A DNA stretch of 64,000 nt from Escherichia phage 4MG, in sequence record NC_022968.1; one strand, written 5' to 3'. This document shows, piece after piece, positions 1-64,000 of the stretch (within the stretch, counting starts at the first letter, position 1; each line of letters starts with the position of its first letter). A model generated the notes under the pieces. That model was not told the origin of the DNA. It saw nothing but the letters and a program-made list of their open reading frames with translations, and ran no database searches. The position numbers and the translations under genes are program-made.

Positions 1-213
1 CGAATTCGCGATTCGATAGATTTCGGCAGAGTTGTGGTCTGCGGAAACATACGTTAAGTATCATCACCTATATGATTAAGTTCGAGGCAGTTTAACCTCC
101 AGCCTCGGCAGAGGCAAGATGTTTCCAACTTCGCTAACCAAAAACAGCATTTAAAAACTTTATCAGTTAACAGTGGGAATTACAAGATGTTTTTCATAAT
201 TCCCAAAGTTATT

Positions 214-861
214 TTAGATTGATCCCTCAATCTCTACTTCAGTCTTCGCGTTAGACTCGGACAACACAAAGTCAACGTTGGATTTGAAGTCTTCGATCTC
301 TGTTTCCAGAGCGCGAATTTTGTCTACCAGACCCAGCGGGTCAACGATAGAAGGAGTCCCCATGCTACGAACTGGACCTTCTACAACCGCCAACTGTGCA
401 GCGTCAGGCGCTTTATCACGTTGGATGTATCCGGCGCGAGCTGCTTCAAGCTTCGCTTCGAATTCCTGCGTATCGCGGTTCAGGCGAACCTGAGCGCTGT
501 TATACTGAGACTTCAACTTGCCAAGCAGAAGCTCTTTGAAAACGATAGTACGTTTACGCTCAATTGCCTGAGCAACAGTCATGGACTGGCCTGCGATCTC
601 AACGGTTGTTACCGCGTTAGACTGAACAACTTTCGCCTTCAGGTCGTCGCGAACAGCCAGAAGATCCTGAACACCCTGGAAGTCTGCCTGAGCAGCTTTC
701 TCGAATTCCTCAACGCTCTGGATAGAGCCTGGGATCTGACGGTTTGCGTCAGTGCCTTTCGCGATGTGGATCGTGTTCAGCGCTTCGATACGCTTCTGAA
801 TCTTTTCCTCAACCTTAGTCAGGGTAGCCAGAGCGCGGGTTACAGACATCTTAGTAGTCAT
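214..861 (-). CDS. hypothetical coiled-coil protein (215 aa)
   Basis: Track ORF; GAGGAGA SD upstream of ATG; Ala/Glu/Lys/Gln-rich heptad-like sequence, no catalytic motif seen. Confidence 0.5.
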   Translation of the reverse strand: MTTKMSVTRALATLTKVEEKIQKRIEALNTIHIAKGTDANRQIPGSIQSVEEFEKAAQADFQGVQDLLAVRDDLKAKVVQSNAVTTVEIAGQSMTVAQAIERKRTIVFKELLLGKLKSQYNSAQVRLNRDTQEFEAKLEAARAGYIQRDKAPDAAQLAVVEGPVRSMGTPSIVDPLGLVDKIRALETEIEDFKSNVDFVLSESNAKTEVEIEGSI

Positions 862-936
862 AGAATTCTCCTCTCATGAAATTTAAAATTTAAGTTACTT
901 CAAATATTTGCCGACATCCGTGTCGGCACAGCGGTA

Positions 937-1548
937 TTAGTTTTTGCCAGTGTTGACAACAACGCCTTGGCGGTTTGCATCAGCTTTCGCGATTTCCAGA
1001 CGGGTTTCGCGTTCTGCTTTCAGATCTTCACGGGCAGCTTCAAGCTGTTCGGTCAGCATTGCGATACGATCTTTGTCTGCCTTGGTATTGGCATTCAGTT
1101 CAGCAATTGCAACCTTGTGAGATGCTTCCAGATTCGCCTTAACAGCGTTCAGTTCAGCATATACTTTCTGTTTTGCATCTGCAACAGCGGTGTTGATTGC
1201 ATCTTCGTTGCTGTCCTTAGCAACAGCCAGTTCGTTACGCAGACCATCAACGACACCCGGTTCGATAGCGACGAGGCCACGAGCCTTCAGCAGTGCGTTC
1301 AGAACGCCGTCTTCATTTTCCAGAACCTTGATCTTCAGCTTAGACTTTTCTTCAGCGAATTTCTCATCAAACTGAGCTTCAATCTGACCAAGCTCTTGCT
1401 GTTTAAACTGAATTTCCTGACTGATGCGCTCAGAACCATCTGCCAGAGATTGCAGGTCAGCGACGACCTTACTCAGACCAGAGGCAGCGGTTGCAACAGC
1501 TTTGGTAGCACGTTCAGTTACAGAAATTACAGTTTTAGAATCAGACAT
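937..1548 (-). CDS. hypothetical coiled-coil protein (203 aa)
   Basis: Track ORF; AAGGAGA SD upstream; composition similar to neighbour 214-861. Confidence 0.5.
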   Translation of the reverse strand: MSDSKTVISVTERATKAVATAASGLSKVVADLQSLADGSERISQEIQFKQQELGQIEAQFDEKFAEEKSKLKIKVLENEDGVLNALLKARGLVAIEPGVVDGLRNELAVAKDSNEDAINTAVADAKQKVYAELNAVKANLEASHKVAIAELNANTKADKDRIAMLTEQLEAAREDLKAERETRLEIAKADANRQGVVVNTGKN

Positions 1549-1588
1549 TAAGTTCTCCTTTGCATTAAATTGAGTTTAGATACTACAC

Positions 1589-1726
1589 TTACACGTTTTG
1601 TTTGTCAAGCGAATCTTTAATTATTTCTTCGGTTGTTGGATTGTTTTCAAACCACGACCAATAATACCAGGCAATAATCAAAGAACAAATCACCGACATA
1701 ACAACAAAAATTACACCACCGCTCAT
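1589..1726 (-). CDS. small hydrophobic peptide (45 aa), putative membrane protein
   Basis: Not in track (<60 aa); ATG overlaps stop of 1723-1911 (ATGA coupling); hydrophobic core VIFVVMSVICSLIIAWYYW. Confidence 0.35.
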   Translation of the reverse strand: MSGGVIFVVMSVICSLIIAWYYWSWFENNPTTEEIIKDSLDKQNV

Positions 1727-1911
1727 CGTACAACGTCCTTGATTGAATCACAGACTTCGCCAACAGCATCGGCAGTTGGAGATACGATCATCTCATCAGC
1801 AGCATTGATTGCTTCACCTGCAAGCTCCACAAATGGGGTAGCTACAGCGGCAGTCACTTCAACTGCGGTTCCAACAACATCACCAGCCATGCGTAACAGA
1901 GATCCGAACAT
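1723..1911 (-). CDS. hypothetical small protein (62 aa)
   Basis: Track ORF; AAGGAGA SD about 7 nt upstream of ATG. Confidence 0.4.
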   Translation of the reverse strand: MFGSLLRMAGDVVGTAVEVTAAVATPFVELAGEAINAADEMIVSPTADAVGEVCDSIKDVVR

Positions 1912-1927
1912 TTTGTTCTCCTTTTAA

Positions 1928-2011
1928 TGGTGGACGGAGGTAAGGATTCGAACCTTACGTGATGCGCCCCTAAGCTGGGGGTCCAGGGATTCCTCACCTG
2001 TAATTAAGCAT
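1928..2011 (-). other. tRNA-like element (pseudo-tRNA or unusual tRNA), isotype unresolved
   Basis: Minus-strand T-arm TAAGG-TTCGAAT-CCTTA and 3' terminal ACCA directly downstream of tRNA-Lys; no 5' acceptor strand complementary to the 3' strand found by hand. Confidence 0.3.
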
Positions 2012-2031
2012 TACTCCCAAAGTCCATTGTT

Positions 2032-2107
2032 TGGTGGGGCATGAAGGATTCGAACCTTCGACCTTCGGCTTAAGAGGCCGCTACTCTAACCGCTGAGTTA
2101 ATACCCC
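2032..2107 (-). tRNA. tRNA-Lys (anticodon CUU)
   Basis: Hand-folded 76-nt cloverleaf: acceptor GGGGUAU/AUGCCCC, D-stem ACUC/GAGU, anticodon loop CUCUUAA, T-arm GAAGG-UUCGAAU-CCUUC, encoded CCA. Confidence 0.8.
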
Positions 2108-2220
2108 GAAATTTGGCCAGTGTTTTTCAAGACGTTGCACGGAATCGTCACGGTTGCCGCAGCCCTTTATTTTAAGACGCATCGCCGCAGCCAGCTTCGT
2201 CTATCCCCATGCCGGAGGAA

Positions 2221-2550
2221 TTACTTCTTCTTACCTTTCGGCGCTACGGCTTCAACAACCTTAGCGTCTTTAGCTTTACCAGCGCGTTCACGCTTGGTCT
2301 TGCCAGTGCGAACACGGTGTGAGGCAGAAATCACCTGACCGCCTTCAACGCGGGAAACAGATTCCCATACGAATACAACGTTGCCGTCTTCATCACGACG
2401 CTTCTTGCGAATGGAAACGGTTTTTGTAACACCGCCCAGGCGAACATCGTGTGGTGCAGAGTGAGTCTGCGTTGACTTCGACTCAAACTGGAAAGGCTGT
2501 TTGATTGCGTCGATTGCAGAAACTTTCTTAGTTGCGTTTTTCTTAGCCAT
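2221..2550 (-). CDS. hypothetical basic protein (109 aa)
   Basis: Track ORF; AGGAGA SD upstream; Lys/Arg-rich termini, no motif recognised. Confidence 0.5.
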   Translation of the reverse strand: MAKKNATKKVSAIDAIKQPFQFESKSTQTHSAPHDVRLGGVTKTVSIRKKRRDEDGNVVFVWESVSRVEGGQVISASHRVRTGKTKRERAGKAKDAKVVEAVAPKGKKK

Positions 2551-2619
2551 GTTGTATTTCTCCTCTATTTGCTAATGCCTTGTTGACGTTGGTAATACTA
2601 AACTTTCGTACTTCCTTTG

Positions 2620-2787
2620 TCAATCGTTTTTTAAATCTTTTTTCGGTTCTTTGTGAAGGCCGCGTGAAATGTCGTAACGGTCATACACAGAGTTGCTGTT
2701 GCCTACAGATGTTACCTTTCTGGAATCCCAGTTGAAGAACATTCTGTTTGGTTTGCTCATTCCGAAAAACTCATAAATCTTGTTCAT
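2620..2787 (-). CDS. hypothetical small protein (55 aa)
   Basis: Not in track; GGAGAG SD then ATG immediately downstream of tRNA-Met on the same strand; low-complexity-free sequence. Confidence 0.3.
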   Translation of the reverse strand: MNKIYEFFGMSKPNRMFFNWDSRKVTSVGNSNSVYDRYDISRGLHKEPKKDLKND

Positions 2788-2801
2788 GGTCTCTCCTCGT
2801 T

Positions 2802-2878
2802 TGGTAGTTCTGGCAGGGATTGAACCTGCGACCTCTTCCTTATGAGGGAAGCGCTCTAACCAACTAAGCTACAGAACC
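2802..2878 (-). tRNA. tRNA-Met (anticodon CAU; elongator Met or lysidine-type Ile2 cannot be distinguished)
   Basis: Hand-folded 77-nt cloverleaf: acceptor GGUUCUG/CAGAACU (G1-U72 wobble), D-stem GCUU/GAGC, anticodon stem CUUCC/GGAAG with loop CUCAUAA, T-arm GCAGG-UUCAAUC-CCUGC, encoded CCA. Confidence 0.8.
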
Positions 2879-3083
2879 ATCTCGTCTTGTTGAGGTGAAT
2901 ACTACGCACTATCTTTTCTATTGTCAACGTCTTTTTCATTATTTTCGCAAATAAAACAAAACGTCGCTCTTTTAGGCCCTATGTACTCTTTACCGCACTG
3001 CTTGCAAGCCCTGTGGTGATACATTCCACGAAGGCTTTCATGGGGCCAATCCCTCTCTGAGAAAGCAATACACTGGTCCATCT

Positions 3084-3203
3084 TTAAACGCCCCAGTTTT
3101 CTTCAGAGGAAATACCCTCTCCGAAACCAACGAAAACATCTACGTCTTCAGCTTGGCGAATTCCTTCACCGTAACCAATAAAGCCGTCAAATTCGTCTTT
3201 CAT
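3084..3203 (-). CDS. hypothetical small acidic peptide (39 aa)
   Basis: Not in track; AAGGAG SD 7 nt upstream of ATG; weak support. Confidence 0.25.
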   Translation of the reverse strand: MKDEFDGFIGYGEGIRQAEDVDVFVGFGEGISSEENWGV

Positions 3204-3266
3204 CGTTTTGCTCCTTTTCGTTTTGAACGTGTAATCGCCGCTTCAGCACGGCGCTGTTTGCGGTTT

Positions 3267-3512
3267 TTAGACTGTCCGGAAGATTCGGAGAGCGTACTTG
3301 ATCGTGGAATCACCGTCAACGGGGTAGAAATAGTATAAGCCGCCTTCTTCTCCGAAGGATGCAACATATTTCCAGGTTTCAATGCCGTAGCCAGTCGTAG
3401 TAAAAGCGATATCATCAGCTTCTTCAGTCGCTTCGTCCAGGGTTGGGTGATGTGATTCGTGCTCAAGATACTCTCCATTATCAGATTTGTGTACAAGTTT
3501 AAGTTTAAACAT
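3267..3512 (-). CDS. hypothetical acidic protein (81 aa)
   Basis: Track ORF on the block strand; no motif recognised. Confidence 0.4.
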   Translation of the reverse strand: MFKLKLVHKSDNGEYLEHESHHPTLDEATEEADDIAFTTTGYGIETWKYVASFGEEGGLYYFYPVDGDSTIKYALRIFRTV

Positions 3513-3591
3513 AATGACCTACCGTTAGTTAATTAAGAAATCGAGTTGTTTCGATAACTTAGATCTTATCAGCGGTCACTATTTTTGTCAA

Positions 3592-3837
3592 TCAAACAAT
3601 GCCAGAGTCCTTGACACCCCGCGAATACTCTGCTATAGCCAGCTTTTGCTCTGGCGTTAGCTCTTCTTCATCCTCTTTCGGGTTCTCGATCTCAAGGAAA
3701 TGTTCCTCAAGTCCGTCAAGAACATCTGGTTCCCACGCTTTCTTCTGGTCTGTGTGTACAGAAGCACGATTAAAATCGTTTTTTGCAACGTAATTACGCA
3801 CTGAAATCAGACCCCTTAATCTGTTTTTCGGTTTCAA
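3592..3837 (-). CDS. hypothetical protein (81 aa)
   Basis: Track ORF on the block strand; overlaps end of 3794-4105. Confidence 0.4.
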   Translation of the reverse strand: MKPKNRLRGLISVRNYVAKNDFNRASVHTDQKKAWEPDVLDGLEEHFLEIENPKEDEEELTPEQKLAIAEYSRGVKDSGIV

Positions 3838-4105
3838 CGAGGTCTACATTCCCCGTTTTCGTGTTTACCCAGCGGGTTTCTGTCTTTGTTGCGTGCATTG
3901 TATGTCCACAACCAAAGGAAATGATGCAAACACCTGGGCCGTGGGCTTCAAGATCAGCTTCAAATTCCTGTTTACAGACTTTACACTCCATCATCACTGG
4001 TCCAAACATCTTAGGCTCCTTAATATAATATGGATTTGTTGGTGTGTTATTACACGTAAGGCAATCTCGTACTGGGACTTCATGCCACTTGCATGGATTT
4101 TCCAT
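3794..4105 (-). CDS. hypothetical Cys-rich protein, zinc-ribbon-like (103 aa; true start may be internal Met)
   Basis: Track ORF; CKVCKQ ... CGH cysteine pairs. Confidence 0.4.
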   Translation of the reverse strand: MENPCKWHEVPVRDCLTCNNTPTNPYYIKEPKMFGPVMMECKVCKQEFEADLEAHGPGVCIISFGCGHTMHATKTETRWVNTKTGNVDLVETEKQIKGSDFSA

Positions 4106-4144
4106 AGCCTACCTATCAGAAAAGCCCCCGAAGGGGCTTGTGGA

Positions 4145-5827
4145 TTACAGTTGAGCGGCTGCTCGTTCACGAATCGTTGTCAGGTCTTCATCGACAATCA
4201 GTTTGCCGTTGTAGAACACACGACGCAGTTCGTTATCGTCAGACTGTACATCTTCAAGCTGACAATTGTCAATCAGTTCTAGCTGACCAAACATATTGCG
4301 AACAACCTTCAGGAAACCTTTTGCAGACTTCTTACCGAGGTCAGTCTTAGGTTCTTTGACAACCATGATCTGCTGACCATCAATAACCGCACCAGTTGCC
4401 TTCACAGCCATACCCAGTGAATCGCGGGTTGTGTACTGGGTAGTAAAGGAACCAACACCGTACACGATATTGCTGGATGCAAAGCCTTTATCTTTCAGAC
4501 GTTCAAAGATGTCTTTTGCACGAGCAACAGTGATAGAGTCACCGTAGATCAGGCCAACATGACTATCCAGAACTTTGTAACCCTTGGAGTTAACTTCACC
4601 ACCAAAGATTTCCCACAGACACTGGATTGCACCTTTGACTTCATGGTCTTGCAGATCGGAAGGCTCAAGATCAAGGTAATCCGTATCTTCATCGAATTCG
4701 ATGTTGTAATACTTACCTTTGACTGATACAACTTCACCTTTCTCGCTTTCCCATGCTGCGTCTTTGGCTTCAGACAGCGTTTCGAAATCACCAATATAAC
4801 GATACCCCGCAATGATATGTTCCGGAATGCCTGAATCAGGACGGAACACAACACGACCGTCACGAGCCATGATTTCTTCTTTCAGAATCAGTGCTGCACG
4901 GGTAATAATCGCCCAGAAGTCATAGCTGTCTGCTACGTAGGAAACAAAACCTTTCGGGAAAATTTCCGTGATGTAGCGTTTCAGGAATTCAACTTCAGCC
5001 AGGAAACGCAGTTCATCCAGGGACAAATCAGGATTTTCAGTTTTCAGGCGACCGACGATAAAGCCAATGTTAGTTGTTGCAACACTGTGTTCTGATGCAG
5101 GAATAGAACCAGCAACGAACTTACCTTTCATGTTGTAATAACGGTTCGCATACAGAATCGCAGGAATGGTATCTGTACCCATTGAGTTGATCAGTTGACC
5201 AAACTCACTCTGTGCCGCGTCGTGAGTACCAGATTCACCGCGATAAGCGAAGCAGTGGTTCTGGAACGGAACATGCAGGTTGTTATCACAAGTTTCGGCA
5301 GCGTATGCTTCAGACAGTTTGCGATACTGCCAGAAGGTAGTTGCAGTTGTGATGGTTTTCCATGTCTCTGCGGAGATCACGCTTTCCAGGAAGTTCGGCA
5401 ACCAGTAAAAATCAGGGTGCGTGTTCTGAATGGTGAACAGCGGAACCTGTACCGGGGACAGAGTGCCTTCAGGAATCGAACGGATTTCCAGTGGCAGGTA
5501 ACCAAGGTCATGCAGCTTTTCAAAGCCCCAGGTTTCAACCATGTCCGGGCCGATGCTCAGTTCACAAATTTCTTTGTACTGTGCGATAGCCGCTTTCTTT
5601 TTCATTTTGAAAAAGTTTTCGTTGAACAGGTCGATCAGGAACCATTTGATGAAACCTTGCAAGCCAGCCATCATCACACGCTGATCGTTATCAGCGAAGT
5701 GAATGAAGTGCTTTGCATTGCGTGGTGTCATGTTGTCCTGAACAATTTCAGAACGTCGGTCATACATGGAGATGTGTGAAGGTTTGTAAAAGTCAGCGAA
5801 TACGAGTGGGCTTTCTTTATGCAGCAT
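4145..5827 (-). CDS. nicotinamide phosphoribosyltransferase (NAMPT) family protein; candidate nicotinamide ADP-ribose transferase of an NAD+ reconstitution pathway
   Basis: 560-aa track ORF with AAGGAGA SD; NAMPT motif set FADFYKPSH, PLEIRSIPEGT, FTIQNTHPDFYWLPNF, AYRGESG, ASEHSVATT, VADSYDFW, FRPDSGIP. Confidence 0.88.
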   Translation of the reverse strand: MLHKESPLVFADFYKPSHISMYDRRSEIVQDNMTPRNAKHFIHFADNDQRVMMAGLQGFIKWFLIDLFNENFFKMKKKAAIAQYKEICELSIGPDMVETWGFEKLHDLGYLPLEIRSIPEGTLSPVQVPLFTIQNTHPDFYWLPNFLESVISAETWKTITTATTFWQYRKLSEAYAAETCDNNLHVPFQNHCFAYRGESGTHDAAQSEFGQLINSMGTDTIPAILYANRYYNMKGKFVAGSIPASEHSVATTNIGFIVGRLKTENPDLSLDELRFLAEVEFLKRYITEIFPKGFVSYVADSYDFWAIITRAALILKEEIMARDGRVVFRPDSGIPEHIIAGYRYIGDFETLSEAKDAAWESEKGEVVSVKGKYYNIEFDEDTDYLDLEPSDLQDHEVKGAIQCLWEIFGGEVNSKGYKVLDSHVGLIYGDSITVARAKDIFERLKDKGFASSNIVYGVGSFTTQYTTRDSLGMAVKATGAVIDGQQIMVVKEPKTDLGKKSAKGFLKVVRNMFGQLELIDNCQLEDVQSDDNELRRVFYNGKLIVDEDLTTIRERAAAQL

Positions 5828-5880
5828 GTTTTGTTTCTCCTTTGTGTGTTTTGATGGGGTGATTCTACACCCCGTTTCGT

Positions 5881-6414
5881 TTAGATGTCAAGTGAAAAAT
5901 CTAAAGATTTAGATTCTTCTGTTACAACCGTTGTTTCTTTAACCAGACGACAGCCTTTCACCTTGATTTCTTTGGCTGGTGACCACTTAGTCGCACGGAT
6001 ATAGAATGTGTTTGCACGAATAACCATGAACCGGGCTACATCTTCAGGTGGTTCCTCGTTAATAAAAATCGCAACACTTTCGTATGCAGGCCACTTCATA
6101 GGGTTTTCATCGGTAACATCGGAATGTATACCATTACCGTTGTTAGTGCGACCCGGTGTAGGCCAGATAGTACAAGGTCGATAGCAGGCGTGGTCATCAG
6201 GAACCTGAATAACGTGATTTTCTAACCACGAGCAAATTTTTTCCAGGTCAAAATCATAATGGTCTTCTTTCAGGTCTTCAATATCTGTACGATATTCAGC
6301 CCCAACACCACACTCACCGATTTGCCCGGTAATATGAGCGCACATGTCACGCTCAAAGTTTCCTGCGTATGAGTCAGTATCGACAACAAAAATAAAACGA
6401 GTTGATTCAGTCAT
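5881..6414 (-). CDS. hypothetical protein (177 aa) embedded between the NAMPT-like and Prs-like genes
   Basis: Track ORF; stop/start abuts 6414-7214; no motif recognised (no Nudix box, no P-loop). Confidence 0.5.
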   Translation of the reverse strand: MTESTRFIFVVDTDSYAGNFERDMCAHITGQIGECGVGAEYRTDIEDLKEDHYDFDLEKICSWLENHVIQVPDDHACYRPCTIWPTPGRTNNGNGIHSDVTDENPMKWPAYESVAIFINEEPPEDVARFMVIRANTFYIRATKWSPAKEIKVKGCRLVKETTVVTEESKSLDFSLDI

Positions 6415-7214
6415 TAAAAATTCTCCGTCCAGTCATGGTATGCGTAGATTTCATCAACCCCGCCATCGAGGATGATTTGTTTCCCGAATGAGAAAATGCC
6501 GTGCGTAACGTAAAGGATAACACGTTTTGCACCATTCTCTTTCAGGGCTTTAGCCAGGGCGATGAAGGTACGACCACCATCACAGATATCATCGACGACA
6601 ACGCATTCGCGTCCTTCAACATCACCAAAGATTGCTGTCCCCGTAATTTCGTTTGTTTTCAGGTCACGAACCTTACCAGCTTCAACCAGAGGGAGTCGCA
6701 TACGGTCGGCAACCTTCTGTGCCTTCTTGCGAGCGCCTGCGTCTGGTGCAACAATGGTCACATCTTTCCCGGCAAGTTGATCATGGAATTCTGCAACAAG
6801 AATCTCTTGTCCACGAATCTGAACATTGTCCAGCAGTGCAGCAGAAACATCACTGTGTGGGTCATCAACAATCACTTTGTCGAAGCCAAGCGAGTTGACG
6901 AGGTTTGCAAAAACCTTGATAGATAGTGACTGTCCAGGTTGCATCACGCGATCCTGACGGGCATACGGGATGTATGGCAGGTGCAGGGTAAACTCAGCAT
7001 GGTTATGCAGCCCTTCAAGACGGGAACATGCATCCACCAACATAGCTAATGCCATGACATCGGTGGAGTTTTTGATTTTTGCAGTGATATCGACGAAACC
7101 AATACCGCCTTTTGGGGCATGTTTCAGATCAATCTCAACCTGTTCCTCACCACCCTTGAAGGTGAAGTGGTTAACAGGCACTTCCAGTTTGTTCAAGCGT
7201 AATTCAATACTCAT
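6414..7214 (-). CDS. ribose-phosphate pyrophosphokinase (Prs) family protein; candidate ADP-ribose pyrophosphokinase
   Basis: 266-aa track ORF, AGGAGA SD; Prs motifs PYIPYARQDR and VVDDICDGGRTF, GAKRV; shorter than cellular Prs. Confidence 0.88.
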   Translation of the reverse strand: MSIELRLNKLEVPVNHFTFKGGEEQVEIDLKHAPKGGIGFVDITAKIKNSTDVMALAMLVDACSRLEGLHNHAEFTLHLPYIPYARQDRVMQPGQSLSIKVFANLVNSLGFDKVIVDDPHSDVSAALLDNVQIRGQEILVAEFHDQLAGKDVTIVAPDAGARKKAQKVADRMRLPLVEAGKVRDLKTNEITGTAIFGDVEGRECVVVDDICDGGRTFIALAKALKENGAKRVILYVTHGIFSFGKQIILDGGVDEIYAYHDWTENF

Positions 7215-7215
7215 T

Positions 7216-7533
7216 TTATTTCTCCTCTATCCAATCGTGAATTTCGTAAACCGTTTTGTTGTGGCCCATATTGGTGCGTGTTGTATCCTTTGTCAACCAT
7301 TTTATTTTCTCAAGGTTACCCACACACCGGGCAACAGTCGCCCTCGATAATCCTGTGGCATCAGCGATACTATCAAGTGACTCATGGTAAGTTTTCCGGA
7401 GAGACTTGAAGTAATGATACTGATGACGCATGTAGAGGTACACAATCTTGTCGTTGGACGAGGCGCAGGTCACCGACAGCAACTTCAGTTCGAAGTTACC
7501 GTAGATGTGCTTACCTGACGCGATGTACCCCAT
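7216..7533 (-). CDS. helix-turn-helix DNA-binding protein, putative transcriptional regulator (105 aa)
   Basis: Track ORF, GGAGGAGAG SD; HTH-like segment SIADATGLSRATVARCVGNL; first gene of leftward block next to divergent control region. Confidence 0.5.
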   Translation of the reverse strand: MGYIASGKHIYGNFELKLLSVTCASSNDKIVYLYMRHQYHYFKSLRKTYHESLDSIADATGLSRATVARCVGNLEKIKWLTKDTTRTNMGHNKTVYEIHDWIEEK

Positions 7534-7757
7534 GTCTCTCCTCCATAGCCTATACTCAAATTGACACTAAGCCTAGTCTCAAATTGATAACAGAAATAAA
7601 TACTATATAAAATAAATAAAACAATACTCTTTTAAAAAACAATAAAACATAAGATCTAAAAACAAGATCTTTTAGTATGATCTATATATTCTACTATCAA
7701 AGAGTCGCTGACTCGATGGAACGCAGTATGAATGAACAAAAATGTGCTGTCAAGTGG

Positions 7758-7785
7758 TTGACTTGAGATTTTGTTCATGTAGAAT
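7758..7785 (+). promoter_or_regulatory. sigma70-like promoter TTGACT-N16-TAGAAT for rightward block
   Basis: Hexamers read directly; 26 nt upstream of first + gene; coordinates +/-2. Confidence 0.5.
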
Positions 7786-7811
7786 GCTCGTATTGTTAAA
7801 GGAGATTGTTA

Positions 7812-8135
7812 ATGTTGTCAAGTAAACAAACAAAAGATATTGGTGATATGGTATGTGGAAAACCTCGTCGTAAACCTGAACAGACTGACGAGGAGAAGTC
7901 AAGACTTATGTTAATTCGTGATGTTTTTCATGAAACAATGAAAGAACAAAATGTGTGTGTTGTGTTACCAGATGGTAAGTCCGAGCAGGAAGTGTTCGGA
8001 GATTACCTCACGTCATTGCGTGGTCGATTAAGACGTAGAAATGTGACTGTGGTGTGGTATAAAGACTTGACAGTGGAACACATCGAGAGTAATAATTGTG
8101 TGGTGGATCTCAGTGAGATTCGTATAACGCTCTAG
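7812..8135 (+). CDS. hypothetical protein (107 aa)
   Basis: Track ORF (ATG at 7812 after AAAGGAG SD); no motif. Confidence 0.5.
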   Translation: MLSSKQTKDIGDMVCGKPRRKPEQTDEEKSRLMLIRDVFHETMKEQNVCVVLPDGKSEQEVFGDYLTSLRGRLRRRNVTVVWYKDLTVEHIESNNCVVDLSEIRITL

Positions 8136-8252
8136 GAAGCGTTGTAAGACGTTTTTATTGTGTGGTAGTACACTTGGGTTACCAACACCTGTTTAATTCA
8201 ATACAGGGCCGCTCAGAGGCTCTGAGGGCTATTGTGGAGGGTTAATTTGGAT

Positions 8253-8522
8253 ATGAAAAGCATTAGCAGTGAAAACTCCATCTACAAAGATGCGTATGAC
8301 GCTTTGGTGGGGTTCATGAAAGCTGCTGAGAAGCGGTATGGTGTGAAACTATACCTTGACAGCAAGGTTGACTGGGGTAAGACATGGATGGACTCCAGTG
8401 TGTACATTCATGGTGATCGCCATGTGGTTAATTTGGTGTGCATGAAACTGATTGTGTGGCAACACCAACAGAAGATTCTGGACGGTATTCTGTACGCTTA
8501 CCCGGCATCGGAGATGAAATGA
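8253..8522 (+). CDS. hypothetical protein (89 aa)
   Basis: Track frame, ATG after GGAGGG SD. Confidence 0.45.
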   Translation: MKSISSENSIYKDAYDALVGFMKAAEKRYGVKLYLDSKVDWGKTWMDSSVYIHGDRHVVNLVCMKLIVWQHQQKILDGILYAYPASEMK

Positions 8523-8803
8523 AAAAGGATATCAAGAAACCAGTTCGTGAGAAGTTCGATACCGAGGCGTTTGTGTTCACAACCGATATTGGTGTGATCA
8601 AAGAGGCGCTTCAGCGACTACATGACCAGGAGGCAGATCCTGAAGCAGAACCACTGACCAAAGACCAGATCTACTGGATGGGTTGGTGGGAGCTTAACAT
8701 GCCGGAGGTTGATCGTCGTAAGATCGAAAAGGTACTCACCTGCGCTAAAGAGAATGCGGCCTTGGGCCTGTATAAGAAAACCACAAAGAGGAAGAAAAAA
8801 TGA
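8519..8803 (+). CDS. hypothetical protein (94 aa), Lys-rich C-terminus
   Basis: ATGA overlap with upstream stop; frame of track ORF 8438-8803. Confidence 0.45.
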   Translation: MKKDIKKPVREKFDTEAFVFTTDIGVIKEALQRLHDQEADPEAEPLTKDQIYWMGWWELNMPEVDRRKIEKVLTCAKENAALGLYKKTTKRKKK

Positions 8804-9039
8804 GCAGACTTTCAAAGCTTCACAGACGAAAGAACATGCTGAAAGAAAAGCAGAAAAATATCACCGCAACTTTCCAAGTGTGCCGTGAAGCTATGAAGGC
8901 AAATCTGATAACGCCTTCACAGAGGCAGATTATCCGTGATATACTCCGGCCTGTGCTGCACGACCTGGAGGGCGAGGTTCGTGATGTTTTATGCCACATT
9001 CAAGAAGAACTTGAAAAATTAAATCAGGAGAATACATGA
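8800..9039 (+). CDS. hypothetical protein (79 aa)
   Basis: Track ORF; coupled start. Confidence 0.45.
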   Translation: MSRLSKLHRRKNMLKEKQKNITATFQVCREAMKANLITPSQRQIIRDILRPVLHDLEGEVRDVLCHIQEELEKLNQENT

Positions 9040-9629
9040 TCGACCACGTTACATCAGACACGCATTGGTGGCACACCAATATTCTGGGTTTTCCCTCGTG
9101 TGATAAATTCCGGAAAAACCTGTACGGTCCAAAGGAAGTCCGTGAAAGTCTGTATGCCATGAATGCTGGCATGATTGAAATCTGGAATAAGCACGTCAAA
9201 CCAGATGATGTCGTAGCACACCTCGGTGATTTCGTGATTGCTTACGGACGCTACATGGAGCCTCGCGTTCGTGACATCTTGGAAAAGATCAACGGAAAGA
9301 TCATTCTGGTTGGTGGAAACCATGACAACCGAGATACGAAACGTATCTTCCGTGAGTTTGGTCACGAAGTTGTTGATTATAAAGAGATTAACTTCAGCAC
9401 TGGAAAAGAGAAGGTGCATGTGTGTATGTCTCACTATCCGTTTGCATCGTGGAATAAAGCTCACCACGGGTCAGTTATGCTGCACGGTCATAGCCACGGC
9501 TCCTATACAGCCCCTGGTGGACGTATTCTGGATGTGGGTTGGGATGTACATGGTCGTCCTCTGACGATGCGTGAAGCCGTCCTGATGTGCCTTGAAAAAC
9601 CAATTTACACTGCTGATCACGGAGAATAA
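9036..9629 (+). CDS. calcineurin-like metallophosphoesterase (candidate RNA/DNA-end phosphatase)
   Basis: Track ORF 197 aa; motifs HLGDFV, GGNHDNRD, HGHSHG typical of metallophosphatases. Confidence 0.7.
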   Translation: MIDHVTSDTHWWHTNILGFPSCDKFRKNLYGPKEVRESLYAMNAGMIEIWNKHVKPDDVVAHLGDFVIAYGRYMEPRVRDILEKINGKIILVGGNHDNRDTKRIFREFGHEVVDYKEINFSTGKEKVHVCMSHYPFASWNKAHHGSVMLHGHSHGSYTAPGGRILDVGWDVHGRPLTMREAVLMCLEKPIYTADHGE

Positions 9630-9630
9630 T

Positions 9631-9987
9631 ATGCACAACAAAGTACGTAATTTCTTACCTAAGAAAACATCTAAGTCTTTTTATGCTACGATACACATTG
9701 CTGGGGATCTGGAATCAGCAAGACCATTGCTCCGTCAATGGACTATGCGTGGTGCTTGTGTACAACTAGTCGGGTGTGATTACATCTACACTGGCGGCTC
9801 TGAACGGGGTATGACAGTTCGCATCATGCAGTATCCTCGTTTTGAACGACCGGAGCACGAGATCCTTGAAATGGCGGTTGAACTTGCTAACTTTTTAGCT
9901 CAGGAACTCTGCCAGATCAGTTTCAGCATTGAAACTCCTTACAATACAACGTATTACCAAGCAGAAGGTTACGAAAAGCGATCATGA
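9631..9987 (+). CDS. hypothetical protein (118 aa)
   Basis: ATG after GGAG SD; frame of track ORF. Confidence 0.4.
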   Translation: MHNKVRNFLPKKTSKSFYATIHIAGDLESARPLLRQWTMRGACVQLVGCDYIYTGGSERGMTVRIMQYPRFERPEHEILEMAVELANFLAQELCQISFSIETPYNTTYYQAEGYEKRS

Positions 9988-10187
9988 AAATTCACAACAT
10001 AACCAAGGACAGGATTCATTTCATAATGGATTCAGGGGCTTACGGTTCAATTTCAAAGGTGGATGCCATGAAGTTTCTGTATGCTTCAAATATTCCTCAG
10101 GCAAAGCTTGACTCCCGTTCAGGAGAGTGTATTATTGACTCTATTACGAATACACAAGAACTGTGGGAGATATATCATGAAATTTAA
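9984..10187 (+). CDS. hypothetical protein (67 aa)
   Basis: Track ORF; coupled start. Confidence 0.4.
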   Translation: MKIHNITKDRIHFIMDSGAYGSISKVDAMKFLYASNIPQAKLDSRSGECIIDSITNTQELWEIYHEI

Positions 10188-11097
10188 CGTAGATGATCTG
10201 GTTGCTAAAAAGCTGGTAACCAAAAAGACTTACACCGAAGGCCCGTTCGCGGGTCTGTCTGTACTGAAATATAAGAACAATGTGTTCTGGGATAACCTGT
10301 GGCACACAGATGCGCGTCTGCTTGAGTGCCGTGGCATGGTTGTTGATGCAGAGGACAACGTTGTTATCTGGCCTTTCACGAAGATTTTCAATCGCTTCGA
10401 GAACAACACTGATGTCCCACAGGACAAGTTGGTGTGCGTACCTCGTAAAGTCAATGGCTTTATGGCAGCAATGAGTGTTTACAATGGTGAAGTAATTGTG
10501 TCTACCACAGGAACACTTGATTCTGAGTTTGCACAAATGGCAAAAGATAAGATCACTGGTTCCATGCCTGAAGGGATGCTTGACTATTTCGTGAAGAATG
10601 CTGGACCTTGCACACTTATCTTTGAAATATGTGATGAGAGTGATCCCCACATTGTCGCAGAAGAAGCGGGTGCTTATCTGATTGGTTGCCGGGTCCACTT
10701 AAGTGGTGGTATGCTTCCAGAGTGGGACCTTGATAGAGTTGCAAATCGTTATGGTTGGAAACGTGCTGACTGGGACAACATGATCTTCAGCGATGTTGTT
10801 AAGGCTTCCAAGTCAGTTAATCATGAAGGTTTTGTTGTTCGTGATGTTGACACCAATGAGCTACTGCTGAAAATTAAGTCTCCACATTACCTGGCGAAGA
10901 AGTTCCTGATGCGTGGTAGCCAGAACAAGTGGGACCTGATTTGGGACAACCCGAAAGAAGCCAAAAAACGTATCGACGAAGAGTTCTACGAACTTCTTGA
11001 CTGGCTGCGCTGGGCTTACGAAAAAGATGAGTGGGCGGCTAAGGACTCTCAGTATCGTCGTATGATTATTGAAAAATATTTTGAGGATCGCAAATGA
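10177..11097 (+). CDS. RNA ligase-like nucleotidyltransferase (Rnl2-like)
   Basis: 306 aa; covalent nucleotidyltransferase motifs KVNG (motif I), NHEGFVVRD (motif IV), LKIKSPHY (motif V). Confidence 0.55.
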   Translation: MKFNVDDLVAKKLVTKKTYTEGPFAGLSVLKYKNNVFWDNLWHTDARLLECRGMVVDAEDNVVIWPFTKIFNRFENNTDVPQDKLVCVPRKVNGFMAAMSVYNGEVIVSTTGTLDSEFAQMAKDKITGSMPEGMLDYFVKNAGPCTLIFEICDESDPHIVAEEAGAYLIGCRVHLSGGMLPEWDLDRVANRYGWKRADWDNMIFSDVVKASKSVNHEGFVVRDVDTNELLLKIKSPHYLAKKFLMRGSQNKWDLIWDNPKEAKKRIDEEFYELLDWLRWAYEKDEWAAKDSQYRRMIIEKYFEDRK

Positions 11098-11330
11098 CAC
11101 TCATGTCAATCAAGAACAAACTTGACCGGGCTGTTTCCATAATTACCAGACTTATCATTGGGTTATCTGTGTTTATCTTCTTATTTGCACTGATAATCTT
11201 TGTGAATTGGGTTATCGAAACTCTGGGTGGTAAAGTAATATTCGGTGGAATTCTGCTCATCATTGCGGTGATTGGCTGTTATGGTGTTGGATGTTCCATC
11301 TACCCACACAAAGAAAAGGGTGAAAAATGA
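11094..11330 (+). CDS. small membrane protein (78 aa)
   Basis: Track ORF; two hydrophobic helices. Confidence 0.45.
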   Translation: MTLMSIKNKLDRAVSIITRLIIGLSVFIFLFALIIFVNWVIETLGGKVIFGGILLIIAVIGCYGVGCSIYPHKEKGEK

Positions 11331-11671
11331 TCATCTGGCTTGATGACTTGAGAGACCCAAAAGACTACGGGTATCCTGATGCCTTGTGGTTCAAGACCTC
11401 TCAGAAGTTTATGGATTTTCTTGATAATCGGTCAAAGTTCTATCGTTATGTCACAGAGTGGCATTTTGATAATGACCTAGGTGAAGATTCAGAAAAGGAG
11501 GGCTATGACTGCCTACTGGCCTTGGAAGAGAAGCTTGTGTATGGGAAACTTCCTGTGCATGATGCTAAACTCTATGTCCATACGTCTAACCCTTCTGCGG
11601 CACAAAAGTTCATGCTTGCAAAAGAGAGCTTCTTGAAGTATCGTATCACGATCTTAAGAAACAATTACTGA
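11327..11671 (+). CDS. hypothetical protein (114 aa)
   Basis: Track ORF; coupled start. Confidence 0.45.
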   Translation: MIIWLDDLRDPKDYGYPDALWFKTSQKFMDFLDNRSKFYRYVTEWHFDNDLGEDSEKEGYDCLLALEEKLVYGKLPVHDAKLYVHTSNPSAAQKFMLAKESFLKYRITILRNNY

Positions 11672-11680
11672 GGAGAAGAG

Positions 11681-12088
11681 ATGGAAAAGACTCTGATCAT
11701 CCTGCGTGGTGTGTCTGGTGCTGGTAAGTCTACAGTAGCAGATATGCTGGCAGAGGATTTGTGGCCTGTCTATGAAGCAGATAAATTCCACTACACAGAA
11801 GATGGCGTGTACGACTGGAAACCTGAAAACATGCAGGCTGCACACGCATGGTGTCAGTCAGAGGTCAAAGATATGATGGGGTGGAATATCAGCAGGATCA
11901 TCGTATCTAACACCTCTACCAGTGAAAAAGAACTGAAGCCGTATCTTGATCTCGCAGCGGAGAACGGGTATCGTGTCATCAGCTTGGTGGTAGAAAACCG
12001 TCATGGCAATGACTCCATTCACAGCGTTCCGCAGGAAACCCGCGATGCTCAAGAGCGTCGTCTGCGTAACTCATTGAAATTACAGTAA
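11681..12088 (+). CDS. P-loop kinase, polynucleotide 5'-kinase-like
   Basis: 135 aa; Walker A GVSGAGKST at N-terminus; sits between RNA ligase-like and Sir2-like genes. Confidence 0.55.
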   Translation: MEKTLIILRGVSGAGKSTVADMLAEDLWPVYEADKFHYTEDGVYDWKPENMQAAHAWCQSEVKDMMGWNISRIIVSNTSTSEKELKPYLDLAAENGYRVISLVVENRHGNDSIHSVPQETRDAQERRLRNSLKLQ

Positions 12089-12098
12089 GGGGAAACAA

Positions 12099-12875
12099 TT
12101 GAGGCGTTTAATTGTTATTAGTGGTGCAGGCTTCTCTGCTGAAAGCGGTGTTCGTACATTCCGTACTGATACAGACTCCGGAAAGGCTTTGTGGGATGAG
12201 TACGACCTTGAAGAGGTCTGTAATATCCATGCTTTCCGTGGTAATTTCTATCACAAAACGCACATGTTTTATAACAAGCGTCGTGTAGAACTGCAAACTG
12301 TGCATCCGAATGCTGCACATATGCGTGTTGCTGAGTGGTATAAAAACTACCCAAAACAGGTTGTTAATCTGACGACAAACGTAGATGACCTGCTGGAACG
12401 TGCTGGTGTTCCTAAGGAAGATACTCTGTATATCCACGGATATCTGAAAGAACTTCGGTATAAACTTCACGAAGATTCTGAAGAGCAGTTAGTTGACATT
12501 GGTTACAATGAAGTAGATCCTGATGAATTTCACTGGTGCAAACCAAATGTGGTCTTCTTTGGTGAGGCTGCTCCAGCATATAACGACCTATACTCAACCC
12601 TAGATAGCCTGACATCTGAAGACATGGTGATTGTTGTTGGATGCTCAAACACAGTTATCAACTTCAACTGGGAGCTTTTCCCAGCATCAAGGATGGGTAC
12701 TAAGATTGTTGTGGTTAACCCTAATGTTCGCTACGATGAACAGTTGATGTACGAAGACGCTGGTGTTGTTGTATACCGAACTGGTGCTGTAGATGCGTTC
12801 AGCAACCCTGGTCTCATCAAAATGGTTGAGGATCACCTTGAAGGTAAAACCTCATTGCAGAAGAAGGAGAAATAA
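12099..12875 (+). CDS. Sir2-family (sirtuin-like) NAD+-dependent protein
   Basis: 258 aa, TTG start after AAGGGG SD; GAGFSAESGVRTFR NAD-binding signature, YIHGYL, VVGCSNTV, VVVNPN; no Cys4 zinc module. Confidence 0.7.
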   Translation: MRRLIVISGAGFSAESGVRTFRTDTDSGKALWDEYDLEEVCNIHAFRGNFYHKTHMFYNKRRVELQTVHPNAAHMRVAEWYKNYPKQVVNLTTNVDDLLERAGVPKEDTLYIHGYLKELRYKLHEDSEEQLVDIGYNEVDPDEFHWCKPNVVFFGEAAPAYNDLYSTLDSLTSEDMVIVVGCSNTVINFNWELFPASRMGTKIVVVNPNVRYDEQLMYEDAGVVVYRTGAVDAFSNPGLIKMVEDHLEGKTSLQKKEK

Positions 12876-14179
12876 TGTCAATTAGTTTAGACACACCAAC
12901 ACTATACGCCATTAACAAGGACGGATCGTATCAAGTTTGGAATGTAACCACAGAAGGTGATGAGGTTGTCGTTTCTTTCGGTAAGGAAAATGGAAAGATT
13001 CAACAAAAGCGCACCAAGTGTGAAATGAAAAACATTGGTCGTTCCAATGAAACCACCGCTGAGTTCCAGGCCGTCCTGGAGGCCCGGTCTAAGTGGGAGA
13101 AACAGGTCCGTTTAGGTTATCGTGAGACCAAAGAGGAGTTACAGACGGAAGAGAACTTCTCTCCTATGCTGGCACACGATGCGATCAAACGGTCAAAGTC
13201 AATCGTCTATCCTGCGTATATTCAGCCAAAGCTCGATGGTGTTCGTGCTCTTGTGACGCTTGACAAGGACGGCATCCCGGTGTTTAATAGCCGTGGCAAC
13301 AAAACATACCCAGTACAGGGCGCTTTATTGCAGCAAGTTAAAGAACTTGCAGAGCACACAGGGTTTGACAAGTTCGATGGTGAACTGTATATTCATGGTC
13401 TAAGCCTTCAGAAGATTGTTGCTTTGGCTAAGAAGTGGCGCACCCCTGAACAGATTGAAGCTGAGATCGAGAAAGACTATCAGGCTGATATCAAGCGCTG
13501 TAATAAGGCGGTTGCCGATGGTGAGCATCTCTGGAAAGACTTTGATGGTAATGTGTGGGCTGTTTCCACGTATAAACCAGTAAAAGACGTTGACCGCTTC
13601 AGTGGTTATTCCAGTCTTGACCTAGAGTATCACATCTTTGACATTCCTGTGAATGCACAAAGCCCTTGGTACTCTTATGAGCATGATAAGACCAGACATC
13701 AAGATCTGTTGGTGGTTGCCGATGCTGTTGAATGTGAACTTAACGTACCTATGGTGAAAGTTATCCACGGGATCGTGGTATCTTCTGAAAGGGAAGTTAA
13801 ATGGTCCATCGGTAAATACATGGAGCAGGGATTTGAAGGTTCAATCATCCGAAACTTCAAAGGTGTCTACGAATTTGGTCAACGATCCTCTGATCTCCAA
13901 AAATGGAAACAGTTCCAGGATGGTGAGGCAAAAGTTCTTGATTCTGTAGAGGATAAGAACGGTGAGGGTGTCCTGCTCTGTGAAGAAAGAGATGGTACTC
14001 GATTCAACTGCAAAATGAAAGGCACTCACGCAGAGCGTTCTCAGGCGAAGATGCTATTGTTGGTTGGCGATTTCATCAACTTTACATTCCAGTCGCGTAC
14101 TGATGATGGTGTACCTCAGTTCCCGGTGGGGCAGAGTGTACGTGAACTTGATACATTAACATGGGAGCCAGTATACTAA
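12875..14179 (+). CDS. ATP-dependent DNA ligase
   Basis: 434 aa; motif I KLDGVR, motif IV-like FEGSIIR; size typical of phage ATP ligases. Confidence 0.8.
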   Translation: MSISLDTPTLYAINKDGSYQVWNVTTEGDEVVVSFGKENGKIQQKRTKCEMKNIGRSNETTAEFQAVLEARSKWEKQVRLGYRETKEELQTEENFSPMLAHDAIKRSKSIVYPAYIQPKLDGVRALVTLDKDGIPVFNSRGNKTYPVQGALLQQVKELAEHTGFDKFDGELYIHGLSLQKIVALAKKWRTPEQIEAEIEKDYQADIKRCNKAVADGEHLWKDFDGNVWAVSTYKPVKDVDRFSGYSSLDLEYHIFDIPVNAQSPWYSYEHDKTRHQDLLVVADAVECELNVPMVKVIHGIVVSSEREVKWSIGKYMEQGFEGSIIRNFKGVYEFGQRSSDLQKWKQFQDGEAKVLDSVEDKNGEGVLLCEERDGTRFNCKMKGTHAERSQAKMLLLVGDFINFTFQSRTDDGVPQFPVGQSVRELDTLTWEPVY

Positions 14180-14625
14180 TGGGATTCTATAAACGTAAAC
14201 CTCAGGAAGTTGAAGCACACGTATTCAACGGATCGAGCACAGGGGTTGGTCAGGTGACCAAGTGGATCGAGACCGGGGTCTGGAAAGACGCTGAGATCCA
14301 CACACGGGATATCCGAAATATGGACGTGAATGGCGTTCAGGCGTTTCCTGGTGATTACATAGTAAAAGTGGGTGACCAGTTCACAGCAATGTCCCCACAA
14401 GCGTTCAGCGACCTTTATGAGGCTGTTAGCGATGAAGATCGTCTTCCAGGGGACTACAAAGCAAAGAACGTAGTGATGGGTGACAAAGTTGAGATGTGGG
14501 GTAAAGACTACATCGTAAAAGGTCACAAAATCAGTGGTGACGATATTATCCTCACCCTTGATGACGGATCTAACATTCAGCTTCGCGGCGAAGCAACCGT
14601 GAAGGTAACAGAGGTACGTGCATAA
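14179..14625 (+). CDS. hypothetical protein (148 aa)
   Basis: ATG after GGGAG SD in frame of track ORF. Confidence 0.45.
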   Translation: MGFYKRKPQEVEAHVFNGSSTGVGQVTKWIETGVWKDAEIHTRDIRNMDVNGVQAFPGDYIVKVGDQFTAMSPQAFSDLYEAVSDEDRLPGDYKAKNVVMGDKVEMWGKDYIVKGHKISGDDIILTLDDGSNIQLRGEATVKVTEVRA

Positions 14626-14996
14626 TGATCTGGTACTGGCTGGCGCTCTTAGGCGCAACACTGGTCACAGGGGGCGGTATTTATACCGCTTTCCGTTTCC
14701 GGAAAGACAAGCTCGATGACTTTATCGACTGGATTCAGGGTAAAGTAAAACGACTGCTGTTGATTTGGGCTGTGGTGTTGGGCCTGGTAACGCTGGCCCT
14801 TACCAAACCGTTGTGGAACACCATGACCTGTCAGTTCGACGGCATGGCCTACAAGGTGAATACGTCTTATTCTTGGTATAAGAATGGGACATATGGCGAC
14901 AAATGCCTGTTCGTTGCTAAGAACGGTGCTCTTTTGCCATTACGAATTATCCGTGACCAACCGGAAGGTGATCACGCAACAGATGTAATTAATTAA
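14625..14996 (+). CDS. membrane protein (123 aa)
   Basis: Track ORF; two predicted TM helices. Confidence 0.45.
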   Translation: MIWYWLALLGATLVTGGGIYTAFRFRKDKLDDFIDWIQGKVKRLLLIWAVVLGLVTLALTKPLWNTMTCQFDGMAYKVNTSYSWYKNGTYGDKCLFVAKNGALLPLRIIRDQPEGDHATDVIN

Positions 14997-15005
14997 GGAG
15001 AATCA

Positions 15006-15695
15006 ATGAGTAAGGTTTACGAAACACTTTTAGCGATGACAAAACCAACAGATCTGTACGCATATGCGGAGCATGTTATCGAATGGAACCATGTTGCATA
15101 TCGTGCTCGCAATAATGTGGCAACACCATTCGATCTGCAATGGGGCTTTATTCGTGAAGAATTCAACGAACTCGTTGACGCACTCCGTGTTGGTGACCGT
15201 ATCGAAACTGTTGACGCTGCCTGTGATCTCTTTGTTGTAGCTTCATACGCTTGCCAGTTGAAGAGTCCTGAGTATCTTCGTGAAGCCTGTATTCCTTCAC
15301 CGACACTGACGTTCACTATTGGCGATCTTGAGCACAACCTGTATGGCAATATGCGAGACCCGGTTTATGTTCTTAAGCTGGTAACTGCATTATGTTATCG
15401 CCTTGATATTAATCTTGACTACAATATGCGACAGGTGTTACATTCAAACGATACCAAATACCCATATGTGCAAGATATCCTTGCCTTGTGGCCTGGTAAG
15501 GCGAAAGCCGAAGCTTTACGTCAAGAATGTAAGGCAATCGAAGATCGTTCCAATGGTCGTTATGAGGGTGTTGGTTTCCGCGAGGTAATTGATATCCGCA
15601 ACCCGGATGTTAAAGGTTCACGCCTTGTCTTCTTCGATAGAAACGGAAAAATCATGAAGCCAAGCACTTTCGAAAGTCCGAAAATTATTGCTTGA
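15006..15695 (+). CDS. mazG: MazG-like nucleoside triphosphate pyrophosphohydrolase
   Basis: 229 aa; EExxE-type motif REEFNELVDA followed by ETVDAACD. Confidence 0.55.
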   Translation: MSKVYETLLAMTKPTDLYAYAEHVIEWNHVAYRARNNVATPFDLQWGFIREEFNELVDALRVGDRIETVDAACDLFVVASYACQLKSPEYLREACIPSPTLTFTIGDLEHNLYGNMRDPVYVLKLVTALCYRLDINLDYNMRQVLHSNDTKYPYVQDILALWPGKAKAEALRQECKAIEDRSNGRYEGVGFREVIDIRNPDVKGSRLVFFDRNGKIMKPSTFESPKIIA

Positions 15696-15719
15696 CAATG
15701 GATAAGGGGTCTGTATAAT
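15692..15719 (+). promoter_or_regulatory. strong sigma70-like promoter TTGACA-N16-TATAAT
   Basis: Consensus hexamers read directly, 30 nt upstream of 15750 ORF; coordinates +/-2. Confidence 0.55.
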
Positions 15720-15749
15720 GGCCCCTATCAAGACAGAGAGGAGAAAGCA

Positions 15750-15971
15750 GTGGAAGAAATTATTGATTACCCAGAGATTATTGCGTTAGCTAATCGCCTC
15801 GGCATTACTATCGTCAGTCGTGGTCCAAATACACGTTATCTGATCCGCTTCACCATGAAACGTCGCTGGGGTGGCGCTAAGAAGTACGCTTACGAATGTA
15901 CGCTTGGCACACTGACAGCGTATGTTGACCAGATTGAGCGCTCTGGTGGAAAGATTGTCGGCATTGATTAA
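15750..15971 (+). CDS. hypothetical protein (73 aa)
   Basis: Track ORF. Confidence 0.45.
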   Translation: MEEIIDYPEIIALANRLGITIVSRGPNTRYLIRFTMKRRWGGAKKYAYECTLGTLTAYVDQIERSGGKIVGID

Positions 15972-15977
15972 AAGTGT

Positions 15978-16005
15978 TTGACAAAAAGAATTAAAAAGCT
16001 ATACT
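15978..16005 (+). promoter_or_regulatory. sigma70-like promoter TTGACA-N16-TATACT
   Basis: Hexamers read directly upstream of 16039 ORF; coordinates +/-2. Confidence 0.5.
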
Positions 16006-16038
16006 GAACAGACTAAATAAACAGAGGAGAAACAAAAC

Positions 16039-16401
16039 ATGGCACGTACCGCAAAAATCAAAGTAGCACTGATCACCTCCCTGCCTTCTGACCCGGCATC
16101 CCGCGAGCGTCTGAAGTCAACCGTTAACGAAATCGTTGATCTACAGCGTCAAATCGCTGACCTGAAAGACCAGATCAAGGACATTCGTGCTGTGGAAAAA
16201 GAAAACCACAACATCTCTCCTAAGTTCCTGAATTCTCTGGTAAAACGTGAGTACGATGTGCGTTATGAAGCAGAGAAGAAGACTGCTGCACTCGATGCAG
16301 AGCAAGAGATCTTCACCGAAGCGGATATCCTGTTCGGTCGCGGCAAGCCTGCAAATGTCGCACAAACCGAAGAAGATGACGGTGCTGAGGACGCTGAATA
16401 A
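16039..16401 (+). CDS. hypothetical protein with acidic C-terminal tail (120 aa)
   Basis: Track ORF, GAGGAGA SD; coiled-coil-like, tail EEDDGAEDAE. Confidence 0.5.
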   Translation: MARTAKIKVALITSLPSDPASRERLKSTVNEIVDLQRQIADLKDQIKDIRAVEKENHNISPKFLNSLVKREYDVRYEAEKKTAALDAEQEIFTEADILFGRGKPANVAQTEEDDGAEDAE

Positions 16402-16592
16402 TGAAACACTACCTTAACGCTGTTGGTATCTTCCTGTTTATCTGCATCACCTTTGGCGTCGGTGTTCCGACGCTGGTGTCAGCGAAAGATACCCTGATGC
16501 TGTGTGCTGGTTTTGCATGGATCATCGCAACACCTGCAATCGTGTGGTATTGGGCGAGAAAAGCGTTCTTCCCTAAAAAATCGGAGGCGTAA
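16401..16592 (+). CDS. small membrane protein (63 aa)
   Basis: Track ORF; two hydrophobic segments. Confidence 0.45.
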   Translation: MKHYLNAVGIFLFICITFGVGVPTLVSAKDTLMLCAGFAWIIATPAIVWYWARKAFFPKKSEA

Positions 16593-16756
16593 TGTTACTA
16601 AACCTGAAAGCGTCTACCTGGGAAAAGTTGCAGCACTTAGCGCGAGTTAAGAATAAGTCTGCTGCTGCCCTTGTAGCAAAAATTGTTGACGAACATGTTG
16701 ACGAGAAAGTAAAAACTACCTATAAAATTGAAGAGGAGAACCAAACCAATGCTTAA
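16592..16756 (+). CDS. ribbon-helix-helix-like small DNA-binding protein (54 aa)
   Basis: Not in track; TAATG coupling; N-terminal pattern LNLKASTWEKLQHLARVKNKSAAALVAKIV resembles Arc/CopG RHH fold. Confidence 0.4.
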   Translation: MLLNLKASTWEKLQHLARVKNKSAAALVAKIVDEHVDEKVKTTYKIEEENQTNA

Positions 16757-17639
16757 GAATATCAAACGTGTGATTTTTGCTGGCCTGATCGCTCTGGGTG
16801 CCGTTGGCCTGACTGGTTGTGAACGTGCAACTGTCCCGGCAGGTTATGTGGGTGTGAAGGTTGACCTGTATGGCGACGAAAAGGGTGTTCAGCAGCAGGA
16901 AGTGGGTGTTGGTAAATACTGGCTGACCTGGAACGAAGAAATCTATCAGTTCCCTACATTCAACCAGTTAAACAACTACGACCAACCGTTTAACTTCCAG
17001 ACCAAGGATTCTATGACGGTCTCTGCGAAGGTTGGTGTTGAGTATTACGTTGACCGCTCCAAGGTCACCAAGATCTTCCAGACCTACCGTAAAGGTGTTC
17101 AGGAAATCACTGATGTCAACATTCGTCAGAACATCTCTGATGCACTGATCAAAGAAGCGGGTACGATGGATATCGGTACGCTGGCTGGCGATGGTAAATC
17201 TCAGCTTCTGGATCGTGTGACGAAGACCCTGAAAGCGAAGCTTGACCCGATTGGTATCGTGATCGTGAAACTGTCTTACACTGATGATCTGCGTTATCCA
17301 CCACAGGTAACCGCATCCATCAACGCGAAGATCGAAGCGACTCAGAAAGCGCTGCTGCGTGAAAACGAAATCCAGCAGACCAAAGCTGAAGCTCAGAAAC
17401 AGATCGAAGCCGCTCGCGGTGAAGCTGAATCTAAGCGACTGCAAGCTCAGGGTGAGGCAGATGCTAAAGTAGCACTGGCAAAAGGTGAAGCAGAATCCAT
17501 CCAACTGCGTGGTGATTCTCTCCGCAAAAACCCAGAAATTATGCAACTGGAAGCGATCAACAAGTGGAACGGTGTGACCCCGGTCTATATGACCAGCGGT
17601 TCTCAGACCCCATTCGTTACCCTGCCAGCAGGTAAATAA
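16749..17639 (+). CDS. SPFH (band-7/prohibitin-like) domain lipoprotein
   Basis: 296 aa; lipobox LTGC after hydrophobic signal; SPFH-like core followed by long Ala/Glu/Gln coiled coil. Confidence 0.7.
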   Translation: MLKNIKRVIFAGLIALGAVGLTGCERATVPAGYVGVKVDLYGDEKGVQQQEVGVGKYWLTWNEEIYQFPTFNQLNNYDQPFNFQTKDSMTVSAKVGVEYYVDRSKVTKIFQTYRKGVQEITDVNIRQNISDALIKEAGTMDIGTLAGDGKSQLLDRVTKTLKAKLDPIGIVIVKLSYTDDLRYPPQVTASINAKIEATQKALLRENEIQQTKAEAQKQIEAARGEAESKRLQAQGEADAKVALAKGEAESIQLRGDSLRKNPEIMQLEAINKWNGVTPVYMTSGSQTPFVTLPAGK

Positions 17640-17702
17640 GAGTTGACAAAAGGCCCGGTGATAGATTATCATCGGGTCTCAACTTAACAAAGGAGATACA
17701 AA

Positions 17703-17897
17703 ATGATCCGCACAACAATTCTTTTAGCAGTAGCTCTGCTCTCTTCTCCGGCGTTCGCCACAGTTAATACACTCTCTTTGGTAGATGAATACACCGATGG
17801 GAGTTCTAAAGTATGCATCTACAGCGACGGTAACCGTACCGAAAGCGTTGTGAAAGAAGGTGCTGGCTCATGTCCGTCTAAAAAGACGTTCCACTAA
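17703..17897 (+). CDS. small secreted protein (64 aa)
   Basis: Track ORF; signal peptide ending AFA. Confidence 0.45.
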   Translation: MIRTTILLAVALLSSPAFATVNTLSLVDEYTDGSSKVCIYSDGNRTESVVKEGAGSCPSKKTFH

Positions 17898-17908
17898 GAG
17901 GATGAACC

Positions 17909-18415
17909 ATGAGAGTAACTGATCAGCATGTTTTCTTCTTCACTTATCGTGATATGTTCAGCAACCACTTTCGACAGATAATTCCTATTCGTTGTGGTGG
18001 CTATGAGTTCTTCACGGTGGAGCACTTTATGATGTTCCAAAAAGCAATGCTCTTTGATGACAAAGAGATTGCTGCACGTATTGCCACAGTTGATAATCCA
18101 AACGAGGCAAAAGCGCTGGGTCGTAAAGTCAGGGACTTTGACAACAGTGTTTGGGAAGAAAACAGAATGGACATTGTAACAAACGGTCTTGTTCTGAAAA
18201 TGAAGGCTAACCGCTCTATTCTGGAGTCTGCACTGACTCACAGAGATGCTGGGCGGCGATTTGTAGAGGCATCCCCGTATGATGCAATCTGGGGTGTAAA
18301 ACTGAATGAATATGATCCACGCATTGATGATCCTGCTAACTGGCAAGGTCTTAATCTTCTCGGTGAGTGCTGGGAAAGAGCAATTGATGTTGTGATCGCA
18401 GCTTCGTGGAGGTGA
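17909..18415 (+). CDS. NADAR-domain (YbiA-like) protein
   Basis: 168 aa; motifs MFSNHF, TVEHFMMFQKA, DAIWGV, GLNLLGECWERA matching the YbiA/NADAR pattern. Confidence 0.75.
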   Translation: MRVTDQHVFFFTYRDMFSNHFRQIIPIRCGGYEFFTVEHFMMFQKAMLFDDKEIAARIATVDNPNEAKALGRKVRDFDNSVWEENRMDIVTNGLVLKMKANRSILESALTHRDAGRRFVEASPYDAIWGVKLNEYDPRIDDPANWQGLNLLGECWERAIDVVIAASWR

Positions 18416-18416
18416 G

Positions 18417-18854
18417 TTGAAATTAGAGATTGAACTTGTTCCAAAAACAGCTTGGTTTACTAACTTACGCTCTCACCTCACTAAATCCCAATGGGATGTC
18501 GTAAGAAAGAAATGCTATGCCAAAGCCAATTACAGATGTGAGATTTGTGGTGGTAAAGGGAATAAGCACCCTGTTGAGTGTCACGAAATCTGGGACTTTG
18601 GTAATGGTAAGATCACGCTGAAAGGTCTTATCGCGCTCTGCCCGTCATGTCACGAAGTAAAACATATCGGCCTTGCTGGTATTCGTGGAAGAGGAGAGAT
18701 TGCCCTTCGTCACTTCATGAGGGTCAACAATGTCTCCCGACAGGTTGCAGAGAAATACGTGAGCGAGGCATTTGCCTTGTATCATGAACGGAGTAAGCGA
18801 GAGAAATGGGAACTGGATGTCCGGTATTTGGACGAGTATTTGAGTAACGATTGA
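18417..18854 (+). CDS. HNH endonuclease (homing-endonuclease-like)
   Basis: 145 aa; CEICGG ... HPVECHEIWDF ... CPSCHEVKH HNH/zinc motifs. Confidence 0.7.
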   Translation: MKLEIELVPKTAWFTNLRSHLTKSQWDVVRKKCYAKANYRCEICGGKGNKHPVECHEIWDFGNGKITLKGLIALCPSCHEVKHIGLAGIRGRGEIALRHFMRVNNVSRQVAEKYVSEAFALYHERSKREKWELDVRYLDEYLSND

Positions 18855-18862
18855 GAGGGCTA

Positions 18863-19984
18863 GTGGGATATCCGTATGATAAAGATTGGAAAAATAAAGT
18901 CACGAATGACTGTGTGATCGCTTTAGACCTTGACCAGACTTGCTTTGTGTCTGCTGCTGGCGCTGAGAAGCGCACAATTAAGGCAACACACATCGCCTCT
19001 GGCAGGGAAAAGATCTTCAAAAACAGAACAGAATTCTGGGGTTCCACCAAAAGGGTGGTGGGCGGTTGGCTAAAAGACCAAAACGCCAATATGGAAATTA
19101 AGGCAAAATCCGAGGGTCGTGAATTCACACCTTGGGGACGCGATGACTTCCTGATTGAGGATATTCAGACTCCGGAACCTGTTGAAAACTGTCTGCACAT
19201 CCTGAAAACAAAGATCAACGCGATCTTTGAGCACTTAGAGATGGACAGCCAGTATGGTATGGGCGTGTTGGGTGGGGAAAATAACTTCCGTCTACTACTG
19301 CCTGCACCAGAACGCTATAAGGGTAACCGTGAGGACACCCTACGTCCTAAACTGTTACAGGAAACGCGTGATTACGTCAAGAAGAAGTACAAGGCAAAGG
19401 TAATTGACGGAGTAGAGGCAGATGATTATCTTTCTGTCCTGATGAATACCGGGTGGGAGTTCTACCAGGCGACTGGCAAGTTCAACTACATGGTTGCATC
19501 CTTCGACAAAGACCAGAAAGGAACGCCGGGGCTTCTGTTCGACACCATGCGGGACAGTGAAGAGAGATCATGGAAACATCCTATCCCTATGGTCATTGAT
19601 GACTCTATGGGTGAGATTTGGATGGAAGGTAATAAGGTTAAGGGTTGGGGACGTAAGTTCTTCGGCTACCAGATGCTCTGTGGCGATAGCTCAGATAACA
19701 TCAAGCCTTATCAGTGCTTTGACATCTCCGGACGATTTGGTGATACCGCCGCATTCAACCTAATCGGTCATTTACAGACTGAAAAGGATATGTGGACAGC
19801 TATTGTTGACCAGTATAAGACCTGGTTCCCTCAGGGTGTGGAGTTTACATCGTGGGATGGAACACAGCGTAAAATGAGTGCTGGTCAGTGGGCTTCGATC
19901 ATCTTCCAGATGGTATACATGAAGCGCACAGCCAACGATCCAACAACTCTGGCAACAGAACTGCGTCGTGTGGGGGTTTTATGA
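18863..19984 (+). CDS. 5'-3' exonuclease / flap endonuclease (RNase H-like)
   Basis: About 373 aa; N-terminal CVIALDLDQT, catalytic GVEADDYLSVL and helix-3-turn-helix CGDSSDNIKP motifs; GTG start after GAGAGGG SD. Confidence 0.8.
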   Translation: MGYPYDKDWKNKVTNDCVIALDLDQTCFVSAAGAEKRTIKATHIASGREKIFKNRTEFWGSTKRVVGGWLKDQNANMEIKAKSEGREFTPWGRDDFLIEDIQTPEPVENCLHILKTKINAIFEHLEMDSQYGMGVLGGENNFRLLLPAPERYKGNREDTLRPKLLQETRDYVKKKYKAKVIDGVEADDYLSVLMNTGWEFYQATGKFNYMVASFDKDQKGTPGLLFDTMRDSEERSWKHPIPMVIDDSMGEIWMEGNKVKGWGRKFFGYQMLCGDSSDNIKPYQCFDISGRFGDTAAFNLIGHLQTEKDMWTAIVDQYKTWFPQGVEFTSWDGTQRKMSAGQWASIIFQMVYMKRTANDPTTLATELRRVGVL

Positions 19985-20286
19985 TTGATGGGATGATCAT
20001 GGAAGCAGTAATGAGGGACTCCAAGGCCCTCGCTGTTTCTTCTCTGAAGCCTAAGTTCATAGTTGGAACAGGTATTTGGCGTATGCTTGAGACAGACCAC
20101 GGTGACTACGTGGTCTTCACAGATGACTTTATTGACCCGGATAAGGCCTTCACGGTACTTCTTCTTGAAGATTGTGAGCTTGTTGAAGGTGAGAAGTTGC
20201 TGTTGTTGACAAGCGTTGCCTATGGAGACCTTGAATGCTCCCTTGTTCTTTTCCGTGAAAATGCTGTGGATGGGAATGATGAGTGA
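19981..20286 (+). CDS. hypothetical protein (101 aa)
   Basis: ATGA overlap with upstream stop; frame of track ORF 19888-20286. Confidence 0.4.
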   Translation: MIDGMIMEAVMRDSKALAVSSLKPKFIVGTGIWRMLETDHGDYVVFTDDFIDPDKAFTVLLLEDCELVEGEKLLLLTSVAYGDLECSLVLFRENAVDGNDE

Positions 20287-20914
20287 TTTCCCATATGTAC
20301 TGATGTCTGTTGACCAGTCGCTATCCCATTGTGCTGTTGTTATCTGGCGCGATGGGGTGCCAATCTACAGGGAGATGATCAGGACAGGGTCTACAAAGAG
20401 TAAAGGGAAGCAAAGCCCGGATGTCTACTACTTTGACACTGTTTATGAGCAGATAGAGCACATCTGTAAGCGCATAAATGAACTCTGTGAAGAGTATTCA
20501 CCCGATGACTATGTGATGGAAGCACTAAGTCTTGGATCGATTGGTAGCGCAACAAGGGACCTTGCTGGACTGTTTTATTGTATTGCTCTCAGTCTGGATG
20601 ATTGCGGTAATCATTTTATTGAATACTTCAATATCCACACTGTTGCACCAACTTCTGTTAAGTCTTTTGCCCGTAGTCTGCTCCCGGAAGATGAGCAATG
20701 GGAAGTTAAGGAAAAGCTTGACAAAAAGAAGAATAAAATGGTATCATCCAAGTCCAAAGTTAAGATGGACAAAGCCATGATGGTTAAGGCTGTCAATTAC
20801 GACTGCCCTGGCTGGTTGGATGGTGTTACTCTTGCAGCAGGAAAGGCTGACTATGCAGATGCATATTTGATTGGGAAAAAGTTCTTGGAGGACCTATCCG
20901 CAGGAAAAGAGTAA
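20276..20914 (+). CDS. hypothetical protein, possible RuvC-like resolvase fold
   Basis: Frame of track ORF; acidic residues in LMSVDQS, VMEALS, ADYADAYLIG resemble RNase H-like resolvase layout; weak. Confidence 0.4.
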   Translation: MMSDFPYVLMSVDQSLSHCAVVIWRDGVPIYREMIRTGSTKSKGKQSPDVYYFDTVYEQIEHICKRINELCEEYSPDDYVMEALSLGSIGSATRDLAGLFYCIALSLDDCGNHFIEYFNIHTVAPTSVKSFARSLLPEDEQWEVKEKLDKKKNKMVSSKSKVKMDKAMMVKAVNYDCPGWLDGVTLAAGKADYADAYLIGKKFLEDLSAGKE

Positions 20915-20955
20915 AGAGTCCTGCATCTAAACCCAAGGCAAGGAAGAAACCTGTC

Positions 20956-21444
20956 GTGGTGCCATTGACGGCAGAACTTTGGGTTAAGGATGCAAGACAG
21001 ATAGCAGCATTCAGGGAGAAGTTAATTCTGGAACAAGGCGGTCTTGATCCTGTACTTGGTGAGCCACTTCGCAAACCATGTCTCGATCATGATCACTTCG
21101 ACGGAAAGTGTCGAGGAGTCCTTAGCCAGTGTGTGAATACGTTTGAAGGATATGTCCTGAAGGCTTGGATGAAGTACGTTTCTGCTTACACAGAGACCTC
21201 GTTGTCCACAGCGCTTAGAAATCTTGCTGACTACTTGGAACAAGATTTCAGTGGGTATCCTATTCATGCTGGCTACAAGGACGACATGCTGAAGTTTTTG
21301 AGAAGATGTACCAATGAGAAGATCATTGAAAGGGCTGAGTCGGATCTCGGCCTCATCATTCCGAAAGGAACTCAGAAGCATGACAGCATCACACTTTACC
21401 TTACGGAGTTTGTCAGACAGACGGAGGAAAGATTTGCTGAATAA
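20956..21444 (+). CDS. endonuclease VII-like Holliday junction resolvase
   Basis: 162 aa; PCLDHDHFDGKCRGVLSQCVN matches the T4 endonuclease VII H-N-H/zinc core. Confidence 0.7.
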   Translation: MVPLTAELWVKDARQIAAFREKLILEQGGLDPVLGEPLRKPCLDHDHFDGKCRGVLSQCVNTFEGYVLKAWMKYVSAYTETSLSTALRNLADYLEQDFSGYPIHAGYKDDMLKFLRRCTNEKIIERAESDLGLIIPKGTQKHDSITLYLTEFVRQTEERFAE

Positions 21445-21646
21445 TTTGAGTAAGCCCCTGAAGTTCTATTACAAGAACTGGCGCGGGGAATACGGTTACC
21501 GTACCGTGGTGGACCCGGTGATGTGGTATGGGTCTACAGAGTTTCACAAAAAGCCTCAATGGATGATCAAGGCATATGATGTCGAGAAAGATGCCGTGCG
21601 AGACTTTGCTGTGAATGATATCGTTGAATTTATCCGAGAGGTGTAA
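21380..21646 (+). CDS. hypothetical protein (about 88 aa)
   Basis: Frame of track ORF 21314-21646; ATG with AAAGGA SD; overlaps end of 20956-21444. Confidence 0.35.
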   Translation: MTASHFTLRSLSDRRRKDLLNNLSKPLKFYYKNWRGEYGYRTVVDPVMWYGSTEFHKKPQWMIKAYDVEKDAVRDFAVNDIVEFIREV

Positions 21647-22620
21647 TGCTGAGTGCAGAAGAAATCCTTGATTTAAAAGCTAAAGGCCTGAGTAACCGTG
21701 AAATTGCTCGTCGTTATCTGGGAAAAGAAAGCAAGGAATCCCACATCCGTCTTATTCTTAAGGCGCATGAGTATAACAAGGAAGCTGAGAGAGTGATCAG
21801 TGATGTTATTGAGCAGCATCCCGGTGCTAAGATCTTCCTCGGTGACGTAGAAGTATCACCAACACTGGCTTGGGTCTTTAACCGATTCAAGGCGTTTGTA
21901 ACACCTTCCCACGTAGAGCATGAACCTTACATGTACACATGGGCTGGTAAGTGGTTACATAACCCTGCGATCATCAGTCGCAAACTTCCTGACTACGAAA
22001 CGTTCAAAACAGATATCCACGACGACCGTGAACTGGTTGAAGAACTGTGGCATATTTTGGATGAGTGTGATATCTTCATCGCACACAACGCTCGCTTCGA
22101 CAAAGGTTGGGCTAACCAGCGTTTCGCGTTCCACGGAATGAAACCGCCATCTCCGTACATCGTGATCGATACGCTTGCAGAACTCAAGTCAGCATTCTCC
22201 TTGCCTTCTAACGCTCTGGAAGCTGCGTGTAATTACTTCCAACTGGACGCTCGTAAGCGCCACCACGAAGGTATCACGCTGTGGATTCGTTGTTTCCACG
22301 GAGAGATTGAAGCATTCGAAGAAATGGAATACTACAACATCGGGGATATCCCGACACTTGAAGGTATCTACTTGAAAGTCCGTCCTTTCATGAAGAAACA
22401 CCCTAACGTGACCCTGTACAATGATGAAGACGAAAACACGGTCCTGCGCTGTGTCCGTTGTAACTCTGATCAGGTTGTTGAGATGCCGGGTAAGGTCGGT
22501 ACTACGTACCTGTCTAAGTTCCAGGCATACCGTTGTGAGTGCTGCGGTTCTGTGATGCGTGACCGCCGTAACATCCGTACTAAGGAAGAAATGGCTAACA
22601 CGCTTGTGAATATCATTTAA
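21646..22620 (+). CDS. DEDD-family 3'-5' exonuclease with C-terminal zinc ribbon
   Basis: 324 aa; Exo I LGDVEV, Exo II IAHNARFD, C-terminal CVRC ... CECC. Confidence 0.55.
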   Translation: MLSAEEILDLKAKGLSNREIARRYLGKESKESHIRLILKAHEYNKEAERVISDVIEQHPGAKIFLGDVEVSPTLAWVFNRFKAFVTPSHVEHEPYMYTWAGKWLHNPAIISRKLPDYETFKTDIHDDRELVEELWHILDECDIFIAHNARFDKGWANQRFAFHGMKPPSPYIVIDTLAELKSAFSLPSNALEAACNYFQLDARKRHHEGITLWIRCFHGEIEAFEEMEYYNIGDIPTLEGIYLKVRPFMKKHPNVTLYNDEDENTVLRCVRCNSDQVVEMPGKVGTTYLSKFQAYRCECCGSVMRDRRNIRTKEEMANTLVNII

Positions 22621-22637
22621 GGGCTTCGGCCCTTTTG
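22621..22637 (+). terminator. intrinsic terminator (GGGCTTCGGCCC + TTTT)
   Basis: UUCG tetraloop hairpin and T-run immediately after stop at 22620. Confidence 0.6.
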
Positions 22638-22651
22638 CAAAGGAGAGAAGA

Positions 22652-23257
22652 TTGGATATTATTGTTCTTAACGCCCCGCCACAAAGCGGTAAAGATGAGA
22701 TCTCTGCGTATCTGTGCAAAGGTAATCCCAACATCAACCACGAAGAGGTAAAGGAACTCCTGTTTGAGGTTGCTATTCGTTCAGCGGGGATTTCCCGTGA
22801 GTTGTGGGATGCAATGTATACTCGTCGGTATAAAGAGATCCCAAGCCCATATCTGATGATTGATGGTGTGAATGTATCTCCACGTCAGTGGATGATCCAT
22901 TGCTCTGAGAAGGTTATCAAGCCGTTGTTTGGTAAGTCTGCATTTGGTAAGGCCGCTGTAGAGCACCTGAAAAAGACCTATGCGAATGATGAAGTCATTG
23001 TGTATTCTGATGGTGGTTTCAGGGAAGAAATCAAAGAGTTATCCGATTACGCATATTCAACTGGTGGTGAATTCTTCCTTGCACGTATCCACCGAAAAGG
23101 TTATGATTGGGGTAATGACAGTCGTAACTGGTTGTACCTTGATGGTATCAGAGGCCACGAACGTGACTTTGACAACAAAGAGGGCGGCATGATAGACTGT
23201 GCTGAAGAGGTTCTCGAATGGGCGAGAACTATTAGCTACGGAGAAGAGAATGCGTAA
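22652..23257 (+). CDS. P-loop protein, deoxynucleoside monophosphate kinase-like
   Basis: Track ORF (TTG start); N-terminal LNAPPQSGKDE resembles T4 dNMP kinase P-loop. Confidence 0.45.
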   Translation: MDIIVLNAPPQSGKDEISAYLCKGNPNINHEEVKELLFEVAIRSAGISRELWDAMYTRRYKEIPSPYLMIDGVNVSPRQWMIHCSEKVIKPLFGKSAFGKAAVEHLKKTYANDEVIVYSDGGFREEIKELSDYAYSTGGEFFLARIHRKGYDWGNDSRNWLYLDGIRGHERDFDNKEGGMIDCAEEVLEWARTISYGEENA

Positions 23258-23852
23258 ACCGCTAAATATCGGTATTGATGTTGACCTGACTTTTGTCGAT
23301 TCAGGGTCCCCTTGGATTCTATGGATGGAACAGGTGTATGGTGTGAGTGCTGACTACAAGCTTCCACCACCAAACCCACAAGGGAAACTCTACTACAACG
23401 TTTCCAAGTATTTTCCACCTGCAAAGGTAAATCAGGTTCCACCATACGAGTTCTGGGAAGACCCATACCTCTATGACAAACTGAAGCCTCTGCCTGGTGC
23501 AGTTGAAGCAGTAGCGGCTTGGGCCGAAGCTGGACACTTCAACCAGTTTGTGTCTTACTGTAAGAAAGGCCACTTCTCGTCTAAGGTGCGATTCCTGAAA
23601 CGTGAAACGGAAGAGTTTTTCAGTATCGAGCCAGGCTCAGGCCACGGGTTCTATGCAACGAAAAACAAAGCTGGTATCAAACTCGATGTCATCATTGATG
23701 ACCGCAACGAGTTCCTGAATCAGTTCGGTCCTGAAGTGATCAAGATTAAGTTCAAGACACCTTACGATCAGTCCGAAGAACTTCGTGTCTCGATTGACCT
23801 TGAGACCGATAACTGGGACGACATCCGGAAGTTTGTTCTGGACATTGCATAA
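23250..23852 (+). CDS. HAD-family phosphatase, 5'(3')-deoxyribonucleotidase-like
   Basis: ATG after GGAGAAGAG SD; HAD motif I GIDVDLT and motif IV VIIDDR. Confidence 0.55.
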   Translation: MRKPLNIGIDVDLTFVDSGSPWILWMEQVYGVSADYKLPPPNPQGKLYYNVSKYFPPAKVNQVPPYEFWEDPYLYDKLKPLPGAVEAVAAWAEAGHFNQFVSYCKKGHFSSKVRFLKRETEEFFSIEPGSGHGFYATKNKAGIKLDVIIDDRNEFLNQFGPEVIKIKFKTPYDQSEELRVSIDLETDNWDDIRKFVLDIA

Positions 23853-24046
23853 TGAAGAGATGCCCCACAGGAGACTTCGTTGTCCACTATGGGGATTGGG
23901 TGGAGGTTTTCACCGAGGACGGAACCTTCCTCATATCCTTCAAAGCAACAAGCGACATGTGTCAGGACATCCTGACACGTTATCTGGTGTTTAAAGCAGG
24001 AATGAACCCTGAGACACCATATCGAATCAAAAGGAGAGGCAAATGA
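23852..24046 (+). CDS. hypothetical protein (64 aa)
   Basis: Track ORF; coupled start. Confidence 0.4.
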   Translation: MKRCPTGDFVVHYGDWVEVFTEDGTFLISFKATSDMCQDILTRYLVFKAGMNPETPYRIKRRGK

Positions 24047-24366
24047 CATTAAAACAAGAATCTTTCGACATCCTGAAAAATGAATTGCAACGCCGTGTGG
24101 ATAAGGTTCCACAGGTTATGGGGTTTGATGCCTATGGTATCACCGCCGCAGATATGGGTCTCGATGCCGATTTCATTAACCGACTGATCACTGAAGCCTA
24201 CCTTGGTATCTTCACTGCCGAAGAAGCTGAAGAAATGATCGCATTCCAGCAACGCTTTGCTGATCGCACCGCGATCCTTGAAAAGGTTGTGGAAGAAGCT
24301 GTTGGAAAGGTAATGGAAGCCAACAAAGAAAACATCCTGAAAAAACTGCAAGAAGGGGTTAAGTAA
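24043..24366 (+). CDS. hypothetical protein (107 aa)
   Basis: Track ORF; coupled start. Confidence 0.45.
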   Translation: MTLKQESFDILKNELQRRVDKVPQVMGFDAYGITAADMGLDADFINRLITEAYLGIFTAEEAEEMIAFQQRFADRTAILEKVVEEAVGKVMEANKENILKKLQEGVK

Positions 24367-25331
24367 TGACAGAAGCTGTAATCGCTCGCGTAGTAGCGGA
24401 TAGTGTTTCTCCGCAGGGACAACGTATTACAACTTTTGAGCTTGAATACCCGCGTATCATCCACAGTGAGTTGATGACGCACCGACTATTCAGTCGTAAT
24501 GCTATGAGTAGCCGTGCAATTCCGATCAAGAAGATGATCGAGCAGGTTCAGCAAAATCCAGCAATGCCTGTTAAGTTCGGGAAGAACCAGCCCGGTATGC
24601 AAGATGCAGGTGACCATAACCAGTTGATCGATGCGGGTTATGAACCCGCAACTTGGTGGGGACTAGCAGGGCTGAGTGCAGCACGATTTGCTGAGGCATT
24701 TGCAGAAGCTGGGTATCATAAGCAGATTGCAAACCGCCTTCTGGAGCCATTCCAGCGTATGAAGACGGTCCTGACTGCTACCGACTTCGAGAACTTCTGG
24801 TGGTTGCGTGTGGATAAGGATGCAGATCCTACCATCTTCGCACTGGCTGAAGCCATGAAGAAGGCCTTTGATGAGTCCTTACCAGAACTTCTGGAACCGG
24901 GACAGTGGCATACGCCGTATGTTGATCACGTCTACGAATACGAAGACATTGACGACAAAGAATGTGTTGTGTTTGTTGGGTATTGTGTTCTTGACGAGAA
25001 CGACAAGCCTGTTATGCTTACCGTTGAGGAAGCAAAGGCAATATCTGCCTCGTGTTGTGCTCAGGTCTCTTACCGTGTCCTGAACAACACAAAAGATAAG
25101 GCGCTGGACATTTATGGGAAACTTTTGAGCGGTAATAAGGTTCATGCTTCTCCGTTCGAACACCAGGCTACGCCACTTGTTCATGCTTCCTGTGATGAAC
25201 TGGAGAATGGGGCATTCGCTTGGGAAGAGGGCGTTACCCACGTTGACCGGAATGGGATGTTCTGGAGTGGTAATTTCCGTGGTTGGTCACAACACCGCCA
25301 GTTAGTTCCCAACAACGTAGTTTCAGGTTGA
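24366..25331 (+). CDS. thyX: flavin-dependent thymidylate synthase (ThyX)-like
   Basis: 321 aa; signature MTHRLFSRNAMSSR fits the ThyX RHR-x2-S-x-N-x3-S-x-R pattern with Thr in place of first Arg. Confidence 0.65.
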   Translation: MTEAVIARVVADSVSPQGQRITTFELEYPRIIHSELMTHRLFSRNAMSSRAIPIKKMIEQVQQNPAMPVKFGKNQPGMQDAGDHNQLIDAGYEPATWWGLAGLSAARFAEAFAEAGYHKQIANRLLEPFQRMKTVLTATDFENFWWLRVDKDADPTIFALAEAMKKAFDESLPELLEPGQWHTPYVDHVYEYEDIDDKECVVFVGYCVLDENDKPVMLTVEEAKAISASCCAQVSYRVLNNTKDKALDIYGKLLSGNKVHASPFEHQATPLVHASCDELENGAFAWEEGVTHVDRNGMFWSGNFRGWSQHRQLVPNNVVSG

Positions 25332-25357
25332 CAAAGGTTCCAGTAATCCGTATCTTG
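25329..25357 (+). promoter_or_regulatory. sigma70-like promoter TTGACA-N17-TATCTT
   Basis: Hexamers read directly between thyX-like stop and next ORF; coordinates +/-2. Confidence 0.4.
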
Positions 25358-25412
25358 GTTGTATGAATTGCGGGGAGAGTTTCTCCCCGATTATAGGCAG
25401 AATGGAGAATAC

Positions 25413-25889
25413 ATGAGTAAAACAAAACGCAAACCTACCCAACACATTTCGGTCACTTTGGACTTCCTGAGAACCGTTCCTGGATTCGATGTGACACAAG
25501 AAAGTGGACTCCGCGCTGCCCTTTATGCAGTAGGATTCCAAGTCTCCGACAGTGAGGGTAATCCTAAGCAAGTAACTATGCTTAACAACAAAAATGTACG
25601 ATGTGCTAATTTGCCATATTTGTACCGTAAGACCACGATCTTTGTCGGTGACATGCGTCCGGACTATCCGTATGCAAAAATTTATAACGGCGTTGACATC
25701 CTTGATGTCGGTGTGTATTCAGAGCGCGACATGGAGTTCGTTATCGACTTGCCTTATGACATCCCGGTAAACGAAAAAGTCAACACCCGTAAGTACACAA
25801 AACGCGGTGACCGCCCAGACTCGTTCGATATTACGTTCAATAGTGAAGATGAAGCACGTCTGAGTGACGCATTTGGTCTGGGGGACTAA
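25413..25889 (+). CDS. hypothetical protein (158 aa)
   Basis: ATG after GGAG SD in frame of track ORF. Confidence 0.45.
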   Translation: MSKTKRKPTQHISVTLDFLRTVPGFDVTQESGLRAALYAVGFQVSDSEGNPKQVTMLNNKNVRCANLPYLYRKTTIFVGDMRPDYPYAKIYNGVDILDVGVYSERDMEFVIDLPYDIPVNEKVNTRKYTKRGDRPDSFDITFNSEDEARLSDAFGLGD

Positions 25890-26119
25890 TGAGTAAAGAG
25901 AAGACCAAGTGGAAAGACCGTGGCTTTGATGATAAGCATCACTACGCCGGGTGGCTCTACTTCAATGATTTGACCGATGACAGTAAGATGTACGATGATG
26001 TTTACTATGATCAATATTCTGGTAAAATAATCAATGTCACTGCTCCGTCTGAAGAAACACCTCAAGACGAGGAAGTTGACGAAGCCGATAAATATCTTGC
26101 TCAATTCGAAGAGAAATAA
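25889..26119 (+). CDS. hypothetical acidic protein (76 aa)
   Basis: Track ORF; coupled start. Confidence 0.4.
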   Translation: MSKEKTKWKDRGFDDKHHYAGWLYFNDLTDDSKMYDDVYYDQYSGKIINVTAPSEETPQDEEVDEADKYLAQFEEK

Positions 26120-26128
26120 GGAGAAAGT

Positions 26129-28444
26129 TTGATCAATACAGTTGTAAAGAGTGATGGAACAGAAGTTGTGTTCGAGCCGGAACGTCTTAACAAAGCAGCA
26201 ATCTTTGGTGATGACGGCAATGGCAACTGGTCACATATCTCAATGGACGCTTACAAGCGTCTGTATGACGGTTGCACCACTCGTGAAGTAAACCAGGCAT
26301 TGATCGACGCTTGTGTAAGTCGTAAAGATGAAGCTCACTCCCGCATGGCTGGACGTGTTCTCATCGGGCAGATCTACAAAGAGGCGTATGGTGGTTTTAC
26401 AAAGATCCCTACGCTGTTTAACTTCTACCACTACATGACCAATATCGGCTACTGGGAAGATATGGGTTATGACTCTTTCGACCTGATTAAGCTGGAAGAA
26501 GCTATTGATCACTCGAAAGACCTGAGTTATGGTTATGCGGTTCTGAAACAGTTCCGCGATAAGTACGGTATCAAGGACAACATCAACGATGTTCTGTTTG
26601 AATCTCCGCAGATGATGTTCATGGGTATCGCAATGGCAGTAATGAAACGTATGCCGAAGGAACGCCGTATCAATGACGTTATCCAACTGTACACGTACCT
26701 GTCTGATCTGAAGATCAATGCTCCAACGCCGTACCTGAATGGTCTGCGTACTGGTCGCACTGGCTATGCGTCATGTTGCATCATCAAAGCAGACGACACA
26801 GCTAAGAGCATCGGTGTTGCTCGTGAAGTTGCGTACACAATGACGGTTGCACAGGCCGGGATTGGGTATTACCTGTCCTCCCGTTCAATCGGTGATGGTG
26901 TCCGTGGCAATACGATCAAACACATGGGTAAAATCCCATATTACCGTGGGATTGACTCTGGTGTGAAAGAGAACCGTCAGTCAACTCGTGGTGGCTCTGC
27001 AACAGTTTCGTTCTTGGCTATCGACCCACAAGTCGAAGACCTGATGAAGCTGAAGAACCCGCTCACAGTGACCTCTAAACGCCTGAACACAATGGATTAC
27101 TCCATCGGTATTAACCAGTCGTTCATGAACCGTGTGGCTAAGAACCTTGACTGGATGCTGGTCTCTTACAAGGATGCACCTCAGTTACACGAGGGTATGT
27201 TTAAGATGACCATGCAGGAGTTCGATGCGGAAGTTGCTCGTATCGCAGCGGATAAGAAGATCCCTAAGACTTGGGTTAAAGCCCGTGACTTAGCTCTGGA
27301 GATCATCACACAACGAGCAGAAACAGGTCGCCTGTACGTGTACTGGCCTGATGAGATGAACCGACACACGCCGTTCCTGGAGACAATTTACTCCTCTAAC
27401 CTGTGTCAGGAAATCTGTCTGCCGACCAAGGGCTACAAAGATATGCGTAATATCTTCAACCCTGTTGCAGACGATGGTGAGGTTGCGCTATGCTTCCTGT
27501 CCTCTTTGGTTGCTGGTCGTGTTACTCCTGAAGAGTACGAGGATGTTGCTTACTACACCGTCCTGATGATCGATAACGTTATGGATATCATGGAATATCC
27601 GTATGAGAACATGAAGCACACAGCCGAATCTCGTCGTTCGATTGGTGTTGGCCTGACTAACCTTGCTCACTACATCGCGAAACACAAAGTCGCGTATGGT
27701 TCTCCGGAAAGCAAGCAGTTGGTTCACGATCTGGCAGAACTGCACAGCTACAGCCTGCACAAGGCAAGCTTGCGACTGGCGAAAGAGCGTGGTGTGGCAC
27801 CGTGGATGCATAAGACCAAATACCCTCAGGGTTGGTTGCCTATCGACACCTATAACAAGGCAGTTGATAGTGTTGTGAAGAATCCGAGTCTGAAGCAGGA
27901 CTGGGAAACTCTGCGACAGGAAATCATCAAGAATGGTGGTATTCGTAACAGTGTTCTGGAAGCGTATATGCCGAACGAAAGTTCCTCATTGGCTACCAAC
28001 ACAACCAACGGTCTGTATCCGGTACGTGATCATGTGATCTTCAAGAAATCGCCTCAAGGCTCTGTGCTGTTTATTGTGCCTGAGTATGAAGAACTGAAGG
28101 ATTACTACACCTCTGCGTGGGATATCAACACAAACGACCTGATTGACATTTACGCCATCATTCAGAAGTTCGCAGGCCAGGCAATCAGTGCTGACCTCTA
28201 CATCGACTACACCCAGTTGAAAGACGGGAAGATTTCGATGAAAGACCAGATTGGTTATCTGATCCGTGCGACGAAGATGGGGATGAAGACCTGGTACTAC
28301 CTGAACTCGAAGGTTGGTGCTGGCGACTCCCTCACCGCAGAACTTCAGGCGAAGAAAGAAGCAGAAGAGGCCACCCGCAAGGATTATCCTCTGATCGCTG
28401 ACAACTCTGTCGAAGATCCGTACTGTGAAGGTTGTGCATTGTAA
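26129..28444 (+). CDS. nrdA: ribonucleotide reductase large subunit (class I, NrdA)
   Basis: 771 aa; TTG start after AAGGAGAAAG; active-site region SNLCQEICLP and overall class I alpha layout. Confidence 0.88.
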   Translation: MINTVVKSDGTEVVFEPERLNKAAIFGDDGNGNWSHISMDAYKRLYDGCTTREVNQALIDACVSRKDEAHSRMAGRVLIGQIYKEAYGGFTKIPTLFNFYHYMTNIGYWEDMGYDSFDLIKLEEAIDHSKDLSYGYAVLKQFRDKYGIKDNINDVLFESPQMMFMGIAMAVMKRMPKERRINDVIQLYTYLSDLKINAPTPYLNGLRTGRTGYASCCIIKADDTAKSIGVAREVAYTMTVAQAGIGYYLSSRSIGDGVRGNTIKHMGKIPYYRGIDSGVKENRQSTRGGSATVSFLAIDPQVEDLMKLKNPLTVTSKRLNTMDYSIGINQSFMNRVAKNLDWMLVSYKDAPQLHEGMFKMTMQEFDAEVARIAADKKIPKTWVKARDLALEIITQRAETGRLYVYWPDEMNRHTPFLETIYSSNLCQEICLPTKGYKDMRNIFNPVADDGEVALCFLSSLVAGRVTPEEYEDVAYYTVLMIDNVMDIMEYPYENMKHTAESRRSIGVGLTNLAHYIAKHKVAYGSPESKQLVHDLAELHSYSLHKASLRLAKERGVAPWMHKTKYPQGWLPIDTYNKAVDSVVKNPSLKQDWETLRQEIIKNGGIRNSVLEAYMPNESSSLATNTTNGLYPVRDHVIFKKSPQGSVLFIVPEYEELKDYYTSAWDINTNDLIDIYAIIQKFAGQAISADLYIDYTQLKDGKISMKDQIGYLIRATKMGMKTWYYLNSKVGAGDSLTAELQAKKEAEEATRKDYPLIADNSVEDPYCEGCAL

Positions 28445-28451
28445 TTCTTAT

Positions 28452-28470
28452 GGGGCTTCGGCCCCGTTTT
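28452..28470 (+). terminator. intrinsic terminator-like hairpin (GGGGCTTCGGCCCC + GTTTT) between nrdA and nrdB
   Basis: UUCG tetraloop stem-loop followed by T-run, 12 nt before nrdB start. Confidence 0.5.
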
Positions 28471-28481
28471 AGAGGGGAATA

Positions 28482-29570
28482 ATGGCTGTATTTAACGTTG
28501 AGAACACCGCTCATAAAACTGGTGACTATCCGCTGTTCTTAGGGCAGCAAATGGGGATGTATGACTCCATCAACAAAAAGTACCCGCAACTGTTCGACCT
28601 GTACAAAAAGCAGAAAGAGCAGGACTGGTCTGAAGATGAAGTTGAACTGAACCAATCCATTACCGATTTCGCGACCTGTAGCAAATCAACCTACGATGTC
28701 ATGGTCCAGACGATCATGTGGCAGTGGGAAGCCGACAGCGTTGCAGCACAGGCGATTATTTGTCTGTTCGCACCATTCATCACCAATAGTGAACTGTTTG
28801 CTATGATGATGAAGCAATCTGAGATTGAAGTTCTTCATGCTTTAACGTATTCTGATATTGTCCGTCAGTGTCTGCCAAACTCACGACAGATCATTGAAGA
28901 CATTCAGAATAACCAAGCTGTTCTCGAACGCTCTGGTGTAATCGTGAAGTATATGCGTGAACTGGAAGTTCTCGGTGCAAAATACCGTATCGATCCTGAG
29001 TCCGTGGACAAAGAAGAGATTCGCCGTGGTATTCTGCGAGCGCTGTTCTCTCTGCTTGGTCTTGAAGGTATCGAGTTCATCTCCAGCTTTGCATGTACCT
29101 TTGCACTGGCAGAACAGGGTGTGTTCGTTCAGGTCGGTCAGCTTGTCCAGAAAATCATGCTGGATGAAATGCTGCACACCAAGATGGACTTCGGTGTTAT
29201 TGACATTCTCCTGAAAGACCCTGTGTGGAAAGATAGTTTCTACGCTATCAAGTCAGAACTGAAGGCGATCCTCGATGAGGTACGTACAAACGAGTATGCA
29301 TGGGGTGATTACCTGTTCAGTGAAGGCCGTGCGATCATCGGGCTTAACGCTCCATTACTGAAGGACTGGACAGACTGGAACTGCGCCCCGATCTACGATT
29401 ACTACGGTATCGAACGTGACTTCGAAGCACCAAAACGCGATCCTCTTCCGTTCATGGACACTTGGATGAACCCAAGCAAACAGCAGAATGCGAATCAGGA
29501 ACAAACCAACACCGATTATCGTGTCAACGCGGCAATTGATGACACTGAAGGCGAAACCTGGGATTTCTAA
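28482..29570 (+). CDS. nrdB: ribonucleotide reductase small subunit (NrdB)
   Basis: 362 aa; di-iron/radical region IEVLHALTYSDIV, ferritin-like layout; directly follows nrdA. Confidence 0.85.
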   Translation: MAVFNVENTAHKTGDYPLFLGQQMGMYDSINKKYPQLFDLYKKQKEQDWSEDEVELNQSITDFATCSKSTYDVMVQTIMWQWEADSVAAQAIICLFAPFITNSELFAMMMKQSEIEVLHALTYSDIVRQCLPNSRQIIEDIQNNQAVLERSGVIVKYMRELEVLGAKYRIDPESVDKEEIRRGILRALFSLLGLEGIEFISSFACTFALAEQGVFVQVGQLVQKIMLDEMLHTKMDFGVIDILLKDPVWKDSFYAIKSELKAILDEVRTNEYAWGDYLFSEGRAIIGLNAPLLKDWTDWNCAPIYDYYGIERDFEAPKRDPLPFMDTWMNPSKQQNANQEQTNTDYRVNAAIDDTEGETWDF

Positions 29571-29580
29571 GGAGAAAAAT

Positions 29581-29937
29581 ATGACAGTGCAAGACAACGT
29601 TCCACTTAAACCGCTACGCTTAGTGGCTTACGACCCACAGAAACTCCATCTTTTCCTTGGTGGCGAACGGGTTAGTGGATTCATGCCATACCGTAAGATT
29701 TCCTTGCGCCGTGGTCTGAACGGCACGTTTGAAATGGAAATTTTCCTAAGTGGGGTGTCTTCTTGGGTCCCTAAGTTGCGTCAACTTTTAGGTTATGAAA
29801 TGGCTATCAGTGTTCAGTATCCAAATGAATTTGCTGATAATCTTGGTTTTGAGGATGTTGGTGTCCTCTCCGGATTCGACCTGCACTTCACCAACGAAGT
29901 TCCGGAAATTGTGTTCTACTTTAAAAATAAGGATTGA
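29581..29937 (+). CDS. hypothetical protein (118 aa)
   Basis: ATG after AAGGAGAAAAAT; frame of track ORF. Confidence 0.45.
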   Translation: MTVQDNVPLKPLRLVAYDPQKLHLFLGGERVSGFMPYRKISLRRGLNGTFEMEIFLSGVSSWVPKLRQLLGYEMAISVQYPNEFADNLGFEDVGVLSGFDLHFTNEVPEIVFYFKNKD

Positions 29938-29938
29938 T

Positions 29939-30205
29939 ATGAGTATCAAAGACAATACCTTCGTGATCTATGGCAAAGATAGCTGCCCTCACTGTGTTCG
30001 TGCGAAAGAATTCGCAAAGTCAAAAGGTCTTGACTTCCTGTACATGACCCTTGACAAGAACTATACAAAGGAAGAACTGGTTGCCAAATGTGCTCCAGTG
30101 ATCCCGACAACCGTCCCACGCGTATTTATGGAAGTAGACGGTACTGAGCGTTATGTAGGGACCGCAGATGAGTTTATCGCATTTGTGAAATCTCATAACA
30201 TCTGA
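29939..30205 (+). CDS. glutaredoxin/NrdH-like redoxin
   Basis: 88 aa; CPHC active site in thioredoxin-fold context, adjacent to nrdAB. Confidence 0.7.
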   Translation: MSIKDNTFVIYGKDSCPHCVRAKEFAKSKGLDFLYMTLDKNYTKEELVAKCAPVIPTTVPRVFMEVDGTERYVGTADEFIAFVKSHNI

Positions 30206-30234
30206 TTGACAGTCGTCTAAAAACCATATAAGAT
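30206..30234 (+). promoter_or_regulatory. sigma70-like promoter TTGACA-N17-TAAGAT
   Basis: Hexamers read directly after redoxin stop; coordinates +/-2. Confidence 0.4.
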
Positions 30235-30282
30235 TAACTAAGCCCATCCTCATGTTGTTGGTGGGCCACAAAGGAGAAAAGA

Positions 30283-30423
30283 ATGAGCAAACGTACTCTG
30301 CGTAAGGCATATCAAAAGGAACTGGCACTGGAACTGCGTGGTAAAAAGCGTAAGACTAAACGTGCCACTGAAGACGAACTCCTGCAACTGGTAGCTGACG
30401 CTGCTGCCCGTAGCACATACTGA
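30283..30423 (+). CDS. small basic protein (46 aa)
   Basis: Not in track; AAAGGAGAAAAGA SD then ATG; Lys/Arg-rich. Confidence 0.35.
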   Translation: MSKRTLRKAYQKELALELRGKKRKTKRATEDELLQLVADAAARSTY

Positions 30424-30431
30424 GGTAACCC

Positions 30432-30857
30432 ATGACTGACGTTATCAATGATGAAGGACAAACATTCGTCCCAATGCCACAATCAGAGCTTGACACTATT
30501 CTGTTTGGTGACCACGAGCAACTGGCCCGTGACTTTGTTGGTCTTGTATTCCCACGACTGATTAATCAGTTCAGTGAACAGACTCAATACCAGATCGAGG
30601 CAATGCGCCAGATGAAGTCTAGTTCAAAAGACCCGGCTTTCGAAAAGGAACTGAATGCCGCTCAGGTTCGCCTGAAAAAGGCTCTTTCCGAAGAGGTTAT
30701 GCAAAAAGTTATGGATAAGATGGTCTATCTCCTGAAAGAAGAGCTTGCGCCACATGAGCTGGCCTATGCTATCTACCAGGAACGTATTACCATCAAGATC
30801 TCTGGGATTGCCGCCCAACTTGAAACGGCTTTTGAAGAGGCGCTAGGAGAGGGTTAA
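30432..30857 (+). CDS. hypothetical protein (141 aa)
   Basis: Track ORF. Confidence 0.45.
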   Translation: MTDVINDEGQTFVPMPQSELDTILFGDHEQLARDFVGLVFPRLINQFSEQTQYQIEAMRQMKSSSKDPAFEKELNAAQVRLKKALSEEVMQKVMDKMVYLLKEELAPHELAYAIYQERITIKISGIAAQLETAFEEALGEG

Positions 30858-30876
30858 TCCGTAAGGAGGTCTTCTT

Positions 30877-31431
30877 TTGAAACTAACGCTTGAACAACTC
30901 AACAAGATTTTTCCAGTAGGTGCATCCGCTGGGCGTAACGCAAAGTTCATTGATGCACTGAACGACTTGTTTGAGAAGGGTGGTATTAATACTGTCAACC
31001 GTATCGCCGGATTCCTCTCCCAAATTGGTGTGGAGTCTGCCGAGTTCCGTTACGTCAAGGAGCTTGGGAAGGATTCGTACTTTGATAAGTATGATACTGG
31101 CTCTATCGCAAAGCGTCTTGGTAACACCCCAGAGAAGGATGGGGATGGGGCCAAGTACAAGGGGAGAGGCCTGATTCAGGTAACCGGACTTGCAAACTAC
31201 AAAGCTTGCGGTAAGGCACTTGGTCTGGACCTCGTTAACCACCCAGAATTGCTTGAACAGCCTAAGTATGCAGTTGCCAGCGCTGGTTGGTATTGGAACA
31301 TGAGAAACATCAACGCCGCTTGCGATGCTGATGATATCGTTAAGATTACCAAGCTGGTAAACGGTGGTACAAACCACCTGGCCGAGCGCACAGCCTATTA
31401 CAAAAAGGCAAAATCTGTTCTAACCTCGTAA
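30877..31431 (+). CDS. endolysin, glycoside hydrolase family 19 (chitinase-like) fold
   Basis: 184 aa, TTG start after AAGGAGG; GRGLIQVTGLANY and ASAGWYWNM resemble GH19 catalytic signatures. Confidence 0.6.
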   Translation: MKLTLEQLNKIFPVGASAGRNAKFIDALNDLFEKGGINTVNRIAGFLSQIGVESAEFRYVKELGKDSYFDKYDTGSIAKRLGNTPEKDGDGAKYKGRGLIQVTGLANYKACGKALGLDLVNHPELLEQPKYAVASAGWYWNMRNINAACDADDIVKITKLVNGGTNHLAERTAYYKKAKSVLTS

Positions 31432-31442
31432 GGAGAACCAAT

Positions 31443-32243
31443 ATGGGAAGAAGCAAAGAGGCTCGTGCAACAAAACTGAGCGCCCGTCAACAGCAACGTG
31501 CTGAACGTCAGGCCGCTAGTCAGGCAAAGCACCACCCGAAATTCGATGAGGAACGAAAAAGCGCACCACCGCTAGTTGCTCTGAATGAAAAGCAGCAGGA
31601 TTACCTTCACAAGTTGCAGACATGCAACATTATCATCGCGAAGGGGATCTTCGGAACAGGTAAAACCTACCTTGCATCCGCTCATGCTGCCGACTTGCTG
31701 CGTAGAAACGAACTCGACAAGATCATTGTCGCTCGTCCATACGTGCAGACGGGTAAAACCTCCGGCTTCAAACCGGGTACTTCACTGGAAAAGCTGTTCC
31801 CTTACGTCCGAAATATGCTGGATACCATCCGTAAGCGTATGGGTGATGGGGCTTACTACAATGCCCTGAAGGACGGCTTGAATGGGCGTATCGAAGTTCA
31901 GGAACTGGAAAGCATCCGTGGTCGTTCATTCGACGAAAAGAGCTTCCTGCTGATCGACGAAGCGCAGCAGAGCACCCCGGAAGAAATGCTGAGTATCATC
32001 ACTCGTATTTCTGATAACTGTACGCTCGTAGTCATGGGTGATGCAAGTCAGAAAGATATTCATGGTCAGTCAGGCCTTGAATGGTTGATCGAGTTCACTC
32101 AGCGTCACAATCTTGCAGGCGTGGGATCTGTTTCCTTTGATGACCCGAATGAGGATATCGTTCGTGGTGGTATGGTTCGCGACATCGCTCTTGGCCTCAT
32201 GGCTGACCGCGAAGAGAAGCGCTATACCCCGATGGCTTCTTAA
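31443..32243 (+). CDS. phoH: PhoH-like ATPase
   Basis: 266 aa; Walker A GIFGTGKTY and PhoH-like layout. Confidence 0.7.
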   Translation: MGRSKEARATKLSARQQQRAERQAASQAKHHPKFDEERKSAPPLVALNEKQQDYLHKLQTCNIIIAKGIFGTGKTYLASAHAADLLRRNELDKIIVARPYVQTGKTSGFKPGTSLEKLFPYVRNMLDTIRKRMGDGAYYNALKDGLNGRIEVQELESIRGRSFDEKSFLLIDEAQQSTPEEMLSIITRISDNCTLVVMGDASQKDIHGQSGLEWLIEFTQRHNLAGVGSVSFDDPNEDIVRGGMVRDIALGLMADREEKRYTPMAS

Positions 32244-32253
32244 CAGGAGGATT

Positions 32254-32886
32254 ATGGCATATTACACTGGGGTAGGATCTCGCGAAACACCCCCAGAGGT
32301 TATCAGCGTCATGGAAGACGCTGCTTTCCGATTAGCAAGACTTGGATTCACACTGCGAAGTGGAAAAGCCGGGGGTGCTGATGAGGCATTTCAGGTAGGA
32401 ATGCAAAAATATTACGAATCTCTTGACAATGGAAAACAAGAAGAGTATCGTACACGCTTGGCAGAGATTTACATACCGTGGGACGGGTTTGCAGCAGATA
32501 ATGACAAGCTCTGGGATTATTGGGATTATCCTTTGAGTTATGTCGATTACCTAATGCCGGAGCAAAAAGTGGTCAGGGACTCACTGGTCGAGGAAATTCA
32601 TCCTAATTTCGAGGCACTTAAGAAGAAGCGTGGTGCTTTTGCACTTCACTCTCGCAACGTGCATCAGGTTTTGGGTGCAAATATTCTTGAGCCGCGCCCC
32701 TCTGCGTTTTGCCTGTACTATGCATCCGAGGATAAGCATGGTAATCCGAAAGGTGGTACGGCTACTGCGGTAAATCTTGCCAAAAAATATGGCGTGAGAA
32801 CGCTTAATCTAAACACTCCGGAGCGCTTGGCCTTACTTGAGCAGTTCCTGACCAATCTTGAGAGGAAAAGAGGTGTCCAGGTTTAG
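32254..32886 (+). CDS. DprA/Smf-like Rossmann (SLOG) domain protein
   Basis: About 210 aa; GVGSRETP ... RSGKAGGADEAFQVG matches DprA Rossmann-domain motifs; lacks DprA flanking domains. Confidence 0.45.
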   Translation: MAYYTGVGSRETPPEVISVMEDAAFRLARLGFTLRSGKAGGADEAFQVGMQKYYESLDNGKQEEYRTRLAEIYIPWDGFAADNDKLWDYWDYPLSYVDYLMPEQKVVRDSLVEEIHPNFEALKKKRGAFALHSRNVHQVLGANILEPRPSAFCLYYASEDKHGNPKGGTATAVNLAKKYGVRTLNLNTPERLALLEQFLTNLERKRGVQV

Positions 32887-33181
32887 AGATAAGCTGAATC
32901 AGTCCTATTGTCTCGTGAAATATGACAAAAAGGGCTGGGTTCTGGCTAAAAAGACAGGAAAACGGATTTATGTCACTGAAAGTAATGGTGAAATCCGCTA
33001 TATCTGCACCACAGATGATACTGACCAGTTCAAACATCTTACCGAGTCCTTGGAATATGAGTCAAGGAAGACCCTTGTAGTGGGTGATGTGGTGAGATTG
33101 GACAATTTTGGGCCATATCATGTGGTTGATTCCGGTTACCGTGGGGATGACGGTGAAGTGAAATATCTGATAGCTCGATAG
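32873..33181 (+). CDS. hypothetical protein (about 102 aa)
   Basis: GTG after GAGAGGAAAAGAG in frame of track ORF. Confidence 0.4.
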   Translation: MSRFRDKLNQSYCLVKYDKKGWVLAKKTGKRIYVTESNGEIRYICTTDDTDQFKHLTESLEYESRKTLVVGDVVRLDNFGPYHVVDSGYRGDDGEVKYLIAR

Positions 33182-33188
33182 GAGGAGT

Positions 33189-33671
33189 ATGACAGTTAGT
33201 ATTCATGGGGTTATCTCCCATCGAAAACTGATGGAGTTGAAGAATTGTGGGGTTGTTTCTCCGGGGCTGTTTGATGCTGAAGCGGAAAGCCTCTTCAATT
33301 TTTATCGTAAGGTTGTGGCTCAGTCTCTGTATGAGATGAACGATGGGTTCTTTACCCGAATGATTTATAACACTGCCGCAGCAGAACGCGATGCACGGTG
33401 GATGTTCCCGGATCGTCGTGATTTGCTGAATCACCTGATCTACCTGGATGGTAAATCCAAGTATGTGACTGTCGAAAAGGAAGAACTTGACAAGTTCACA
33501 ATGCTGCACACCGCAGCCGTAGCCTCTGAAAGGGCGAGAAAAGTTCTCGTGACATTCAAGTACAGCGACCAGGTACTTGTCGATGACGAAACAGGGTATT
33601 ACATCGACTGGCTGATGAAGAATGCATACATTCTGAAAGGCTATATTGCAAACGCTCGTGAGGAGGATTAA
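33189..33671 (+). CDS. hypothetical protein (160 aa)
   Basis: Track ORF. Confidence 0.45.
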   Translation: MTVSIHGVISHRKLMELKNCGVVSPGLFDAEAESLFNFYRKVVAQSLYEMNDGFFTRMIYNTAAAERDARWMFPDRRDLLNHLIYLDGKSKYVTVEKEELDKFTMLHTAAVASERARKVLVTFKYSDQVLVDDETGYYIDWLMKNAYILKGYIANAREED

Positions 33672-33672
33672 T

Positions 33673-34596
33673 ATGGAACAGAACAAGAACTTTTTCGGAA
33701 TGCCGGGATTCAGTGGCAACGTGTACAGCTACCCTGTCCACTCTCACGATCATGTTATCTACATTGATGACCTGTCATGGTTAGAAGATCATCAGGACCG
33801 CTTGCAGGTAATTCGCCAGGCATCTCCTGATGATACCATTCGTGTGGTAATTAACAGTCCTGGTGGGGTTGTTTCTATCGCAATGGCTTATGTAAGTGCT
33901 ATTCGTGAAAGCCAGGCGTCGATTGTTACCCACGCAGAAGGTAACGTGTGTTCTGCTGGTACTGTTCTGTGGCTTGCCTGTAAGGATCGCACGGTCTCTC
34001 CCCTGACTATGTTCATGTTCCACAACTACCAGGGCGGTACGTATGGTGACGGTGCAAACATGTACAGCCAGATTGCCTTTGAAAAGCACTACTTTGATCG
34101 CCTGATGGATACCTTCTACACCGGGGTTCTGACAGAGACTGAAATTGCTACGATCAAAGGTGGTGGTCAGGTGTGGATGGATGAAGTTGAGATCCTGAAG
34201 CGCACCCCAGCGGTTCTGCTCGATGAACGAAACATTAAGCGTATGCAAGAGGGGCAGCGTCCGATCATCTCCGGTGAGAAGCCGAAAGAAAAGACCGTGG
34301 TCGAGAATGTTGATCTGAATAACCTCCCTGAAGACGGCGTGCCAGAAAGCATTTTCCTGAGAATTGAAGTTGAGGGTGAGACCTTTAAGTTCGACGTATC
34401 GACTCTCCAGGCAAAAGACTTTGATCCTTTCAACGTTGCTGAACTGCAAACCATCTACTCTCAGATTGGTGCAATCGCCTCAGGGTCAGAGGAAGCCTTG
34501 ATTGTGAATACTCGAAACCGTCAGGACCTGATCGATGCGATTCTCGCCGCTTCTGAAGAGATTATGGCTGATGTGCTGGAGAAAATGGGGAAATAA
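33673..34596 (+). CDS. ClpP-like (S14 family) serine peptidase
   Basis: About 307 aa; VVINSPGGVVSIAMAYVSAI and CSAG nucleophile-like motif; C-terminal extension. Confidence 0.55.
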   Translation: MEQNKNFFGMPGFSGNVYSYPVHSHDHVIYIDDLSWLEDHQDRLQVIRQASPDDTIRVVINSPGGVVSIAMAYVSAIRESQASIVTHAEGNVCSAGTVLWLACKDRTVSPLTMFMFHNYQGGTYGDGANMYSQIAFEKHYFDRLMDTFYTGVLTETEIATIKGGGQVWMDEVEILKRTPAVLLDERNIKRMQEGQRPIISGEKPKEKTVVENVDLNNLPEDGVPESIFLRIEVEGETFKFDVSTLQAKDFDPFNVAELQTIYSQIGAIASGSEEALIVNTRNRQDLIDAILAASEEIMADVLEKMGK

Positions 34597-35276
34597 TGTC
34601 TGCGCCTTTGAAGAAGAAGGGGGAACGTAGGGATTATGACGTGTATGAGACACCAGAATGGGCTGTCACGGCCCTTTTGGATGTTATCCCTATCAACCCA
34701 CACTGGAAATATTTAGAGCCGTGTAGAGCGTCTGGGAGATTCTACAACCACATGCCAATAGGTTCAGCCTGGGGTGAAATCCGTCATGGTGTGGATTATC
34801 TCAACACAGAGTACAAGCATGTGGATTGTATCATCACAAACCCGCCTTATTCTTTGGCTCAGGAGTTCGTTACAAAGGCCCTTGAAGATGCGGATGTGGT
34901 AATTATGCTCCTCAGGTTAGGATTCCTTGAAAGCCAGATCCGGAACAAGTGGTGGCAGGACAATAAACCGTCCAGCCTGATGGTCTTATCACAAAGGCCT
35001 TCATTCACCGAAGACGGTAAGACTGATGGTTCTGGGTACGCTTACTTTGTGTGGGATAAGAAGAACCGCCTTAACCTTGAACCATTCTATTTCTTGGAGG
35101 GTCAAAGCGATGAGTGTCGCAAACAAGATGCGAGAGATCGCAAACAACGCAGAAAAGCAAACGCCAGCAGAAATGAAGGACATCTTCGAACAGATAGTGA
35201 GCGGGATAGCTCAGTGTGCGAGGAAGGGGATGTACGGGATGGGACTCTCAATGGACTTCCCGGTGGAGATGAGTGA
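34596..35276 (+). CDS. DNA methyltransferase (N6-adenine/N4-cytosine type)
   Basis: 226 aa; catalytic IITNPPY motif; C-terminal 55 aa look non-globular. Confidence 0.7.
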   Translation: MSAPLKKKGERRDYDVYETPEWAVTALLDVIPINPHWKYLEPCRASGRFYNHMPIGSAWGEIRHGVDYLNTEYKHVDCIITNPPYSLAQEFVTKALEDADVVIMLLRLGFLESQIRNKWWQDNKPSSLMVLSQRPSFTEDGKTDGSGYAYFVWDKKNRLNLEPFYFLEGQSDECRKQDARDRKQRRKANASRNEGHLRTDSERDSSVCEEGDVRDGTLNGLPGGDE

Positions 35277-35388
35277 TTACCTGCCTCATATTGTTGGGGA
35301 TCTTCGTAATGGAGGTTTCACAGTTGACATCATCGGATACCAGCCGACAATGCAAGGCACTTCGATAAACTTCTTTGTTACCTGGTAA
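35110..35388 (+). CDS. hypothetical protein (92 aa) overlapping 3' end of methyltransferase ORF
   Basis: ATG after GGAGGG SD; different frame from 34596-35276. Confidence 0.4.
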   Translation: MSVANKMREIANNAEKQTPAEMKDIFEQIVSGIAQCARKGMYGMGLSMDFPVEMSDYLPHIVGDLRNGGFTVDIIGYQPTMQGTSINFFVTW

Positions 35389-35393
35389 ATTAA

Positions 35394-35413
35394 CCCGCTT
35401 CGGCGGGTTTTTT
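35394..35413 (+). terminator. intrinsic terminator (CCCGCTTCGGCGGG + TTTTTT)
   Basis: UUCG tetraloop hairpin plus T-run right after stop at 35388. Confidence 0.6.
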
Positions 35414-35424
35414 CGTTTTTGTGC

Positions 35425-35453
35425 TTGACATCAATTTTACCGAGGATTATTAT
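35425..35453 (+). promoter_or_regulatory. sigma70-like promoter TTGACA-N17-TATTAT
   Basis: Hexamers read directly, just downstream of terminator; coordinates +/-2. Confidence 0.5.
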
Positions 35454-35474
35454 CTACCCAACAAAGGAGAACAC

Positions 35475-35747
35475 ATGAAATTTTTCATCTATTACCGACC
35501 ACTGGAAACGATTCGATTCAAAGAGTACATGGGTGACTTGATCCATCTCTCCACTGAAGAGAAAGAATATTCCCCGGATGGGAAAGTTTGGAAAATTAGA
35601 CGTTGCAATCGTCCACAGAGTGTGTATACTCGTTTAGTAAAGATGCTGGCACATGGTGGGATGGAGAGTGACATGGTTTACCCTCTTGACGGCAAACGGT
35701 CAGTAAGAGATCTTGTTAACTACATGAATAAATGGGAGAACAAATAA
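35475..35747 (+). CDS. hypothetical protein (90 aa)
   Basis: ATG after AAAGGAGAAC; frame of track ORF. Confidence 0.45.
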   Translation: MKFFIYYRPLETIRFKEYMGDLIHLSTEEKEYSPDGKVWKIRRCNRPQSVYTRLVKMLAHGGMESDMVYPLDGKRSVRDLVNYMNKWENK

Positions 35748-35965
35748 TGTCAAAACGCCTTACGAAAGAGCAAGCGATTATCATCACCGGGTTTACAGGG
35801 CGCACAGCTTGTGGTTTTAGCCTTTTTCACGAGGATGTTGAAAAGCGTCTTGGGCGTCCTGTTTGGACGCATGAGTTTGCCAACAAACAATTCTCTGAAG
35901 AGCTTCGCGATCTCTATCGTGAAGATTACCTGGCGATCTGTTACAGTGAGGAGGAAGCAGAATGA
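35747..35965 (+). CDS. hypothetical protein (72 aa)
   Basis: Coupled ATG in frame of track ORF. Confidence 0.4.
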   Translation: MSKRLTKEQAIIITGFTGRTACGFSLFHEDVEKRLGRPVWTHEFANKQFSEELRDLYREDYLAICYSEEEAE

Positions 35966-36351
35966 GCGAACTGAATGCTCGTGAAAAGCTGTTAGCCATT
36001 GCTGACTGGTTGGGTTGGCAGAATGAAGATCTATCTTTCGGCCTGAAGTCTCCTGAAGATGCAGTCAAGCTGTACAACTACTGGCAGGAACGTGCCGACA
36101 CCCTACCTGAAATGGCAGACGAGGTAGAGGACGACGAAGGTCGTTATGTGTTCATGTTCCGTAAACATGCCTTGGGCTATGACCCGCTTGGACAGGATGT
36201 TGAGATCCTTGCAAGCCTTGCACGGGACAAGTATGAAGAGAACAACGAAACACCGTGCTGTGATTTCAATGGACTCCGTAAACACGTTCGTACAATGTAC
36301 ATGAACGATGCCGAGTGGAAACTGCAAAAGGAGTATGGCCTTGTTCGATGA
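35962..36351 (+). CDS. hypothetical acidic protein (129 aa)
   Basis: Track ORF. Confidence 0.45.
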   Translation: MSELNAREKLLAIADWLGWQNEDLSFGLKSPEDAVKLYNYWQERADTLPEMADEVEDDEGRYVFMFRKHALGYDPLGQDVEILASLARDKYEENNETPCCDFNGLRKHVRTMYMNDAEWKLQKEYGLVR

Positions 36352-36493
36352 AAAATTTGAAGCGTGGTTCAATGAGAACTACCCTCATGTGACCGATCCA
36401 ATCACTCGTGCCATTGCTCACTGTGCGTGGGATGCCCGGTGGGAGCTTCTGGTTGAAGAATTCCGTGAAGTTCACGGGGAGAAACAAAAATGA
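36335..36493 (+). CDS. hypothetical small protein (52 aa)
   Basis: ATG after AAAAGGAG in frame of track ORF. Confidence 0.35.
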   Translation: MALFDEKFEAWFNENYPHVTDPITRAIAHCAWDARWELLVEEFREVHGEKQK

Positions 36494-36741
36494 ACGGGGT
36501 CTCCATCAAGTATCGAGCATACTGGGGTGGGACTCGAAAACAACCGCTCGCAGGGTTCTCTGTAGGCAACAAACCCTGGGTGACTGTTCGCGAGAACTAC
36601 GAAAAGCCTCTGCTTGTTCTCTGCACATGTGGGGCAAACGACTGGACCGATAACGGTCGCACAATGAATGAATACGAATGTGGCTGTTGTGGCGAATTCG
36701 TACTAACAGAACCTAAACAGGAGAAACACAATGACCAATAA
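36490..36741 (+). CDS. hypothetical Cys-rich protein (83 aa)
   Basis: Track ORF; CTCG ... CGCCGEF cysteine cluster. Confidence 0.4.
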   Translation: MNGVSIKYRAYWGGTRKQPLAGFSVGNKPWVTVRENYEKPLLVLCTCGANDWTDNGRTMNEYECGCCGEFVLTEPKQEKHNDQ

Positions 36742-37042
36742 AACGTACACCGTTGTAAAAGACCAGTGCCATGAAAACATGGGTACTCCGTCTACCGTGG
36801 GTCAGTCAGTGACCACAATTGTGGCAGTTCCTTCTGGAACACAGATCGTGATAGTAGACCAAAACGGAGCCAAAGGCTTTTCACGGGTTCGTCGTGATGT
36901 TTATCTTACTCTTGGCGGTACATCACGAATTGCAGACAGATTCGGAAATGTTTCAGATTGTACATTCTCTGTGTACATTGGTGGGGTCGCCTATAATGGT
37001 AACGATGTGTACACCGCAGAGGAACTGGGGATCACCGAATGA
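36731..37042 (+). CDS. hypothetical protein (103 aa)
   Basis: Track ORF. Confidence 0.4.
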   Translation: MTNKTYTVVKDQCHENMGTPSTVGQSVTTIVAVPSGTQIVIVDQNGAKGFSRVRRDVYLTLGGTSRIADRFGNVSDCTFSVYIGGVAYNGNDVYTAEELGITE

Positions 37043-37305
37043 AAGTAACCGCGTTTTTAAAGTACGATTTATACCCGTACTACATTGTTCTTGAAGGGGA
37101 ACTCCAAGAGAACTTTGATGTGAAAACCAGTTGTGGAACCTATTCCCACACAAAAGTTCTGCGTGTTAAGCCTTTCTCTGAGTACGATTTACACTCTAAA
37201 ATACACAGAGATATCAAACAACAGCATGATCGTTGTCTTCGTAAATTAAAAGTTGACTTGTTGAAGCAAAATGGTATAGACTTCATCAACACAGAAAATT
37301 TCTAA
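37039..37305 (+). CDS. hypothetical protein (88 aa)
   Basis: Track ORF. Confidence 0.4.
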   Translation: MKVTAFLKYDLYPYYIVLEGELQENFDVKTSCGTYSHTKVLRVKPFSEYDLHSKIHRDIKQQHDRCLRKLKVDLLKQNGIDFINTENF

Positions 37306-37314
37306 GGAGAAAAG

Positions 37315-38568
37315 ATGAAAGTATATCTGGTAGGTGGCGCAGTACGTGACGGTTTGCTTGGTCGTGAAGTTCATGACCGTGACTACGTGGTTGTGGGTGC
37401 AACGCACGAAGAAATGATCAATAAAGGTTTCACCCAGGTTGGCGCTGCTTTTCCAGTATACCTGCATCCTGAAACCAACGAAGAGTATGCTTTGGCCCGT
37501 ACCGAGCGCAAGACGGGCAACGGTCATACAGACTTCGAAACATTCTTCAGCCCGGACGTGACTTTGGTTGAGGATTTGTCTCGTAGAGACCTGACGATCA
37601 ACGCTATGGCTAAAGATTTGGAAACAGGAGAGATCATCGACCCGTTTGGTGGTCAGTATGATATCGAAAAGAAAATTCTGCGTCATACAACGCTGGCATT
37701 CCTTGACGATCCTCTCCGCATCCTGCGTGTGTACCGATTCAAAGCACAACTGGGCAAAGACTGGGAAATCCATGCCGACACTAAAGCTCTGTGCTTTAAT
37801 AACCGTTATGGGCTGTCCCACATCAGCGGTGAGCGTAAGTGGAAAGAGATGGAGAAAGCCCTTGGTTCTGACAACTTCCGGGCATATGCTGAAGCAATGG
37901 CAGAGCTTGGTGAGTTGCCAGAACTGGATGCCCTGCGTGGAGTAGCACAACCACCAGAACACCACCCGGAAGGTGATGCTTTCGTTCATACACTGCTGTG
38001 TTTGGATGTGGCTGACCTTTACGAGGCTAACCCGTATACCAAATTTGCAGTGCTGTGCCATGACTTCGGTAAGGCGATCACTTTCCGTAAATACGGCAAT
38101 CTGATCGGGCATGAAGAGGCAGGTCTGGAACCAGTACGTACATTGTGTGAGCGTATCCGTGTGCCTAACGACTTCCGTGATGTTGCACTGTACGTAACAG
38201 AGCACCACACCCGTGTTCACTGTATCGCCCCTCGTGGCGGCAATAAGGGTGCAAAGCCACGGTCACTGATGAAACTGTTTGAGGCAGCAGGTAATGTGGC
38301 GAGCGCCAAAACAGCGATGAAGGTTGGTTCTTTGGCAGATGCGTGTTTCTGCGATGCAAAAGGTCGTGGTCCAACAAAAATTGCAGAGCCGTATCCGCAG
38401 GGTTATGTTCTGATGGATGCTTTCCGTTGCATGAAGGCTGTTGACACTAAGGTGATCTCTGCTGAGTGCCTTGCAAAAGGTAAGAGCGGTATCGAGATTG
38501 GTGAAGCTATTCGTGTTGCACGTATTGATGCTATCCGTAGCATCACCCAGCGTGAAATTAAGTGGTAG
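37315..38568 (+). CDS. tRNA nucleotidyltransferase (CCA-adding enzyme) with HD domain
   Basis: 417 aa; class II head MKVYLVGGAVRDGLLGREVHDRDYVVVG, RRDLTINAMA, and HD-type CHDFGK motif. Confidence 0.85.
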   Translation: MKVYLVGGAVRDGLLGREVHDRDYVVVGATHEEMINKGFTQVGAAFPVYLHPETNEEYALARTERKTGNGHTDFETFFSPDVTLVEDLSRRDLTINAMAKDLETGEIIDPFGGQYDIEKKILRHTTLAFLDDPLRILRVYRFKAQLGKDWEIHADTKALCFNNRYGLSHISGERKWKEMEKALGSDNFRAYAEAMAELGELPELDALRGVAQPPEHHPEGDAFVHTLLCLDVADLYEANPYTKFAVLCHDFGKAITFRKYGNLIGHEEAGLEPVRTLCERIRVPNDFRDVALYVTEHHTRVHCIAPRGGNKGAKPRSLMKLFEAAGNVASAKTAMKVGSLADACFCDAKGRGPTKIAEPYPQGYVLMDAFRCMKAVDTKVISAECLAKGKSGIEIGEAIRVARIDAIRSITQREIKW

Positions 38569-38576
38569 GAGAGACT

Positions 38577-39038
38577 ATGACCCTATTTGATTTTCCAAAA
38601 CCGAATGGCAAGACGGTGCAGGAGAAGTACGAATATGCCAAGTTCCTAGTGTTGTGCAAGGAGCCTACACTGGAACTTCTGCGATTCCTTGAAAGGGAGA
38701 AAGATAATTTTACGTACCGTCATCTTATGGTTGGTGGTTACACGTTTAGCTATGACCTTGTGTGGAGCAAAGGACTGCTCTTTGATAATCTTTCCCGGCA
38801 GGATACTACCTATCCACACTACGGTGTGGGCGGGTATGTAAGCAATGTCACCAGCAGGTACTATGGTTTTTCGTGGGCGAACCCTTATGAGGCATCTTTG
38901 TTGGAAAAGGCTGTTGACAACCTTATATTGTGGTCGGAAGAGCGTACAAGACTGGCAGAGATCCAGAGGGAAAAGGATATTCAAAATGCTCACCGAACTC
39001 GTGTCAAAGAATGGTTGAATACCCATGAAGAAAGCTGA
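38577..39038 (+). CDS. hypothetical protein (153 aa)
   Basis: ATG after AGGAGAG in frame of track ORF. Confidence 0.45.
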   Translation: MTLFDFPKPNGKTVQEKYEYAKFLVLCKEPTLELLRFLEREKDNFTYRHLMVGGYTFSYDLVWSKGLLFDNLSRQDTTYPHYGVGGYVSNVTSRYYGFSWANPYEASLLEKAVDNLILWSEERTRLAEIQREKDIQNAHRTRVKEWLNTHEES

Positions 39039-39231
39039 CAAGGAAGAGTACACATACGAGAAACACCATTTCTACGCAGACAAACATGCAGGGAAGCAGG
39101 TCTGCGCCTGGTGCGGCCTTGTAGCCTTGAGAAACAAGGCAAGTGACTGGTGCGTTGACAAGGGGTGCAACTACAAACTGCACCCGTCTTATCGCAGCGC
39201 CATGTACAAATTTACGCAATTCTTCAAATAG
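39025..39231 (+). CDS. hypothetical Cys-containing small protein (68 aa)
   Basis: Track ORF; CAWCG ... C ... C pattern. Confidence 0.4.
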   Translation: MKKADKEEYTYEKHHFYADKHAGKQVCAWCGLVALRNKASDWCVDKGCNYKLHPSYRSAMYKFTQFFK

Positions 39232-39239
39232 GAGAGCAT

Positions 39240-39560
39240 ATGTTCTGGTGGATTGATAATGTTGTAGGGCCATATATGTTCTTCGTGAACGAGTGGTTTG
39301 AGTGGCTGACGCTTGGTGTACTGATCGTGTCTTCTGCATTGATAGGTAAATTCTTCCATCCAAGAAGTTTTGATAGCTGGGAGGACTATTTCTGGCCCGT
39401 GTTGTTTATCACGGTGGCGACAGTGCTTATTCCAACTGCATCGGTACTGATAATGTTTATACTTCCGATAATCGCCGTTGTCCTCTTGATCGCAGCGGTA
39501 GGTGGTGGAATATTCTGGGCTGTGCAGAATAACTTCTGGATAAAAAGGGGAAAACAATGA
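39240..39560 (+). CDS. membrane protein (106 aa)
   Basis: ATG after AGGAGAG; three hydrophobic segments. Confidence 0.45.
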   Translation: MFWWIDNVVGPYMFFVNEWFEWLTLGVLIVSSALIGKFFHPRSFDSWEDYFWPVLFITVATVLIPTASVLIMFILPIIAVVLLIAAVGGGIFWAVQNNFWIKRGKQ

Positions 39561-39775
39561 CTATTGAACTTGTAATTTACCTGTGCATCGGTATACTGTG
39601 CATGGTCGCTGTAATAGCTGCTGATTGGTTCTTGGCAGATAGATTATCTGGACAAGGAATTGGTATTGGGCTGCTGGCTGTTGTGTTCTGGCCTTTATTT
39701 GGGATTTGCCTTATTGGTGGCCTGATAGCTGCCCTGTTTGAAGAAGATTTTGTAATCGCAAGGAGAAAGAGATGA
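39557..39775 (+). CDS. membrane protein (72 aa)
   Basis: Track ORF; two hydrophobic helices. Confidence 0.45.
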   Translation: MTIELVIYLCIGILCMVAVIAADWFLADRLSGQGIGIGLLAVVFWPLFGICLIGGLIAALFEEDFVIARRKR

Positions 39776-40260
39776 AGACACGCATGTACTGCGTAGTAAA
39801 CCAATATATTGCTGGCATCCATGCCGGGATTCAGTCGGCACACGCGATGTCGGAGATGTTCCTTGATTACTCTCAGCGCCGTAACAATGCCGGAAACCTG
39901 TTGTGGGACTGGGCTGATCGCGACAAGACCGTAATCGTGCTCAACGGTGGCTACCAGTCTTCATTGCAGGAACTATGTGAGAAACTGAAGCCTCTGAGCG
40001 GCACTTACCCTTGGGCTTCCTTCTGTGAGGAACAGGATGCCCTGAACGGTGCGATGACCGCAGTTGCTGTTGTGCTGCCTGAGTATATGTACTCACCGCA
40101 ATACGCAGAAGTTGTTGACTTGGTGAAATTACCAGGTTACAATCCACCACAAGTTGCTAATCAGTATCGTGACGAGATGGGAAATACCATCCACAACTAT
40201 ACGCAACCTGAAAAAGACCTGATCACAATGATCAAATCATTCCGACTGAAAGGAGAATAA
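39772..40260 (+). CDS. hypothetical protein (162 aa)
   Basis: Track ORF; no motif recognised. Confidence 0.45.
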   Translation: MKTRMYCVVNQYIAGIHAGIQSAHAMSEMFLDYSQRRNNAGNLLWDWADRDKTVIVLNGGYQSSLQELCEKLKPLSGTYPWASFCEEQDALNGAMTAVAVVLPEYMYSPQYAEVVDLVKLPGYNPPQVANQYRDEMGNTIHNYTQPEKDLITMIKSFRLKGE

Positions 40261-40262
40261 AT

Positions 40263-40598
40263 ATGATCTACACTATCTTTTTACTCTGGACCCTCTTTGG
40301 CCTTGGCATCTGTACATATTCTTGGCTGAAAGGCGAAGATACCGTTGCCGACCCGAAATCGTTTGGTGTATTCGTTGTTCTGGCAATGGTCGAGGGGCTG
40401 ATGTTGGTAACAACCCTGATCCCACCAAGCGCGGGTCTGTTTGCAGGGTGCTTGTTTGGTTTCTGGCTGTTCCGTCACCTGGTGGCAGCAAAAGCAATTC
40501 TCACCGGGAAGACCTGCAAAAACAAGAATATGGGTTATGGCATTCTTGTTAACGCCGTGTTCCTTGGCCTTGTGACCATCTCTTACTTCGGAGGGTAA
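40263..40598 (+). CDS. membrane protein (111 aa)
   Basis: Track ORF; multiple hydrophobic helices. Confidence 0.45.
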   Translation: MIYTIFLLWTLFGLGICTYSWLKGEDTVADPKSFGVFVVLAMVEGLMLVTTLIPPSAGLFAGCLFGFWLFRHLVAAKAILTGKTCKNKNMGYGILVNAVFLGLVTISYFGG

Positions 40599-40599
40599 T

Positions 40600-40776
40600 A
40601 TGAAAGTTGAAGAACTGAACCCGGAAATCCTTGTAGCCATGATAAATGCAGCGAGCAACATCGCCGCTGCTAAAATCAGGACAATTGGTGACGAATTCAA
40701 CCGTGACCACAACTTTTTTAGCCGGGAATTTGGACGTGTTATCGAAGGCGTAATGAAAGAGGTCAACAAAGAATGA
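40600..40776 (+). CDS. hypothetical small protein (58 aa)
   Basis: Not in track; fills gap with coupled start and ATGA overlap with next gene. Confidence 0.35.
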   Translation: MKVEELNPEILVAMINAASNIAAAKIRTIGDEFNRDHNFFSREFGRVIEGVMKEVNKE

Positions 40777-41114
40777 AAGACGTTCGTGGTGAAACCCTGA
40801 ATGTTGGTGATGAGGTTTATATCTACTGGGGGTATAACCAATTGCGCCCAGCCGTGGTAAAGCAGATCACTAAAAACAAGGCCAAAGTGTTTTGTGACGG
40901 GTCACTCTCCAAATGGAAGTCAGGTGAGTGCATGATCAAGGCAGAAGAACCAACAGGCTACTACCCTGACGAGGTGATCATGCTTCTTGAAGAGATTCGT
41001 CGTATTCGGGATGAGGCTCCGATGAATAAAGAGGGTCTTCCAACAAAACAACTGTGCCAGGGGCTTCTGAATTTTTGGGATATGAAGCGCCCAATGAAAC
41101 TGGTTACCTCTTAA
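40773..41114 (+). CDS. hypothetical protein (113 aa)
   Basis: Track ORF. Confidence 0.45.
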   Translation: MKDVRGETLNVGDEVYIYWGYNQLRPAVVKQITKNKAKVFCDGSLSKWKSGECMIKAEEPTGYYPDEVIMLLEEIRRIRDEAPMNKEGLPTKQLCQGLLNFWDMKRPMKLVTS

Positions 41115-41122
41115 GGAGAGAT

Positions 41123-42196
41123 ATGAAAACTTTTGATATGATGCGATGCTACTCAGGTAGCCTCGCGTATGGGACTAATCTCCCAACATCGGATGTTGAT
41201 ATCCGTGGTCTGTTCTGTGCGGAACCTAAGTTCATCCGTACTCCATTCTTCAATATCAAAGAGCAGACGCTCGCTGATGAAGAGGATGGTAAGATCTACG
41301 AACTGACAAACTTCATGAAGTTGTTTGTGGAGATGAACCCCAACATCATCGAACTGATGTTTGTTGATGAAAAAGATATCATTTCCAGTTCAGACGCTTA
41401 CGCATACCTGCGTACAATGGCACCTGAGCTTATGTCAAGTAAGGTTGCATTTAGCTTCTCTGGTTATGCTATGGCACAGCTTAAGCGTATCCGTGGTCAT
41501 GATAAGTGGATCACCAATCCGCAACCGGAGGAAAAGCCAACGCAAAAGGACTTCTTCCGTTTAGTCCACAACTACAGTGAGCACCCTTTCCTTGCTGGTG
41601 TAATTAAGCACGAACGCTTCATGGAGGCCATGACAAATCTGAACGATATGTGCGTCCTCGTTCCTTATGGCAACGACATCTATGGTGTGATGGAGAACTT
41701 CAGTAGCTCAGGTATGTTCAACGCAGATGGTTCTATTCGTCATGTTGACTACCAGCAACTGTCTGATACAGACAAGCGCCGGAAACCTGTGTTCATTGTA
41801 AAGTATCTGGCAGAAGAGCACAAACAGGCAAAGGAGAAGCACCGTAACTACTGGGCCTGGAAGCAGAACCGTAACGAAGTGCGTCATCAGCTTGAAGTGA
41901 ACTTTGGGTACGACACCAAACACGCCATGCATCTTGTACGTCTGATGCGCATGGCTGAAGAGATCCTGACTGATGGAAAGGTTCTGGTGAAGCGTCCTGA
42001 CGCTCAAGAACTCTTAGATATCCGTGGTGGCAAGTGGACTCTTGACGAGCTTCTTAAATGGGCTGATGAAAAAGATCATTACATTCGCGAAGTTCTGTAC
42101 AAAAAGACAGACCTGCCGAAGTACACCGATCTTGAGTTAGCTTCTCGTGTTCTCATGACAGCGCAGGATATCTGCTGGGCGAGTATGGATGTTTGA
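41123..42196 (+). CDS. polymerase-beta superfamily nucleotidyltransferase of unknown specificity
   Basis: About 357 aa; GSLAYGTNLPTSDVDIRGL fits the G[SG]-x(9-13)-D-h-[DE] nucleotidyltransferase signature; helical C-terminal domain. Confidence 0.6.
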   Translation: MKTFDMMRCYSGSLAYGTNLPTSDVDIRGLFCAEPKFIRTPFFNIKEQTLADEEDGKIYELTNFMKLFVEMNPNIIELMFVDEKDIISSSDAYAYLRTMAPELMSSKVAFSFSGYAMAQLKRIRGHDKWITNPQPEEKPTQKDFFRLVHNYSEHPFLAGVIKHERFMEAMTNLNDMCVLVPYGNDIYGVMENFSSSGMFNADGSIRHVDYQQLSDTDKRRKPVFIVKYLAEEHKQAKEKHRNYWAWKQNRNEVRHQLEVNFGYDTKHAMHLVRLMRMAEEILTDGKVLVKRPDAQELLDIRGGKWTLDELLKWADEKDHYIREVLYKKTDLPKYTDLELASRVLMTAQDICWASMDV

Positions 42197-42401
42197 GGCA
42201 ATCGTAGGCATAATTGGGGTTGCATATGCTGTGATTGCTGTGGTATACTCCGTGAAGATGGAGAACGATAAGGTTCTTAAGCAGGTATATAAAGCAAAGT
42301 CAGATCATGACTGGTCAGAAATATGCTTTGCGGTCGGGTTCGCCTGGCCGCTGGCTACTTTGCTCCACTATGTTATGAGGAGAAGAAATGCGTCAGCTTG
42401 A
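42189..42401 (+). CDS. small membrane protein (70 aa)
   Basis: Track ORF; hydrophobic N-terminus. Confidence 0.4.
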   Translation: MFEAIVGIIGVAYAVIAVVYSVKMENDKVLKQVYKAKSDHDWSEICFAVGFAWPLATLLHYVMRRRNASA

Positions 42402-42564
42402 ATTTTCAGGAAAAATGCTTGAGCTTGTTGCTGAGTGGATGGATGACTATAAACGTCAACGTAGCTTCAGCGACGAGCCTGAGAACTGGCCTTATGAGCG
42501 CACCCAAGAAGACTGGATGAGTGACTTCTTTGTGTGGCTCCAGTGTAAGGGGTATCCGGTATGA
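42388..42564 (+). CDS. hypothetical small protein (58 aa)
   Basis: Not in track; coupled to neighbours. Confidence 0.35.
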   Translation: MRQLEFSGKMLELVAEWMDDYKRQRSFSDEPENWPYERTQEDWMSDFFVWLQCKGYPV

Positions 42565-42791
42565 GCTTCGGGACACTAACAGCAGAGCAGGCACAGATCC
42601 TGCAAGACCGTTATAAAGAACAGCAAGGTATTGAGAAGGTCGTATGGCCCTCACCAGGTAACTCCGGTGTTATCAAATGCCTGCATGACCAATGTCCTAA
42701 TTGCGGGGGAACAGGTGTTCGCAAAGACGGCTTAGGACTGTGCTTCCACGGGATAGCCTGTCCTTGCCCTAAATGCAGTTTTACTTGCTGA
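42561..42791 (+). CDS. zinc-ribbon-like Cys-rich protein (76 aa)
   Basis: Track ORF; CPNCGG ... CPCPKC. Confidence 0.4.
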   Translation: MSFGTLTAEQAQILQDRYKEQQGIEKVVWPSPGNSGVIKCLHDQCPNCGGTGVRKDGLGLCFHGIACPCPKCSFTC

Positions 42792-42798
42792 GGTATTA

Positions 42799-43449
42799 AT
42801 GGAAGAGATGCTATTGGTTGGTGGTGGAAAATCACCTGGGGTCACTGTCCTTGATATTGACCCATCAAAACAAACCCTTGGACAAACAAACCTTGTAGAT
42901 GTCTACGGGCATCCGTTTACAAAGGTTGGGGCTGGCAATGCCATAATTCAGGATGTCTCTGGTCAAGGAAGGGTCATGTCCTTCCCAGGATCAGCATACT
43001 TCGAGACACCAATGACGGCAGACATAAGCATGGCAGTAGGTAAATTTGAAGTTCGTTCTGAGTTTTATCTCAACAATACCGCAACTATGGCAGTATGGGG
43101 TACAGGGGATTATGTCTCTACAGGAAATATTGTTGGTGGGGTATTGCAGGTGGCGAACCTGTCTGGAGGTTCTCAGTATTTTGTTACAGACAATATTGGA
43201 AACTTTGTGAGGGCATTCTTCAGTCCGGCTGCTCCGGGGTGGAATGATTTCTCAATGATTTGGGACTCAACAACCAAAGTTATGAAAGTAGTGAATAACA
43301 ACAATCCTTTAGCGACACAACAATACATAATTCCATATGGCTTTGGAAACGGGACAAAGTTGAGTGTCGGGGGAAGCTATCCACGAGGAGTCGGTTCTTA
43401 TACCCTACAGGGATACCTGAAGCGGTTGCGGATCATTAAGTTATCATGA
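42799..43449 (+). CDS. LamG/concanavalin-like beta-sandwich protein (paralogue of 47782-48435)
   Basis: 216 aa; beta-rich, Gly/Thr-rich; shares N-terminal M-x-E-M-L ... GKS-P and C-terminal Y-L-K-R-L-R-I pattern with 47782 ORF. Confidence 0.35.
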   Translation: MEEMLLVGGGKSPGVTVLDIDPSKQTLGQTNLVDVYGHPFTKVGAGNAIIQDVSGQGRVMSFPGSAYFETPMTADISMAVGKFEVRSEFYLNNTATMAVWGTGDYVSTGNIVGGVLQVANLSGGSQYFVTDNIGNFVRAFFSPAAPGWNDFSMIWDSTTKVMKVVNNNNPLATQQYIIPYGFGNGTKLSVGGSYPRGVGSYTLQGYLKRLRIIKLS

Positions 43450-43522
43450 TTCATCCTGTCTCCTATATAATATCTTGACTAACCATGATAAAATGGAGGT
43501 TAATAATATGATAGGAGGTAGT

Positions 43523-44011
43523 ATGTTTCAGAAATTAGTTCGTGAACACCCTACCCTACAAGAACACTGGCAGACCCTGCTGGAAAAGGGGTTCATAGAG
43601 AACTCTAAGGGTTGCATCGCGCTTGTACGCAAGTACGCCGCTGATGAAAGAGTGCTTATTATCAGGGATGCTAAAAACAGTATCCTTTATACCATTCGTG
43701 TAGGGCGATTGGAAGTTACTCGTGGCGTAGACACACAAAACCCGGTGACGTATACATTCCGTGTGGGTGATATGGGGAAGCTCGACCCAGAGCATCTGGA
43801 AGAGGCATTTGACCAATATGAGGGTTTTGAGACTTCCATCCGTGATCTCTATCGTACAATCGACAGGATCATTAACGAGTATAAGAAGTCTCTTGGATGG
43901 GGATACAGAATCAAAGATTGGTTCAGAAACCCGCCGAACAAGGTGTTCTTTGCTGTATTCGTTATCTATGCAATAATTAGCATGGTTGTGTATTTCTATC
44001 CACTTTTCTGA
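43523..44011 (+). CDS. hypothetical protein with C-terminal transmembrane anchor
   Basis: ATG after AGGAGG; hydrophobic C-terminus VFFAVFVIYAIISMVVYFYPLF. Confidence 0.45.
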   Translation: MFQKLVREHPTLQEHWQTLLEKGFIENSKGCIALVRKYAADERVLIIRDAKNSILYTIRVGRLEVTRGVDTQNPVTYTFRVGDMGKLDPEHLEEAFDQYEGFETSIRDLYRTIDRIINEYKKSLGWGYRIKDWFRNPPNKVFFAVFVIYAIISMVVYFYPLF

Positions 44012-44016
44012 GGAGA

Positions 44017-44418
44017 TTGTCTATGAGGGACAGAGGAGATTATTACCGTAAGTACGCCGAGCGGAGGCGAATGATAGACCGTGAGCGTCGTTCTACGCCA
44101 GAAGGAAAGGCAAGGCAGTTACAGATCAGGCTTGAGCGTATCGAGGCTGAGAAACGTGCAACCATGCACAGTGAGTGGGACATCTTTGTAAGAGAAGAGG
44201 CCAACCATCTTTGCAACGTGAGGATGTGTGAAACTGGCATCCGTTGGGAGCCAGACCACATGCTGCCCCTCCGGGCAAAGATTGTCTCCGGCCTTAACTG
44301 TGGTGATAATATCCAGGTAATCCCTGCAAAGATGAATCGTAGCAAAAAGAACCACATGATTTATACCAACCGCTTTGAGTGGATTAAGGATTTGGAGACC
44401 GTATGCAGGATGAAATGA
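44017..44418 (+). CDS. HNH endonuclease
   Basis: 133 aa; HLCNVRMCE ... EPDHMLP ... NCGDNIQVIPAKMNRSKKNH HNH-type motifs. Confidence 0.6.
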   Translation: MSMRDRGDYYRKYAERRRMIDRERRSTPEGKARQLQIRLERIEAEKRATMHSEWDIFVREEANHLCNVRMCETGIRWEPDHMLPLRAKIVSGLNCGDNIQVIPAKMNRSKKNHMIYTNRFEWIKDLETVCRMK

Positions 44419-44897
44419 TTAGACTGTTTGTAAAAGACACCAGCCACGAGGTGATAAGCAAACTCCCCGGAATATCTAGTGCTGTTGCACAGGTAAAGTC
44501 CGGGGTTTGTGGGGCAATTGTTTTTGTCGTGAAGTCAAAACACAACATTGATTCTGAAGGCATACTCAATCCAAGATTGGTTATCACAAAGAGTGCTGGT
44601 AAGAATGAGCAGATATTTATGATAGCCACGAGTAAGGATGAGAAGATTTGGATTCATCCGGACGAAGTTTTCATTGGTAACACCCAGGTCTACAACCGGG
44701 ACATGTTCTTTGATGCTTCTGCTCCAACTGAGGAAGAAGTCCAAATGCTGAGAATGGCTAAAGGTGCGGATTTGGATGCCCTTATGAAGGCATTTGGGAA
44801 AGTCCCCGGAAGGATTATGGAAAGGATAATGTCCGGGACTTTTGTGGAAGAGTACACAGCGGTAACCAAAGAAAAGGTAATCGTTTTAATGGGATAA
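44403..44897 (+). CDS. hypothetical protein (164 aa)
   Basis: Track ORF. Confidence 0.45.
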   Translation: MQDEMIRLFVKDTSHEVISKLPGISSAVAQVKSGVCGAIVFVVKSKHNIDSEGILNPRLVITKSAGKNEQIFMIATSKDEKIWIHPDEVFIGNTQVYNRDMFFDASAPTEEEVQMLRMAKGADLDALMKAFGKVPGRIMERIMSGTFVEEYTAVTKEKVIVLMG

Positions 44898-44923
44898 CCC
44901 GCCTTGAGCGGGTTTTCTTTTAT
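44896..44923. terminator. bidirectional intrinsic terminator (AACCCGCCTTGAGCGGGTT flanked by A-run and T-run)
   Basis: Hairpin sits between convergent genes 44403-44897 (+) and 44920-45234 (-). Confidence 0.5.
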
Positions 44924-45234
44924 CTGTCTTTTGACATTTTCTCAATAACGAGCCTGTCAGAATCATCCAACAGCATGAGGTGCTCTAAAGGAATGTCAAT
45001 TGTTACTGGCATACCCCTAACGTGACATTCAAACCAGATGTCGTCTGGTGGGTATGGGATACGATCAGGTCCAAACTTTGATCGTTGGATCACAAAGCAT
45101 TCACGACCATTAAGTTGCCCGGTAAGAGGGTTTTTAGGGCTGAATCCGTACAGAAGGCAAATGGTGTCCTCGCGTACACGGTTATCTGGTTCATTGCGGT
45201 CTGGACGACCACCCTTATCTTCGAGTAATTGCAT
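44920..45234 (-). CDS. hypothetical protein (104 aa)
   Basis: Track ORF on minus strand inside the + block. Confidence 0.45.
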   Translation of the reverse strand: MQLLEDKGGRPDRNEPDNRVREDTICLLYGFSPKNPLTGQLNGRECFVIQRSKFGPDRIPYPPDDIWFECHVRGMPVTIDIPLEHLMLLDDSDRLVIEKMSKDR

Positions 45235-45539
45235 TATTTGACTCCAAAGTTGAGTTTGCCATTGAGCTTCTGCACACGATGCGGCAGTATTTCTTCATAC
45301 CACCAATCTTTCTCATGAAGACGGTATGATACGTGGGTCCCATAAGTATCTTCCTGACCGTTCTCACCCTTGATGCGGTAAGTCCTGGTGAAGATGTCAC
45401 GGATTGTTGCTTCAAACTGACCATCGATCAAGACGATCTCATTGTATTTGTACTTATCTTGTTCTAAGATTTCTTGAGACATTATGTTTCTCCTTTGTGT
45501 TGGTAAGGTAAGATTATCAGTGAAATTATTTTTAGTCAA
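45234..45539 (-). CDS. hypothetical protein (101 aa)
   Basis: Track ORF; AAGGAGAAACA SD; coupled to 44920-45234. Confidence 0.45.
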   Translation of the reverse strand: MTKNNFTDNLTLPTQRRNIMSQEILEQDKYKYNEIVLIDGQFEATIRDIFTRTYRIKGENGQEDTYGTHVSYRLHEKDWWYEEILPHRVQKLNGKLNFGVK

Positions 45540-45543
45540 TAGT

Positions 45544-45572
45544 TGACATCATCTTTATTCCTGCCATAATGG
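45544..45572 (+). promoter_or_regulatory. sigma70-like promoter TTGACA-N16-CATAAT
   Basis: Hexamers read directly in divergent gap before 45602 ORF; coordinates +/-2. Confidence 0.45.
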
Positions 45573-45601
45573 TTGAACACAAACCGTTTCAAGGAGAAAC
45601 C

Positions 45602-46750
45602 ATGAAAAGCATTAAACTGAGCATTGCACCAACCTACGTAGCCCATTGGTCATGGTGGGAGGGCGTTCGTGAACTCATTCAGAACGCCATTGACGCTGGT
45701 GACCACGAAGTTGTGTTCATTAAGGACACCATTTCAATTGCATCCTACGGTGGTAAGCTGCCTATCCAATCCCTCCTGATGGGTAAGACCACTAAGGAAG
45801 ATGATGATACCAAGATCGGTAAGTTTGGCGAGGGGATGAAGGTAGGTTTCCTGTGCCTGTTACGTGAAGGTGCAGACATTACCATGTACAACGGTCGAGA
45901 TCTGTGGAAACCAGAGCTTGCGATGGATGATGTGTTCGACGAGAAGGTTCTCTCTGTCAATATCGAGGAGGGGCGTTTCCCTAATCGCTCTGAGGATTGT
46001 GTTACCATCCATATCAAGAATGTTCCTGAACACGCCATACGTGAAATAAAGAACAACTATGCCCCGGAACGTGCTAATCTTGAGGTGGTGTTTGAAGCAG
46101 AGGGCTATGGTAAGGCCTACGCGAAAAAGAACGAGCGTGATTACAAGGATTGCCGTCTATACGTTAATGGCCTGTACGTAACCACCGTTGAGGGTAAGTA
46201 CAAGTTCGATTATGACTTCCCGGCAGACCGATTCACTCTGGATCGTGACCGTAACCAGGCAAGTGAGTTCGAAGTTCGCTGGAATGCAACCCGTCTTCTG
46301 TCACAATCTGACGATGTGCTTATGCTGGCAGACCTGGGTGTTGGTCAGTACGATGACCTTGAGCACTTCGATAGTCAGAACGAGTCAAGCTATTATGTTC
46401 GTGGTTATGAACAGGACACTCTCGAAGAACGGGCGGTATCCATCTTCCGTGAACAAAATGGTTGGAAGGCATTCCCTATCAATGCCAATTGGTCTGATAG
46501 TCGTAAACGATTAGTTACTGAAATGGCGATCAGCCACGGCAAAACTCCGGTGACAGTCAAGAAAGCAGCCTACCAGATGCTGAAACACGAGTTTTCTGTG
46601 CCTGAGGAGATCAACGAAATGGTTGAATTCAAGGCTCTTAGCTACCTTGAGAAATTCCTTGCAAAACACGGTCGAAAACTGTACAGTAAGCCGCGTAAGG
46701 ACCTGGAAAAAACAATCCATATGCTAAAAGTGGCTAAAGGGGAAGCATGA
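45602..46750 (+). CDS. GHKL-type (histidine kinase/MutL/Hsp90-like) ATPase-fold protein
   Basis: About 382 aa; N-box ELIQNAIDAG and G2-box-like GKFGEGMKVGF; the D-x-G-x-G box is not evident. Confidence 0.45.
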   Translation: MKSIKLSIAPTYVAHWSWWEGVRELIQNAIDAGDHEVVFIKDTISIASYGGKLPIQSLLMGKTTKEDDDTKIGKFGEGMKVGFLCLLREGADITMYNGRDLWKPELAMDDVFDEKVLSVNIEEGRFPNRSEDCVTIHIKNVPEHAIREIKNNYAPERANLEVVFEAEGYGKAYAKKNERDYKDCRLYVNGLYVTTVEGKYKFDYDFPADRFTLDRDRNQASEFEVRWNATRLLSQSDDVLMLADLGVGQYDDLEHFDSQNESSYYVRGYEQDTLEERAVSIFREQNGWKAFPINANWSDSRKRLVTEMAISHGKTPVTVKKAAYQMLKHEFSVPEEINEMVEFKALSYLEKFLAKHGRKLYSKPRKDLEKTIHMLKVAKGEA

Positions 46751-46908
46751 CATACTCGATCTACGGCAGAATGTCAAAAGACTCGGCCTCCCGCGAGGGG
46801 GCCTGGTACTGTTTGAAAACTAAGGTTTCTGTTGACAATGTTCAGCAGGTTATGGAATACTACGCTAAGACATGGCGATATGTGGAGAAAAGAAATGAAA
46901 TTGAGTGA
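46747..46908 (+). CDS. hypothetical small protein (53 aa)
   Basis: Not in track; ATGA overlap with upstream stop. Confidence 0.3.
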   Translation: MTYSIYGRMSKDSASREGAWYCLKTKVSVDNVQQVMEYYAKTWRYVEKRNEIE

Positions 46909-47143
46909 AATCAAAAAGGTCCTTGAGCAGTCCCGCTCTAATGGTATTTATTTTCACGATAAGGGTTGGAATCAGGACCCAGGAAGTGTTCGTGGACTGG
47001 CCTACCTCTCTAAGGATGGTCATTTGTTCATGACCTACTTACACCCACTTAAAAATAGGCGTGTGGTACGTCCATTCACGCCGGACATGGAAAACATGCT
47101 CAGACCGTCAGAGGGCCTTGTCATCTGGGAGGGTTCTGTATGA
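46895..47143 (+). CDS. hypothetical protein (82 aa)
   Basis: ATG in frame of track ORF 46832-47143. Confidence 0.4.
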   Translation: MKLSEIKKVLEQSRSNGIYFHDKGWNQDPGSVRGLAYLSKDGHLFMTYLHPLKNRRVVRPFTPDMENMLRPSEGLVIWEGSV

Positions 47144-47334
47144 AAATTTCAAGCAATATGAAGAACTTCCTCATCGGCTTTCCGGTAGTGATTTTCGTTC
47201 TGGTAACTCTCGGCTTCCTGATCTCAACTTTCGGCCCAGGCTCCCTATTAATCCTTGGATTTTTGGCATTTTTCGGGATGATCGGGATTGTTGTTGGGGA
47301 TTTTATTCGTGATAAGTTCGGGGTCTGGAAATGA
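47140..47334 (+). CDS. small membrane protein (64 aa)
   Basis: Track ORF; two hydrophobic helices. Confidence 0.45.
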   Translation: MKISSNMKNFLIGFPVVIFVLVTLGFLISTFGPGSLLILGFLAFFGMIGIVVGDFIRDKFGVWK

Positions 47335-47507
47335 CAGAACAAGAACTACGTGTGCAACAGGCAGGTGACCTGTTGCATTACATTGAGAAAACGCTGCTGT
47401 TTGAGGCGGTTTTTAATTACTGGGAAGACCGTTGTCGGGTTGCAGACAAGATTAAAGAGCTTCACGAAATGGCTGTAGAGCCACGGGAGCCGTATGCAAA
47501 GTCGTGA
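47331..47507 (+). CDS. hypothetical small protein (58 aa)
   Basis: Not in track; ATGA overlap with upstream stop. Confidence 0.3.
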   Translation: MTEQELRVQQAGDLLHYIEKTLLFEAVFNYWEDRCRVADKIKELHEMAVEPREPYAKS

Positions 47508-47742
47508 TTATCGTGAGCTACTGAAAGAGATCCACGGGGATTCTATTGATAACTGGTATCTCCCAGAAGAAGAGTGGGGAAAGGAGAACGCTATGGGCGG
47601 TGAAAATATTCTGGAGTTCATTAACCACGAGGTGTGGAAAGACACCGACACAGGGCAATGGCGATTCAAGGACAAGCTTTTCAAGCGAGAGGGTCAGGCC
47701 CGTAAAGCGGCACGTCTGTACTTTCGCAAGAAATTCTCCTGA
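47494..47742 (+). CDS. hypothetical protein (82 aa)
   Basis: Track ORF. Confidence 0.4.
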   Translation: MQSRDYRELLKEIHGDSIDNWYLPEEEWGKENAMGGENILEFINHEVWKDTDTGQWRFKDKLFKREGQARKAARLYFRKKFS

Positions 47743-47781
47743 TTTTGTGATAAAATAAAGGTTTACAAATAGGAGGAAATA

Positions 47782-48435
47782 ATGTTAGAAGCGATGTTAA
47801 CAGCGGGTAAGAGTGCCCCAGTTGTGGGTAATAAGACTCTTCTTCTGCTACAGGCAGATAAAGGCGGTGTCGATCAGGCAAAAAGTGACAGGGTGTTCTC
47901 TAAAGTGGCGACAGTTAGTACCACAACCACAGCAAAGTTCAACAACAAGCAGTTTGATTGCCTGTCTGCGGCAAGTTATTTTGAAATAATGGCGGCAAAC
48001 AAAACAGACCTTGTTTTTGGGTCAACAGATGACTACACTATCGAATTCTGGTGTAAGAACTCCAGTGTTGCATCCTCGTGGTGGTTGTATTTTGGAACCG
48101 GAACACAAAGTTGCTTGAAGGTATATCAGAGCGTTGTCTACTTACAGGATCAACTGAGGTATCTAAGTTTTAACTCAAACTTCTGGCCTTTATCAACATG
48201 GGCGCATATAGCAATTGTTAACAAGGACGGTATAACAAAGCTTTATATCAACGGGTCAACCGCTGTGACTGGGGCTGGTTTTGCTTCTGGGGGTTGGAGT
48301 CTCCCATCTGTCTATGCGCGAATTGGGTATGGTGAGGCTACAGCGTTTGCATACATGGACCAAATCAGGATCAGTAAGGTTGCCAGGTATAGCGGTAACT
48401 TCTCTGTTCCAACAGCACCCTTTATTCTTGATTAA
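47782..48435 (+). CDS. LamG/concanavalin-like beta-sandwich protein (paralogue of 42799-43449)
   Basis: 217 aa; beta-rich; AGGAGGAAATA SD. Confidence 0.35.
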   Translation: MLEAMLTAGKSAPVVGNKTLLLLQADKGGVDQAKSDRVFSKVATVSTTTTAKFNNKQFDCLSAASYFEIMAANKTDLVFGSTDDYTIEFWCKNSSVASSWWLYFGTGTQSCLKVYQSVVYLQDQLRYLSFNSNFWPLSTWAHIAIVNKDGITKLYINGSTAVTGAGFASGGWSLPSVYARIGYGEATAFAYMDQIRISKVARYSGNFSVPTAPFILD

Positions 48436-48456
48436 GGCCCTTAGGGGCCTTTTTTG
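48435..48456 (+). terminator. intrinsic terminator (AGGCCC-TTAG-GGGCCT + TTTTT)
   Basis: Hairpin and T-run immediately after stop at 48435. Confidence 0.6.
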
Positions 48457-48459
48457 TTG

Positions 48460-48488
48460 TTGACATCCAGAAAAATAGCTGGTACGCT
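48460..48488 (+). promoter_or_regulatory. sigma70-like promoter TTGACA-N17-TACGCT
   Basis: Hexamers read directly after terminator; coordinates +/-2. Confidence 0.4.
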
Positions 48489-48515
48489 CTTGGTAGATAA
48501 CTAACAGGAGAAACT

Positions 48516-48632
48516 ATGGACACTATTTTAACAATCATCTTCCTTCTTGTGATGGTAGGTGTTGGTTTACGAGGACTGCCCTTCTGGGCCTGGGTTGTTT
48601 TGGCACACGAATCTAAAAGGAGGGATCGATGA
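48516..48632 (+). CDS. tiny membrane peptide (38 aa)
   Basis: Not in track; AGGAG SD; hydrophobic ILTIIFLLVMVGVGL. Confidence 0.3.
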   Translation: MDTILTIIFLLVMVGVGLRGLPFWAWVVLAHESKRRDR

Positions 48633-48823
48633 AGCGAAGATACCGAGTTGTTACAGCAATTTCAGAGGGCGGCACTGAAATGTTTGTGCTACAGACCCGG
48701 AATATCTTCTGGCCCTTCTGGGCTGATGTGAGTCGGCATATGTACGAGGAATATGCTACAAGGGCCTTAGAGACAGAGAAGAAAAAAGATGCCTACAAGG
48801 GACGTGTCGTTCGCTTAGGCTGA
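48629..48823 (+). CDS. hypothetical protein (64 aa)
   Basis: Track ORF; coupled start. Confidence 0.4.
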   Translation: MKRRYRVVTAISEGGTEMFVLQTRNIFWPFWADVSRHMYEEYATRALETEKKKDAYKGRVVRLG

Positions 48824-48871
48824 TATTTGCTGCCGTCAGGCAGCGCCGCAAAAATCCAATAGGAGATTTTC

Positions 48872-49039
48872 GTGAAAAGAGGTGTAACTTTTGAGAAAGC
48901 GGTAGCCCTCGTTGAGGACACGCTTTCCAAAACAGGGGCCGGAAAATACATTAACGAGTACGTGGTGAAAATTATGGAGATCACGTATGATATGGGCTTC
49001 AAAGCCGGGGCAAAGACCTTAGAGAAGGAGAGGAAATGA
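48872..49039 (+). CDS. hypothetical small protein (55 aa)
   Basis: Not in track; GTG after AGGAG SD; ATGA overlap with next gene. Confidence 0.3.
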   Translation: MKRGVTFEKAVALVEDTLSKTGAGKYINEYVVKIMEITYDMGFKAGAKTLEKERK

Positions 49040-49281
49040 ACATTTTTATTGACGAGCGTCGTGGAACGCCGATCACCCAGGAAGAGCGCGAGTGGATCGA
49101 GAAAGAGATCCGTGAACTCGAAGCGTACCGTGTAGATGAGGATGCGCTAGCCGCTGAAGCGCAGTCTATGAGGGAGGAAGGCATGTCTGCTTTTGATCGT
49201 GACGTGATCATTATGTGTATTGATGCTGATATCTACGGAATGAAACGAACCCTCGAACAGGGTCGTGTTATTTTGTGGTAA
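49036..49281 (+). CDS. hypothetical acidic protein (81 aa)
   Basis: Track ORF. Confidence 0.45.
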   Translation: MNIFIDERRGTPITQEEREWIEKEIRELEAYRVDEDALAAEAQSMREEGMSAFDRDVIIMCIDADIYGMKRTLEQGRVILW

Positions 49282-49286
49282 TTCGC

Positions 49287-49315
49287 TTGACAGCCAGTTA
49301 ATGCTGGCTTAAAAT
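49287..49315 (+). promoter_or_regulatory. sigma70-like promoter TTGACA-N17-TAAAAT
   Basis: Hexamers read directly upstream of membrane-peptide cluster; coordinates +/-2. Confidence 0.5.
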
Positions 49316-49354
49316 CACTGCATACAAAACAAATCCATAAAGGAGAAATAAAAC

Positions 49355-49522
49355 ATGCTGTCATTAACCACTATCGCTTTTACCCTGAACCTTATCGCGG
49401 CGGTACTAAATACCTACATCGGTTTCCAGGGAAAGTCTACGTTCAATCTCGGCCTTGCGATGTTTAACTGGCTCCTGACAGGGGCATTTCTGGCTGCGTT
49501 GGCACACGAGACAGGGTTATAA
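49355..49522 (+). CDS. tiny membrane peptide (55 aa)
   Basis: Not in track; AAGGAGAAATA SD; hydrophobic; coordinates +/-1. Confidence 0.35.
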   Translation: MLSLTTIAFTLNLIAAVLNTYIGFQGKSTFNLGLAMFNWLLTGAFLAALAHETGL

Positions 49523-49662
49523 TGAAAGCTCATCGCTGGAACGTACCAAAAACGAAAAAGATGACAGACATTCAGTACCTGTTCGGCGTTGCCGGGGTGC
49601 TTATGTGTGTGGTAGCATTCATTGGTTTTTGGTTGCTCATCCTTGCGGCGCTGCTGTCATGA
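49522..49662 (+). CDS. tiny membrane peptide (46 aa)
   Basis: Not in track; coupled start; hydrophobic C-terminal half; coordinates +/-1. Confidence 0.3.
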   Translation: MKAHRWNVPKTKKMTDIQYLFGVAGVLMCVVAFIGFWLLILAALLS

Positions 49663-49760
49663 AGCCGATGAGCGAGTACCTGCTGTGCTTCCTGTACTTC
49701 GTTATGGTCTTTGCCATTGGAAGCGTTGTCTGGGGCATGTTTATTTTCCTTACCAACTGA
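49659..49760 (+). CDS. tiny hydrophobic peptide (about 33 aa)
   Basis: Not in track; coupled start; my reading of this stretch was ambiguous by one nucleotide. Confidence 0.2.
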   Translation: MKPMSEYLLCFLYFVMVFAIGSVVWGMFIFLTN

Positions 49761-49769
49761 GGATAAAAG

Positions 49770-49952
49770 ATGACACATGAAGATTATGTAAAAGATATGG
49801 ATGACAAATCCCTGCGACAGCATGTTGAGCATGGAAGACAATTCCTCATTGACCACCCTGAGCCGGAGGCCCTGAAAGGTCGTAGTCAGGTCCGTAAGTG
49901 GGTTGAGTGTGCAGAGCGTGAACTGAAACGGCGATTCCCTGATGAATCGTAG
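49770..49952 (+). CDS. hypothetical protein (60 aa)
   Basis: Track ORF. Confidence 0.4.
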   Translation: MTHEDYVKDMDDKSLRQHVEHGRQFLIDHPEPEALKGRSQVRKWVECAERELKRRFPDES

Positions 49953-50250
49953 CATCACCTATGCCGATATCAGCGCGTTGACCAGAGACCTTCTTCAAAG
50001 AACCTATCCTAAAGGGAAGGCTCTTTGCATTCGTGCTGACTCTGACTTCTTCCGTGTTGGGGAGTCTTACGATATCGTCCGTATCGATCACTGGGAAGAT
50101 ACAGTCCACATAGCCACCGGGAATTATTTTGACGATGTTCTGGTCTGCGGAAGAACAATGTACGAAGGCATTGTTGCGGCTAAGGTCGAGAACGAAGAAA
50201 ATGTTTACGTGTTTGATATTTGTGAGAGGAGACAAAAACGTGAAAGTTAA
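49942..50250 (+). CDS. hypothetical protein (102 aa)
   Basis: Track ORF. Confidence 0.45.
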   Translation: MNRSITYADISALTRDLLQRTYPKGKALCIRADSDFFRVGESYDIVRIDHWEDTVHIATGNYFDDVLVCGRTMYEGIVAAKVENEENVYVFDICERRQKRES

Positions 50251-50470
50251 TGTAACACAGAAGAACAAAGCCAGAGCGATCATTGGTGAACTGGAGGCTG
50301 GCGACGGATTCCTTTTTGACGGGTATCCATATATGGTTTGTGAGAACGGCTTGCTGGTGAACTATAAAGGCTACGTGCCTGCGGTTTGCCTTCGTAATGC
50401 AAGAATTGTGACCATCCGATTTGAAACGGAGGTCCAGTTAACGCAGATCGATGTGGAGTACACCGTATGA
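50238..50470 (+). CDS. hypothetical protein (77 aa)
   Basis: GTG start in frame of track ORF 50129-50470. Confidence 0.35.
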
Positions 50471-50859
50471 GTGAAATGCGAATAACCGATGACCCTATCA
50501 AGGCCATTGAGGGGACAGTTGGTGATATTACCATCACAGGGACTGGGGTTTACTACCCAGCACACAGAACGATCAGCATCAGCCAACCGAATGCAAATCG
50601 GCCAGACGACGAAGATTTTGTCCTGATGTGCGACGTTTCAGATTTGCCTAAACTGATCGCTGCCCTGAAAGAAATCCAGAAAGCATATGAGGGGCCGATC
50701 TCCTATAGTGGAGAACGATCTGCACACTACGCTAGTGGCTGGGATGATTGCATGAGACATCACAGAGGCCCACAACTACCAGACGGTTACCGTGGACCCT
50801 TGGGTGTTGTAAATAGCGAATATGATGAAGGCTGGAATGATGCCTGGGATTTCTTATAG
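50467..50859 (+). CDS. hypothetical protein (130 aa)
   Basis: Track ORF; coupled start. Confidence 0.45.
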   Translation: MSEMRITDDPIKAIEGTVGDITITGTGVYYPAHRTISISQPNANRPDDEDFVLMCDVSDLPKLIAALKEIQKAYEGPISYSGERSAHYASGWDDCMRHHRGPQLPDGYRGPLGVVNSEYDEGWNDAWDFL

Positions 50860-50867
50860 GAGATGCC

Positions 50868-51287
50868 ATGATTGATTATGATATGCTGAATGAGTATTTC
50901 CTCCATGAACGCCATGAGCGGTTGATGGTTGTTTACAAAGAGGGCAGTGTTTCACAGGCAGAGCTATATCGCAGACAAAAGTACCTGAAGGCTTACTACT
51001 TCGTCAGTGATAAGCGAGAACTGCGGATGATGATCTGCGGAATCCGGTTCAGTGGTGTCATCATTGAGCCTGGTGCAGACCTGACCTACGAGAATTTCCG
51101 TTACTCGATGAGCCGTATGCGGTCAGAAGATGATGACCTGTTATTTGTGATGGACGATAAACATAAGGAACGTCTGGACGATATCATGGAAGAGTTCTGG
51201 GAAAGTTCCAGCAACAAAGAACTCATGGATAAATTCAAGGAGCGGATCAAGTTTGTAAAAATGGAGGATACGAAATGTCAGCATTAA
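50868..51287 (+). CDS. hypothetical protein (139 aa)
   Basis: Track ORF. Confidence 0.45.
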   Translation: MIDYDMLNEYFLHERHERLMVVYKEGSVSQAELYRRQKYLKAYYFVSDKRELRMMICGIRFSGVIIEPGADLTYENFRYSMSRMRSEDDDLLFVMDDKHKERLDDIMEEFWESSSNKELMDKFKERIKFVKMEDTKCQH

Positions 51288-51466
51288 TGGTTGTGCTCTG
51301 GGTATTGTGGTTTGTGATCGCCGTGCGACTGAACTTCGAATTCGTTGGAATGCGGAGCATGGTTCAGTTCTTCCCGGAAGGCTGGCGTTGGTGGATGTTG
51401 CCAGTACAACTGTTGACACTCTTCAACTTCGCCATGTGTGTACTCTTCAATCCGTTTTCGGGGTGA
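51275..51466 (+). CDS. small membrane protein (63 aa)
   Basis: Track ORF; hydrophobic helices. Confidence 0.45.
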   Translation: MSALMVVLWVLWFVIAVRLNFEFVGMRSMVQFFPEGWRWWMLPVQLLTLFNFAMCVLFNPFSG

Positions 51467-51470
51467 TACC

Positions 51471-51899
51471 ATGATAAAACATTGCCACAATTGCAGTGCC
51501 TGTTGTGAAGTTATCGCTATAGACAACATCACACACGAAGACTTCCACGAAAAGATCAGGACCGGAAGAATATCCGCTATCCACGGGGAGATGATGAAAC
51601 CAATCTCCAGGGATGAGGCCTACAAACGGAATCCTCTTGTTGTTACAGGTCGTGAGGAAGTTGGTAAAGGAACAAAACACTTCACCAGCTACTTTACCTG
51701 CACAAAGCTGAAAGACAACAAGTGCTCAATGTACGAGGATCGCCCGTACATGTGCAGCGGGTATCCGTTCTATGACCGGGAGCCTGTTGACACACAATCC
51801 CACGCTTCTCTGTGCAAGACACAGCTACGCAGGAAGGACACCCCGTACTCACCAACATGTACGTATGTCCCAACACTAATCGCGGTCAGAAATATCTAA
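51471..51899 (+). CDS. Cys-rich protein, putative metal-binding (CxxCxxCC)
   Basis: ATG in frame of track ORF; CHNCSACCEV plus later Cys pairs. Confidence 0.4.
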   Translation: MIKHCHNCSACCEVIAIDNITHEDFHEKIRTGRISAIHGEMMKPISRDEAYKRNPLVVTGREEVGKGTKHFTSYFTCTKLKDNKCSMYEDRPYMCSGYPFYDREPVDTQSHASLCKTQLRRKDTPYSPTCTYVPTLIAVRNI

Positions 51900-51923
51900 C
51901 CCACACAATAATGGAGCTTAAAG

Positions 51924-52481
51924 GTGACTAAGAAAAGAACAGAACTCAAGTTGTATAGACTAGTTTTCATGCTGGACCATATCAAAGAGTGCGATGTTGA
52001 TGAGACTGGGTATTTGATATATCCAACAACAGACAATAAGTTGTACGACATATACATACTTGCTGAAAATAAAGAAAGTGTCATATTCAGGGCGGGAAGC
52101 TCCATAGCGGATCGCCAATCCTATTTTGGGATTGGTAATTTTTGGGGTGATGTAGAGGTCCTGAAAGTGGAAGAGATCCCCAGTGAAGACTATAAGGAAT
52201 ATATCATCACCGACACCCCTTTTGAAGGGGGTGGATTAAAGGTCTGGTGTTCAGGACCTGGTTATGAAAAGAGTAAATGGGAAGAGCTATGCGATGTCAA
52301 AGAAGGTACTAATATGCTCCGTGTATCAGACCTCAATGCTCACGCCGGGTGTGGTGCAGTACCTGCCAAAACGATAGAGGCTGCGCTTGAGAGATACAGG
52401 CTAGAAAGGGCAGAGCAAGAGCGCAGACACAAGGAGCGGGAGGAACGGAAGCTCAAGAGGCAGGCAAAGAAAGTAAAGTAA
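51924..52481 (+). CDS. hypothetical protein with basic coiled-coil C-terminus (185 aa)
   Basis: Track ORF. Confidence 0.45.
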   Translation: MTKKRTELKLYRLVFMLDHIKECDVDETGYLIYPTTDNKLYDIYILAENKESVIFRAGSSIADRQSYFGIGNFWGDVEVLKVEEIPSEDYKEYIITDTPFEGGGLKVWCSGPGYEKSKWEELCDVKEGTNMLRVSDLNAHAGCGAVPAKTIEAALERYRLERAEQERRHKEREERKLKRQAKKVK

Positions 52482-52491
52482 CACACAACAA

Positions 52492-52519
52492 GGGAGCCTG
52501 AAGAGGCTCCTTTTCTTTT
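52492..52519 (+). terminator. intrinsic terminator (GGAGCC-loop-GGCTCC + TTTTCTTTT)
   Basis: Hairpin and T-run right after stop at 52481. Confidence 0.55.
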
Positions 52520-52603
52520 ATCTAAAGTGGCACATCAATTTCCCTTGACCTGAAGTGTCCCGTCGATTATACTCCATCTATCAATTACACGAGGAGAAAT
52601 TTT

Positions 52604-52717
52604 ATGACTGGACTTGAATTTTTAGTGCTAAGTGCGTGGGTGTGCTTCATGCTGTTCGGAAGCATTGGCCTGCTTCTGTGGGTATCTGTTGGTCCAGTGG
52701 CTAAGAAGGACGAATGA
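52604..52717 (+). CDS. tiny membrane peptide (37 aa)
   Basis: Not in track; GAGGAGAAATTTT SD; hydrophobic. Confidence 0.3.
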   Translation: MTGLEFLVLSAWVCFMLFGSIGLLLWVSVGPVAKKDE

Positions 52718-52893
52718 TGGAACTGATTATCTTGTGGGGACTGCTGATCCTCTGTGTTGTCCTGATAGTGCTTGCTATCTGCGCCATCTTCAGCGATGAC
52801 GATGACGACACGCCTTCCTCCGGCTCAGGCACTGTTGATACCGCTATGCTGATCACCACACAACAGGCTATGGTTGTCACCATGATTTTATAA
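52714..52893 (+). CDS. small membrane protein with acidic tail (59 aa)
   Basis: Not in track; coupled start; hydrophobic N-terminus then DDDDD. Confidence 0.3.
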   Translation: MMELIILWGLLILCVVLIVLAICAIFSDDDDDTPSSGSGTVDTAMLITTQQAMVVTMIL

Positions 52894-52905
52894 GGAGAAC
52901 ACAAC

Positions 52906-53133
52906 ATGTTTATATTCAGCAAAGAAGTGGTCAACACCCTTCTGAAAGAGGCCCACCAGGAATTAACAAGGGTTGAGGATGCCCTGCTTGCACTTCACGA
53001 CAGGGGGTACGGAATGTGCTCTGAAGAGTTCGTTTCCCTGATGGAGTATCGCAGACTGACAAAGAATTCCATTGAAGATCTGGAGAAGAAGTTCAAAAGA
53101 CTTGGGCTGATTGAGGAGATCCTGAAGAAATGA
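52906..53133 (+). CDS. hypothetical protein (75 aa)
   Basis: Track ORF; AAGGAGAACACAAC SD. Confidence 0.45.
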   Translation: MFIFSKEVVNTLLKEAHQELTRVEDALLALHDRGYGMCSEEFVSLMEYRRLTKNSIEDLEKKFKRLGLIEEILKK

Positions 53134-53369
53134 AAGAGCACGAGTTCAAAATACGTTTCGACAAAGCCACAGGTGAGTGGCGTGTATGGGTGAAGGTTCC
53201 GTTCCTGTTCTTCTGGACCTGCTGGCAGGTTGTTTTCAAAACCCAGAATGGCATATACGGAAATCCGTTCTTTGATAGCGAAAGAGACTGCGAGAAAGGC
53301 ATCGAGAAGTGGAAGCTGGAAAACGCACCGGACTATGAGCGTTACAACACAACCCACCGCAAACTCTAA
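53130..53369 (+). CDS. hypothetical protein (79 aa)
   Basis: Track ORF; coupled start. Confidence 0.45.
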   Translation: MKEHEFKIRFDKATGEWRVWVKVPFLFFWTCWQVVFKTQNGIYGNPFFDSERDCEKGIEKWKLENAPDYERYNTTHRKL

Positions 53370-53378
53370 GGAGAACAC

Positions 53379-53666
53379 ATGGCTTTCCACAAGGTTGTAA
53401 AAGCGCCTGCGAAACGGGCGCATATAAAGAATTACCCACACAAGAAGTCTGAAGCGAGAGACCGAAGAGTGAAGTGGTTATGGGACTATACAAAATCACT
53501 TCTTGGGGTTATCCTCGTAAACAGCGGCTATCATAAGTTTCACTTCTACGAACAATGGAGTGCTGTGAAAAAAGAGCTTAAAGAACTCGATGCTTACGAT
53601 GAGCGAAACACCTGGCTCATTATCTCAGATGTTAAGTGGGAGCACAACAGATTTTATCGGTGGTGA
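53379..53666 (+). CDS. hypothetical basic protein (95 aa)
   Basis: Track ORF; AAGGAGAACAC SD; last gene of rightward block. Confidence 0.45.
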   Translation: MAFHKVVKAPAKRAHIKNYPHKKSEARDRRVKWLWDYTKSLLGVILVNSGYHKFHFYEQWSAVKKELKELDAYDERNTWLIISDVKWEHNRFYRW

Positions 53667-53679
53667 CCACACAAAAGGG

Positions 53680-53708
53680 TTGACGTAAACTGTCAGCCCT
53701 GTTATAGT
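53680..53708 (+). promoter_or_regulatory. sigma70-like promoter TTGACG-N17-TATAGT firing into the ORF-free island
   Basis: Hexamers read directly 14 nt after last + gene; no ORF with SD follows; coordinates +/-2. Confidence 0.45.
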
Positions 53709-54433
53709 CATTATACGCCACATCTCCTGAAGCGGGAGGATACAATCACCAGACCTGCGTGAAAGGTTGTACACCCTGTTAACATTCTGTCATGTCGATA
53801 AAACACCATTTCATAAACATATACCCCACAACATGTCGATGCTATAAACATGTCTGAAGTGACCCAGCAAATTAGCCGGGGACTAATCGCCTTGCGATAT
53901 ACCCACCCCTCCCCCGCCCGGAGGGAAACGTAAACAGGCCCCTCTCTTTGTGTTTTCTGGCACGAAAATATCCTGAAGAGGCAGGGCCTCGAAGACAGGT
54001 GTTTCTGGGCGCAATCTCTATGTCTGATGTGTTAGACGGACAATCACAGCCCCTCCGGGTTGTCAAGGATCTTTACAAAATATCTGAGAGGTCTGACCAC
54101 GAGACCCTATCGAGTTTTTGGCACGATGATTGCATGATGATTACGTGGCGCAACTAATGATTACAAGTGCAACTATTAGCAATGTGACAGTTTACACCTG
54201 TTACAGCACGATTTGCTCTTGACTTGCTTATATTTGTGTGAATGAGCCTATTTAACATAATACACGTTATGCGAACCACAGATCACCGGGAGACAGGCCA
54301 TATAGTCACATATGTTATCATTGCATCAGTGAACCATACCACAAGGCAACCAATAGCCTGCTACATGTTACCACCACGACAGTTTCACGCTGTTATTATT
54401 CATTTTGTGGGGTGTTTTGTCGATGAGAATACA

Positions 54434-54446
54434 AATGATAATCATT
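54434..54446. promoter_or_regulatory. Fur-box-like palindromic 13-mer AATGATAATCATT
   Basis: Identical to the central 13 nt of the E. coli Fur consensus GATAATGATAATCATTATC; second identical copy at 54584-54596. Confidence 0.4.
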
Positions 54447-54583
54447 CTGAATACGATTTCGATTTCAGTTTCGAAATGAAAACCATTCTCAAATGGAAAA
54501 TATTTTGTAAATCTGCCATAAAAAGCTTGACACAGAGGGAAAAATGTGTTTAGCATTTAAGCCTATCTTGAGCATCCAACCGC

Positions 54584-54596
54584 AATGATAATCATT
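54584..54596. promoter_or_regulatory. Fur-box-like palindromic 13-mer AATGATAATCATT (second copy)
   Basis: Exact repeat of 54434-54446, 150 bp away. Confidence 0.4.
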
Positions 54597-54782
54597 AACG
54601 TTAAGCCTTGCTACGCCTGGCTTTAATAGACTTTTCCTATCAATAAAAAGCTTGACAGTTTACACCTTTTCATGCTCAAGAAAACCGCTTTTCATCGGGC
54701 ATCTAGCCCGGTTTACAACATGATTAATCATGATTTGTCAATCATTAAACATGATTAAACCGCTTTTGATCTTCATAACCTG

Positions 54783-54802
54783 GCGACACAATAACACGAG
54801 GG
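54783..54802. repeat. left arm of perfect 20-bp inverted repeat GCGACACAATAACACGAGGG
   Basis: Exact reverse complement of 54976-54995; arms 173 bp apart with nested 11-bp inverted repeat. Confidence 0.7.
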
Positions 54803-54975
54803 CGATCATGCGATAGCGTGATCGGTGTTATCGTGGCGAGGTTATAAAATACTTCAACTATGCAATAGTTGCATTATGAATTATTCATTGTTCTAGTCAT
54901 CTTGTCTGTTAACGCTTAGGCGCTAACGAGCCACGATAACGCGAACGAAAACGATATTTATTATCGTTTGAGTTA

Positions 54976-54995
54976 CCCTCGTGTTATTGTGTCGC
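54976..54995. repeat. right arm of perfect 20-bp inverted repeat CCCTCGTGTTATTGTGTCGC
   Basis: Exact reverse complement of 54783-54802. Confidence 0.7.
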
Positions 54996-55131
54996 TCGCT
55001 CCGCTCGCGCCACTCACCCCGATAACGCGAACGATATTTTTATTTGACAAAAGATGATTACTATGCTCAAAAAAGACAGTTCACACAAAGGGTTAGATGA
55101 GAAAAGTTATCATTTCAGGGCTTTTGCTTCG

Positions 55132-55327
55132 TATTCACTCAATTTGCATAAAAACACGGTGTTTATTCACTTGATAACCTGCGTTATCATTTTTGGGGTG
55201 TGAGTGAGTCAAAGGCGGGTAATGATACACGATTAAACGCAATATAACGCGTTTTGAGAGGGTTTATCTGTTAGGCTTGCCGTTGTATGGCTTCAAAGAG
55301 ATCTCTTTAAATTCACTTTTTTGCATA
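55132..55327 (-). promoter_or_regulatory. regulatory cassette C: two conserved boxes (ATTCACT-N-TTGCATA type) about 179 bp apart, with AAAGAGATCTCTTT palindrome
   Basis: Boxes at about 55132-55150 and 55311-55327; paralogous to cassettes at 56538-56732 and 61218-61414. Confidence 0.5.
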
Positions 55328-55376
55328 AAGACGGGTAAAGATTTAGTGTTTTGTTTGGGGTGTTGGTATGATATGC

Positions 55377-55400
55377 AAAAAGCCGGGGATTATCCCGGCC
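55377..55400 (-). terminator. intrinsic terminator of leftward block (GCCGGGGA-UUA-UCCCGGC + UUUUU on minus strand)
   Basis: Hairpin and U-run immediately downstream of last minus gene (stop at 55420). Confidence 0.6.
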
Positions 55401-55419
55401 TTACTTGGTGTGACTTTGA

Positions 55420-55635
55420 TCAGATAAACATTGCAGCATAATGATCGTAAAGGTCTTGCGCTTGTCTGGCAGGCCAGCGGCTTTCATCCACCGGGACACG
55501 TAGATCAATCGGGCGGCGATCTTTCAATCCGTTAACATGAAAAAATGTTTCACCTGTAAGCTGTACGATCTCCAGTTTAACGAGGTTGTCAGAATCTTTT
55601 ACGGTCTGCTGAATGAGAATAGTAGTCATTTGCAA
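55420..55635 (-). CDS. hypothetical protein (71 aa)
   Basis: Track ORF; coupled to upstream gene. Confidence 0.45.
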   Translation of the reverse strand: MQMTTILIQQTVKDSDNLVKLEIVQLTGETFFHVNGLKDRRPIDLRVPVDESRWPARQAQDLYDHYAAMFI

Positions 55636-56001
55636 TTACTCCACAATTGTGATGGTTTGACCTGGTAACAGGAAATTCCCGGTTTTATCGTCAAAAATTC
55701 CGGTTGCACTTGTTACGGTGACCGTTTCGCCTGATGTCACGATCATAACTTGGGATTCAGTTGGATAATCAAAGGTGTAAAGGCGAGGTGTTAACGGCTT
55801 GCCGCTTTCTTTCGAATAGTTAACATCATAATCATAAACGGCTTGACATTTGATCGCTACCGTTTCGGCCTTGTAATAGTGGTTATCATAGCCATAGCCA
55901 CGCATAAACGGCGCGGATATTTCCAGGACTTCACACAGCGAACCACGAAACAACATATCGCCTTTTTTCAGGTCTAAAAGGTTGATTTTCTTAAGATCCA
56001 T
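55636..56001 (-). CDS. hypothetical protein (121 aa)
   Basis: Track ORF; GAGAGG SD after stem-loop. Confidence 0.45.
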   Translation of the reverse strand: MDLKKINLLDLKKGDMLFRGSLCEVLEISAPFMRGYGYDNHYYKAETVAIKCQAVYDYDVNYSKESGKPLTPRLYTFDYPTESQVMIVTSGETVTVTSATGIFDDKTGNFLLPGQTITIVE

Positions 56002-56024
56002 TTTGTTTACCTCTCAAAGTGTAA

Positions 56025-56043
56025 CGGGGCGACTAGCGCCCCC
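56025..56043 (-). repeat. intergenic GC-rich stem-loop (CGGGGCG-ACUAG-CGCCCCG)
   Basis: Lies between stop of 56052-56429 and SD of 55636-56001. Confidence 0.5.
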
Positions 56044-56051
56044 GATGATTA

Positions 56052-56429
56052 TTACTGATAAGCGGGATCGTTGGTGATGTCGATCCAATGAGTTAAATCA
56101 ATTTTGCCTTTTTCTTTCATTTTCTCGATCAGGCGGTCGGCTAATGTCTCAGAACGAACATAAACATTCTCGCTAAAATCCTGGCCTGTTTCATCGTCGA
56201 TCATTTCGCAATATTCGATTTTACCGATGAAAGCATGATTCAAGGCGTAAGTTTTACCAGTAAACCAGTTGTGTAAATGAATCTCGCATTTATAATCATC
56301 GCTACGGCCTTCAGTAGTCATAACGTCGATCAGATCACCTTTGAAAACTGAAAGATTCCACATGAGATCTTTAGTTTTACCGCCAAAATCTTTAGTTTCT
56401 ACGGTTGAAGCCAGGTTAATGATCGACAT
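56052..56429 (-). CDS. hypothetical protein (125 aa)
   Basis: Track ORF; AAGAGG SD; first gene after cassette D. Confidence 0.45.
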   Translation of the reverse strand: MSIINLASTVETKDFGGKTKDLMWNLSVFKGDLIDVMTTEGRSDDYKCEIHLHNWFTGKTYALNHAFIGKIEYCEMIDDETGQDFSENVYVRSETLADRLIEKMKEKGKIDLTHWIDITNDPAYQ

Positions 56430-56485
56430 TTGATTTACCTCTTAGTCTGTTTTGTTTGATTTCGTTTGTTTGCCCTACGAGATAA

Positions 56486-56514
56486 ATATTACTATAGGGG
56501 GATCAGCACGTCAA
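56486..56514 (-). promoter_or_regulatory. sigma70-like promoter on minus strand, TTGACG-N17-TAATAT
   Basis: Read on reverse complement; about 50 nt upstream of ATG at 56429 and about 25 nt downstream of conserved box. Confidence 0.5.
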
Positions 56515-56537
56515 TAGCTCTTTACATAACTTTACAC

Positions 56538-56732
56538 TATTCACTGTTTGCATCTTTATGCATCGCTATGCAATTCATTTCATGGTGAAATTACTTTTTA
56601 GGCGTTTTTCCGTGTCAAGCTATTTTTATATAGCCTTTAAACGTCCTGTAACGCGTTTTAAGCGGTTTTGCGTCCAGGCTGTACCCTAGCCCGTTTTAAC
56701 GGAGATCTCCCCATATTCACTATTTTGCATAG
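56538..56732 (-). promoter_or_regulatory. regulatory cassette D: two conserved boxes about 175 bp apart, with GGAGATCTCC palindrome and Fur-box-like motifs nearby
   Basis: Boxes at about 56538-56553 and 56713-56732; internal segment shares AACGCGTTTTAAGCGG-like motif with cassettes C and E. Confidence 0.5.
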
Positions 56733-56884
56733 GATTTGAGGGTGTAGTGATAATCATTCTCATCGCCCAGCGATTAGCCCCCGGCTAACTATCTAAATGA
56801 TAGTGATTCTCATTACCGGAATAACAGGCACCTCCGGTGGCTTTCCTCCGGTGTCCATCGTTGCCGCTTCCACAAAAGAATAAC

Positions 56885-56912
56885 AAAAACCGGGACAGAA
56901 AACAAGCCCCGG
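56885..56912 (-). terminator. candidate intrinsic terminator on minus strand (CCGGGG...CCCGG hairpin + UUUUU)
   Basis: Immediately downstream of stop of 56926-57243; loop is long (about 13 nt), so weaker call. Confidence 0.35.
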
Positions 56913-56925
56913 AATTGTAAAGATT

Positions 56926-57243
56926 TTAGCGGATATTTATCCCGGCGGGTAGCCAGTAGCCAGAATAATGATCATGAGGTGTGAACCCGTGGGACGGCTT
57001 TATATATGTAACTGATAACCATTCTCGATCATCCAGATAAAGCGCCTCATCTATTGCCACCACAAAACACAATTCACCTTCACGATCTTTAACGGTTGCG
57101 ATAGCGTGTTTTTCTATCGCCTTTTCAAGTGCAGCCAGGCCGCGCCGGAATTGTTCCGGGCGTGTGCGGTAACCTAAGTTATCCTCAGGGCAAAGTCTGT
57201 TTAAGGTAGCCCAGCTAACCGCAATCATTTTTTGAAGTGTCAT
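56926..57243 (-). CDS. hypothetical protein (105 aa)
   Basis: Internal ATG of track ORF with AAGAGG SD; abuts stop of upstream gene. Confidence 0.4.
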   Translation of the reverse strand: MTLQKMIAVSWATLNRLCPEDNLGYRTRPEQFRRGLAALEKAIEKHAIATVKDREGELCFVVAIDEALYLDDREWLSVTYIKPSHGFTPHDHYSGYWLPAGINIR

Positions 57244-57253
57244 TGTCTGCCTC

Positions 57254-57730
57254 TTATCTGTAACGGTGCATTGATTCACGATAGACCGATCCGCCGTCGA
57301 ACTTCTCCGCACTTCTCAGGGCGTCCACTAGCTCGCACATTTTGCGGAGTACATACGAACAATGATCATTAAAGTCAATGGCTTTTTTAATCATTTCCTC
57401 TTTACTCTCCCCATCAATAAAGACAAGTTGATCAAGGGCGTTATAGTGATCAAGCCAGGCGCGGATCGCGTCATGCTCCAGGGGGCGATCTGTCTGGCTA
57501 AAACTTGACAGGCCGAAAGATTCAAAAGTGTTTACATTGTCCATTAATTCATCATAAGCGGTTTCCCAGCTACTAGCCCAGAACTCAACCGCATCAGATT
57601 GAAAATCAGGATCATCAGGGTCAATAAAACAGATTGAAAAAAGTTGCAGGCCTTCACGCTTTGTTAAGGTATAGCGAGCACTATCAAGGGCGCGTGTTTT
57701 GGTGTCTTCTGGGGTGATTTCATATTTCAT
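57254..57730 (-). CDS. hypothetical acidic protein (about 158 aa)
   Basis: Frame of track ORF; start chosen at MKYEITPED; start uncertain. Confidence 0.4.
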   Translation of the reverse strand: MKYEITPEDTKTRALDSARYTLTKREGLQLFSICFIDPDDPDFQSDAVEFWASSWETAYDELMDNVNTFESFGLSSFSQTDRPLEHDAIRAWLDHYNALDQLVFIDGESKEEMIKKAIDFNDHCSYVLRKMCELVDALRSAEKFDGGSVYRESMHRYR

Positions 57731-57872
57731 TCTTTGATACCTATAAACGGAAAATGTGAGAGATCTGCGGGGCGTAAGTGTTGACTTTGAACCCATTCAC
57801 CAGACATCAGAGCCAGGACACGGGAACCGCGCCAGCGGTAGCGATTCCCATTCAAAAGGTTAACGTAAATGA

Positions 57873-58100
57873 TCATGCGCCGTAAAGACCATCACTATTA
57901 AAATCATCCTCAAAAGAGGCCAAGTATTCGAAAAATTCAAACTCCATCGCGACAACATGTTTAACCAAATCAGCATTTTTGTATTCAGCCGGGGACAGGC
58001 GGATCGGCGCGTCACTATATAGATCCGTAAGTTCGATGTATTCCCCGACCTTTTGAGCGGTTACCGTGTTTTTCTTGTTGTCGAAAATTACTTGTTTCAT
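57873..58100 (-). CDS. hypothetical protein (75 aa)
   Basis: Track ORF. Confidence 0.45.
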   Translation of the reverse strand: MKQVIFDNKKNTVTAQKVGEYIELTDLYSDAPIRLSPAEYKNADLVKHVVAMEFEFFEYLASFEDDFNSDGLYGA

Positions 58101-58321
58101 GATATACGCTCAATAATAATGATTGCTTGCGGGATAGAATCAGGAGTAACGATCAGGGCTTTTGATTGACGAATTTTAAAGCCTAGTTTCGCTTTGCACA
58201 CCGTGGCGGTCATTTTCCGCATTTCAGGATCTACGTTTGCACCTTCACAGAACCATACAGCCTTTTCACCTGCGATAAGGTTGCGTAAAAATTCAGTTTG
58301 CCCGGTTTGATTCTTTAACAT
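58097..58321 (-). CDS. hypothetical protein (74 aa)
   Basis: Track ORF; AAAGGTAAAC SD after stem-loop. Confidence 0.45.
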   Translation of the reverse strand: MLKNQTGQTEFLRNLIAGEKAVWFCEGANVDPEMRKMTATVCKAKLGFKIRQSKALIVTPDSIPQAIIIIERIS

Positions 58322-58342
58322 TTCGTTTACCTTTCAAAGTAT

Positions 58343-58361
58343 GCCGGGGACGTTCCCCGGC
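58343..58361 (-). repeat. intergenic stem-loop GCCGGGGA-CGU-UCCCCGGC
   Basis: Perfect 8-bp stem, about 20 nt upstream of ATG at 58321. Confidence 0.55.
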
Positions 58362-58368
58362 TTGCTGA

Positions 58369-58629
58369 TTAGATTGATTTTTCGATATCGGCTAAAATCT
58401 CTTTTGCAAGAGTATAGTTTACATTCAGATCCCGCGCTATGTCTTCGGCTAACAGTTTACGACCTACGTTACCGAAACTTAACATTCTTTTAACTTCTGG
58501 TAACCCTTTGCCCCAATAGTTATAGCAGGAATCACCGATATATTTTGAGTAAAACGCGTTATCGTTGCGAACTCCACCTAAAACAGCGACATTAACAGAG
58601 ATAACGTGTTTAAAATTGTGCTTTTCCAT
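58369..58629 (-). CDS. hypothetical protein (86 aa)
   Basis: Track ORF; AAAGGTAAAC SD after stem-loop. Confidence 0.45.
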   Translation of the reverse strand: MEKHNFKHVISVNVAVLGGVRNDNAFYSKYIGDSCYNYWGKGLPEVKRMLSFGNVGRKLLAEDIARDLNVNYTLAKEILADIEKSI

Positions 58630-58649
58630 TTTGTTTACCTTTTCGGCTT

Positions 58650-58670
58650 GCCGGGGAGGTATTCCCCGGC
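58650..58670 (-). repeat. intergenic stem-loop GCCGGGGA-GGUAU-UCCCCGGC
   Basis: Perfect 8-bp stem, about 20 nt upstream of ATG at 58629. Confidence 0.55.
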
Positions 58671-58714
58671 CTCAAAAAGATATTAACCGATCCGCGCCTT
58701 GCTTGCAAGCGTTT

Positions 58715-59059
58715 TTATTCATCTTCCCCGTAATCATCGCCAATGTTGAAAATGTCCAGCATATCACCAGCAGCGATCCACAGCAGGTACATTTCCAGGG
58801 TATGGCGATCCATATTATCGATCCCGTCTACCCCTTCACGCTCGATCCCGGTTTCAGCCAGATAATCCCGGATCATTTGATCGGTGTAGGCGCTAAACTG
58901 TAAACCGTCCCGGAAATAGGGCAGGGCTTCAACGGTGGAGGCTTCACAATCCCCAGAGTGGGCGATCTCTTCTACCTGGTCACGGTCACGGAAAATCAGA
59001 CACAACCGACCACAGGAGGAAGACCAATAAACGTTTTTCTTTTTCATGATTAAGCCCAC
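58715..59059 (-). CDS. hypothetical acidic protein (114 aa)
   Basis: Track ORF. Confidence 0.45.
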   Translation of the reverse strand: MGLIMKKKNVYWSSSCGRLCLIFRDRDQVEEIAHSGDCEASTVEALPYFRDGLQFSAYTDQMIRDYLAETGIEREGVDGIDNMDRHTLEMYLLWIAAGDMLDIFNIGDDYGEDE

Positions 59060-59283
59060 ACTTTAGCATAAGAGAAGAGATCGGAAATATAGCCACGATA
59101 CCCGCCGCGCTTGTGATTGCTTGCGTTATTCTTCCAGGCAACAACCACAGATCCCGAACGTTTTACACCACAGAAGATCCCGCGATCCCCACCTTTTCCG
59201 GCTTCTACCCATTGCCCCGGCTGCAATTTTGCAACGTTGGTTTGAGCGTCCCAGATATCCACGGTTTTAGTGTATCGTGCCAT
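59050..59283 (-). CDS. hypothetical protein (77 aa)
   Basis: Track ORF; AAAGGTAAAT SD after stem-loop. Confidence 0.45.
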   Translation of the reverse strand: MARYTKTVDIWDAQTNVAKLQPGQWVEAGKGGDRGIFCGVKRSGSVVVAWKNNASNHKRGGYRGYISDLFSYAKVWA

Positions 59284-59303
59284 AATATTTACCTTTCATT
59301 ATG

Positions 59304-59323
59304 ACCGGGGACAATCCCCGGCC
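59304..59323 (-). repeat. intergenic stem-loop CCGGGGA-CAA-UCCCCGG
   Basis: About 20 nt upstream of ATG at 59283; followed on minus strand by CATAAT. Confidence 0.55.
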
Positions 59324-59335
59324 TGTTAGAATACT

Positions 59336-59677
59336 TTAGCCGATCTGGTTTTCAGAGTCAACCGGGAAAACATCATTTACAATCTCAACAACTACCGCGA
59401 AAACATCCAGAGCATCACGGATCGGCAGGCTATCCGCTTGCTTTACATAGCCTTTCACGCTTTCAAGCTGATAAGAGATGTAATGAGCTTTGCAGGGTTT
59501 TTGTGTGCCGTGATCAATGCTGTTTTCCGTGCGGATCATGATATCCAGGCGATCCCCGTTCACAGCGTCATTGATATGACAAAAACGCAATAACGTTTTA
59601 TCATCGAAACGACGAAAATCACATTTTGCTTTGTCAGTAACGCCAGCCAGGAAGAAAAATTTATTTGCCAGTTCCAT
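59336..59677 (-). CDS. hypothetical protein (113 aa)
   Basis: Track ORF; GAGG SD. Confidence 0.45.
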   Translation of the reverse strand: MELANKFFFLAGVTDKAKCDFRRFDDKTLLRFCHINDAVNGDRLDIMIRTENSIDHGTQKPCKAHYISYQLESVKGYVKQADSLPIRDALDVFAVVVEIVNDVFPVDSENQIG

Positions 59678-59692
59678 TTTTAAAACCTCGTT

Positions 59693-59809
59693 TTAGAATA
59701 AAGATAATAACAGCAGGAAGATCACGAAAGACCACACCAGACGACACATGATCCGCGCCTCAGTGTAAACCGGGTTTTCGGTAGTGTATTCTACTTTGTA
59801 ACCTTTCAT
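59693..59809 (-). CDS. tiny membrane peptide (38 aa)
   Basis: Not in track; GAGGTG SD; hydrophobic C-terminus LVWSFVIFLLLLSLF. Confidence 0.3.
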   Translation of the reverse strand: MKGYKVEYTTENPVYTEARIMCRLVWSFVIFLLLLSLF

Positions 59810-59826
59810 GATTCACCTCACCAGGT

Positions 59827-59847
59827 GACCGGGAACCGCTCCCGGCC
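59827..59847 (-). repeat. intergenic stem-loop CCGGGA-ACCGC-UCCCGG
   Basis: Between 59889-60185 and the 59693-59809 peptide ORF. Confidence 0.5.
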
Positions 59848-59888
59848 TTGTCTGATAATTATTGATCAACCGTTCCCCGTTGTCAAAT

Positions 59889-60185
59889 TTATTTTTTGGC
59901 CTCTTGTGTGGCGTACATTTCAACCAAACTTTGAGCGCTCAAATTATCCACAAAAAAGGATGTCACGGCAACCGCCGGATCACCTTCCACGGCTTCACCT
60001 TCCGGCATTGGTTCGACTTCCGGCGATGGTATGCAAGCCGGATTAATCCAGCGGCGATCCTCGGAATAGCCACGCGCTACAATGTAGCAGGTTAGCGGAT
60101 CGTCGTATGATTCAACAATAAAATCATCACACTGTTTAAGCGCAAGGGCGCTATAAAAACACATTCCGGCGAATACTTCAAACAT
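59889..60185 (-). CDS. hypothetical protein (98 aa)
   Basis: Track ORF. Confidence 0.45.
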   Translation of the reverse strand: MFEVFAGMCFYSALALKQCDDFIVESYDDPLTCYIVARGYSEDRRWINPACIPSPEVEPMPEGEAVEGDPAVAVTSFFVDNLSAQSLVEMYATQEAKK

Positions 60186-60194
60186 GATCTTTAC

Positions 60195-60413
60195 CTACTT
60201 TTTGAGGGTGAGGATAGGGCGTTTATCGCCTTCTTTAACTCCGGGATCTAGCTCATCACAGATCCCGATCTGCTCGCCTTTGCCTAACGTGTATTCGTTT
60301 TCGTACACGTTGCAAGCCTGCTCGGTGGGGAATGTTTTTTTAACATCCCAGCTACATTCTAACTTCATTGAAGTTAGCGAGATATGGCAGGCCATAACGA
60401 TAAACCCGAACAT
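60195..60413 (-). CDS. hypothetical protein (72 aa)
   Basis: Track ORF. Confidence 0.45.
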   Translation of the reverse strand: MFGFIVMACHISLTSMKLECSWDVKKTFPTEQACNVYENEYTLGKGEQIGICDELDPGVKEGDKRPILTLKK

Positions 60414-60649
60414 TACGCCACCTCTTCAAAAGTCGATTCCCAGGCCCCGTGATAATCAACGCCGTTTTCGGTGTCCTCATCACAAGAGTGGATATTATCA
60501 AAAAGTTCGCCGGATGTATAGCCCTCATTCAACATTTCGAAAATTCTTTCTTGTGCTGATTCTTCTAAAAAATCCGCGTGGCGGTCTAATACTTCACCGT
60601 TATTATCTGACTTTTTCCACCAATAAGAGATTTTGATTTCGCGTTTCAT
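60413..60649 (-). CDS. hypothetical acidic protein (78 aa)
   Basis: Internal ATG (MKREIKISYWW) of track ORF with GGAG SD. Confidence 0.4.
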   Translation of the reverse strand: MKREIKISYWWKKSDNNGEVLDRHADFLEESAQERIFEMLNEGYTSGELFDNIHSCDEDTENGVDYHGAWESTFEEVA

Positions 60650-60756
60650 TTTTCGGACTCCAGAATGATATGGATAGCGACAACAGAGCAAGCCGCTACG
60701 ATGAAAGATACCAGCGCCGCCACACACCAAAGGTTTGTATAATCTAACATTTTCAT
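60646..60756 (-). CDS. tiny membrane peptide (36 aa)
   Basis: Not in track; AGAGAGG SD; ATGA overlap with downstream gene. Confidence 0.35.
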   Translation of the reverse strand: MKMLDYTNLWCVAALVSFIVAACSVVAIHIILESEK

Positions 60757-60826
60757 TACCTCTCTTTAAGTGGTGGCATTATTGCCGCCTATGAATAAAG
60801 ATACCATAAGCGGCGCAGATTGCAAG

Positions 60827-61117
60827 TTATTTTTTGATCTGGTTTGTGCGGTTATAGTCCTCATACCGTACACGGGACACGGTGACCGATTGAGGGAGGA
60901 GGCAACGCACACGATCCGCGCGGTTGTCATATTTCTGGATATGTGCCGGGGTATTGTTGCGGGTAAACTTCACGCGTAAACGTAATTTTGTTGGATCACG
61001 GTCATCGATCCCGGTGACCACACCGAACCCAATTTGACCATAATTATGATAAACCATTTTGCCCAAGTATTTGTTTTCAAGAGCATTTTTAGTCAGAGCA
61101 TTCATTACTTTACACAT
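60827..61117 (-). CDS. hypothetical protein (96 aa)
   Basis: Track ORF; AAAAGGTAAAT SD; first gene after cassette E. Confidence 0.45.
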   Translation of the reverse strand: MCKVMNALTKNALENKYLGKMVYHNYGQIGFGVVTGIDDRDPTKLRLRVKFTRNNTPAHIQKYDNRADRVRCLLPQSVTVSRVRYEDYNRTNQIKK

Positions 61118-61168
61118 GATATTTACCTTTTGGTTGTGTGGGCTTCACTATGTCGCCCTACGTGTTAA

Positions 61169-61196
61169 ATATTAACAGATTCACGCCAGGACGCAA
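61169..61196 (-). promoter_or_regulatory. sigma70-like promoter on minus strand, TTGCGT-N16-TAATAT
   Basis: Read on reverse complement; about 50 nt upstream of ATG at 61117, downstream of conserved box. Confidence 0.45.
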
Positions 61197-61217
61197 GAAA
61201 ATTATTAAATCTTTACA

Positions 61218-61414
61218 ATATTCACTGTTTTGCATAAGTATTCAATGATATGCAAATAGTTTCACGTTGTTACTAAATTTAAGCCCTTTTGAGCGTGGCG
61301 CGGTTTCGTGATACCGCTTTAAAGCTCCTGTAAGCCTCTCTAAGCGCTTCAACGTCGAACCCTGGCAAGTGCATCACCTCGCGGAGAAGTCCCCAAATTC
61401 ACTTTTTTGCATAG
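61218..61414 (-). promoter_or_regulatory. regulatory cassette E: two conserved boxes about 177 bp apart
   Basis: Boxes at about 61218-61236 and 61395-61414; paralogous to cassettes C and D. Confidence 0.5.
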
Positions 61415-61440
61415 AAAAAAGGCCGGGGATCGTCCCGGCC
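61415..61440 (-). terminator. intrinsic terminator on minus strand (GGCCGGGACGAUCCCCGGCC + UUUUUU)
   Basis: Hairpin and U-run immediately downstream of stop at 61446. Confidence 0.6.
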
Positions 61441-61445
61441 TCTTG

Positions 61446-61649
61446 TTAGTCAGTTTGTACGGCTTGCCACTGTAAAGCACGTTTGCGATCCGCCAACCGT
61501 TTATTGAGATTTGGATCATAACGGTCTGGCGTCCAGGTTTTGGCAACGCGTTCCGGCTTGTGTAATTTGTCGTTACGTTGGCGGCGCTCGTTTACTTCAC
61601 CATAAGCCAGGCGATCACGCTTGCTTGTCATCTTCTCAATATTTCGCAT
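61446..61649 (-). CDS. hypothetical basic protein (67 aa)
   Basis: Track ORF. Confidence 0.45.
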   Translation of the reverse strand: MRNIEKMTSKRDRLAYGEVNERRQRNDKLHKPERVAKTWTPDRYDPNLNKRLADRKRALQWQAVQTD

Positions 61650-61663
61650 TCTAAACCCTCGTT

Positions 61664-62011
61664 TTATTTTCGTTTGTTGTATACATGTTCAATGATCCGG
61701 CCTTGCTGTTCTGCTAGCTCATTAGCTCGCCATTCTATGATCTCGGTTATCTGCTCTTTTGTGCCTTCTTTGTGATACGTGATAAACCCGCCACGCTTTT
61801 TCACTTCACACAATAGCCCGTTACCCTCAAGATCATTTAATGCCCCAGATCGCCGGGTGTGGTAGTGCTTACCGTGGAACCTATATTCAATATAATGATA
61901 CACTTTCCCGATCCTGTATTCGTAGTAAATCCAGAGCACTCCCCGCCATAGCCTGGCGGGGATCTTCCAGTAAATAGCAGCAGCAGCTACCAAAAACAGG
62001 ATTTTAAACAC
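61664..62011 (-). CDS. hypothetical protein with N-terminal hydrophobic segment (115 aa)
   Basis: Track ORF. Confidence 0.45.
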   Translation of the reverse strand: MFKILFLVAAAAIYWKIPARLWRGVLWIYYEYRIGKVYHYIEYRFHGKHYHTRRSGALNDLEGNGLLCEVKKRGGFITYHKEGTKEQITEIIEWRANELAEQQGRIIEHVYNKRK

Positions 62012-62013
62012 TG

Positions 62014-62580
62014 TTAATAATCCTCTAACATTTCGCGCAGGGCTTCCAGTTCCTCACCTGTAAAGATCTTGCGGAGTTCCTCGCCTGTTTTCTGGCAAGC
62101 AAGATAAATCTCTAAACCTTTGCGGCTATCCTCATCATAACCCATGTTAGCGCAAAAATCAGCATGAGTTTCTGATCCACAATCAGCATCAGCTAGCAGG
62201 CAGTAAAGCACGTTTGCGGCGCAAGGTGTCGCAACATATACACGGTAACCGAAAGACATTGCTTTATTATTGTTGCGTTTGTAATCGTCGCGTGTCCAGT
62301 TTTTCTGATCCACTTGTGCAACTTTCGCGCCAACTTTCGCAAGCTCTCGCGCATCAGTCGGAGTTACGCCACCGTTACGGCCTACACGGTGCCCGGTTCC
62401 CGTTTTAAATTCAGTGCGGTAAACGTTAGCGCCCTTTTCGAAACTCACAAAAAACAGATCCGCTTCCCACTTAGGATCATTGTTAACGCCGCCATATTGA
62501 GCATTAAAAGTAATGCCCTTTTCTTTCAGGAAGTTAGAAACGGCTACGTCTTGATCGTTGAAAGTGATTTTGTTATTCAT
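62014..62580 (-). CDS. hypothetical protein (188 aa)
   Basis: Track ORF; largest gene of the right block; no motif recognised. Confidence 0.5.
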   Translation of the reverse strand: MNNKITFNDQDVAVSNFLKEKGITFNAQYGGVNNDPKWEADLFFVSFEKGANVYRTEFKTGTGHRVGRNGGVTPTDARELAKVGAKVAQVDQKNWTRDDYKRNNNKAMSFGYRVYVATPCAANVLYCLLADADCGSETHADFCANMGYDEDSRKGLEIYLACQKTGEELRKIFTGEELEALREMLEDY

Positions 62581-62675
62581 GATATTTTACCTTTTGTTTG
62601 GTTTGGCATTATTGCCGGGTTATTTCTCTTACTTGGTGGAGCTATCTTAAAGCCCCACCTATTAAGAGTCAACAA

Positions 62676-62861
62676 CTATTTAATAATTTCTTTGCCGAAA
62701 GAATCAAAAGAGGCGATCACTTTTAGATTATCATCTAACAGCTTGCCGGGGATCTTTAGATTGTTGATCCGTTGGCTAGCCTCTTGTTTAACGTCCTCAA
62801 TAGTGCGGCTTGCCGAATTGAAGATCGTTAAAACTTGCCCGTTATCCATGCTTACAACCAT
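62676..62861 (-). CDS. hypothetical protein (61 aa)
   Basis: Track ORF. Confidence 0.4.
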   Translation of the reverse strand: MVVSMDNGQVLTIFNSASRTIEDVKQEASQRINNLKIPGKLLDDNLKVIASFDSFGKEIIK

Positions 62862-62862
62862 T

Positions 62863-63258
62863 TCACACCGCCTTTAAATAATTGTTAGTTACTCGGTAAA
62901 CGTGGCGATAAGCTTGTTTTTTGGTGTGCGGCGCATAGGTCATAGACTGATAAGCCAGATCATAACCGATTTTTTCAAGCCAGTAAAGCGCGGCGCTTTG
63001 CCCTTCATTGTGTGATTGTTCCCGGCGGCGTGGCGATTCCAGGACGGTGACGCCGAACCCGGTATAACCATTTTGCACGGACAGAAGATCCCCACGGTGA
63101 AGCGTGGCGCGGTATTTGTTGATCGTGTTACCGTTGACATCTCGCCCAAAATCAAAGGAATCAATGACCACGAAAAAATCCCCGGTTGTCTGGCGTGAAA
63201 CTTCTTTCAGGCGGTTAACAGCGTCATACAGATTGATTGAGGTTTTAAACTTTGCCAT
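62863..63258 (-). CDS. hypothetical protein (131 aa)
   Basis: Track ORF; AAAGGTAAAG SD after stem-loop. Confidence 0.45.
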   Translation of the reverse strand: MAKFKTSINLYDAVNRLKEVSRQTTGDFFVVIDSFDFGRDVNGNTINKYRATLHRGDLLSVQNGYTGFGVTVLESPRRREQSHNEGQSAALYWLEKIGYDLAYQSMTYAPHTKKQAYRHVYRVTNNYLKAV

Positions 63259-63288
63259 TTTCTTTACCTTTAGTCAGTGCCGGGAACC

Positions 63289-63306
63289 GTCCCGGCTTGA
63301 GTAGAA
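63289..63306 (-). repeat. intergenic stem-loop GCCGGGA-ACCG-UCCCGGC
   Basis: About 25 nt upstream of ATG at 63258. Confidence 0.5.
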
Positions 63307-63337
63307 TTATCGGCTTTTCTTGCCGGGGTGTCAATAC

Positions 63338-63631
63338 TTACAGAAGATTTTTTAATTCTTCGTAAGTGGCGGCGCTAATCTCGGTTACAGATTTAACACG
63401 TACAACATGAGCGCCACAATCAGACCAATAACCGCTTTCGTTCACTTCGTCGATATCATCGAAAGAATAATGGGCGGCGGCGCAACGGTTTTCCGCTTCG
63501 TTGGTTGCATCTTCCAGGGAGTGATCAACAATAAGATCCACGGTCGGGAATTCTTTCCCATCATACATGCAATAGATACGGGCAAGGAAAAATTTTGCTG
63601 GGGCGGTAGTGGTTTTGTTTGTAGTAGTCAT
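63338..63631 (-). CDS. hypothetical acidic protein (97 aa)
   Basis: Track ORF; AAAAAAGGTAATAC SD after stem-loop. Confidence 0.45.
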   Translation of the reverse strand: MTTTNKTTTAPAKFFLARIYCMYDGKEFPTVDLIVDHSLEDATNEAENRCAAAHYSFDDIDEVNESGYWSDCGAHVVRVKSVTEISAATYEELKNLL

Positions 63632-63652
63632 TTTGTATTACCTTTTTTGTGT

Positions 63653-63671
63653 GGCGGGAACTATTCCCGCC
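63653..63671 (-). repeat. intergenic stem-loop GGCGGGA-ACUAU-UCCCGCC
   Basis: About 20 nt upstream of ATG at 63631. Confidence 0.5.
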
Positions 63672-63711
63672 TTGATTTGTAATATAATCGATCTAGCTTA
63701 GGATTGCAAAT

Positions 63712-63909
63712 TTATTTTGCAACATAATCCGGGTTAGGTGTACGGCGTTCAATGATCCGGGCTTCGTACCCGTTGCGGCGATAATCTTTCTTTGTTGCTC
63801 TCGCATCAGACCAATTTGCCTCGGCGCAGGAATCCTCCCAGCCGTTGCAGGTTCTTTCCTGTACGATGATTTCATAAAGCCATTTATTAACACGCGGAGC
63901 CTTTGCCAT
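63712..63909 (-). CDS. hypothetical protein (65 aa)
   Basis: Track ORF; GAGGTAAAC SD. Confidence 0.45.
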   Translation of the reverse strand: MAKAPRVNKWLYEIIVQERTCNGWEDSCAEANWSDARATKKDYRRNGYEARIIERRTPNPDYVAK

Positions 63910-63940
63910 TTCGTTTACCTCGTTTTGTTTCGGTTTTGGT

Positions 63941-63970
63941 ATTATGCGCCGGATTCCCGGCGCTTGTCAA
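63941..63970 (-). promoter_or_regulatory. candidate sigma70-like promoter on minus strand (TTGACA-N18-CATAAT) with stem-loop GCGCCGGGAAUCCGGCGC in the spacer
   Basis: Read on reverse complement at right edge of window, about 30 nt upstream of ATG at 63909. Confidence 0.4.
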
Positions 63971-64000
63971 ATTTATTTTCTTGCCATATGAGCAGCAAGC

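Follow-up and report, generated by a model that had tools for sequence, protein, structure and literature searches.

We found that Escherichia phage 4MG appears to possess a selected sigma-70 promoter (P53680) at the left edge of a non-coding gap, and that the sequence downstream of this promoter is best read as an untranslated leader running into the terminal-repeat cut site, not a folded RNA gene. The best explanation overall, to which we give a little less than an even chance, is that transcription of this C-rich leader, driven by a cassette-type sigma-70 promoter and left untranslated, continues across the site of the packaging cut, in a manner comparable to phiOR of phage T7. The window (the whole 64,000-nucleotide stretch of sequence record NC_022968.1 that was analyzed) comes from a Vequintavirinae (Seunavirus-like) myovirus, and its 1.75-kb non-coding gap at 53667-55419 has convergent gene blocks on both sides. 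We are highly confident of the anatomy of the segment, which is the junction between unique sequence and terminal repeat in a conserved 1.75-kb non-coding region holding the genome ends.

Predicted promoter at the left edge of the gap

53680-53708, + strand: predicted sigma-70 promoter with an extended -10 (promoter scan, uniqueness and conservation)

The initial annotation had placed a TTGACG-N17-TATAGT promoter 14 nt after the last + strand gene, and this was borne out by the scan, by a unique extended pattern and by conservation. In the promoter, TTGACG (53680-53685) is separated by 17 nt from TATAGT (53703-53708), and the TG at 53700-53701 forms the extended -10. Its hexamers match 10 of the 12 sigma-70 consensus positions, and the -35 begins at the 14th base past the stop of the last + gene (53379-53666). 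The bare promoter pattern was within chance (14 promoter-like sites in 5 kb, compared to 10.6 +/- 3.2 in shuffles); the extended pattern TTGAC-N15-TGnTATnnT had its sole exact match in 64 kb at P53680. It was also noted that the spacer contains the inverted repeat TGAC-N7-GTCA. From the sequence, transcription is predicted to start near 53715, which is 320 nt left of the repeat edge and on the same strand.

The promoter was kept in all of the approximately 20 Seunavirus and Mydovirus relatives examined, despite their differing upstream genes. TTGAC, TG and positions T1, A2 and T6 of the -10 were constant in these sequences, with the -10 occurring as TATAGT, TATGCT, TATTCT or TACTAT and the spacer in two variants. 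In BIS47 and GEC_vB_MG, which have an insertion of 47 nt, the TG and the -10 were nevertheless retained, and a new TTG-hexamer is found 17 nt upstream. This pattern of conservation supports P53680 as a genuine, selected sigma-70 promoter. The promoter and the 5' hairpin described below were absent from Hena1, pEp_SNUABM_01 and KP12, which still possess the C-tract, the AAAATATC repeats and the cut site. The retention of the cut site where the promoter is absent indicates that the promoter is not universally required for end formation.

As the initial annotation had reported, no ORF preceded by a Shine-Dalgarno sequence was found downstream of the promoter. Two ORFs are present in the leader, one of 27 aa (53850-53933) and one of 69 aa (53948-54157; 45 aa if begun at ATG 54020). 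In a comparison with four relatives, the differences in these ORFs were spread evenly over codon positions (e.g., 34/37/33), and the flanking genes, serving as positive controls, gave 17/17/69, 18/9/53 and 11/12/59. This codon-phase test ruled out a small-protein reading of the 27-aa and 45/69-aa ORFs, as well as a protein reading of the homologous CDSs annotated in GAP31, EspYZU08/14 and AV124. Because the predicted promoter fires into sequence without a coding signature, any product would be a non-coding RNA. At the gathering threshold, an Rfam search of the whole window returned two tRNAs located elsewhere and nothing at the leader, and a permissive search of 53600-55700 gave only matches with E values of 0.25 or worse, far below gathering scores. 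The literature search found no paper describing the content of this non-coding region and no transcriptome of a relative, and the PAK_P3 and PAK_P4 transcriptomics yielded nothing transferable.

Elements and folding of the leader

53724-53738, + strand: 5' hairpin CTCC[TGAAGCG]GGAG, covering roughly +10 to +24 of the predicted transcript
53739-53790, + strand: conserved leader block ACAATCACC..CCTGCGTGAAAGGTTGTACA..TTAACA, identified by alignment, with no conserved pairing
53791-53865, + strand: repeated CATGTCGAT / (A/G)TAAACAT units, a place where inserted small hairpin modules vary from phage to phage
53902-53925, + strand: C-rich tract CCCACCCCTCCCCCGCCC, in which CCCTCC (53907-53912) pairs with GGAGGG (53920-53925)
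53957-53973, + strand: CTGGCACGAAAATATCC motif, with AAAATATC again at 54078-54085 and extra copies in Mydovirus
54090-54119, + strand: weak stem and T-run, no terminator (z +0.37; stem unconserved; T-run abutting the -24 of a sigma-54-type site)

We examined the 5' hairpin across 16 distinct sequences and found its four pairs intact, with 0 of 64 cells broken. Two of the pairs switch from CG to GC (8 versus 8 sequences), and the loop varies from 7 to 9 nt. With two stem haplotypes only, this covariation may reflect few evolutionary events, possibly one. The mean identity over 53720-53769 was 0.85, and the block at 53739-53790 contains the DNA palindromes TGTACA and GTTAAC. A pattern scan of IMG/VR for more distant homologues of the 5' hairpin recovered mostly the same isolates and two metagenome contigs. 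A metagenome scan in which the 3' arm was left free gave 120 matches, three of which passed the flanking-motif filter, none with the promoter or leader context.

The boxB element of lambda nut and the put sites of HK022 are promoter-proximal RNA hairpins acting on the transcribing polymerase. The 4MG leader is similar in having a short conserved stem-loop in the first ~25 nt of a predicted phage transcript that would have to cross untranslated sequence. Unlike boxB and put, it has no boxA and no GNRA-like pentaloop (its loop is UGAAGCG), and the two-stem put architecture is missing.

Further downstream, a CTGAAG motif is located at 53854, and CTGAAG recurs on one strand only from the promoter to the cut site. 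The C-tract has a local fold z of -2.78, its CCCC/GGGG hairpin is kept in relatives, and the tract is retained even in the promoter-less KP12 and Hena1. Across 53741-53975 the C/G ratio is 1.3-2.6, a rut-like stretch with more C than G. Through insertions and deletions, the distance from the predicted start to the next invariant block or cut site ranges from 231 to 418 nt across relatives.

It had been proposed that a structured RNA, a few hundred nucleotides long, may be made from this sequence. The promoter-driven non-coding part of that proposal is retained here as a prediction, but the discrete folded RNA is not. The whole 406-nt fold was marginal (z -1.69). When folding was carried out with covariation across relatives, as had been suggested, RNAalifold on 20 leaders returned 22 pairs at -11.7 kcal/mol over 909 columns, and only three short helices survived in the consensus: the 5' hairpin and a GC hairpin, of 4 bp each, and the cut-site helix of 8 bp.

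The individual pairings that had been pointed out were also assessed. The complementarity between CCGGAGGG (53918-53925) and CCCTCCGG (54051-54058) exists, and in fact extends to 9 nt, but its pairing is unsupported. As many 8-mer pairs occurred in 29% of dinucleotide shuffles, the minimum-energy fold does without it and has GGAGGG paired locally with CCCTCC at 53907-53912, and PVP-SE1 combines a window-type 5' arm with a different 3' arm, so the pairing is not kept in relatives. This long-range pairing was rejected as being at chance level, missing from the minimum-energy fold and unconserved. AGGCCC (53936-53941) and GGGCCT (53984-53989) do form a local hairpin (z -2.56), but it is not conserved, its 3' half (about 53976-54012) being missing in most relatives. 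The possible hairpin and T-run amounted to a 5-bp GGTCT/AGACC stem (54090-54106), eight unpaired nt and a T5 run (54115-54119). An intrinsic terminator at 54090-54120 was ruled out by the z of +0.37, the 8-nt gap to T5 and the absence of a terminator-scan call; the scan of 53667-55636 found no terminator-like site.

The phi29 pRNA, from the protein-primed phages, is a packaging RNA encoded beside the genome end and has a conserved multi-helix fold. The 4MG locus is similar in that a non-coding transcript is predicted from a promoter beside the genome terminus, and differs in that the leader has no comparable multi-helix fold.

Predicted terminal repeat and cut site

54035-54550, no strand assigned: predicted direct terminal repeat of 516 bp, by homology to the Hena1, KPP-1 and KP12 edges
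54024-54049, + strand: imperfect inverted repeat CTGATGTGTT / AATCACAG, whose invariant loop A/GACGGAC holds the left cut site (here and below, a slash within an edge motif marks the cut)
54061-54085, + strand: left end module, composed of TGTCAAG (54061-54067) and the invariant TTTACAAAATAT(C) (54072-54085)

The left edge, GTGYTA/GACGGACA, reads GTGTTA/GACGGACA in 4MG and is predicted at 54034/54035, and the right edge, ATGTGTT/TAGCA, at 54550/54551. The repeat edges of three independent relatives fall on the same alignment columns, at GTGYTA/GACGGACA and GTGTT/TAGCA: Hena1 (annotated repeat 1-519), KPP-1 (repeat 116316-116829) and KP12 (record ends). The KPP-1 repeat was determined by coverage and PhageTerm (PMC9862379), and short terminal repeats with T7-type packaging are described for the Vequintavirinae (PMC9862379, PMC7471380). 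Repeat lengths in this group are 519 bp in Hena1, 514 bp in KPP-1 and 459 bp in Gotham, compared to the 516 bp predicted here. In the papers searched on Vequintavirinae repeats, we did not find a nick motif, mirrored modules, a cut-site hairpin or an upstream promoter described.

The best-conserved blocks of the segment were those at 54029-54085. In the cut-site helix, 93% of cells across the eight pairs were paired, compared to 33-59% with the partners slid, and three pairs were changed on both sides and are covarying. Because it includes G-U pairs, this helix would be formable by the + strand only. The left end module was invariant in 20 sequences. Inverted copies of it are found at 54526-54532 and 54500-54511, where their spacing from the right edge matches that of the module from the left. 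The end signals follow the order nick motif (TGYTA/RAC), TGTCAAG and TTTACAAAATAT, and at the right edge all three appear again, mirrored, on the opposite strand. As judged from the alignments, the invariant blocks at 54029-54085 are DNA-level end signals. A hairpin around the right repeat edge was seen in the window, GAP31 and KPP-1; this reading was dropped because it was inconsistent across phages, and it is not claimed here.

Phages of the Vequintavirinae, among them PVP-SE1, GAP31 and the Klebsiella Mydoviruses, are commonly isolated for use in therapy and biocontrol. In their annotations the 2-kb "non-coding box" is either blank or occupied by spurious small CDSs straddling the genome end, such as the one labelled "ligase" in EspYZU08 and those called hypothetical in GAP31 and KE22. 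The predicted repeat at 54035-54550 lets these genomes be oriented and annotated precisely, with recognisable edge motifs and a conserved outward-facing promoter, and its placement defines cis elements for engineering and transduction assays.

Proposed role of transcription at the cut site

In parallel with T7, we tentatively propose that transcription toward and through the cut site is what matters, and not a folded RNA product; we regard this mechanism as a reasonable possibility of clearly less than even probability. The anatomy beneath it, of which we are highly confident, is a host sigma-70 promoter, apparently the terminal copy of a terminator-promoter cassette, that is predicted to produce an untranslated RNA starting near 53715. 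The transcript would consist of the small 5' hairpin followed by ~200 nt of C-rich, poorly structured and insertion-prone leader, and its template reaches the predicted left cut site at 54034/54035. In the proposed mechanism, rightward RNA polymerase would use the - strand as template and transiently free the + strand, which would have to be the nicked one at the left edge should repeat duplication proceed by 3'-end extension. The freed + strand could then fold the covarying hairpin and present A/GACGGAC in its loop. As the leader is untranslated and C-rich, Rho would probably end most transcripts around the repeat boundary. We infer the start site, the Rho termination, the nicked strand and the coupling of transcription to cutting. 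Against this mechanism, the promoter-to-cut distance is not fixed; C-rich RNA also disfavours stable R-loops, and Rho might halt the polymerase short of the cut site.

Pausing of T7 RNA polymerase at the concatemer junction initiates maturation (PMC3276506), and a tie between T7 transcription and maturation is attributed to Chung & Hinkle 1990 as cited in PMC13236587. Similar to phiOR/pacB of T7 and T3, the 4MG promoter is located a few hundred bp upstream of the predicted terminal repeat and points into it, an inverted repeat or hairpin is found near the cut, and the short exact terminal repeats would be duplicated in concatemer processing. Unlike T7/T3 phiOR, the promoter here has the host sigma-70 consensus and is not of the phage-polymerase type. 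There is also no sequence homology, the promoter is missing from some Vequintavirinae that have the cut site, and the coupling in 4MG is one that we infer. Should end formation depend on transcription from this promoter, the T7-style link between transcription and packaging would be shown to be open to a phage that lacks an RNA polymerase of its own.

A fuller version of this proposal is speculative and we consider it unlikely. P53680 transcription would be cis-acting in Seunavirus/Mydovirus end formation, as a host-polymerase version of the T7 phiOR/concatemer-junction mechanism. The + strand hairpin would present A/GACGGAC to a nicking enzyme, the 5' hairpin would resist premature termination, and in Seunavirus a sigma-54 holoenzyme parked within the repeat would supply a second layer, gated by an activator.

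Probable cassette origin of the promoter and alternative explanations

52485-52573: full terminator-promoter composite, the other copy in the window

A second promoter copy, P52545, is preceded by an intrinsic terminator at 52493-52520. P52545 and P53680 have in common TTGAC(C/G)T(G/A)AA(G/C)TGTC, P53680 is without the terminator half, and there are two promoter copies in total in 64 kb. In Ro1, EspYZU08, EspYZU14 and PVP-SE1, a P52545-type terminator and upstream element were found immediately before the gap promoter, an arrangement from which the window genes at 52604-53666 look like a cassette inserted between promoter copies. Degenerate copies of the terminator-loop CCTGAAGAGGC were found within the leader. 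In T4-type phages, PeSL cassettes comprise a strong sigma-70-like promoter and a terminator stem-loop, are repeated among small ORFan genes, and bound insertions and deletions between relatives (PMC2839356, PMC4122927). The 4MG copies are similar in part: at 52485-52573 a terminator stem-loop is joined to a strong promoter, and the promoter recurs beside variable small genes. They differ in that P53680 heads a conserved gene-less leader with no ORFan, the terminator half has been lost, and only two copies exist; by this comparison PeSL is an analogue, not a homologue.

The cassette origin allows a simpler view in which P53680 is merely the last cassette promoter. As an orphan it would be a recombination and landing site for gene cassettes, and its transcript would have no role of its own and be cleared by Rho. 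We consider this explanation improbable overall but deserving of serious weight. It would account for the paralogous P52545 with its upstream intrinsic terminator, the terminator and upstream element directly 5' of the gap promoter in the four relatives, the degenerate CCTGAAGAGGC loop copies and the rut-like leader, and it has the PeSL precedent (PMC2839356, PMC4122927). It leaves unexplained the conservation (0.85 identity) of the first ~75 nt of the leader, including the covarying hairpin, with no downstream gene in ~20 genomes, and the preservation of promoter function across the 47-nt insertion.

A short trans-acting RNA of about 60-150 nt is another explanation, and one that we doubt. 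The 5' hairpin would be protective, the single-stranded CCUGCGUGAAAGGUUGUACA would pair with a host or phage target, and 3' ends would arise via Rho or processing. The strong conserved promoter, the covarying 5' hairpin and the conserved 53739-53790 block followed by a variable region are consistent with such an RNA; however, the intrinsic terminator and U-tail of typical Hfq-dependent sRNAs are missing, there is no Rfam match, complementarities within the window are 11-12 nt and at chance level only, and the conserved block contains DNA palindromes (TGTACA, GTTAAC).

It is also very unlikely that there is no working promoter at all, and that TTGAC..TGAC-N7-GTCA..TGnTA and the inverted repeat following it belong to the packaging signal and are bound by a DNA-binding protein of the phage, for example a regulator or the terminase small subunit. 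Both spacer variants retain the -35/spacer inverted repeat, inverted copies of GTAAACTGTCA are found at 54185 and 54653, and the CTGAAG motifs between promoter and cut site are on one strand only, all of which would suit protein binding. Yet the conserved positions are exactly those of sigma-70 (TTGAC, 17-nt spacing, TG, TA...T) with the rest of the spacer and -10 varying, the downstream stem keeps its pairing as the loop varies from 7 to 9 nt, as in a hairpin and not a dimer operator, and the repeated GTAAACTGTCA copies are unconserved across phages. GTAAACTGTCA / TGACAGTTTAC as a conserved operator set was ruled out because relatives do not retain those copies that are located inside the repeat.

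A discrete non-coding RNA of ~400 nt (53715-54120) that is folded and terminates at a hairpin and T-run is highly improbable and largely refuted by the comparative analysis: the apparently genuine promoter, a single-sequence fold slightly more stable than shuffles (z -1.69) and the well-folding local hairpins at 53907-53925 and 53936-53989 are set against a negligible consensus fold over 20 homologues, a long-range pairing at chance level and broken in relatives, an arm (53976-54012) deleted in most relatives, a 3' hairpin with z +0.37 and no terminator, and a product that would span the terminal-repeat cut site.

Other elements of the gap

54119-54135, + strand: sigma-54-type promoter TGGCACG-ATGA-TTGCAT (TTGGCACGATGATTGCAT), 85 bp inside the repeat, Seunavirus only

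TGGCAC-N5-TTGCA has its sole exact site in 64 kb at 54119-54135, with exact -24/-12 spacing. The site was exact in all Seunavirus loci, with the N4 spacer varying as ATGA, AGTC or GATT. A tblastn search with the PspF AAA+ domain for a phage-encoded sigma-54 activator gave no Vequintavirinae match, all matches being to bacterial contigs; a host activator for this site is possible. Separately, a strongly folded palindromic element was observed at 54783-54995.

A conserved promoter in a non-coding gap

The segment is an undescribed predicted terminal-repeat junction of a phage with T7-type packaging, together with an undescribed cassette-type early promoter (P53680). It occupies the left end of a 1.75-kb gap separating convergent gene blocks, with the + strand genes stopping at 53666 and the - strand genes at 55420. 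By similarity search, approximately 37-61 phage records matched the 2 kb around the promoter. All were Vequintavirinae, including Seunavirus (GAP31, PVP-SE1) and Mydovirus (KB57, KPP-1), with weaker matches among the Erwinia Henunaviruses. The genome map in the rV5 paper shows a 'non-coding' box (PMC3606486), and the homologous 2.2 kb carries no annotation in PVP-SE1.

The gap is non-coding; the initial annotation had reported no SD-preceded ORF in the 400 nt downstream of the promoter. Compared with four relatives, each gap ORF of at least 25 aa showed even differences across codon positions (e.g., 34/37/33 at 54020-54157), versus 17/17/69, 18/9/53, and 11/12/59 in the flanking genes used as a positive control. 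A clear third-codon-position bias was found at 55420-55635, in the flanking - strand gene. The right edge of the gap is marked by a terminator whose counterpart is annotated in PVP-SE1:

55375-55399, - strand: intrinsic terminator of the - strand gene block, GCCGGG[..]CCCGGC then TTTTTGC

It was noted that the GenBank records of relatives place small CDSs over the non-coding region and the terminal-repeat cut site, among them a 52-aa 'ligase' in EspYZU08, and that the promoter-block match in K18PH07C1 is overlain by a pseudogene annotated as 'tail spike protein'. The codon-position test found no coding signature in the window ORFs homologous to these small CDSs, given here by homologous locus:

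L003 2784-2942; L002 3365-3523; L004 2544-3492; L006 2599-3098; L029: small CDSs annotated across the homologous region

As a bare pattern, promoter-like sites were not beyond chance (14 sites versus 10.6 +/- 3.2 in shuffles). The proposed TTGACG-N17-TATAGT is present at 53680-53708 with a TG extended -10, and it is the sole exact match to TTGAC-N15-TGnTATnnT in 64 kb. In alignments, about 20 distinct relatives keep TTGAC, the 17-nt spacing, TG, and T1/A2/T6 of the -10, with the spacer in two variants and the -10 in four (TATAGT, TATGCT, TATTCT, TACTAT). A 47-nt insertion in BIS47 and GEC_vB_MG splits the old -35 from the -10; both retain TG and the -10, with a new TTG-hexamer 17 nt upstream. 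Because the sigma-70 positions are kept while the spacer and -10 vary, and because the promoter is preserved despite the insertion, P53680 was taken as a real promoter, as the initial annotation had proposed, and as being under selection. Hena1, pEp_SNUABM_01, and KP12 are without it.

The predicted terminal repeat and its cut site

The record of Erwinia phage Hena1 gives 'direct terminal repeat 1' at 1-519, and the KP12 record begins GACGGACA... and finishes ...GTGCTA. In KPP-1, a 514-bp repeat at 116316-116829 was identified by doubled coverage and PhageTerm, and packaging was called T7-like (PMC9862379). The edges of all three share alignment columns, the left edge GTGYTA|GACGGACA corresponding to window 54034|54035 and the right edge GTGTT|TAGCA to 54550|54551. 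Because these edges coincide, we predict the following for the window phage:

54035-54550: predicted terminal repeat, 516 bp

The predicted repeat edges (54024-54085 and 54497-54556) are mirror images on opposite strands, with three motifs in the same 5' to 3' order: TGYTA|RAC, TGTCAAG, and TTTACAAAATAT. The nick motif reads TGTTA|GAC on the top strand and TGCTA|AAC on the bottom strand, and TTTACAAAATAT lies 37-39 nt from the predicted nick at both edges. This suggests one site-specific nicking activity on opposite strands. Duplication by nicking and extension is established for T7-type ends; the mirrored arrangement is what would be expected here if a single enzyme nicked one strand at the left edge and the other strand at the right edge, with the repeat then duplicated as the 3' ends are extended.

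An imperfect inverted repeat (54024-54033 pairing with 54042-54049) surrounds the predicted left cut, which falls in its loop. Across 20 sequences, 93% of cells in this helix were paired compared to 33-59% with slid partners, and three pairs had changes on both sides. Because several pairs are G-U, the hairpin could be formed by the + strand only.

Possible transcription toward the repeat and alternative readings

A selected promoter without a gene behind it implies that either the RNA or the act of transcription matters, and we tentatively lean toward the latter. The geometry of P53680 and the predicted repeat matches that of T7, in which maturation is set off by a promoter lying upstream of the repeat together with a pause of the polymerase at the concatemer junction (PMC3276506). 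Transcription from P53680 toward the repeat edge might likewise start maturation, and the + strand, as the non-template strand, would bear the strand-specific cut-site hairpin. However, the promoter is missing from the three phages named, and its distance to the cut is variable. If transcription from P53680 proved necessary for end formation, the feature would be of greater interest. Inside the repeat, a further site is oriented leftward, in the direction of P53680 and the left cut site, and if active it would produce convergent transcription across the cut site:

54423-54395, - strand: conserved promoter-like site, T(T/C)NACA-N17/18-(TG)AATAAT

P53680 has a paralogue at 52545 (TTGACCTGAAGTGTC...TATACT), and just ahead of that copy, at 52493-52520, stands a canonical terminator made up of GGGAGCC[TGAAGA]GGCTCC and a T-run:

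52485-52573: terminator-promoter composite cassette, terminator and T-run, then TTGACC-N17-TATACT

In Ro1, EspYZU08, EspYZU14, and PVP-SE1, a terminator and upstream element of the 52545 type directly precede the gap promoter, which makes the window's five small genes (52604-53666) look like an insertion, a cassette flanked by two copies of the promoter. This arrangement resembles the PeSL terminator-promoter cassettes of T4-type phages by analogy, not homology, and PeSL cassette shuffling in those phages is similar to the placement of 52604-53666 (PMC2839356, PMC4122927). That P53680 is simply an orphan cassette promoter is possible, if doubtful.

A small 5' hairpin, CTCC[TGAAGCG]GGAG at 53724-53738, lies about 10 nt past the predicted start and was absent from the initial list of structures. 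A short trans-acting RNA capped by it appears unlikely. All four pairs of the hairpin are intact in 16 distinct sequences, two of them switching from CG to GC together (8 versus 8). The stem has only two haplotypes, so independent covariation events may number one, and over the next 50 nt or so sequence is conserved and pairing is not. The loop ranges from 7 to 9 nt, a variation more readily explained by a hairpin than by a dimer operator. A pure DNA-binding site is improbable. Hairpins with TGA(A/G)G-initiated loops and stems of at least 4 bp numbered 13 versus 4.8 +/- 2.0 in shuffles (whole window, both strands), including the terminator at 52493-52510 and this 5' hairpin; CTGAAG occurs three times on the + strand between promoter and cut site and never on the gap's - strand.

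Upstream of the cut, every relative retains AAAATATC repeats and a C-rich tract that contains a short GC hairpin (53902-53925), promoter-less KP12 and Hena1 included. Because the leader is untranslated, with C/G ratios of 1.3-2.6 in its first 200 nt or so, it resembles a Rho-loading RNA, and heterogeneous transcript 3' ends would be expected near the repeat edge.

The folded 400-nt RNA first proposed is very improbable, and the structure claimed for it is not borne out. For the 406-nt fold, z was -1.69. The long-range pairing 53917-53925/54051-54059 is absent from it, 29% of shuffles have as many 8-mer pairs, and in PVP-SE1 the window-type 5' arm occurs together with another 3' arm. In the window the AGGCCC/GGGCCT hairpin is well folded (z -2.56), but most relatives carry a deletion of its 3' half. 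The hairpin and T-run at 54090-54119 failed as a terminator (z +0.37, eight unpaired bases before the T-run, not called by the terminator scan). RNAalifold was run on 20 full-length leaders, each reaching from the predicted start to 90 nt beyond the next invariant block (itself 231 to 418 nt away through modular insertions); it predicted 22 pairs, at -11.7 kcal/mol, across an alignment of 909 columns. Rfam returned nothing relevant at the promoter segment in a whole-window search and a permissive search of 53600-55700. The initial observation was thus partly confirmed, in the promoter and the non-coding nature but not the cited structures, and its interpretation partly supported.

Other elements of the gap

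The island has a single strongly structured element, a branched palindrome at 54783-54995 that has two hairpins in addition to a perfect outer stem of 20 bp and an inner stem of 13 bp (z -9.5 as DNA; -10.6 and -9.5 as + and - strand RNA). Its consensus fold across 15 phages had 53 pairs, -72.9 kcal/mol, and 8 covarying pairs, with almost none broken. It has no Rfam match and may serve as an origin or a priming signal, or give rise to a structured RNA. It looks independent of P53680, because promoter-less KP12 also has homologous sequence, its match to the window beginning at 54784.

A second promoter type is predicted 85 bp inside the predicted repeat, just beyond the proposed T-run:

54118-54135, + strand: predicted sigma-54 promoter, TTGGCACGATGATTGCAT

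This site fully matches the sigma-54 consensus YTGGCACGrNNNTTGCW, and no other exact match to TGGCAC-N5-TTGCA exists in the 64 kb. All Seunavirus loci carry it unchanged, apart from a variable 4-nt spacer (ATGA, AGTC, GATT), and it is absent from Mydovirus and Henunavirus. A tblastn search with the PspF AAA+ domain found no recognisable phage-encoded activator (enhancer-binding protein) in Vequintavirinae.

Two perfect palindromes, AATGATAATCATT, at 54434-54446 and 54584-54596 (the first within the repeat, 116 bp from its right edge, the second 34 bp beyond that edge) match the Fur-box consensus core at 14-15/19 positions by eye, with partial conservation in relatives. The block ATTTAACATAATACACGTTAT at 54248-54270 is near-invariant in all 19 sequences and preceded by a conserved TTGAC, a pair that does not fit standard sigma-70 spacing. 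The most conserved gap block, 54920-55115, reaches an identity of 0.93 across two genera and holds 29-nt direct repeats with CGATAACGCGAACGA at 54931 and 55017. Elsewhere in the window, two tRNA genes were recorded:

2032-2107, - strand: tRNA-Lys(CTT)
2802-2878, - strand: tRNA-Met(CAT)

Follow-up and report, generated by a model that had tools for sequence, protein, structure and literature searches.

Analysis of the window, i.e. the whole 64-kb stretch of Escherichia phage 4MG DNA studied here, revealed a conserved array of palindromes which are far above chance expectation, are equivalent to the Fur operators of E. coli, and are mostly located in non-coding DNA at or just inside a predicted direct terminal repeat. 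Since the cluster scores like the best host Fur sites and is conserved, the phage probably recruits host Fur to this part of its genome. The location of this predicted repeat, which was not available to an earlier sequence-only reading of the same DNA, changes the likely biology of the sites.

That reading had reported two exact copies of the 13-mer AATGATAATCATT and its identity to the core of the Fur consensus. Indeed, both copies are present (54434-54446 and 54584-54596; chance expectation approximately 0.002), and the 13-mer corresponds to positions 4-16 of the consensus GATAATGATAATCATTATC. When up to two mismatches were allowed, 14 matches were found vs 2.84 in shuffled sequences (largest number in a shuffle, 7). 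The true unit of the motif is, rather than the 13-mer, a 15-bp palindrome with 7-1-7 geometry, TGAkAAy-N-rTTmTCA, with A-rich and T-rich flanks, which is present in eight copies between positions 54436 and 57027. These eight boxes agree with GATAATGATAATCATTATC at 12-16 of 19 positions and with the degenerate core at 12-14 of 14 positions, and they fit the 7-1-7 inverted repeat of Fur boxes, TGATAATnATTATCA. Three additional sites had been listed, which we located at 56747 (GTGATAATCATT), 56796 (AATGATAGTGATTCTCATT) and 54720 (ATGATTAATCAT). Four of the five listed sites are Fur-like. The palindrome ATGATTAATCAT (54720..54731) has 6-0-6 instead of 7-1-7 geometry and the best matrix score in the region 54700-54780 is -0.6 bits; therefore it is not Fur-like, and we discarded it as a Fur box. 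Boxes at 54477, 54952, 55098 and 57013, the last one within a coding sequence, had not been listed.

Despite sequence drift, the boxes are retained at orthologous positions in nine related phages, while this was the case for 0.5% of control positions. Box 1 (TGATAATCATTCTGA, 54436..54450; 22.5 bits, 14/19) and box 2 (TGAAAACCATTCTCA, 54477..54491; 21.2 bits) are within the predicted terminal repeat. Box 1 includes the first copy of the 13-mer, is preceded 6 bp upstream by a second site (54430, 11.8 bits), and its orthologous position scores at least 14 bits in 9/9 phages; the orthologues of box 2 are strong in four of the nine and reach about 8-9 bits in the remainder. Box 3 (TGATAATCATTAACG, 54586..54600; 19.2 bits, 15/19), which includes the second 13-mer, has an orthologous site of at least 13 bits in 8/9 phages, with differing sequences such as TGCGAATAGTTATCA and TGATAACAATTCTCG. 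Box 4 (CGATATTTATTATCG, 54952..54966; 20.5 bits) is enclosed by the two arms of a long inverted repeat that is deeply conserved, and its orthologues score at least 20 bits in 8/9 phages (24-25 bits for TGATAAGTATTATCA, for example). Box 5 (TGAGAAAAGTTATCA, 55098..55112; 15.4 bits) follows the same TTGACA element in EC152, LNA4, EspYZU14, SPLA5a, FENT2, PVP-SE1 and Seu621.

The two remaining intergenic boxes are 2.2 kb from the predicted repeat. Box 6 (TGATAATCATTCTCA, 56748..56762; 17.5 bits, 15/19, 14/14 for the degenerate core), which the sequence-only reading had assigned to its cassette D, is part of an approximately 50-nt insertion specific to 4MG, and the relatives have one box only in the corresponding gap. 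On the minus strand it shares the exact 14-mer ATGAGAATGATTAT with the ryhB operator of E. coli. Box 7 (TGATAGTGATTCTCA, 56798..56812; 23.9 bits, 16/19) is the best of the window and a close match to the exbB operator TGATAGTCGTTCTCAtta. Together with the conserved segment GGCACCTCCGGTG that follows it, box 7 forms a portable module, which recurs in relatives and is found inverted at 20.9 kb in GAP31. A weaker match (TGATAACCATTCTCG, 57013..57027; 14.4 bits) is located inside the coding sequence 56926-57243 on the minus strand, within the codons for ...DDREWLSVTY...; it is conserved in GAP31, and its function is doubtful. The phage rV5 has its own set of three sites in its non-alignable gap. 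The GAP31 genome has nine sites that reach 13 bits or more, plus two if the repeat is counted twice, and its boxes are found as far as 11.8 kb from the repeat, within intergenic modules that occur in both orientations.

The sequence-only reading had proposed a test for motif enrichment against shuffled sequence, and in this test the motif was found far above chance. At a threshold of 13 bits, a weight matrix derived from E. coli operators gave seven matches vs 0.058 in local shuffles (shuffle maximum 1), and the degenerate 7-1-7 core with at least 13/14 matches was found at five sites in 2,118 bp of non-coding DNA vs 0.008 expected from 500 local dinucleotide shuffles. Matches of at least 14/19 to GATAATGATAATCATTATC number 16 in the window vs 1.9 in shuffles, and 12 of the 16 are within 54.4-57.0 kb. 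In the matrix scan of all 64 kb, the ten best scores were all within 54430-57013, with nine matches in 3.25 kb vs none in the other 60.7 kb. Likewise, all seven strong sites of GAP31 are within 20.9-32.8 kb of its 148 kb. These data bear on the possibility that AT-rich, promoter-dense non-coding DNA merely resembles the AT-rich Fur consensus by chance, as might be suspected from the G+C content of the region (approximately 0.40-0.42 vs 0.46) and from the similarity between Fur half-sites and -10 hexamers. This explanation is extremely improbable and effectively refuted, since the shuffles, which preserve local dinucleotide composition, yielded 0.008-0.06 sites vs the five to seven observed, since the matrix gave no matches in T7 and none in T5 from 50 to 100 kb despite a G+C content of 0.39, and since the orthologous retention far exceeds that of the control positions. 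Further, other AT-rich host-factor motifs are not found: a search of the region for DnaA, LexA, IHF, CRP and Fnr boxes detected none. The same result ruled out that the window resembles the T5 injection stop signal in holding a general assortment of sites for host factors.

The likeness of the palindromes to Fur boxes holds quantitatively. The matrix was built from E. coli K-12 Fur operators only (13 sites in 10 canonical Fur-regulated promoter regions, out of 12 examined), with sequences taken from the K-12 genome. It places the boxes of the window at 14.4-23.9 bits and the E. coli sites, in leave-one-out scoring, at 11.4-23.9 bits, a partly circular comparison in that agreement with the consensus was the criterion for selecting the training sites in known Fur-regulated promoter regions. 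The 12 canonical E. coli promoter regions match the consensus at 12-17 of 19 positions. With the operators of ryhB, exbB, fhuA, fecI, fhuF, fiu and the ent/fep promoters the boxes share the 7-1-7 / 19-bp architecture, the TGAGAAT half-site and the A/T flanks, and with those of ryhB, exbB, fhuA and fecI they have non-consensus features in common, including this half-site and the flanks. In addition, a further site scoring 8 bits or more is present at an offset of +/-6 bp in 21-23% of 39 boxes vs 4-7% of controls (boxes with shuffled flanks) and at +/-12 bp in 5% vs 0.2%, with no other offset enriched. Overlapping sites offset by exactly 6 bp were reported for real Fur clusters (PMC2189734). Such phased extensions are found in a minority of the boxes only. 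Position 4 of the half-site is G in about half of the phage half-sites vs 4/26 in the E. coli set.

What distinguishes the phage boxes from the E. coli operators is their location: they are not placed over the -35 and -10 hexamers of a sigma-70 promoter, and they are in the terminal non-coding DNA of a virulent phage with no iron-related gene nearby. By homology to the Mydovirus phages DP and KPP-1, the region 54035..54550 is predicted to correspond to a 514-bp direct terminal repeat and thus to a physical genome end. The deposited DP record carries the same 514-bp repeat at each end, and for KPP-1 a 514-bp repeat was deduced from twofold read coverage and PhageTerm in the corresponding paper. 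The boundaries, obtained from alignment offsets, would be GACGGACA at 54035 and GTGTT|TAGCA at 54550/54551. There is a box on either side of the predicted inner boundary, at -59 and at +36 nt (box 3), but the outer boundary has no box nearby. Conservation in the non-coding region is highest in the long inverted repeat at 54783..54995, which encloses box 4 and has 20-nt arms that are 100% complementary, additional inner arms and the direct repeats CACGATAACGCGAACGA; Erwinia phages match this segment only (query 570-673).

Several promoter-like elements on the plus strand face inward from the predicted genome end. A -35-like hexamer ACGACA (54376..54381; GTGACA in relatives), with the block tGACAGTTTACACCTGTTATTATTCA conserved in nine phages, precedes box 1 by 60 nt. 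At 59 nt upstream of box 3 is TTGACA-N18-TAGCAT (54527..54556; 10/12 in a consensus scan), itself preceded by an A-tract, and its TTGACA and GTGTTTAGCA are conserved in nine phages. The predicted inner repeat boundary falls between its two hexamers, and this element could instead be a packaging signal. A TTGACA with an upstream T/A-tract (55044..55049), conserved in nine phages, is 54 nt upstream of box 5. A further TTGACA with an upstream A-tract (54652..54657) is followed by a hairpin with compensatory changes, and no Fur-type box is found downstream of it. The -10 hexamers of the promoter-like elements are weak or uncertain, and at one unit the distance between the -35 hexamer and the box varies among the relatives, owing to indels.

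In E. coli, 83% of Fur clusters overlap promoters, and Fur sites between promoter and gene cause little repression (PMC2189734). The classic repressor layout, in which a half-site serves as the -10 hexamer of a sigma-70 promoter, was rejected for the phage: a -35 hexamer (at least 4/6) at 16-18 bp from the half-site was found for 7/45 boxes vs 26% of random control positions. The sequence-only reading had suggested a possible Fur-mediated link between host iron status and early transcription. This is supported neither by this comparison nor by the sigma-70-like promoters on the minus strand, TTGACA-17-AGTAAT for the leftward genes (56618-56590) and TTGACG-17-TAATAT (56514-56486) directly upstream of the gp30.8-like gene 56052-56429, both of which are without a Fur-type box. 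No iron-related genes were found among the neighbours, which encode a gp30.8-family protein and otherwise unknown proteins. The upstream leftward gene ends with an intrinsic-terminator-like hairpin and T-run on the minus strand (56885..56912, CCGGGGCTTGTTTTCTGTCCCGGTTTTT), in which one stem pair covaries from AU to GC and which is followed by boxes 7 and 6. Hairpins were identified by reading the sequence and the alignment; a simple terminator scan of the region found nothing. A small structured RNA similar to RyhB after the box was also considered and found little support: the segment following box 7 is conserved, but its folding z-scores are -0.24 and -0.53, and the covarying pairs are few. 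Most of them are in or beside the terminator hairpin of the neighbouring gene, as is the sole clean pair (AU to GC, with none broken). An Rfam scan of the region gave only a chance miRNA match, and no tRNAs were found in it.

Based on these observations, we propose that the palindromes, with their 7-1-7 architecture, A/T flanks and occasional 6-bp phased extensions, are genuine Fur-type operators and that in the infected enterobacterial cell their most likely occupant would be the iron-loaded Fur dimer of the host and not a phage protein. Bound to the predicted 514-bp repeat, to the first approximately 600 bp of its inner flank and to one or two portable intergenic modules in the small-gene block, Fur could act mainly as a roadblock near the genome end; to this explanation as a whole, Fur occupancy included, we give an even chance of being right. 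A roadblock is the most likely mode because three boxes are 54-60 nt downstream of the -35 hexamers of inward-facing promoter-like elements, which would place them at approximately +19 to +40 of the predicted transcripts. With sufficient iron, Fur-Fe2+ would block or limit the short non-coding transcription that comes in from the genome end; under iron scarcity, this transcription would be released. Replication may also soak up Fur, because each genome copy carries approximately 8-10 strong sites.

The same motif is clustered in an unrelated virulent phage, T5. Its injection stop signal region (repeat region 3, DRD repeats; bioRxiv 10.1101/866236) is likewise long conserved non-coding DNA in the inner part of a direct terminal repeat, and there we found five copies of TTTTTAAATGAGAATCATT with 13.8-28 bits, four matrix matches vs 0.04 expected. 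They are located around the shear point reported at about 9618 (Davison, bioRxiv 10.1101/866236); Fur is not mentioned in this published analysis. The T5 repeat differs in being 10.2 kb long and gene-carrying, DnaA and LexA boxes are present in the T5 region while the 4MG window lacks both, and the T5 and 4MG regions have no homologous sequence or proteins. The T5 boxes are not obviously associated with promoters either, which suggests a non-transcriptional role.

The alternative suggestion of the sequence-only reading, a dimeric regulator of the phage itself, is disfavoured. It would imply that a phage-encoded DNA-binding protein, e.g. an early shut-off repressor or an end-binding protein, reads the palindromes and that the likeness to Fur is convergent or incidental. 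The more than 100 small proteins of unknown function encoded by the phage, the position of the boxes away from Fur-typical promoter sites, their confinement to the small-gene block and the terminal region, and the stronger preference for TGAGAA than in the E. coli sites are in line with it. However, no Fur-family protein is encoded, so that a phage Fur homologue can be dismissed: tblastn with E. coli Fur gave no match in any Vequintavirinae record, and nothing better than E = 3.6 was found in the window, GAP31 and T5. Moreover, the sites are degenerate as for a global regulator, and their flanks and 6-bp phasing match real Fur operators. T5 has the motif too, and no DNA-binding, pre-early or regulatory protein common to T5 and GAP31 was recognisable in a comparison covering the first 100 kb of T5; what T5 and this lineage have in common there is limited to NrdB, an endolysin, tRNAs and a PHROG 1491 protein, the only non-enzyme protein common to T5 and GAP31, annotated as 'tail fiber'. 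Since T5 has the same motif without a common DNA-binding protein and no Fur homologue is encoded, host Fur is the favoured reader. Further, wherever the cell contains Fur, it would presumably occupy sites of this strength in any case. Thus, we consider a phage-encoded reader unlikely, albeit to be taken seriously.

Two further explanations concern the function of the boxes. They could be cis elements of a transaction at the genome end (DNA entry or pausing, synapsis or circularisation, duplication of the repeat, or packaging), read by Fur in an architectural role or by phage machinery. This would fit the presence of five of the eight boxes in the predicted repeat or less than 600 bp inside it, on both sides of its inner boundary, the lack of promoter overlap, the deeply conserved inverted repeat, and, in T5, the location of the strongest boxes at the inner end of the terminal repeat, in the injection stop signal. 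It appears rather unlikely, since boxes are also found 2.2 kb away in 4MG and 11.8 kb away in GAP31, in modules of either orientation, since the outer boundary at 54035 lacks a box, and since the repeat was placed by homology to another genus. Palindromic sites are also unusual for recognition by the small terminase. Alternatively, the array could act as a sponge: hundreds of genome copies with approximately 8-10 sites each would titrate Fur and derepress iron uptake for the iron-dependent ribonucleotide reductase of the phage. Multicopy Fur boxes derepress Fur-controlled genes, an effect on which the Fur titration assay is based, and the site number in GAP31, which encodes class Ia ribonucleotide reductase subunits, would be suitable; the cell contains some thousands of copies of Fur. 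However, the positions of the boxes would not matter for a sponge, and in fact they are retained orthologously, beside the same elements. T5 degrades the host DNA early, and therefore derepression of host genes could not be the purpose in T5. For these reasons a sponge is improbable as the main function. Finally, it is tempting to speculate, as a distinctly unlikely extension, that host-Fur site arrays arose convergently in the inner-terminal-repeat non-coding DNA of unrelated virulent phages (Vequintavirinae and T5-like), with Fur being not a gene repressor but an iron-sensing architectural or gating factor, already present in the cell, for a genome-end transaction, for example in pausing or licensing DNA entry, as at the T5 injection stop signal, or in synapsing or processing the repeats.

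Bacterial chromosomes and a few prophage cargo genes are established locations of Fur boxes. The stx1 promoter on a lambdoid phage is one Fur box on temperate phage DNA; the box upstream of the sitABCD operon of temperate lambdoid phages (PMC6969025) is likewise a host Fur site on phage DNA. The latter is a single box that covers the promoter of a prophage-expressed cargo gene, whereas in 4MG, a virulent phage, an array is found in terminal non-coding DNA and is linked to no cargo gene. The left end of T7 resembles this part of 4MG in that a terminal repeat is followed, in non-coding DNA, by several inward-facing host-type promoters or promoter-like elements. However, the T7 promoters A1-A3, used by the host RNA polymerase, lead into genes, while those of 4MG face convergently transcribed genes, and T7 is without any Fur-type site. 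Virulent cyanophages carry sites for host nutrient regulators (Pho boxes, NtcA sites) before identifiable phage metabolic genes. Thus, sites for a regulator of host nutrient status in a virulent phage are common to cyanophages and 4MG, but in 4MG no regulated gene is evident. In the literature we found no report of a conserved Fur-box array in a virulent phage, still less in the terminal non-coding DNA of one and off promoters. Likewise, neither transcriptomes nor TSS maps nor studies of Fur were found for these phages.

If host Fur binds the boxes, host iron status would be read by an entire subfamily of broad-host-range phages for therapy and biocontrol (rV5, PVP-SE1, Klebsiella Mydovirus). 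These phages are intended to work in the gut and in infected tissue, both of which are iron-limited. Should Fur indeed gate such a genome-end transaction, how infection progresses would depend on the iron status of the host. Last, the presence of the motif around the T5 shear point makes the question of what stops T5 DNA transfer directly testable.

The window belongs to a Vequintavirinae myovirus whose closest relative is Cronobacter phage GAP31 (Seunavirus; 91.5% identity over 68% of the query), and its Fur-type boxes lie in two non-coding regions. Region 1, with a G+C content of about 0.40, is a gap of about 1.7 kb between convergent gene blocks: the last of the rightward genes (plus strand) terminates at 53666, and small leftward genes (minus strand) form a block extending from 55420 to the end of the window. 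Region 2 is the intergenic gap 56430-56926 within the leftward block. In the relatives PVP-SE1, Seu621 (a Klebsiella Mydovirus) and rV5, equivalent non-coding gaps measure about 2.2, about 2 and 2.6 kb, respectively; the rV5 gap is the 'non-coding' box in the paper on that phage.

The sequence-only reading had listed palindromes in these regions as Fur-box-like. Its 13-mer AATGATAATCATT is indeed present in exact copies at 54434 and 54584, and its other strings were located at 56747, 56796 and 54720. The last of these, the palindrome ATGATTAATCAT, was dismissed as a Fur box: its geometry is wrong, and it scored -0.6 bits with the matrix described below. Repeat finding (family D1) revealed that the true unit is longer than the 13-mer, namely AAATGATAATCATTCTCA-like with five copies, and comparison with the relatives defined the motif as a 7-1-7 palindrome (half-site, 1-nt spacer, half-site) TGAkAAy-N-rTTmTCA, which occurs in 5-10 copies per relative and also in perfect form (TGAGAATAATTCTCA). 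The proposed test against shuffled sequence showed enrichment: the 13-mer at up to two mismatches gave 14 matches vs 2.84 in shuffled sequence, and the Fur consensus at 14/19 or better gave 16 in the window, 12 of them in 54.4-57.0 kb, vs 1.9 expected. At 13/14 or better, the degenerate core was found at five sites in 2,118 bp of non-coding DNA, compared to 0.008 in 500 local dinucleotide shuffles of this DNA. Since no consensus sites for DnaA, LexA, IHF, CRP or Fnr were detected within the box region, the enrichment is specific for the Fur type.

About half of the phage half-sites read TGAGAA instead of TGATAA, and therefore we examined genuine operators in twelve canonical Fur-regulated promoter regions of E. 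coli K-12. They show the same 'deviations' as the phage boxes. The ryhB operator AATAATCATTCTCATTCGC is closest to GAP31 GATAATCATTCTCATTTGC and has an exact 14-mer, ATGAGAATGATTAT, in common with window 56767-56743 (minus strand). The closest counterparts of the exbB operator TGATAGTCGTTCTCAtta, the fhuA operator TAATAATCATTCTCGttt and the fecI operator TGAGAATGGTTATCA are TGATAGTGATTCTCAtta at 56798, TGATAACAATTCTCGttt of the relatives and the reverse complement of the site at 57013, respectively. A weight matrix was then based on 13 E. coli sites from 10 of the 12 regions; it includes no phage sequence and is partly circular, because the sites were selected for their match to the consensus within promoters known to be Fur-regulated. 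The seven strong matches, boxes 1 to 7, start at 54436 (22.5 bits), 54477 (21.2), 54586 (19.2), 54952 (20.5), 55098 (15.4), 56748 (17.5) and 56798 (23.9), and a weaker Fur-like match starts at 57013 (14.4 bits). The E. coli training sites themselves scored 11.4-23.9 bits when left out one at a time. All top ten scores of the 64-kb window fall within 54430-57013; at 13 bits or more there are nine matches in 53800-57050 vs none in the remaining 60.7 kb, and the matrix scan gave seven matches vs 0.058 in local shuffles.

Conservation was assessed in a nine-phage alignment, in which orthologous positions were scored with the matrix. The position of box 54436 reaches at least 14 bits in all nine phages, that of box 54952 at least 20 bits in eight, and that of box 54586 at least 13 bits in eight despite quite different sequences; box 54477 is strong in four of the nine. 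Among control positions, just 0.5% attain 13 bits. The seven strong core matches of the complete GAP31 genome are all confined to 20.9-32.8 kb, and rV5, which is not alignable as DNA, harbors three sites (13-19.7 bits) within its own gap. Compared to its relatives, 4MG has lost one perfect box (TGAGAATAATTCTCA) near 55330, where short direct repeats apparently flanked the deleted stretch, and has gained box 56748 via an insertion of about 50 nt (56748-56797). These indels show turnover of the boxes. The rest of the inserted sequence repeats 53872-53898 in inverted form (85% complementary).

Two properties are reported for real Fur sites (Chen et al., PMC2189734): overlapping sites are clustered at offsets of exactly 6 bp, and most of the clusters (83%) overlap sigma-70 promoters. 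The 6-bp phasing holds in part for the phage boxes: of 39 boxes, 21-23% have another site scoring 8 bits or more at +/-6, compared to 4-7% of the flank-shuffled controls; the figures for +/-12 are 5% vs 0.2%, and no such excess was seen at other offsets. The typical promoter overlap was not observed, since a -35 hexamer (at least 4/6 matching, 16-18 bp from a half-site) accompanies 7 of 45 boxes vs 26% of random positions. The two sigma-70-like promoters preceding the gp30.8-like gene of region 2 (56618-56590 and 56514-56486, minus strand) are without a box.

Region 1 shows a series of plus-strand modules conserved in the alignment, composed of a hexamer with an A/T tract, a variable stretch, a box and hairpins. 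The TTGACA-type hexamers, with the A/T tract upstream, are located at 54376 (ACGACA), 54527, 54652 and 55044, and in three of four units the distance from hexamer start to box is 60, 59 and 54 nt. The hairpins of the modules carry compensatory changes. Two short ones follow promoter-like elements (54603-54622 and 54692-54712) and their stems are kept across phages, for example as GGGC...GCCC vs GGCC...GGCC, pointing to short transcription units or to structures that bind protein. Box 54952 is situated between the arms of a deeply conserved long inverted repeat (54783-54802 and 54976-54995; 20 nt, 100% complementary, plus inner arms), and in Erwinia phages the match is confined to this segment. 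With its CACGATAACGCGAACGA direct repeats, the inverted repeat 54783-54995 is the most conserved stretch of the non-coding region; it may form a cruciform, serve as an origin or specify a structured RNA.

Read along the minus strand, region 2 contains, in this order, a terminator hairpin, boxes 7 and 6, a repeated cassette and two promoters, followed by a gene. This gene (56052-56429, minus strand), downstream of the boxes near 56.7 kb, encodes a homologue of T4 gp30.8 (PF06019, E = 2e-29), an uncharacterised family. The cassette of about 100 nt is present in two copies 1404 nt apart (55233-55327 and 56637-56731). It contains two small palindromes, GAGATCTC and AACGCGTT, together with the block ATTCACTnTTTTGCATA; in relatives this block adjoins a Fur-type box. 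Box 7 and the downstream GGCACCyCCGGTG segment (56798-56840) make up a portable module. A copy at 20.9 kb in GAP31 (L003 20908-20958) has two boxes (20.2 and 25.9 bits) and is inverted with respect to the genes around it; a further copy is on the opposite strand in PVP-SE1 (L010, about 2650). No support emerged for a small structured RNA encoded by the box 7 module: folding z-scores were -0.24 and -0.53, and beyond the region of the adjacent terminator hairpin little covariation was seen.

Klebsiella Mydovirus phage DP was deposited with identical direct terminal repeats of 514 bp, and for KPP-1 a 514-bp repeat was deduced from PhageTerm and a twofold read coverage, and packaging was reported to be of the T7 type (PMC9862379). 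Both repeats map to window 54035-54550, which by homology to this other genus of the subfamily is the predicted direct terminal repeat of 4MG. The 'convergent non-coding gap' would thus hold the physical genome ends. The predicted outer end is at 54035 (GACGGACA) and the inner end between GTGTT and TAGCAT, inside the promoter-like element at 54527. Boxes 54436 and 54477 therefore lie inside the predicted repeat, box 54586 is 36 nt beyond it, and boxes 54952 and 55098 are within 600 bp. Both predicted boundaries follow a similar GTGTT(A) string (...GTGTTA|GACGG and ...GTGTT|TAGCA), possibly the cleavage context.

T7 and T5 were scanned with the matrix as a specificity control. T7 gave no matches. 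Unexpectedly, the strongest matches of T5 (18.9, 28.0, 22.6 and 13.8 bits) cluster at 9554-9713, where TTTTTAAATGAGAATCATT occurs in five tandem copies; there are four matches in the injection stop signal (iss) vs 0.04 in shuffles, and none in T5 50-100 kb. As in 4MG, where boxes lie at a predicted repeat, this cluster is inside the annotated non-coding iss at the inner end of the 10.2-kb terminal repeat. Davison places the shear point of first-step transfer at about 9618, in the 'DRD2' repeat of the iss, and the TTTTTAAATGAGAATCATT units surround this position. That analysis proposes DnaA boxes and never mentions Fur. The iss also contains a perfect LexA-type SOS box, TACTGTATAAATATACAGTA, at 9408-9427, beside DnaA-type boxes; 'LexA' is absent from Davison's text.

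No Fur-family protein is encoded in the window, GAP31, T5 or any Vequintavirinae record, and no homologue of the T5 pre-early proteins, annotated regulators or DNA-binding proteins was found in GAP31. The sole non-enzyme protein common to T5 and GAP31 is a PHROG 1491 protein without DNA-binding signature. This protein of about 215 aa is 38% identical between T5 and this lineage and is located among tRNA genes in both (T5.085 at 43505-44143 of NC_005859, and GAP31_190 at L004 36071-36718, minus strand, by offset about window 500-1150); its 'tail fiber' label, without a Pfam domain, looks doubtful. Since the T5-like and Vequintavirinae lineages have common hosts, a motif equal to the Fur operator and no detectable common reader protein, host Fur is the simplest common factor.

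As to what host Fur would do at these sites, boxes repeatedly follow a promoter-like element at a distance of about 55-60 nt. Based on this layout, our best single guess is that Fur-Fe2+ may act as a roadblock to short non-coding transcription that comes in from the end of the genome. However, the -10 hexamers are uncertain, the spacing between hexamer and box is variable at one unit, and such sites were reported to have a weak effect in E. coli (PMC2189734). The location of boxes at the predicted terminal repeat and the analogous cluster in T5 speak for an architectural or gating function in some DNA transaction involving the genome end. Titration of Fur is feasible given the number of sites, but it leaves the fixed positions of the boxes unexplained.

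In our literature searches, phage-borne Fur boxes turned up only in temperate lambdoid phages, where they precede sit operons (PMC6969025), and we found no literature on Fur boxes in rV5-like or T5-like virulent phages. What is new here is where the Fur-type operators occur and how they are laid out.
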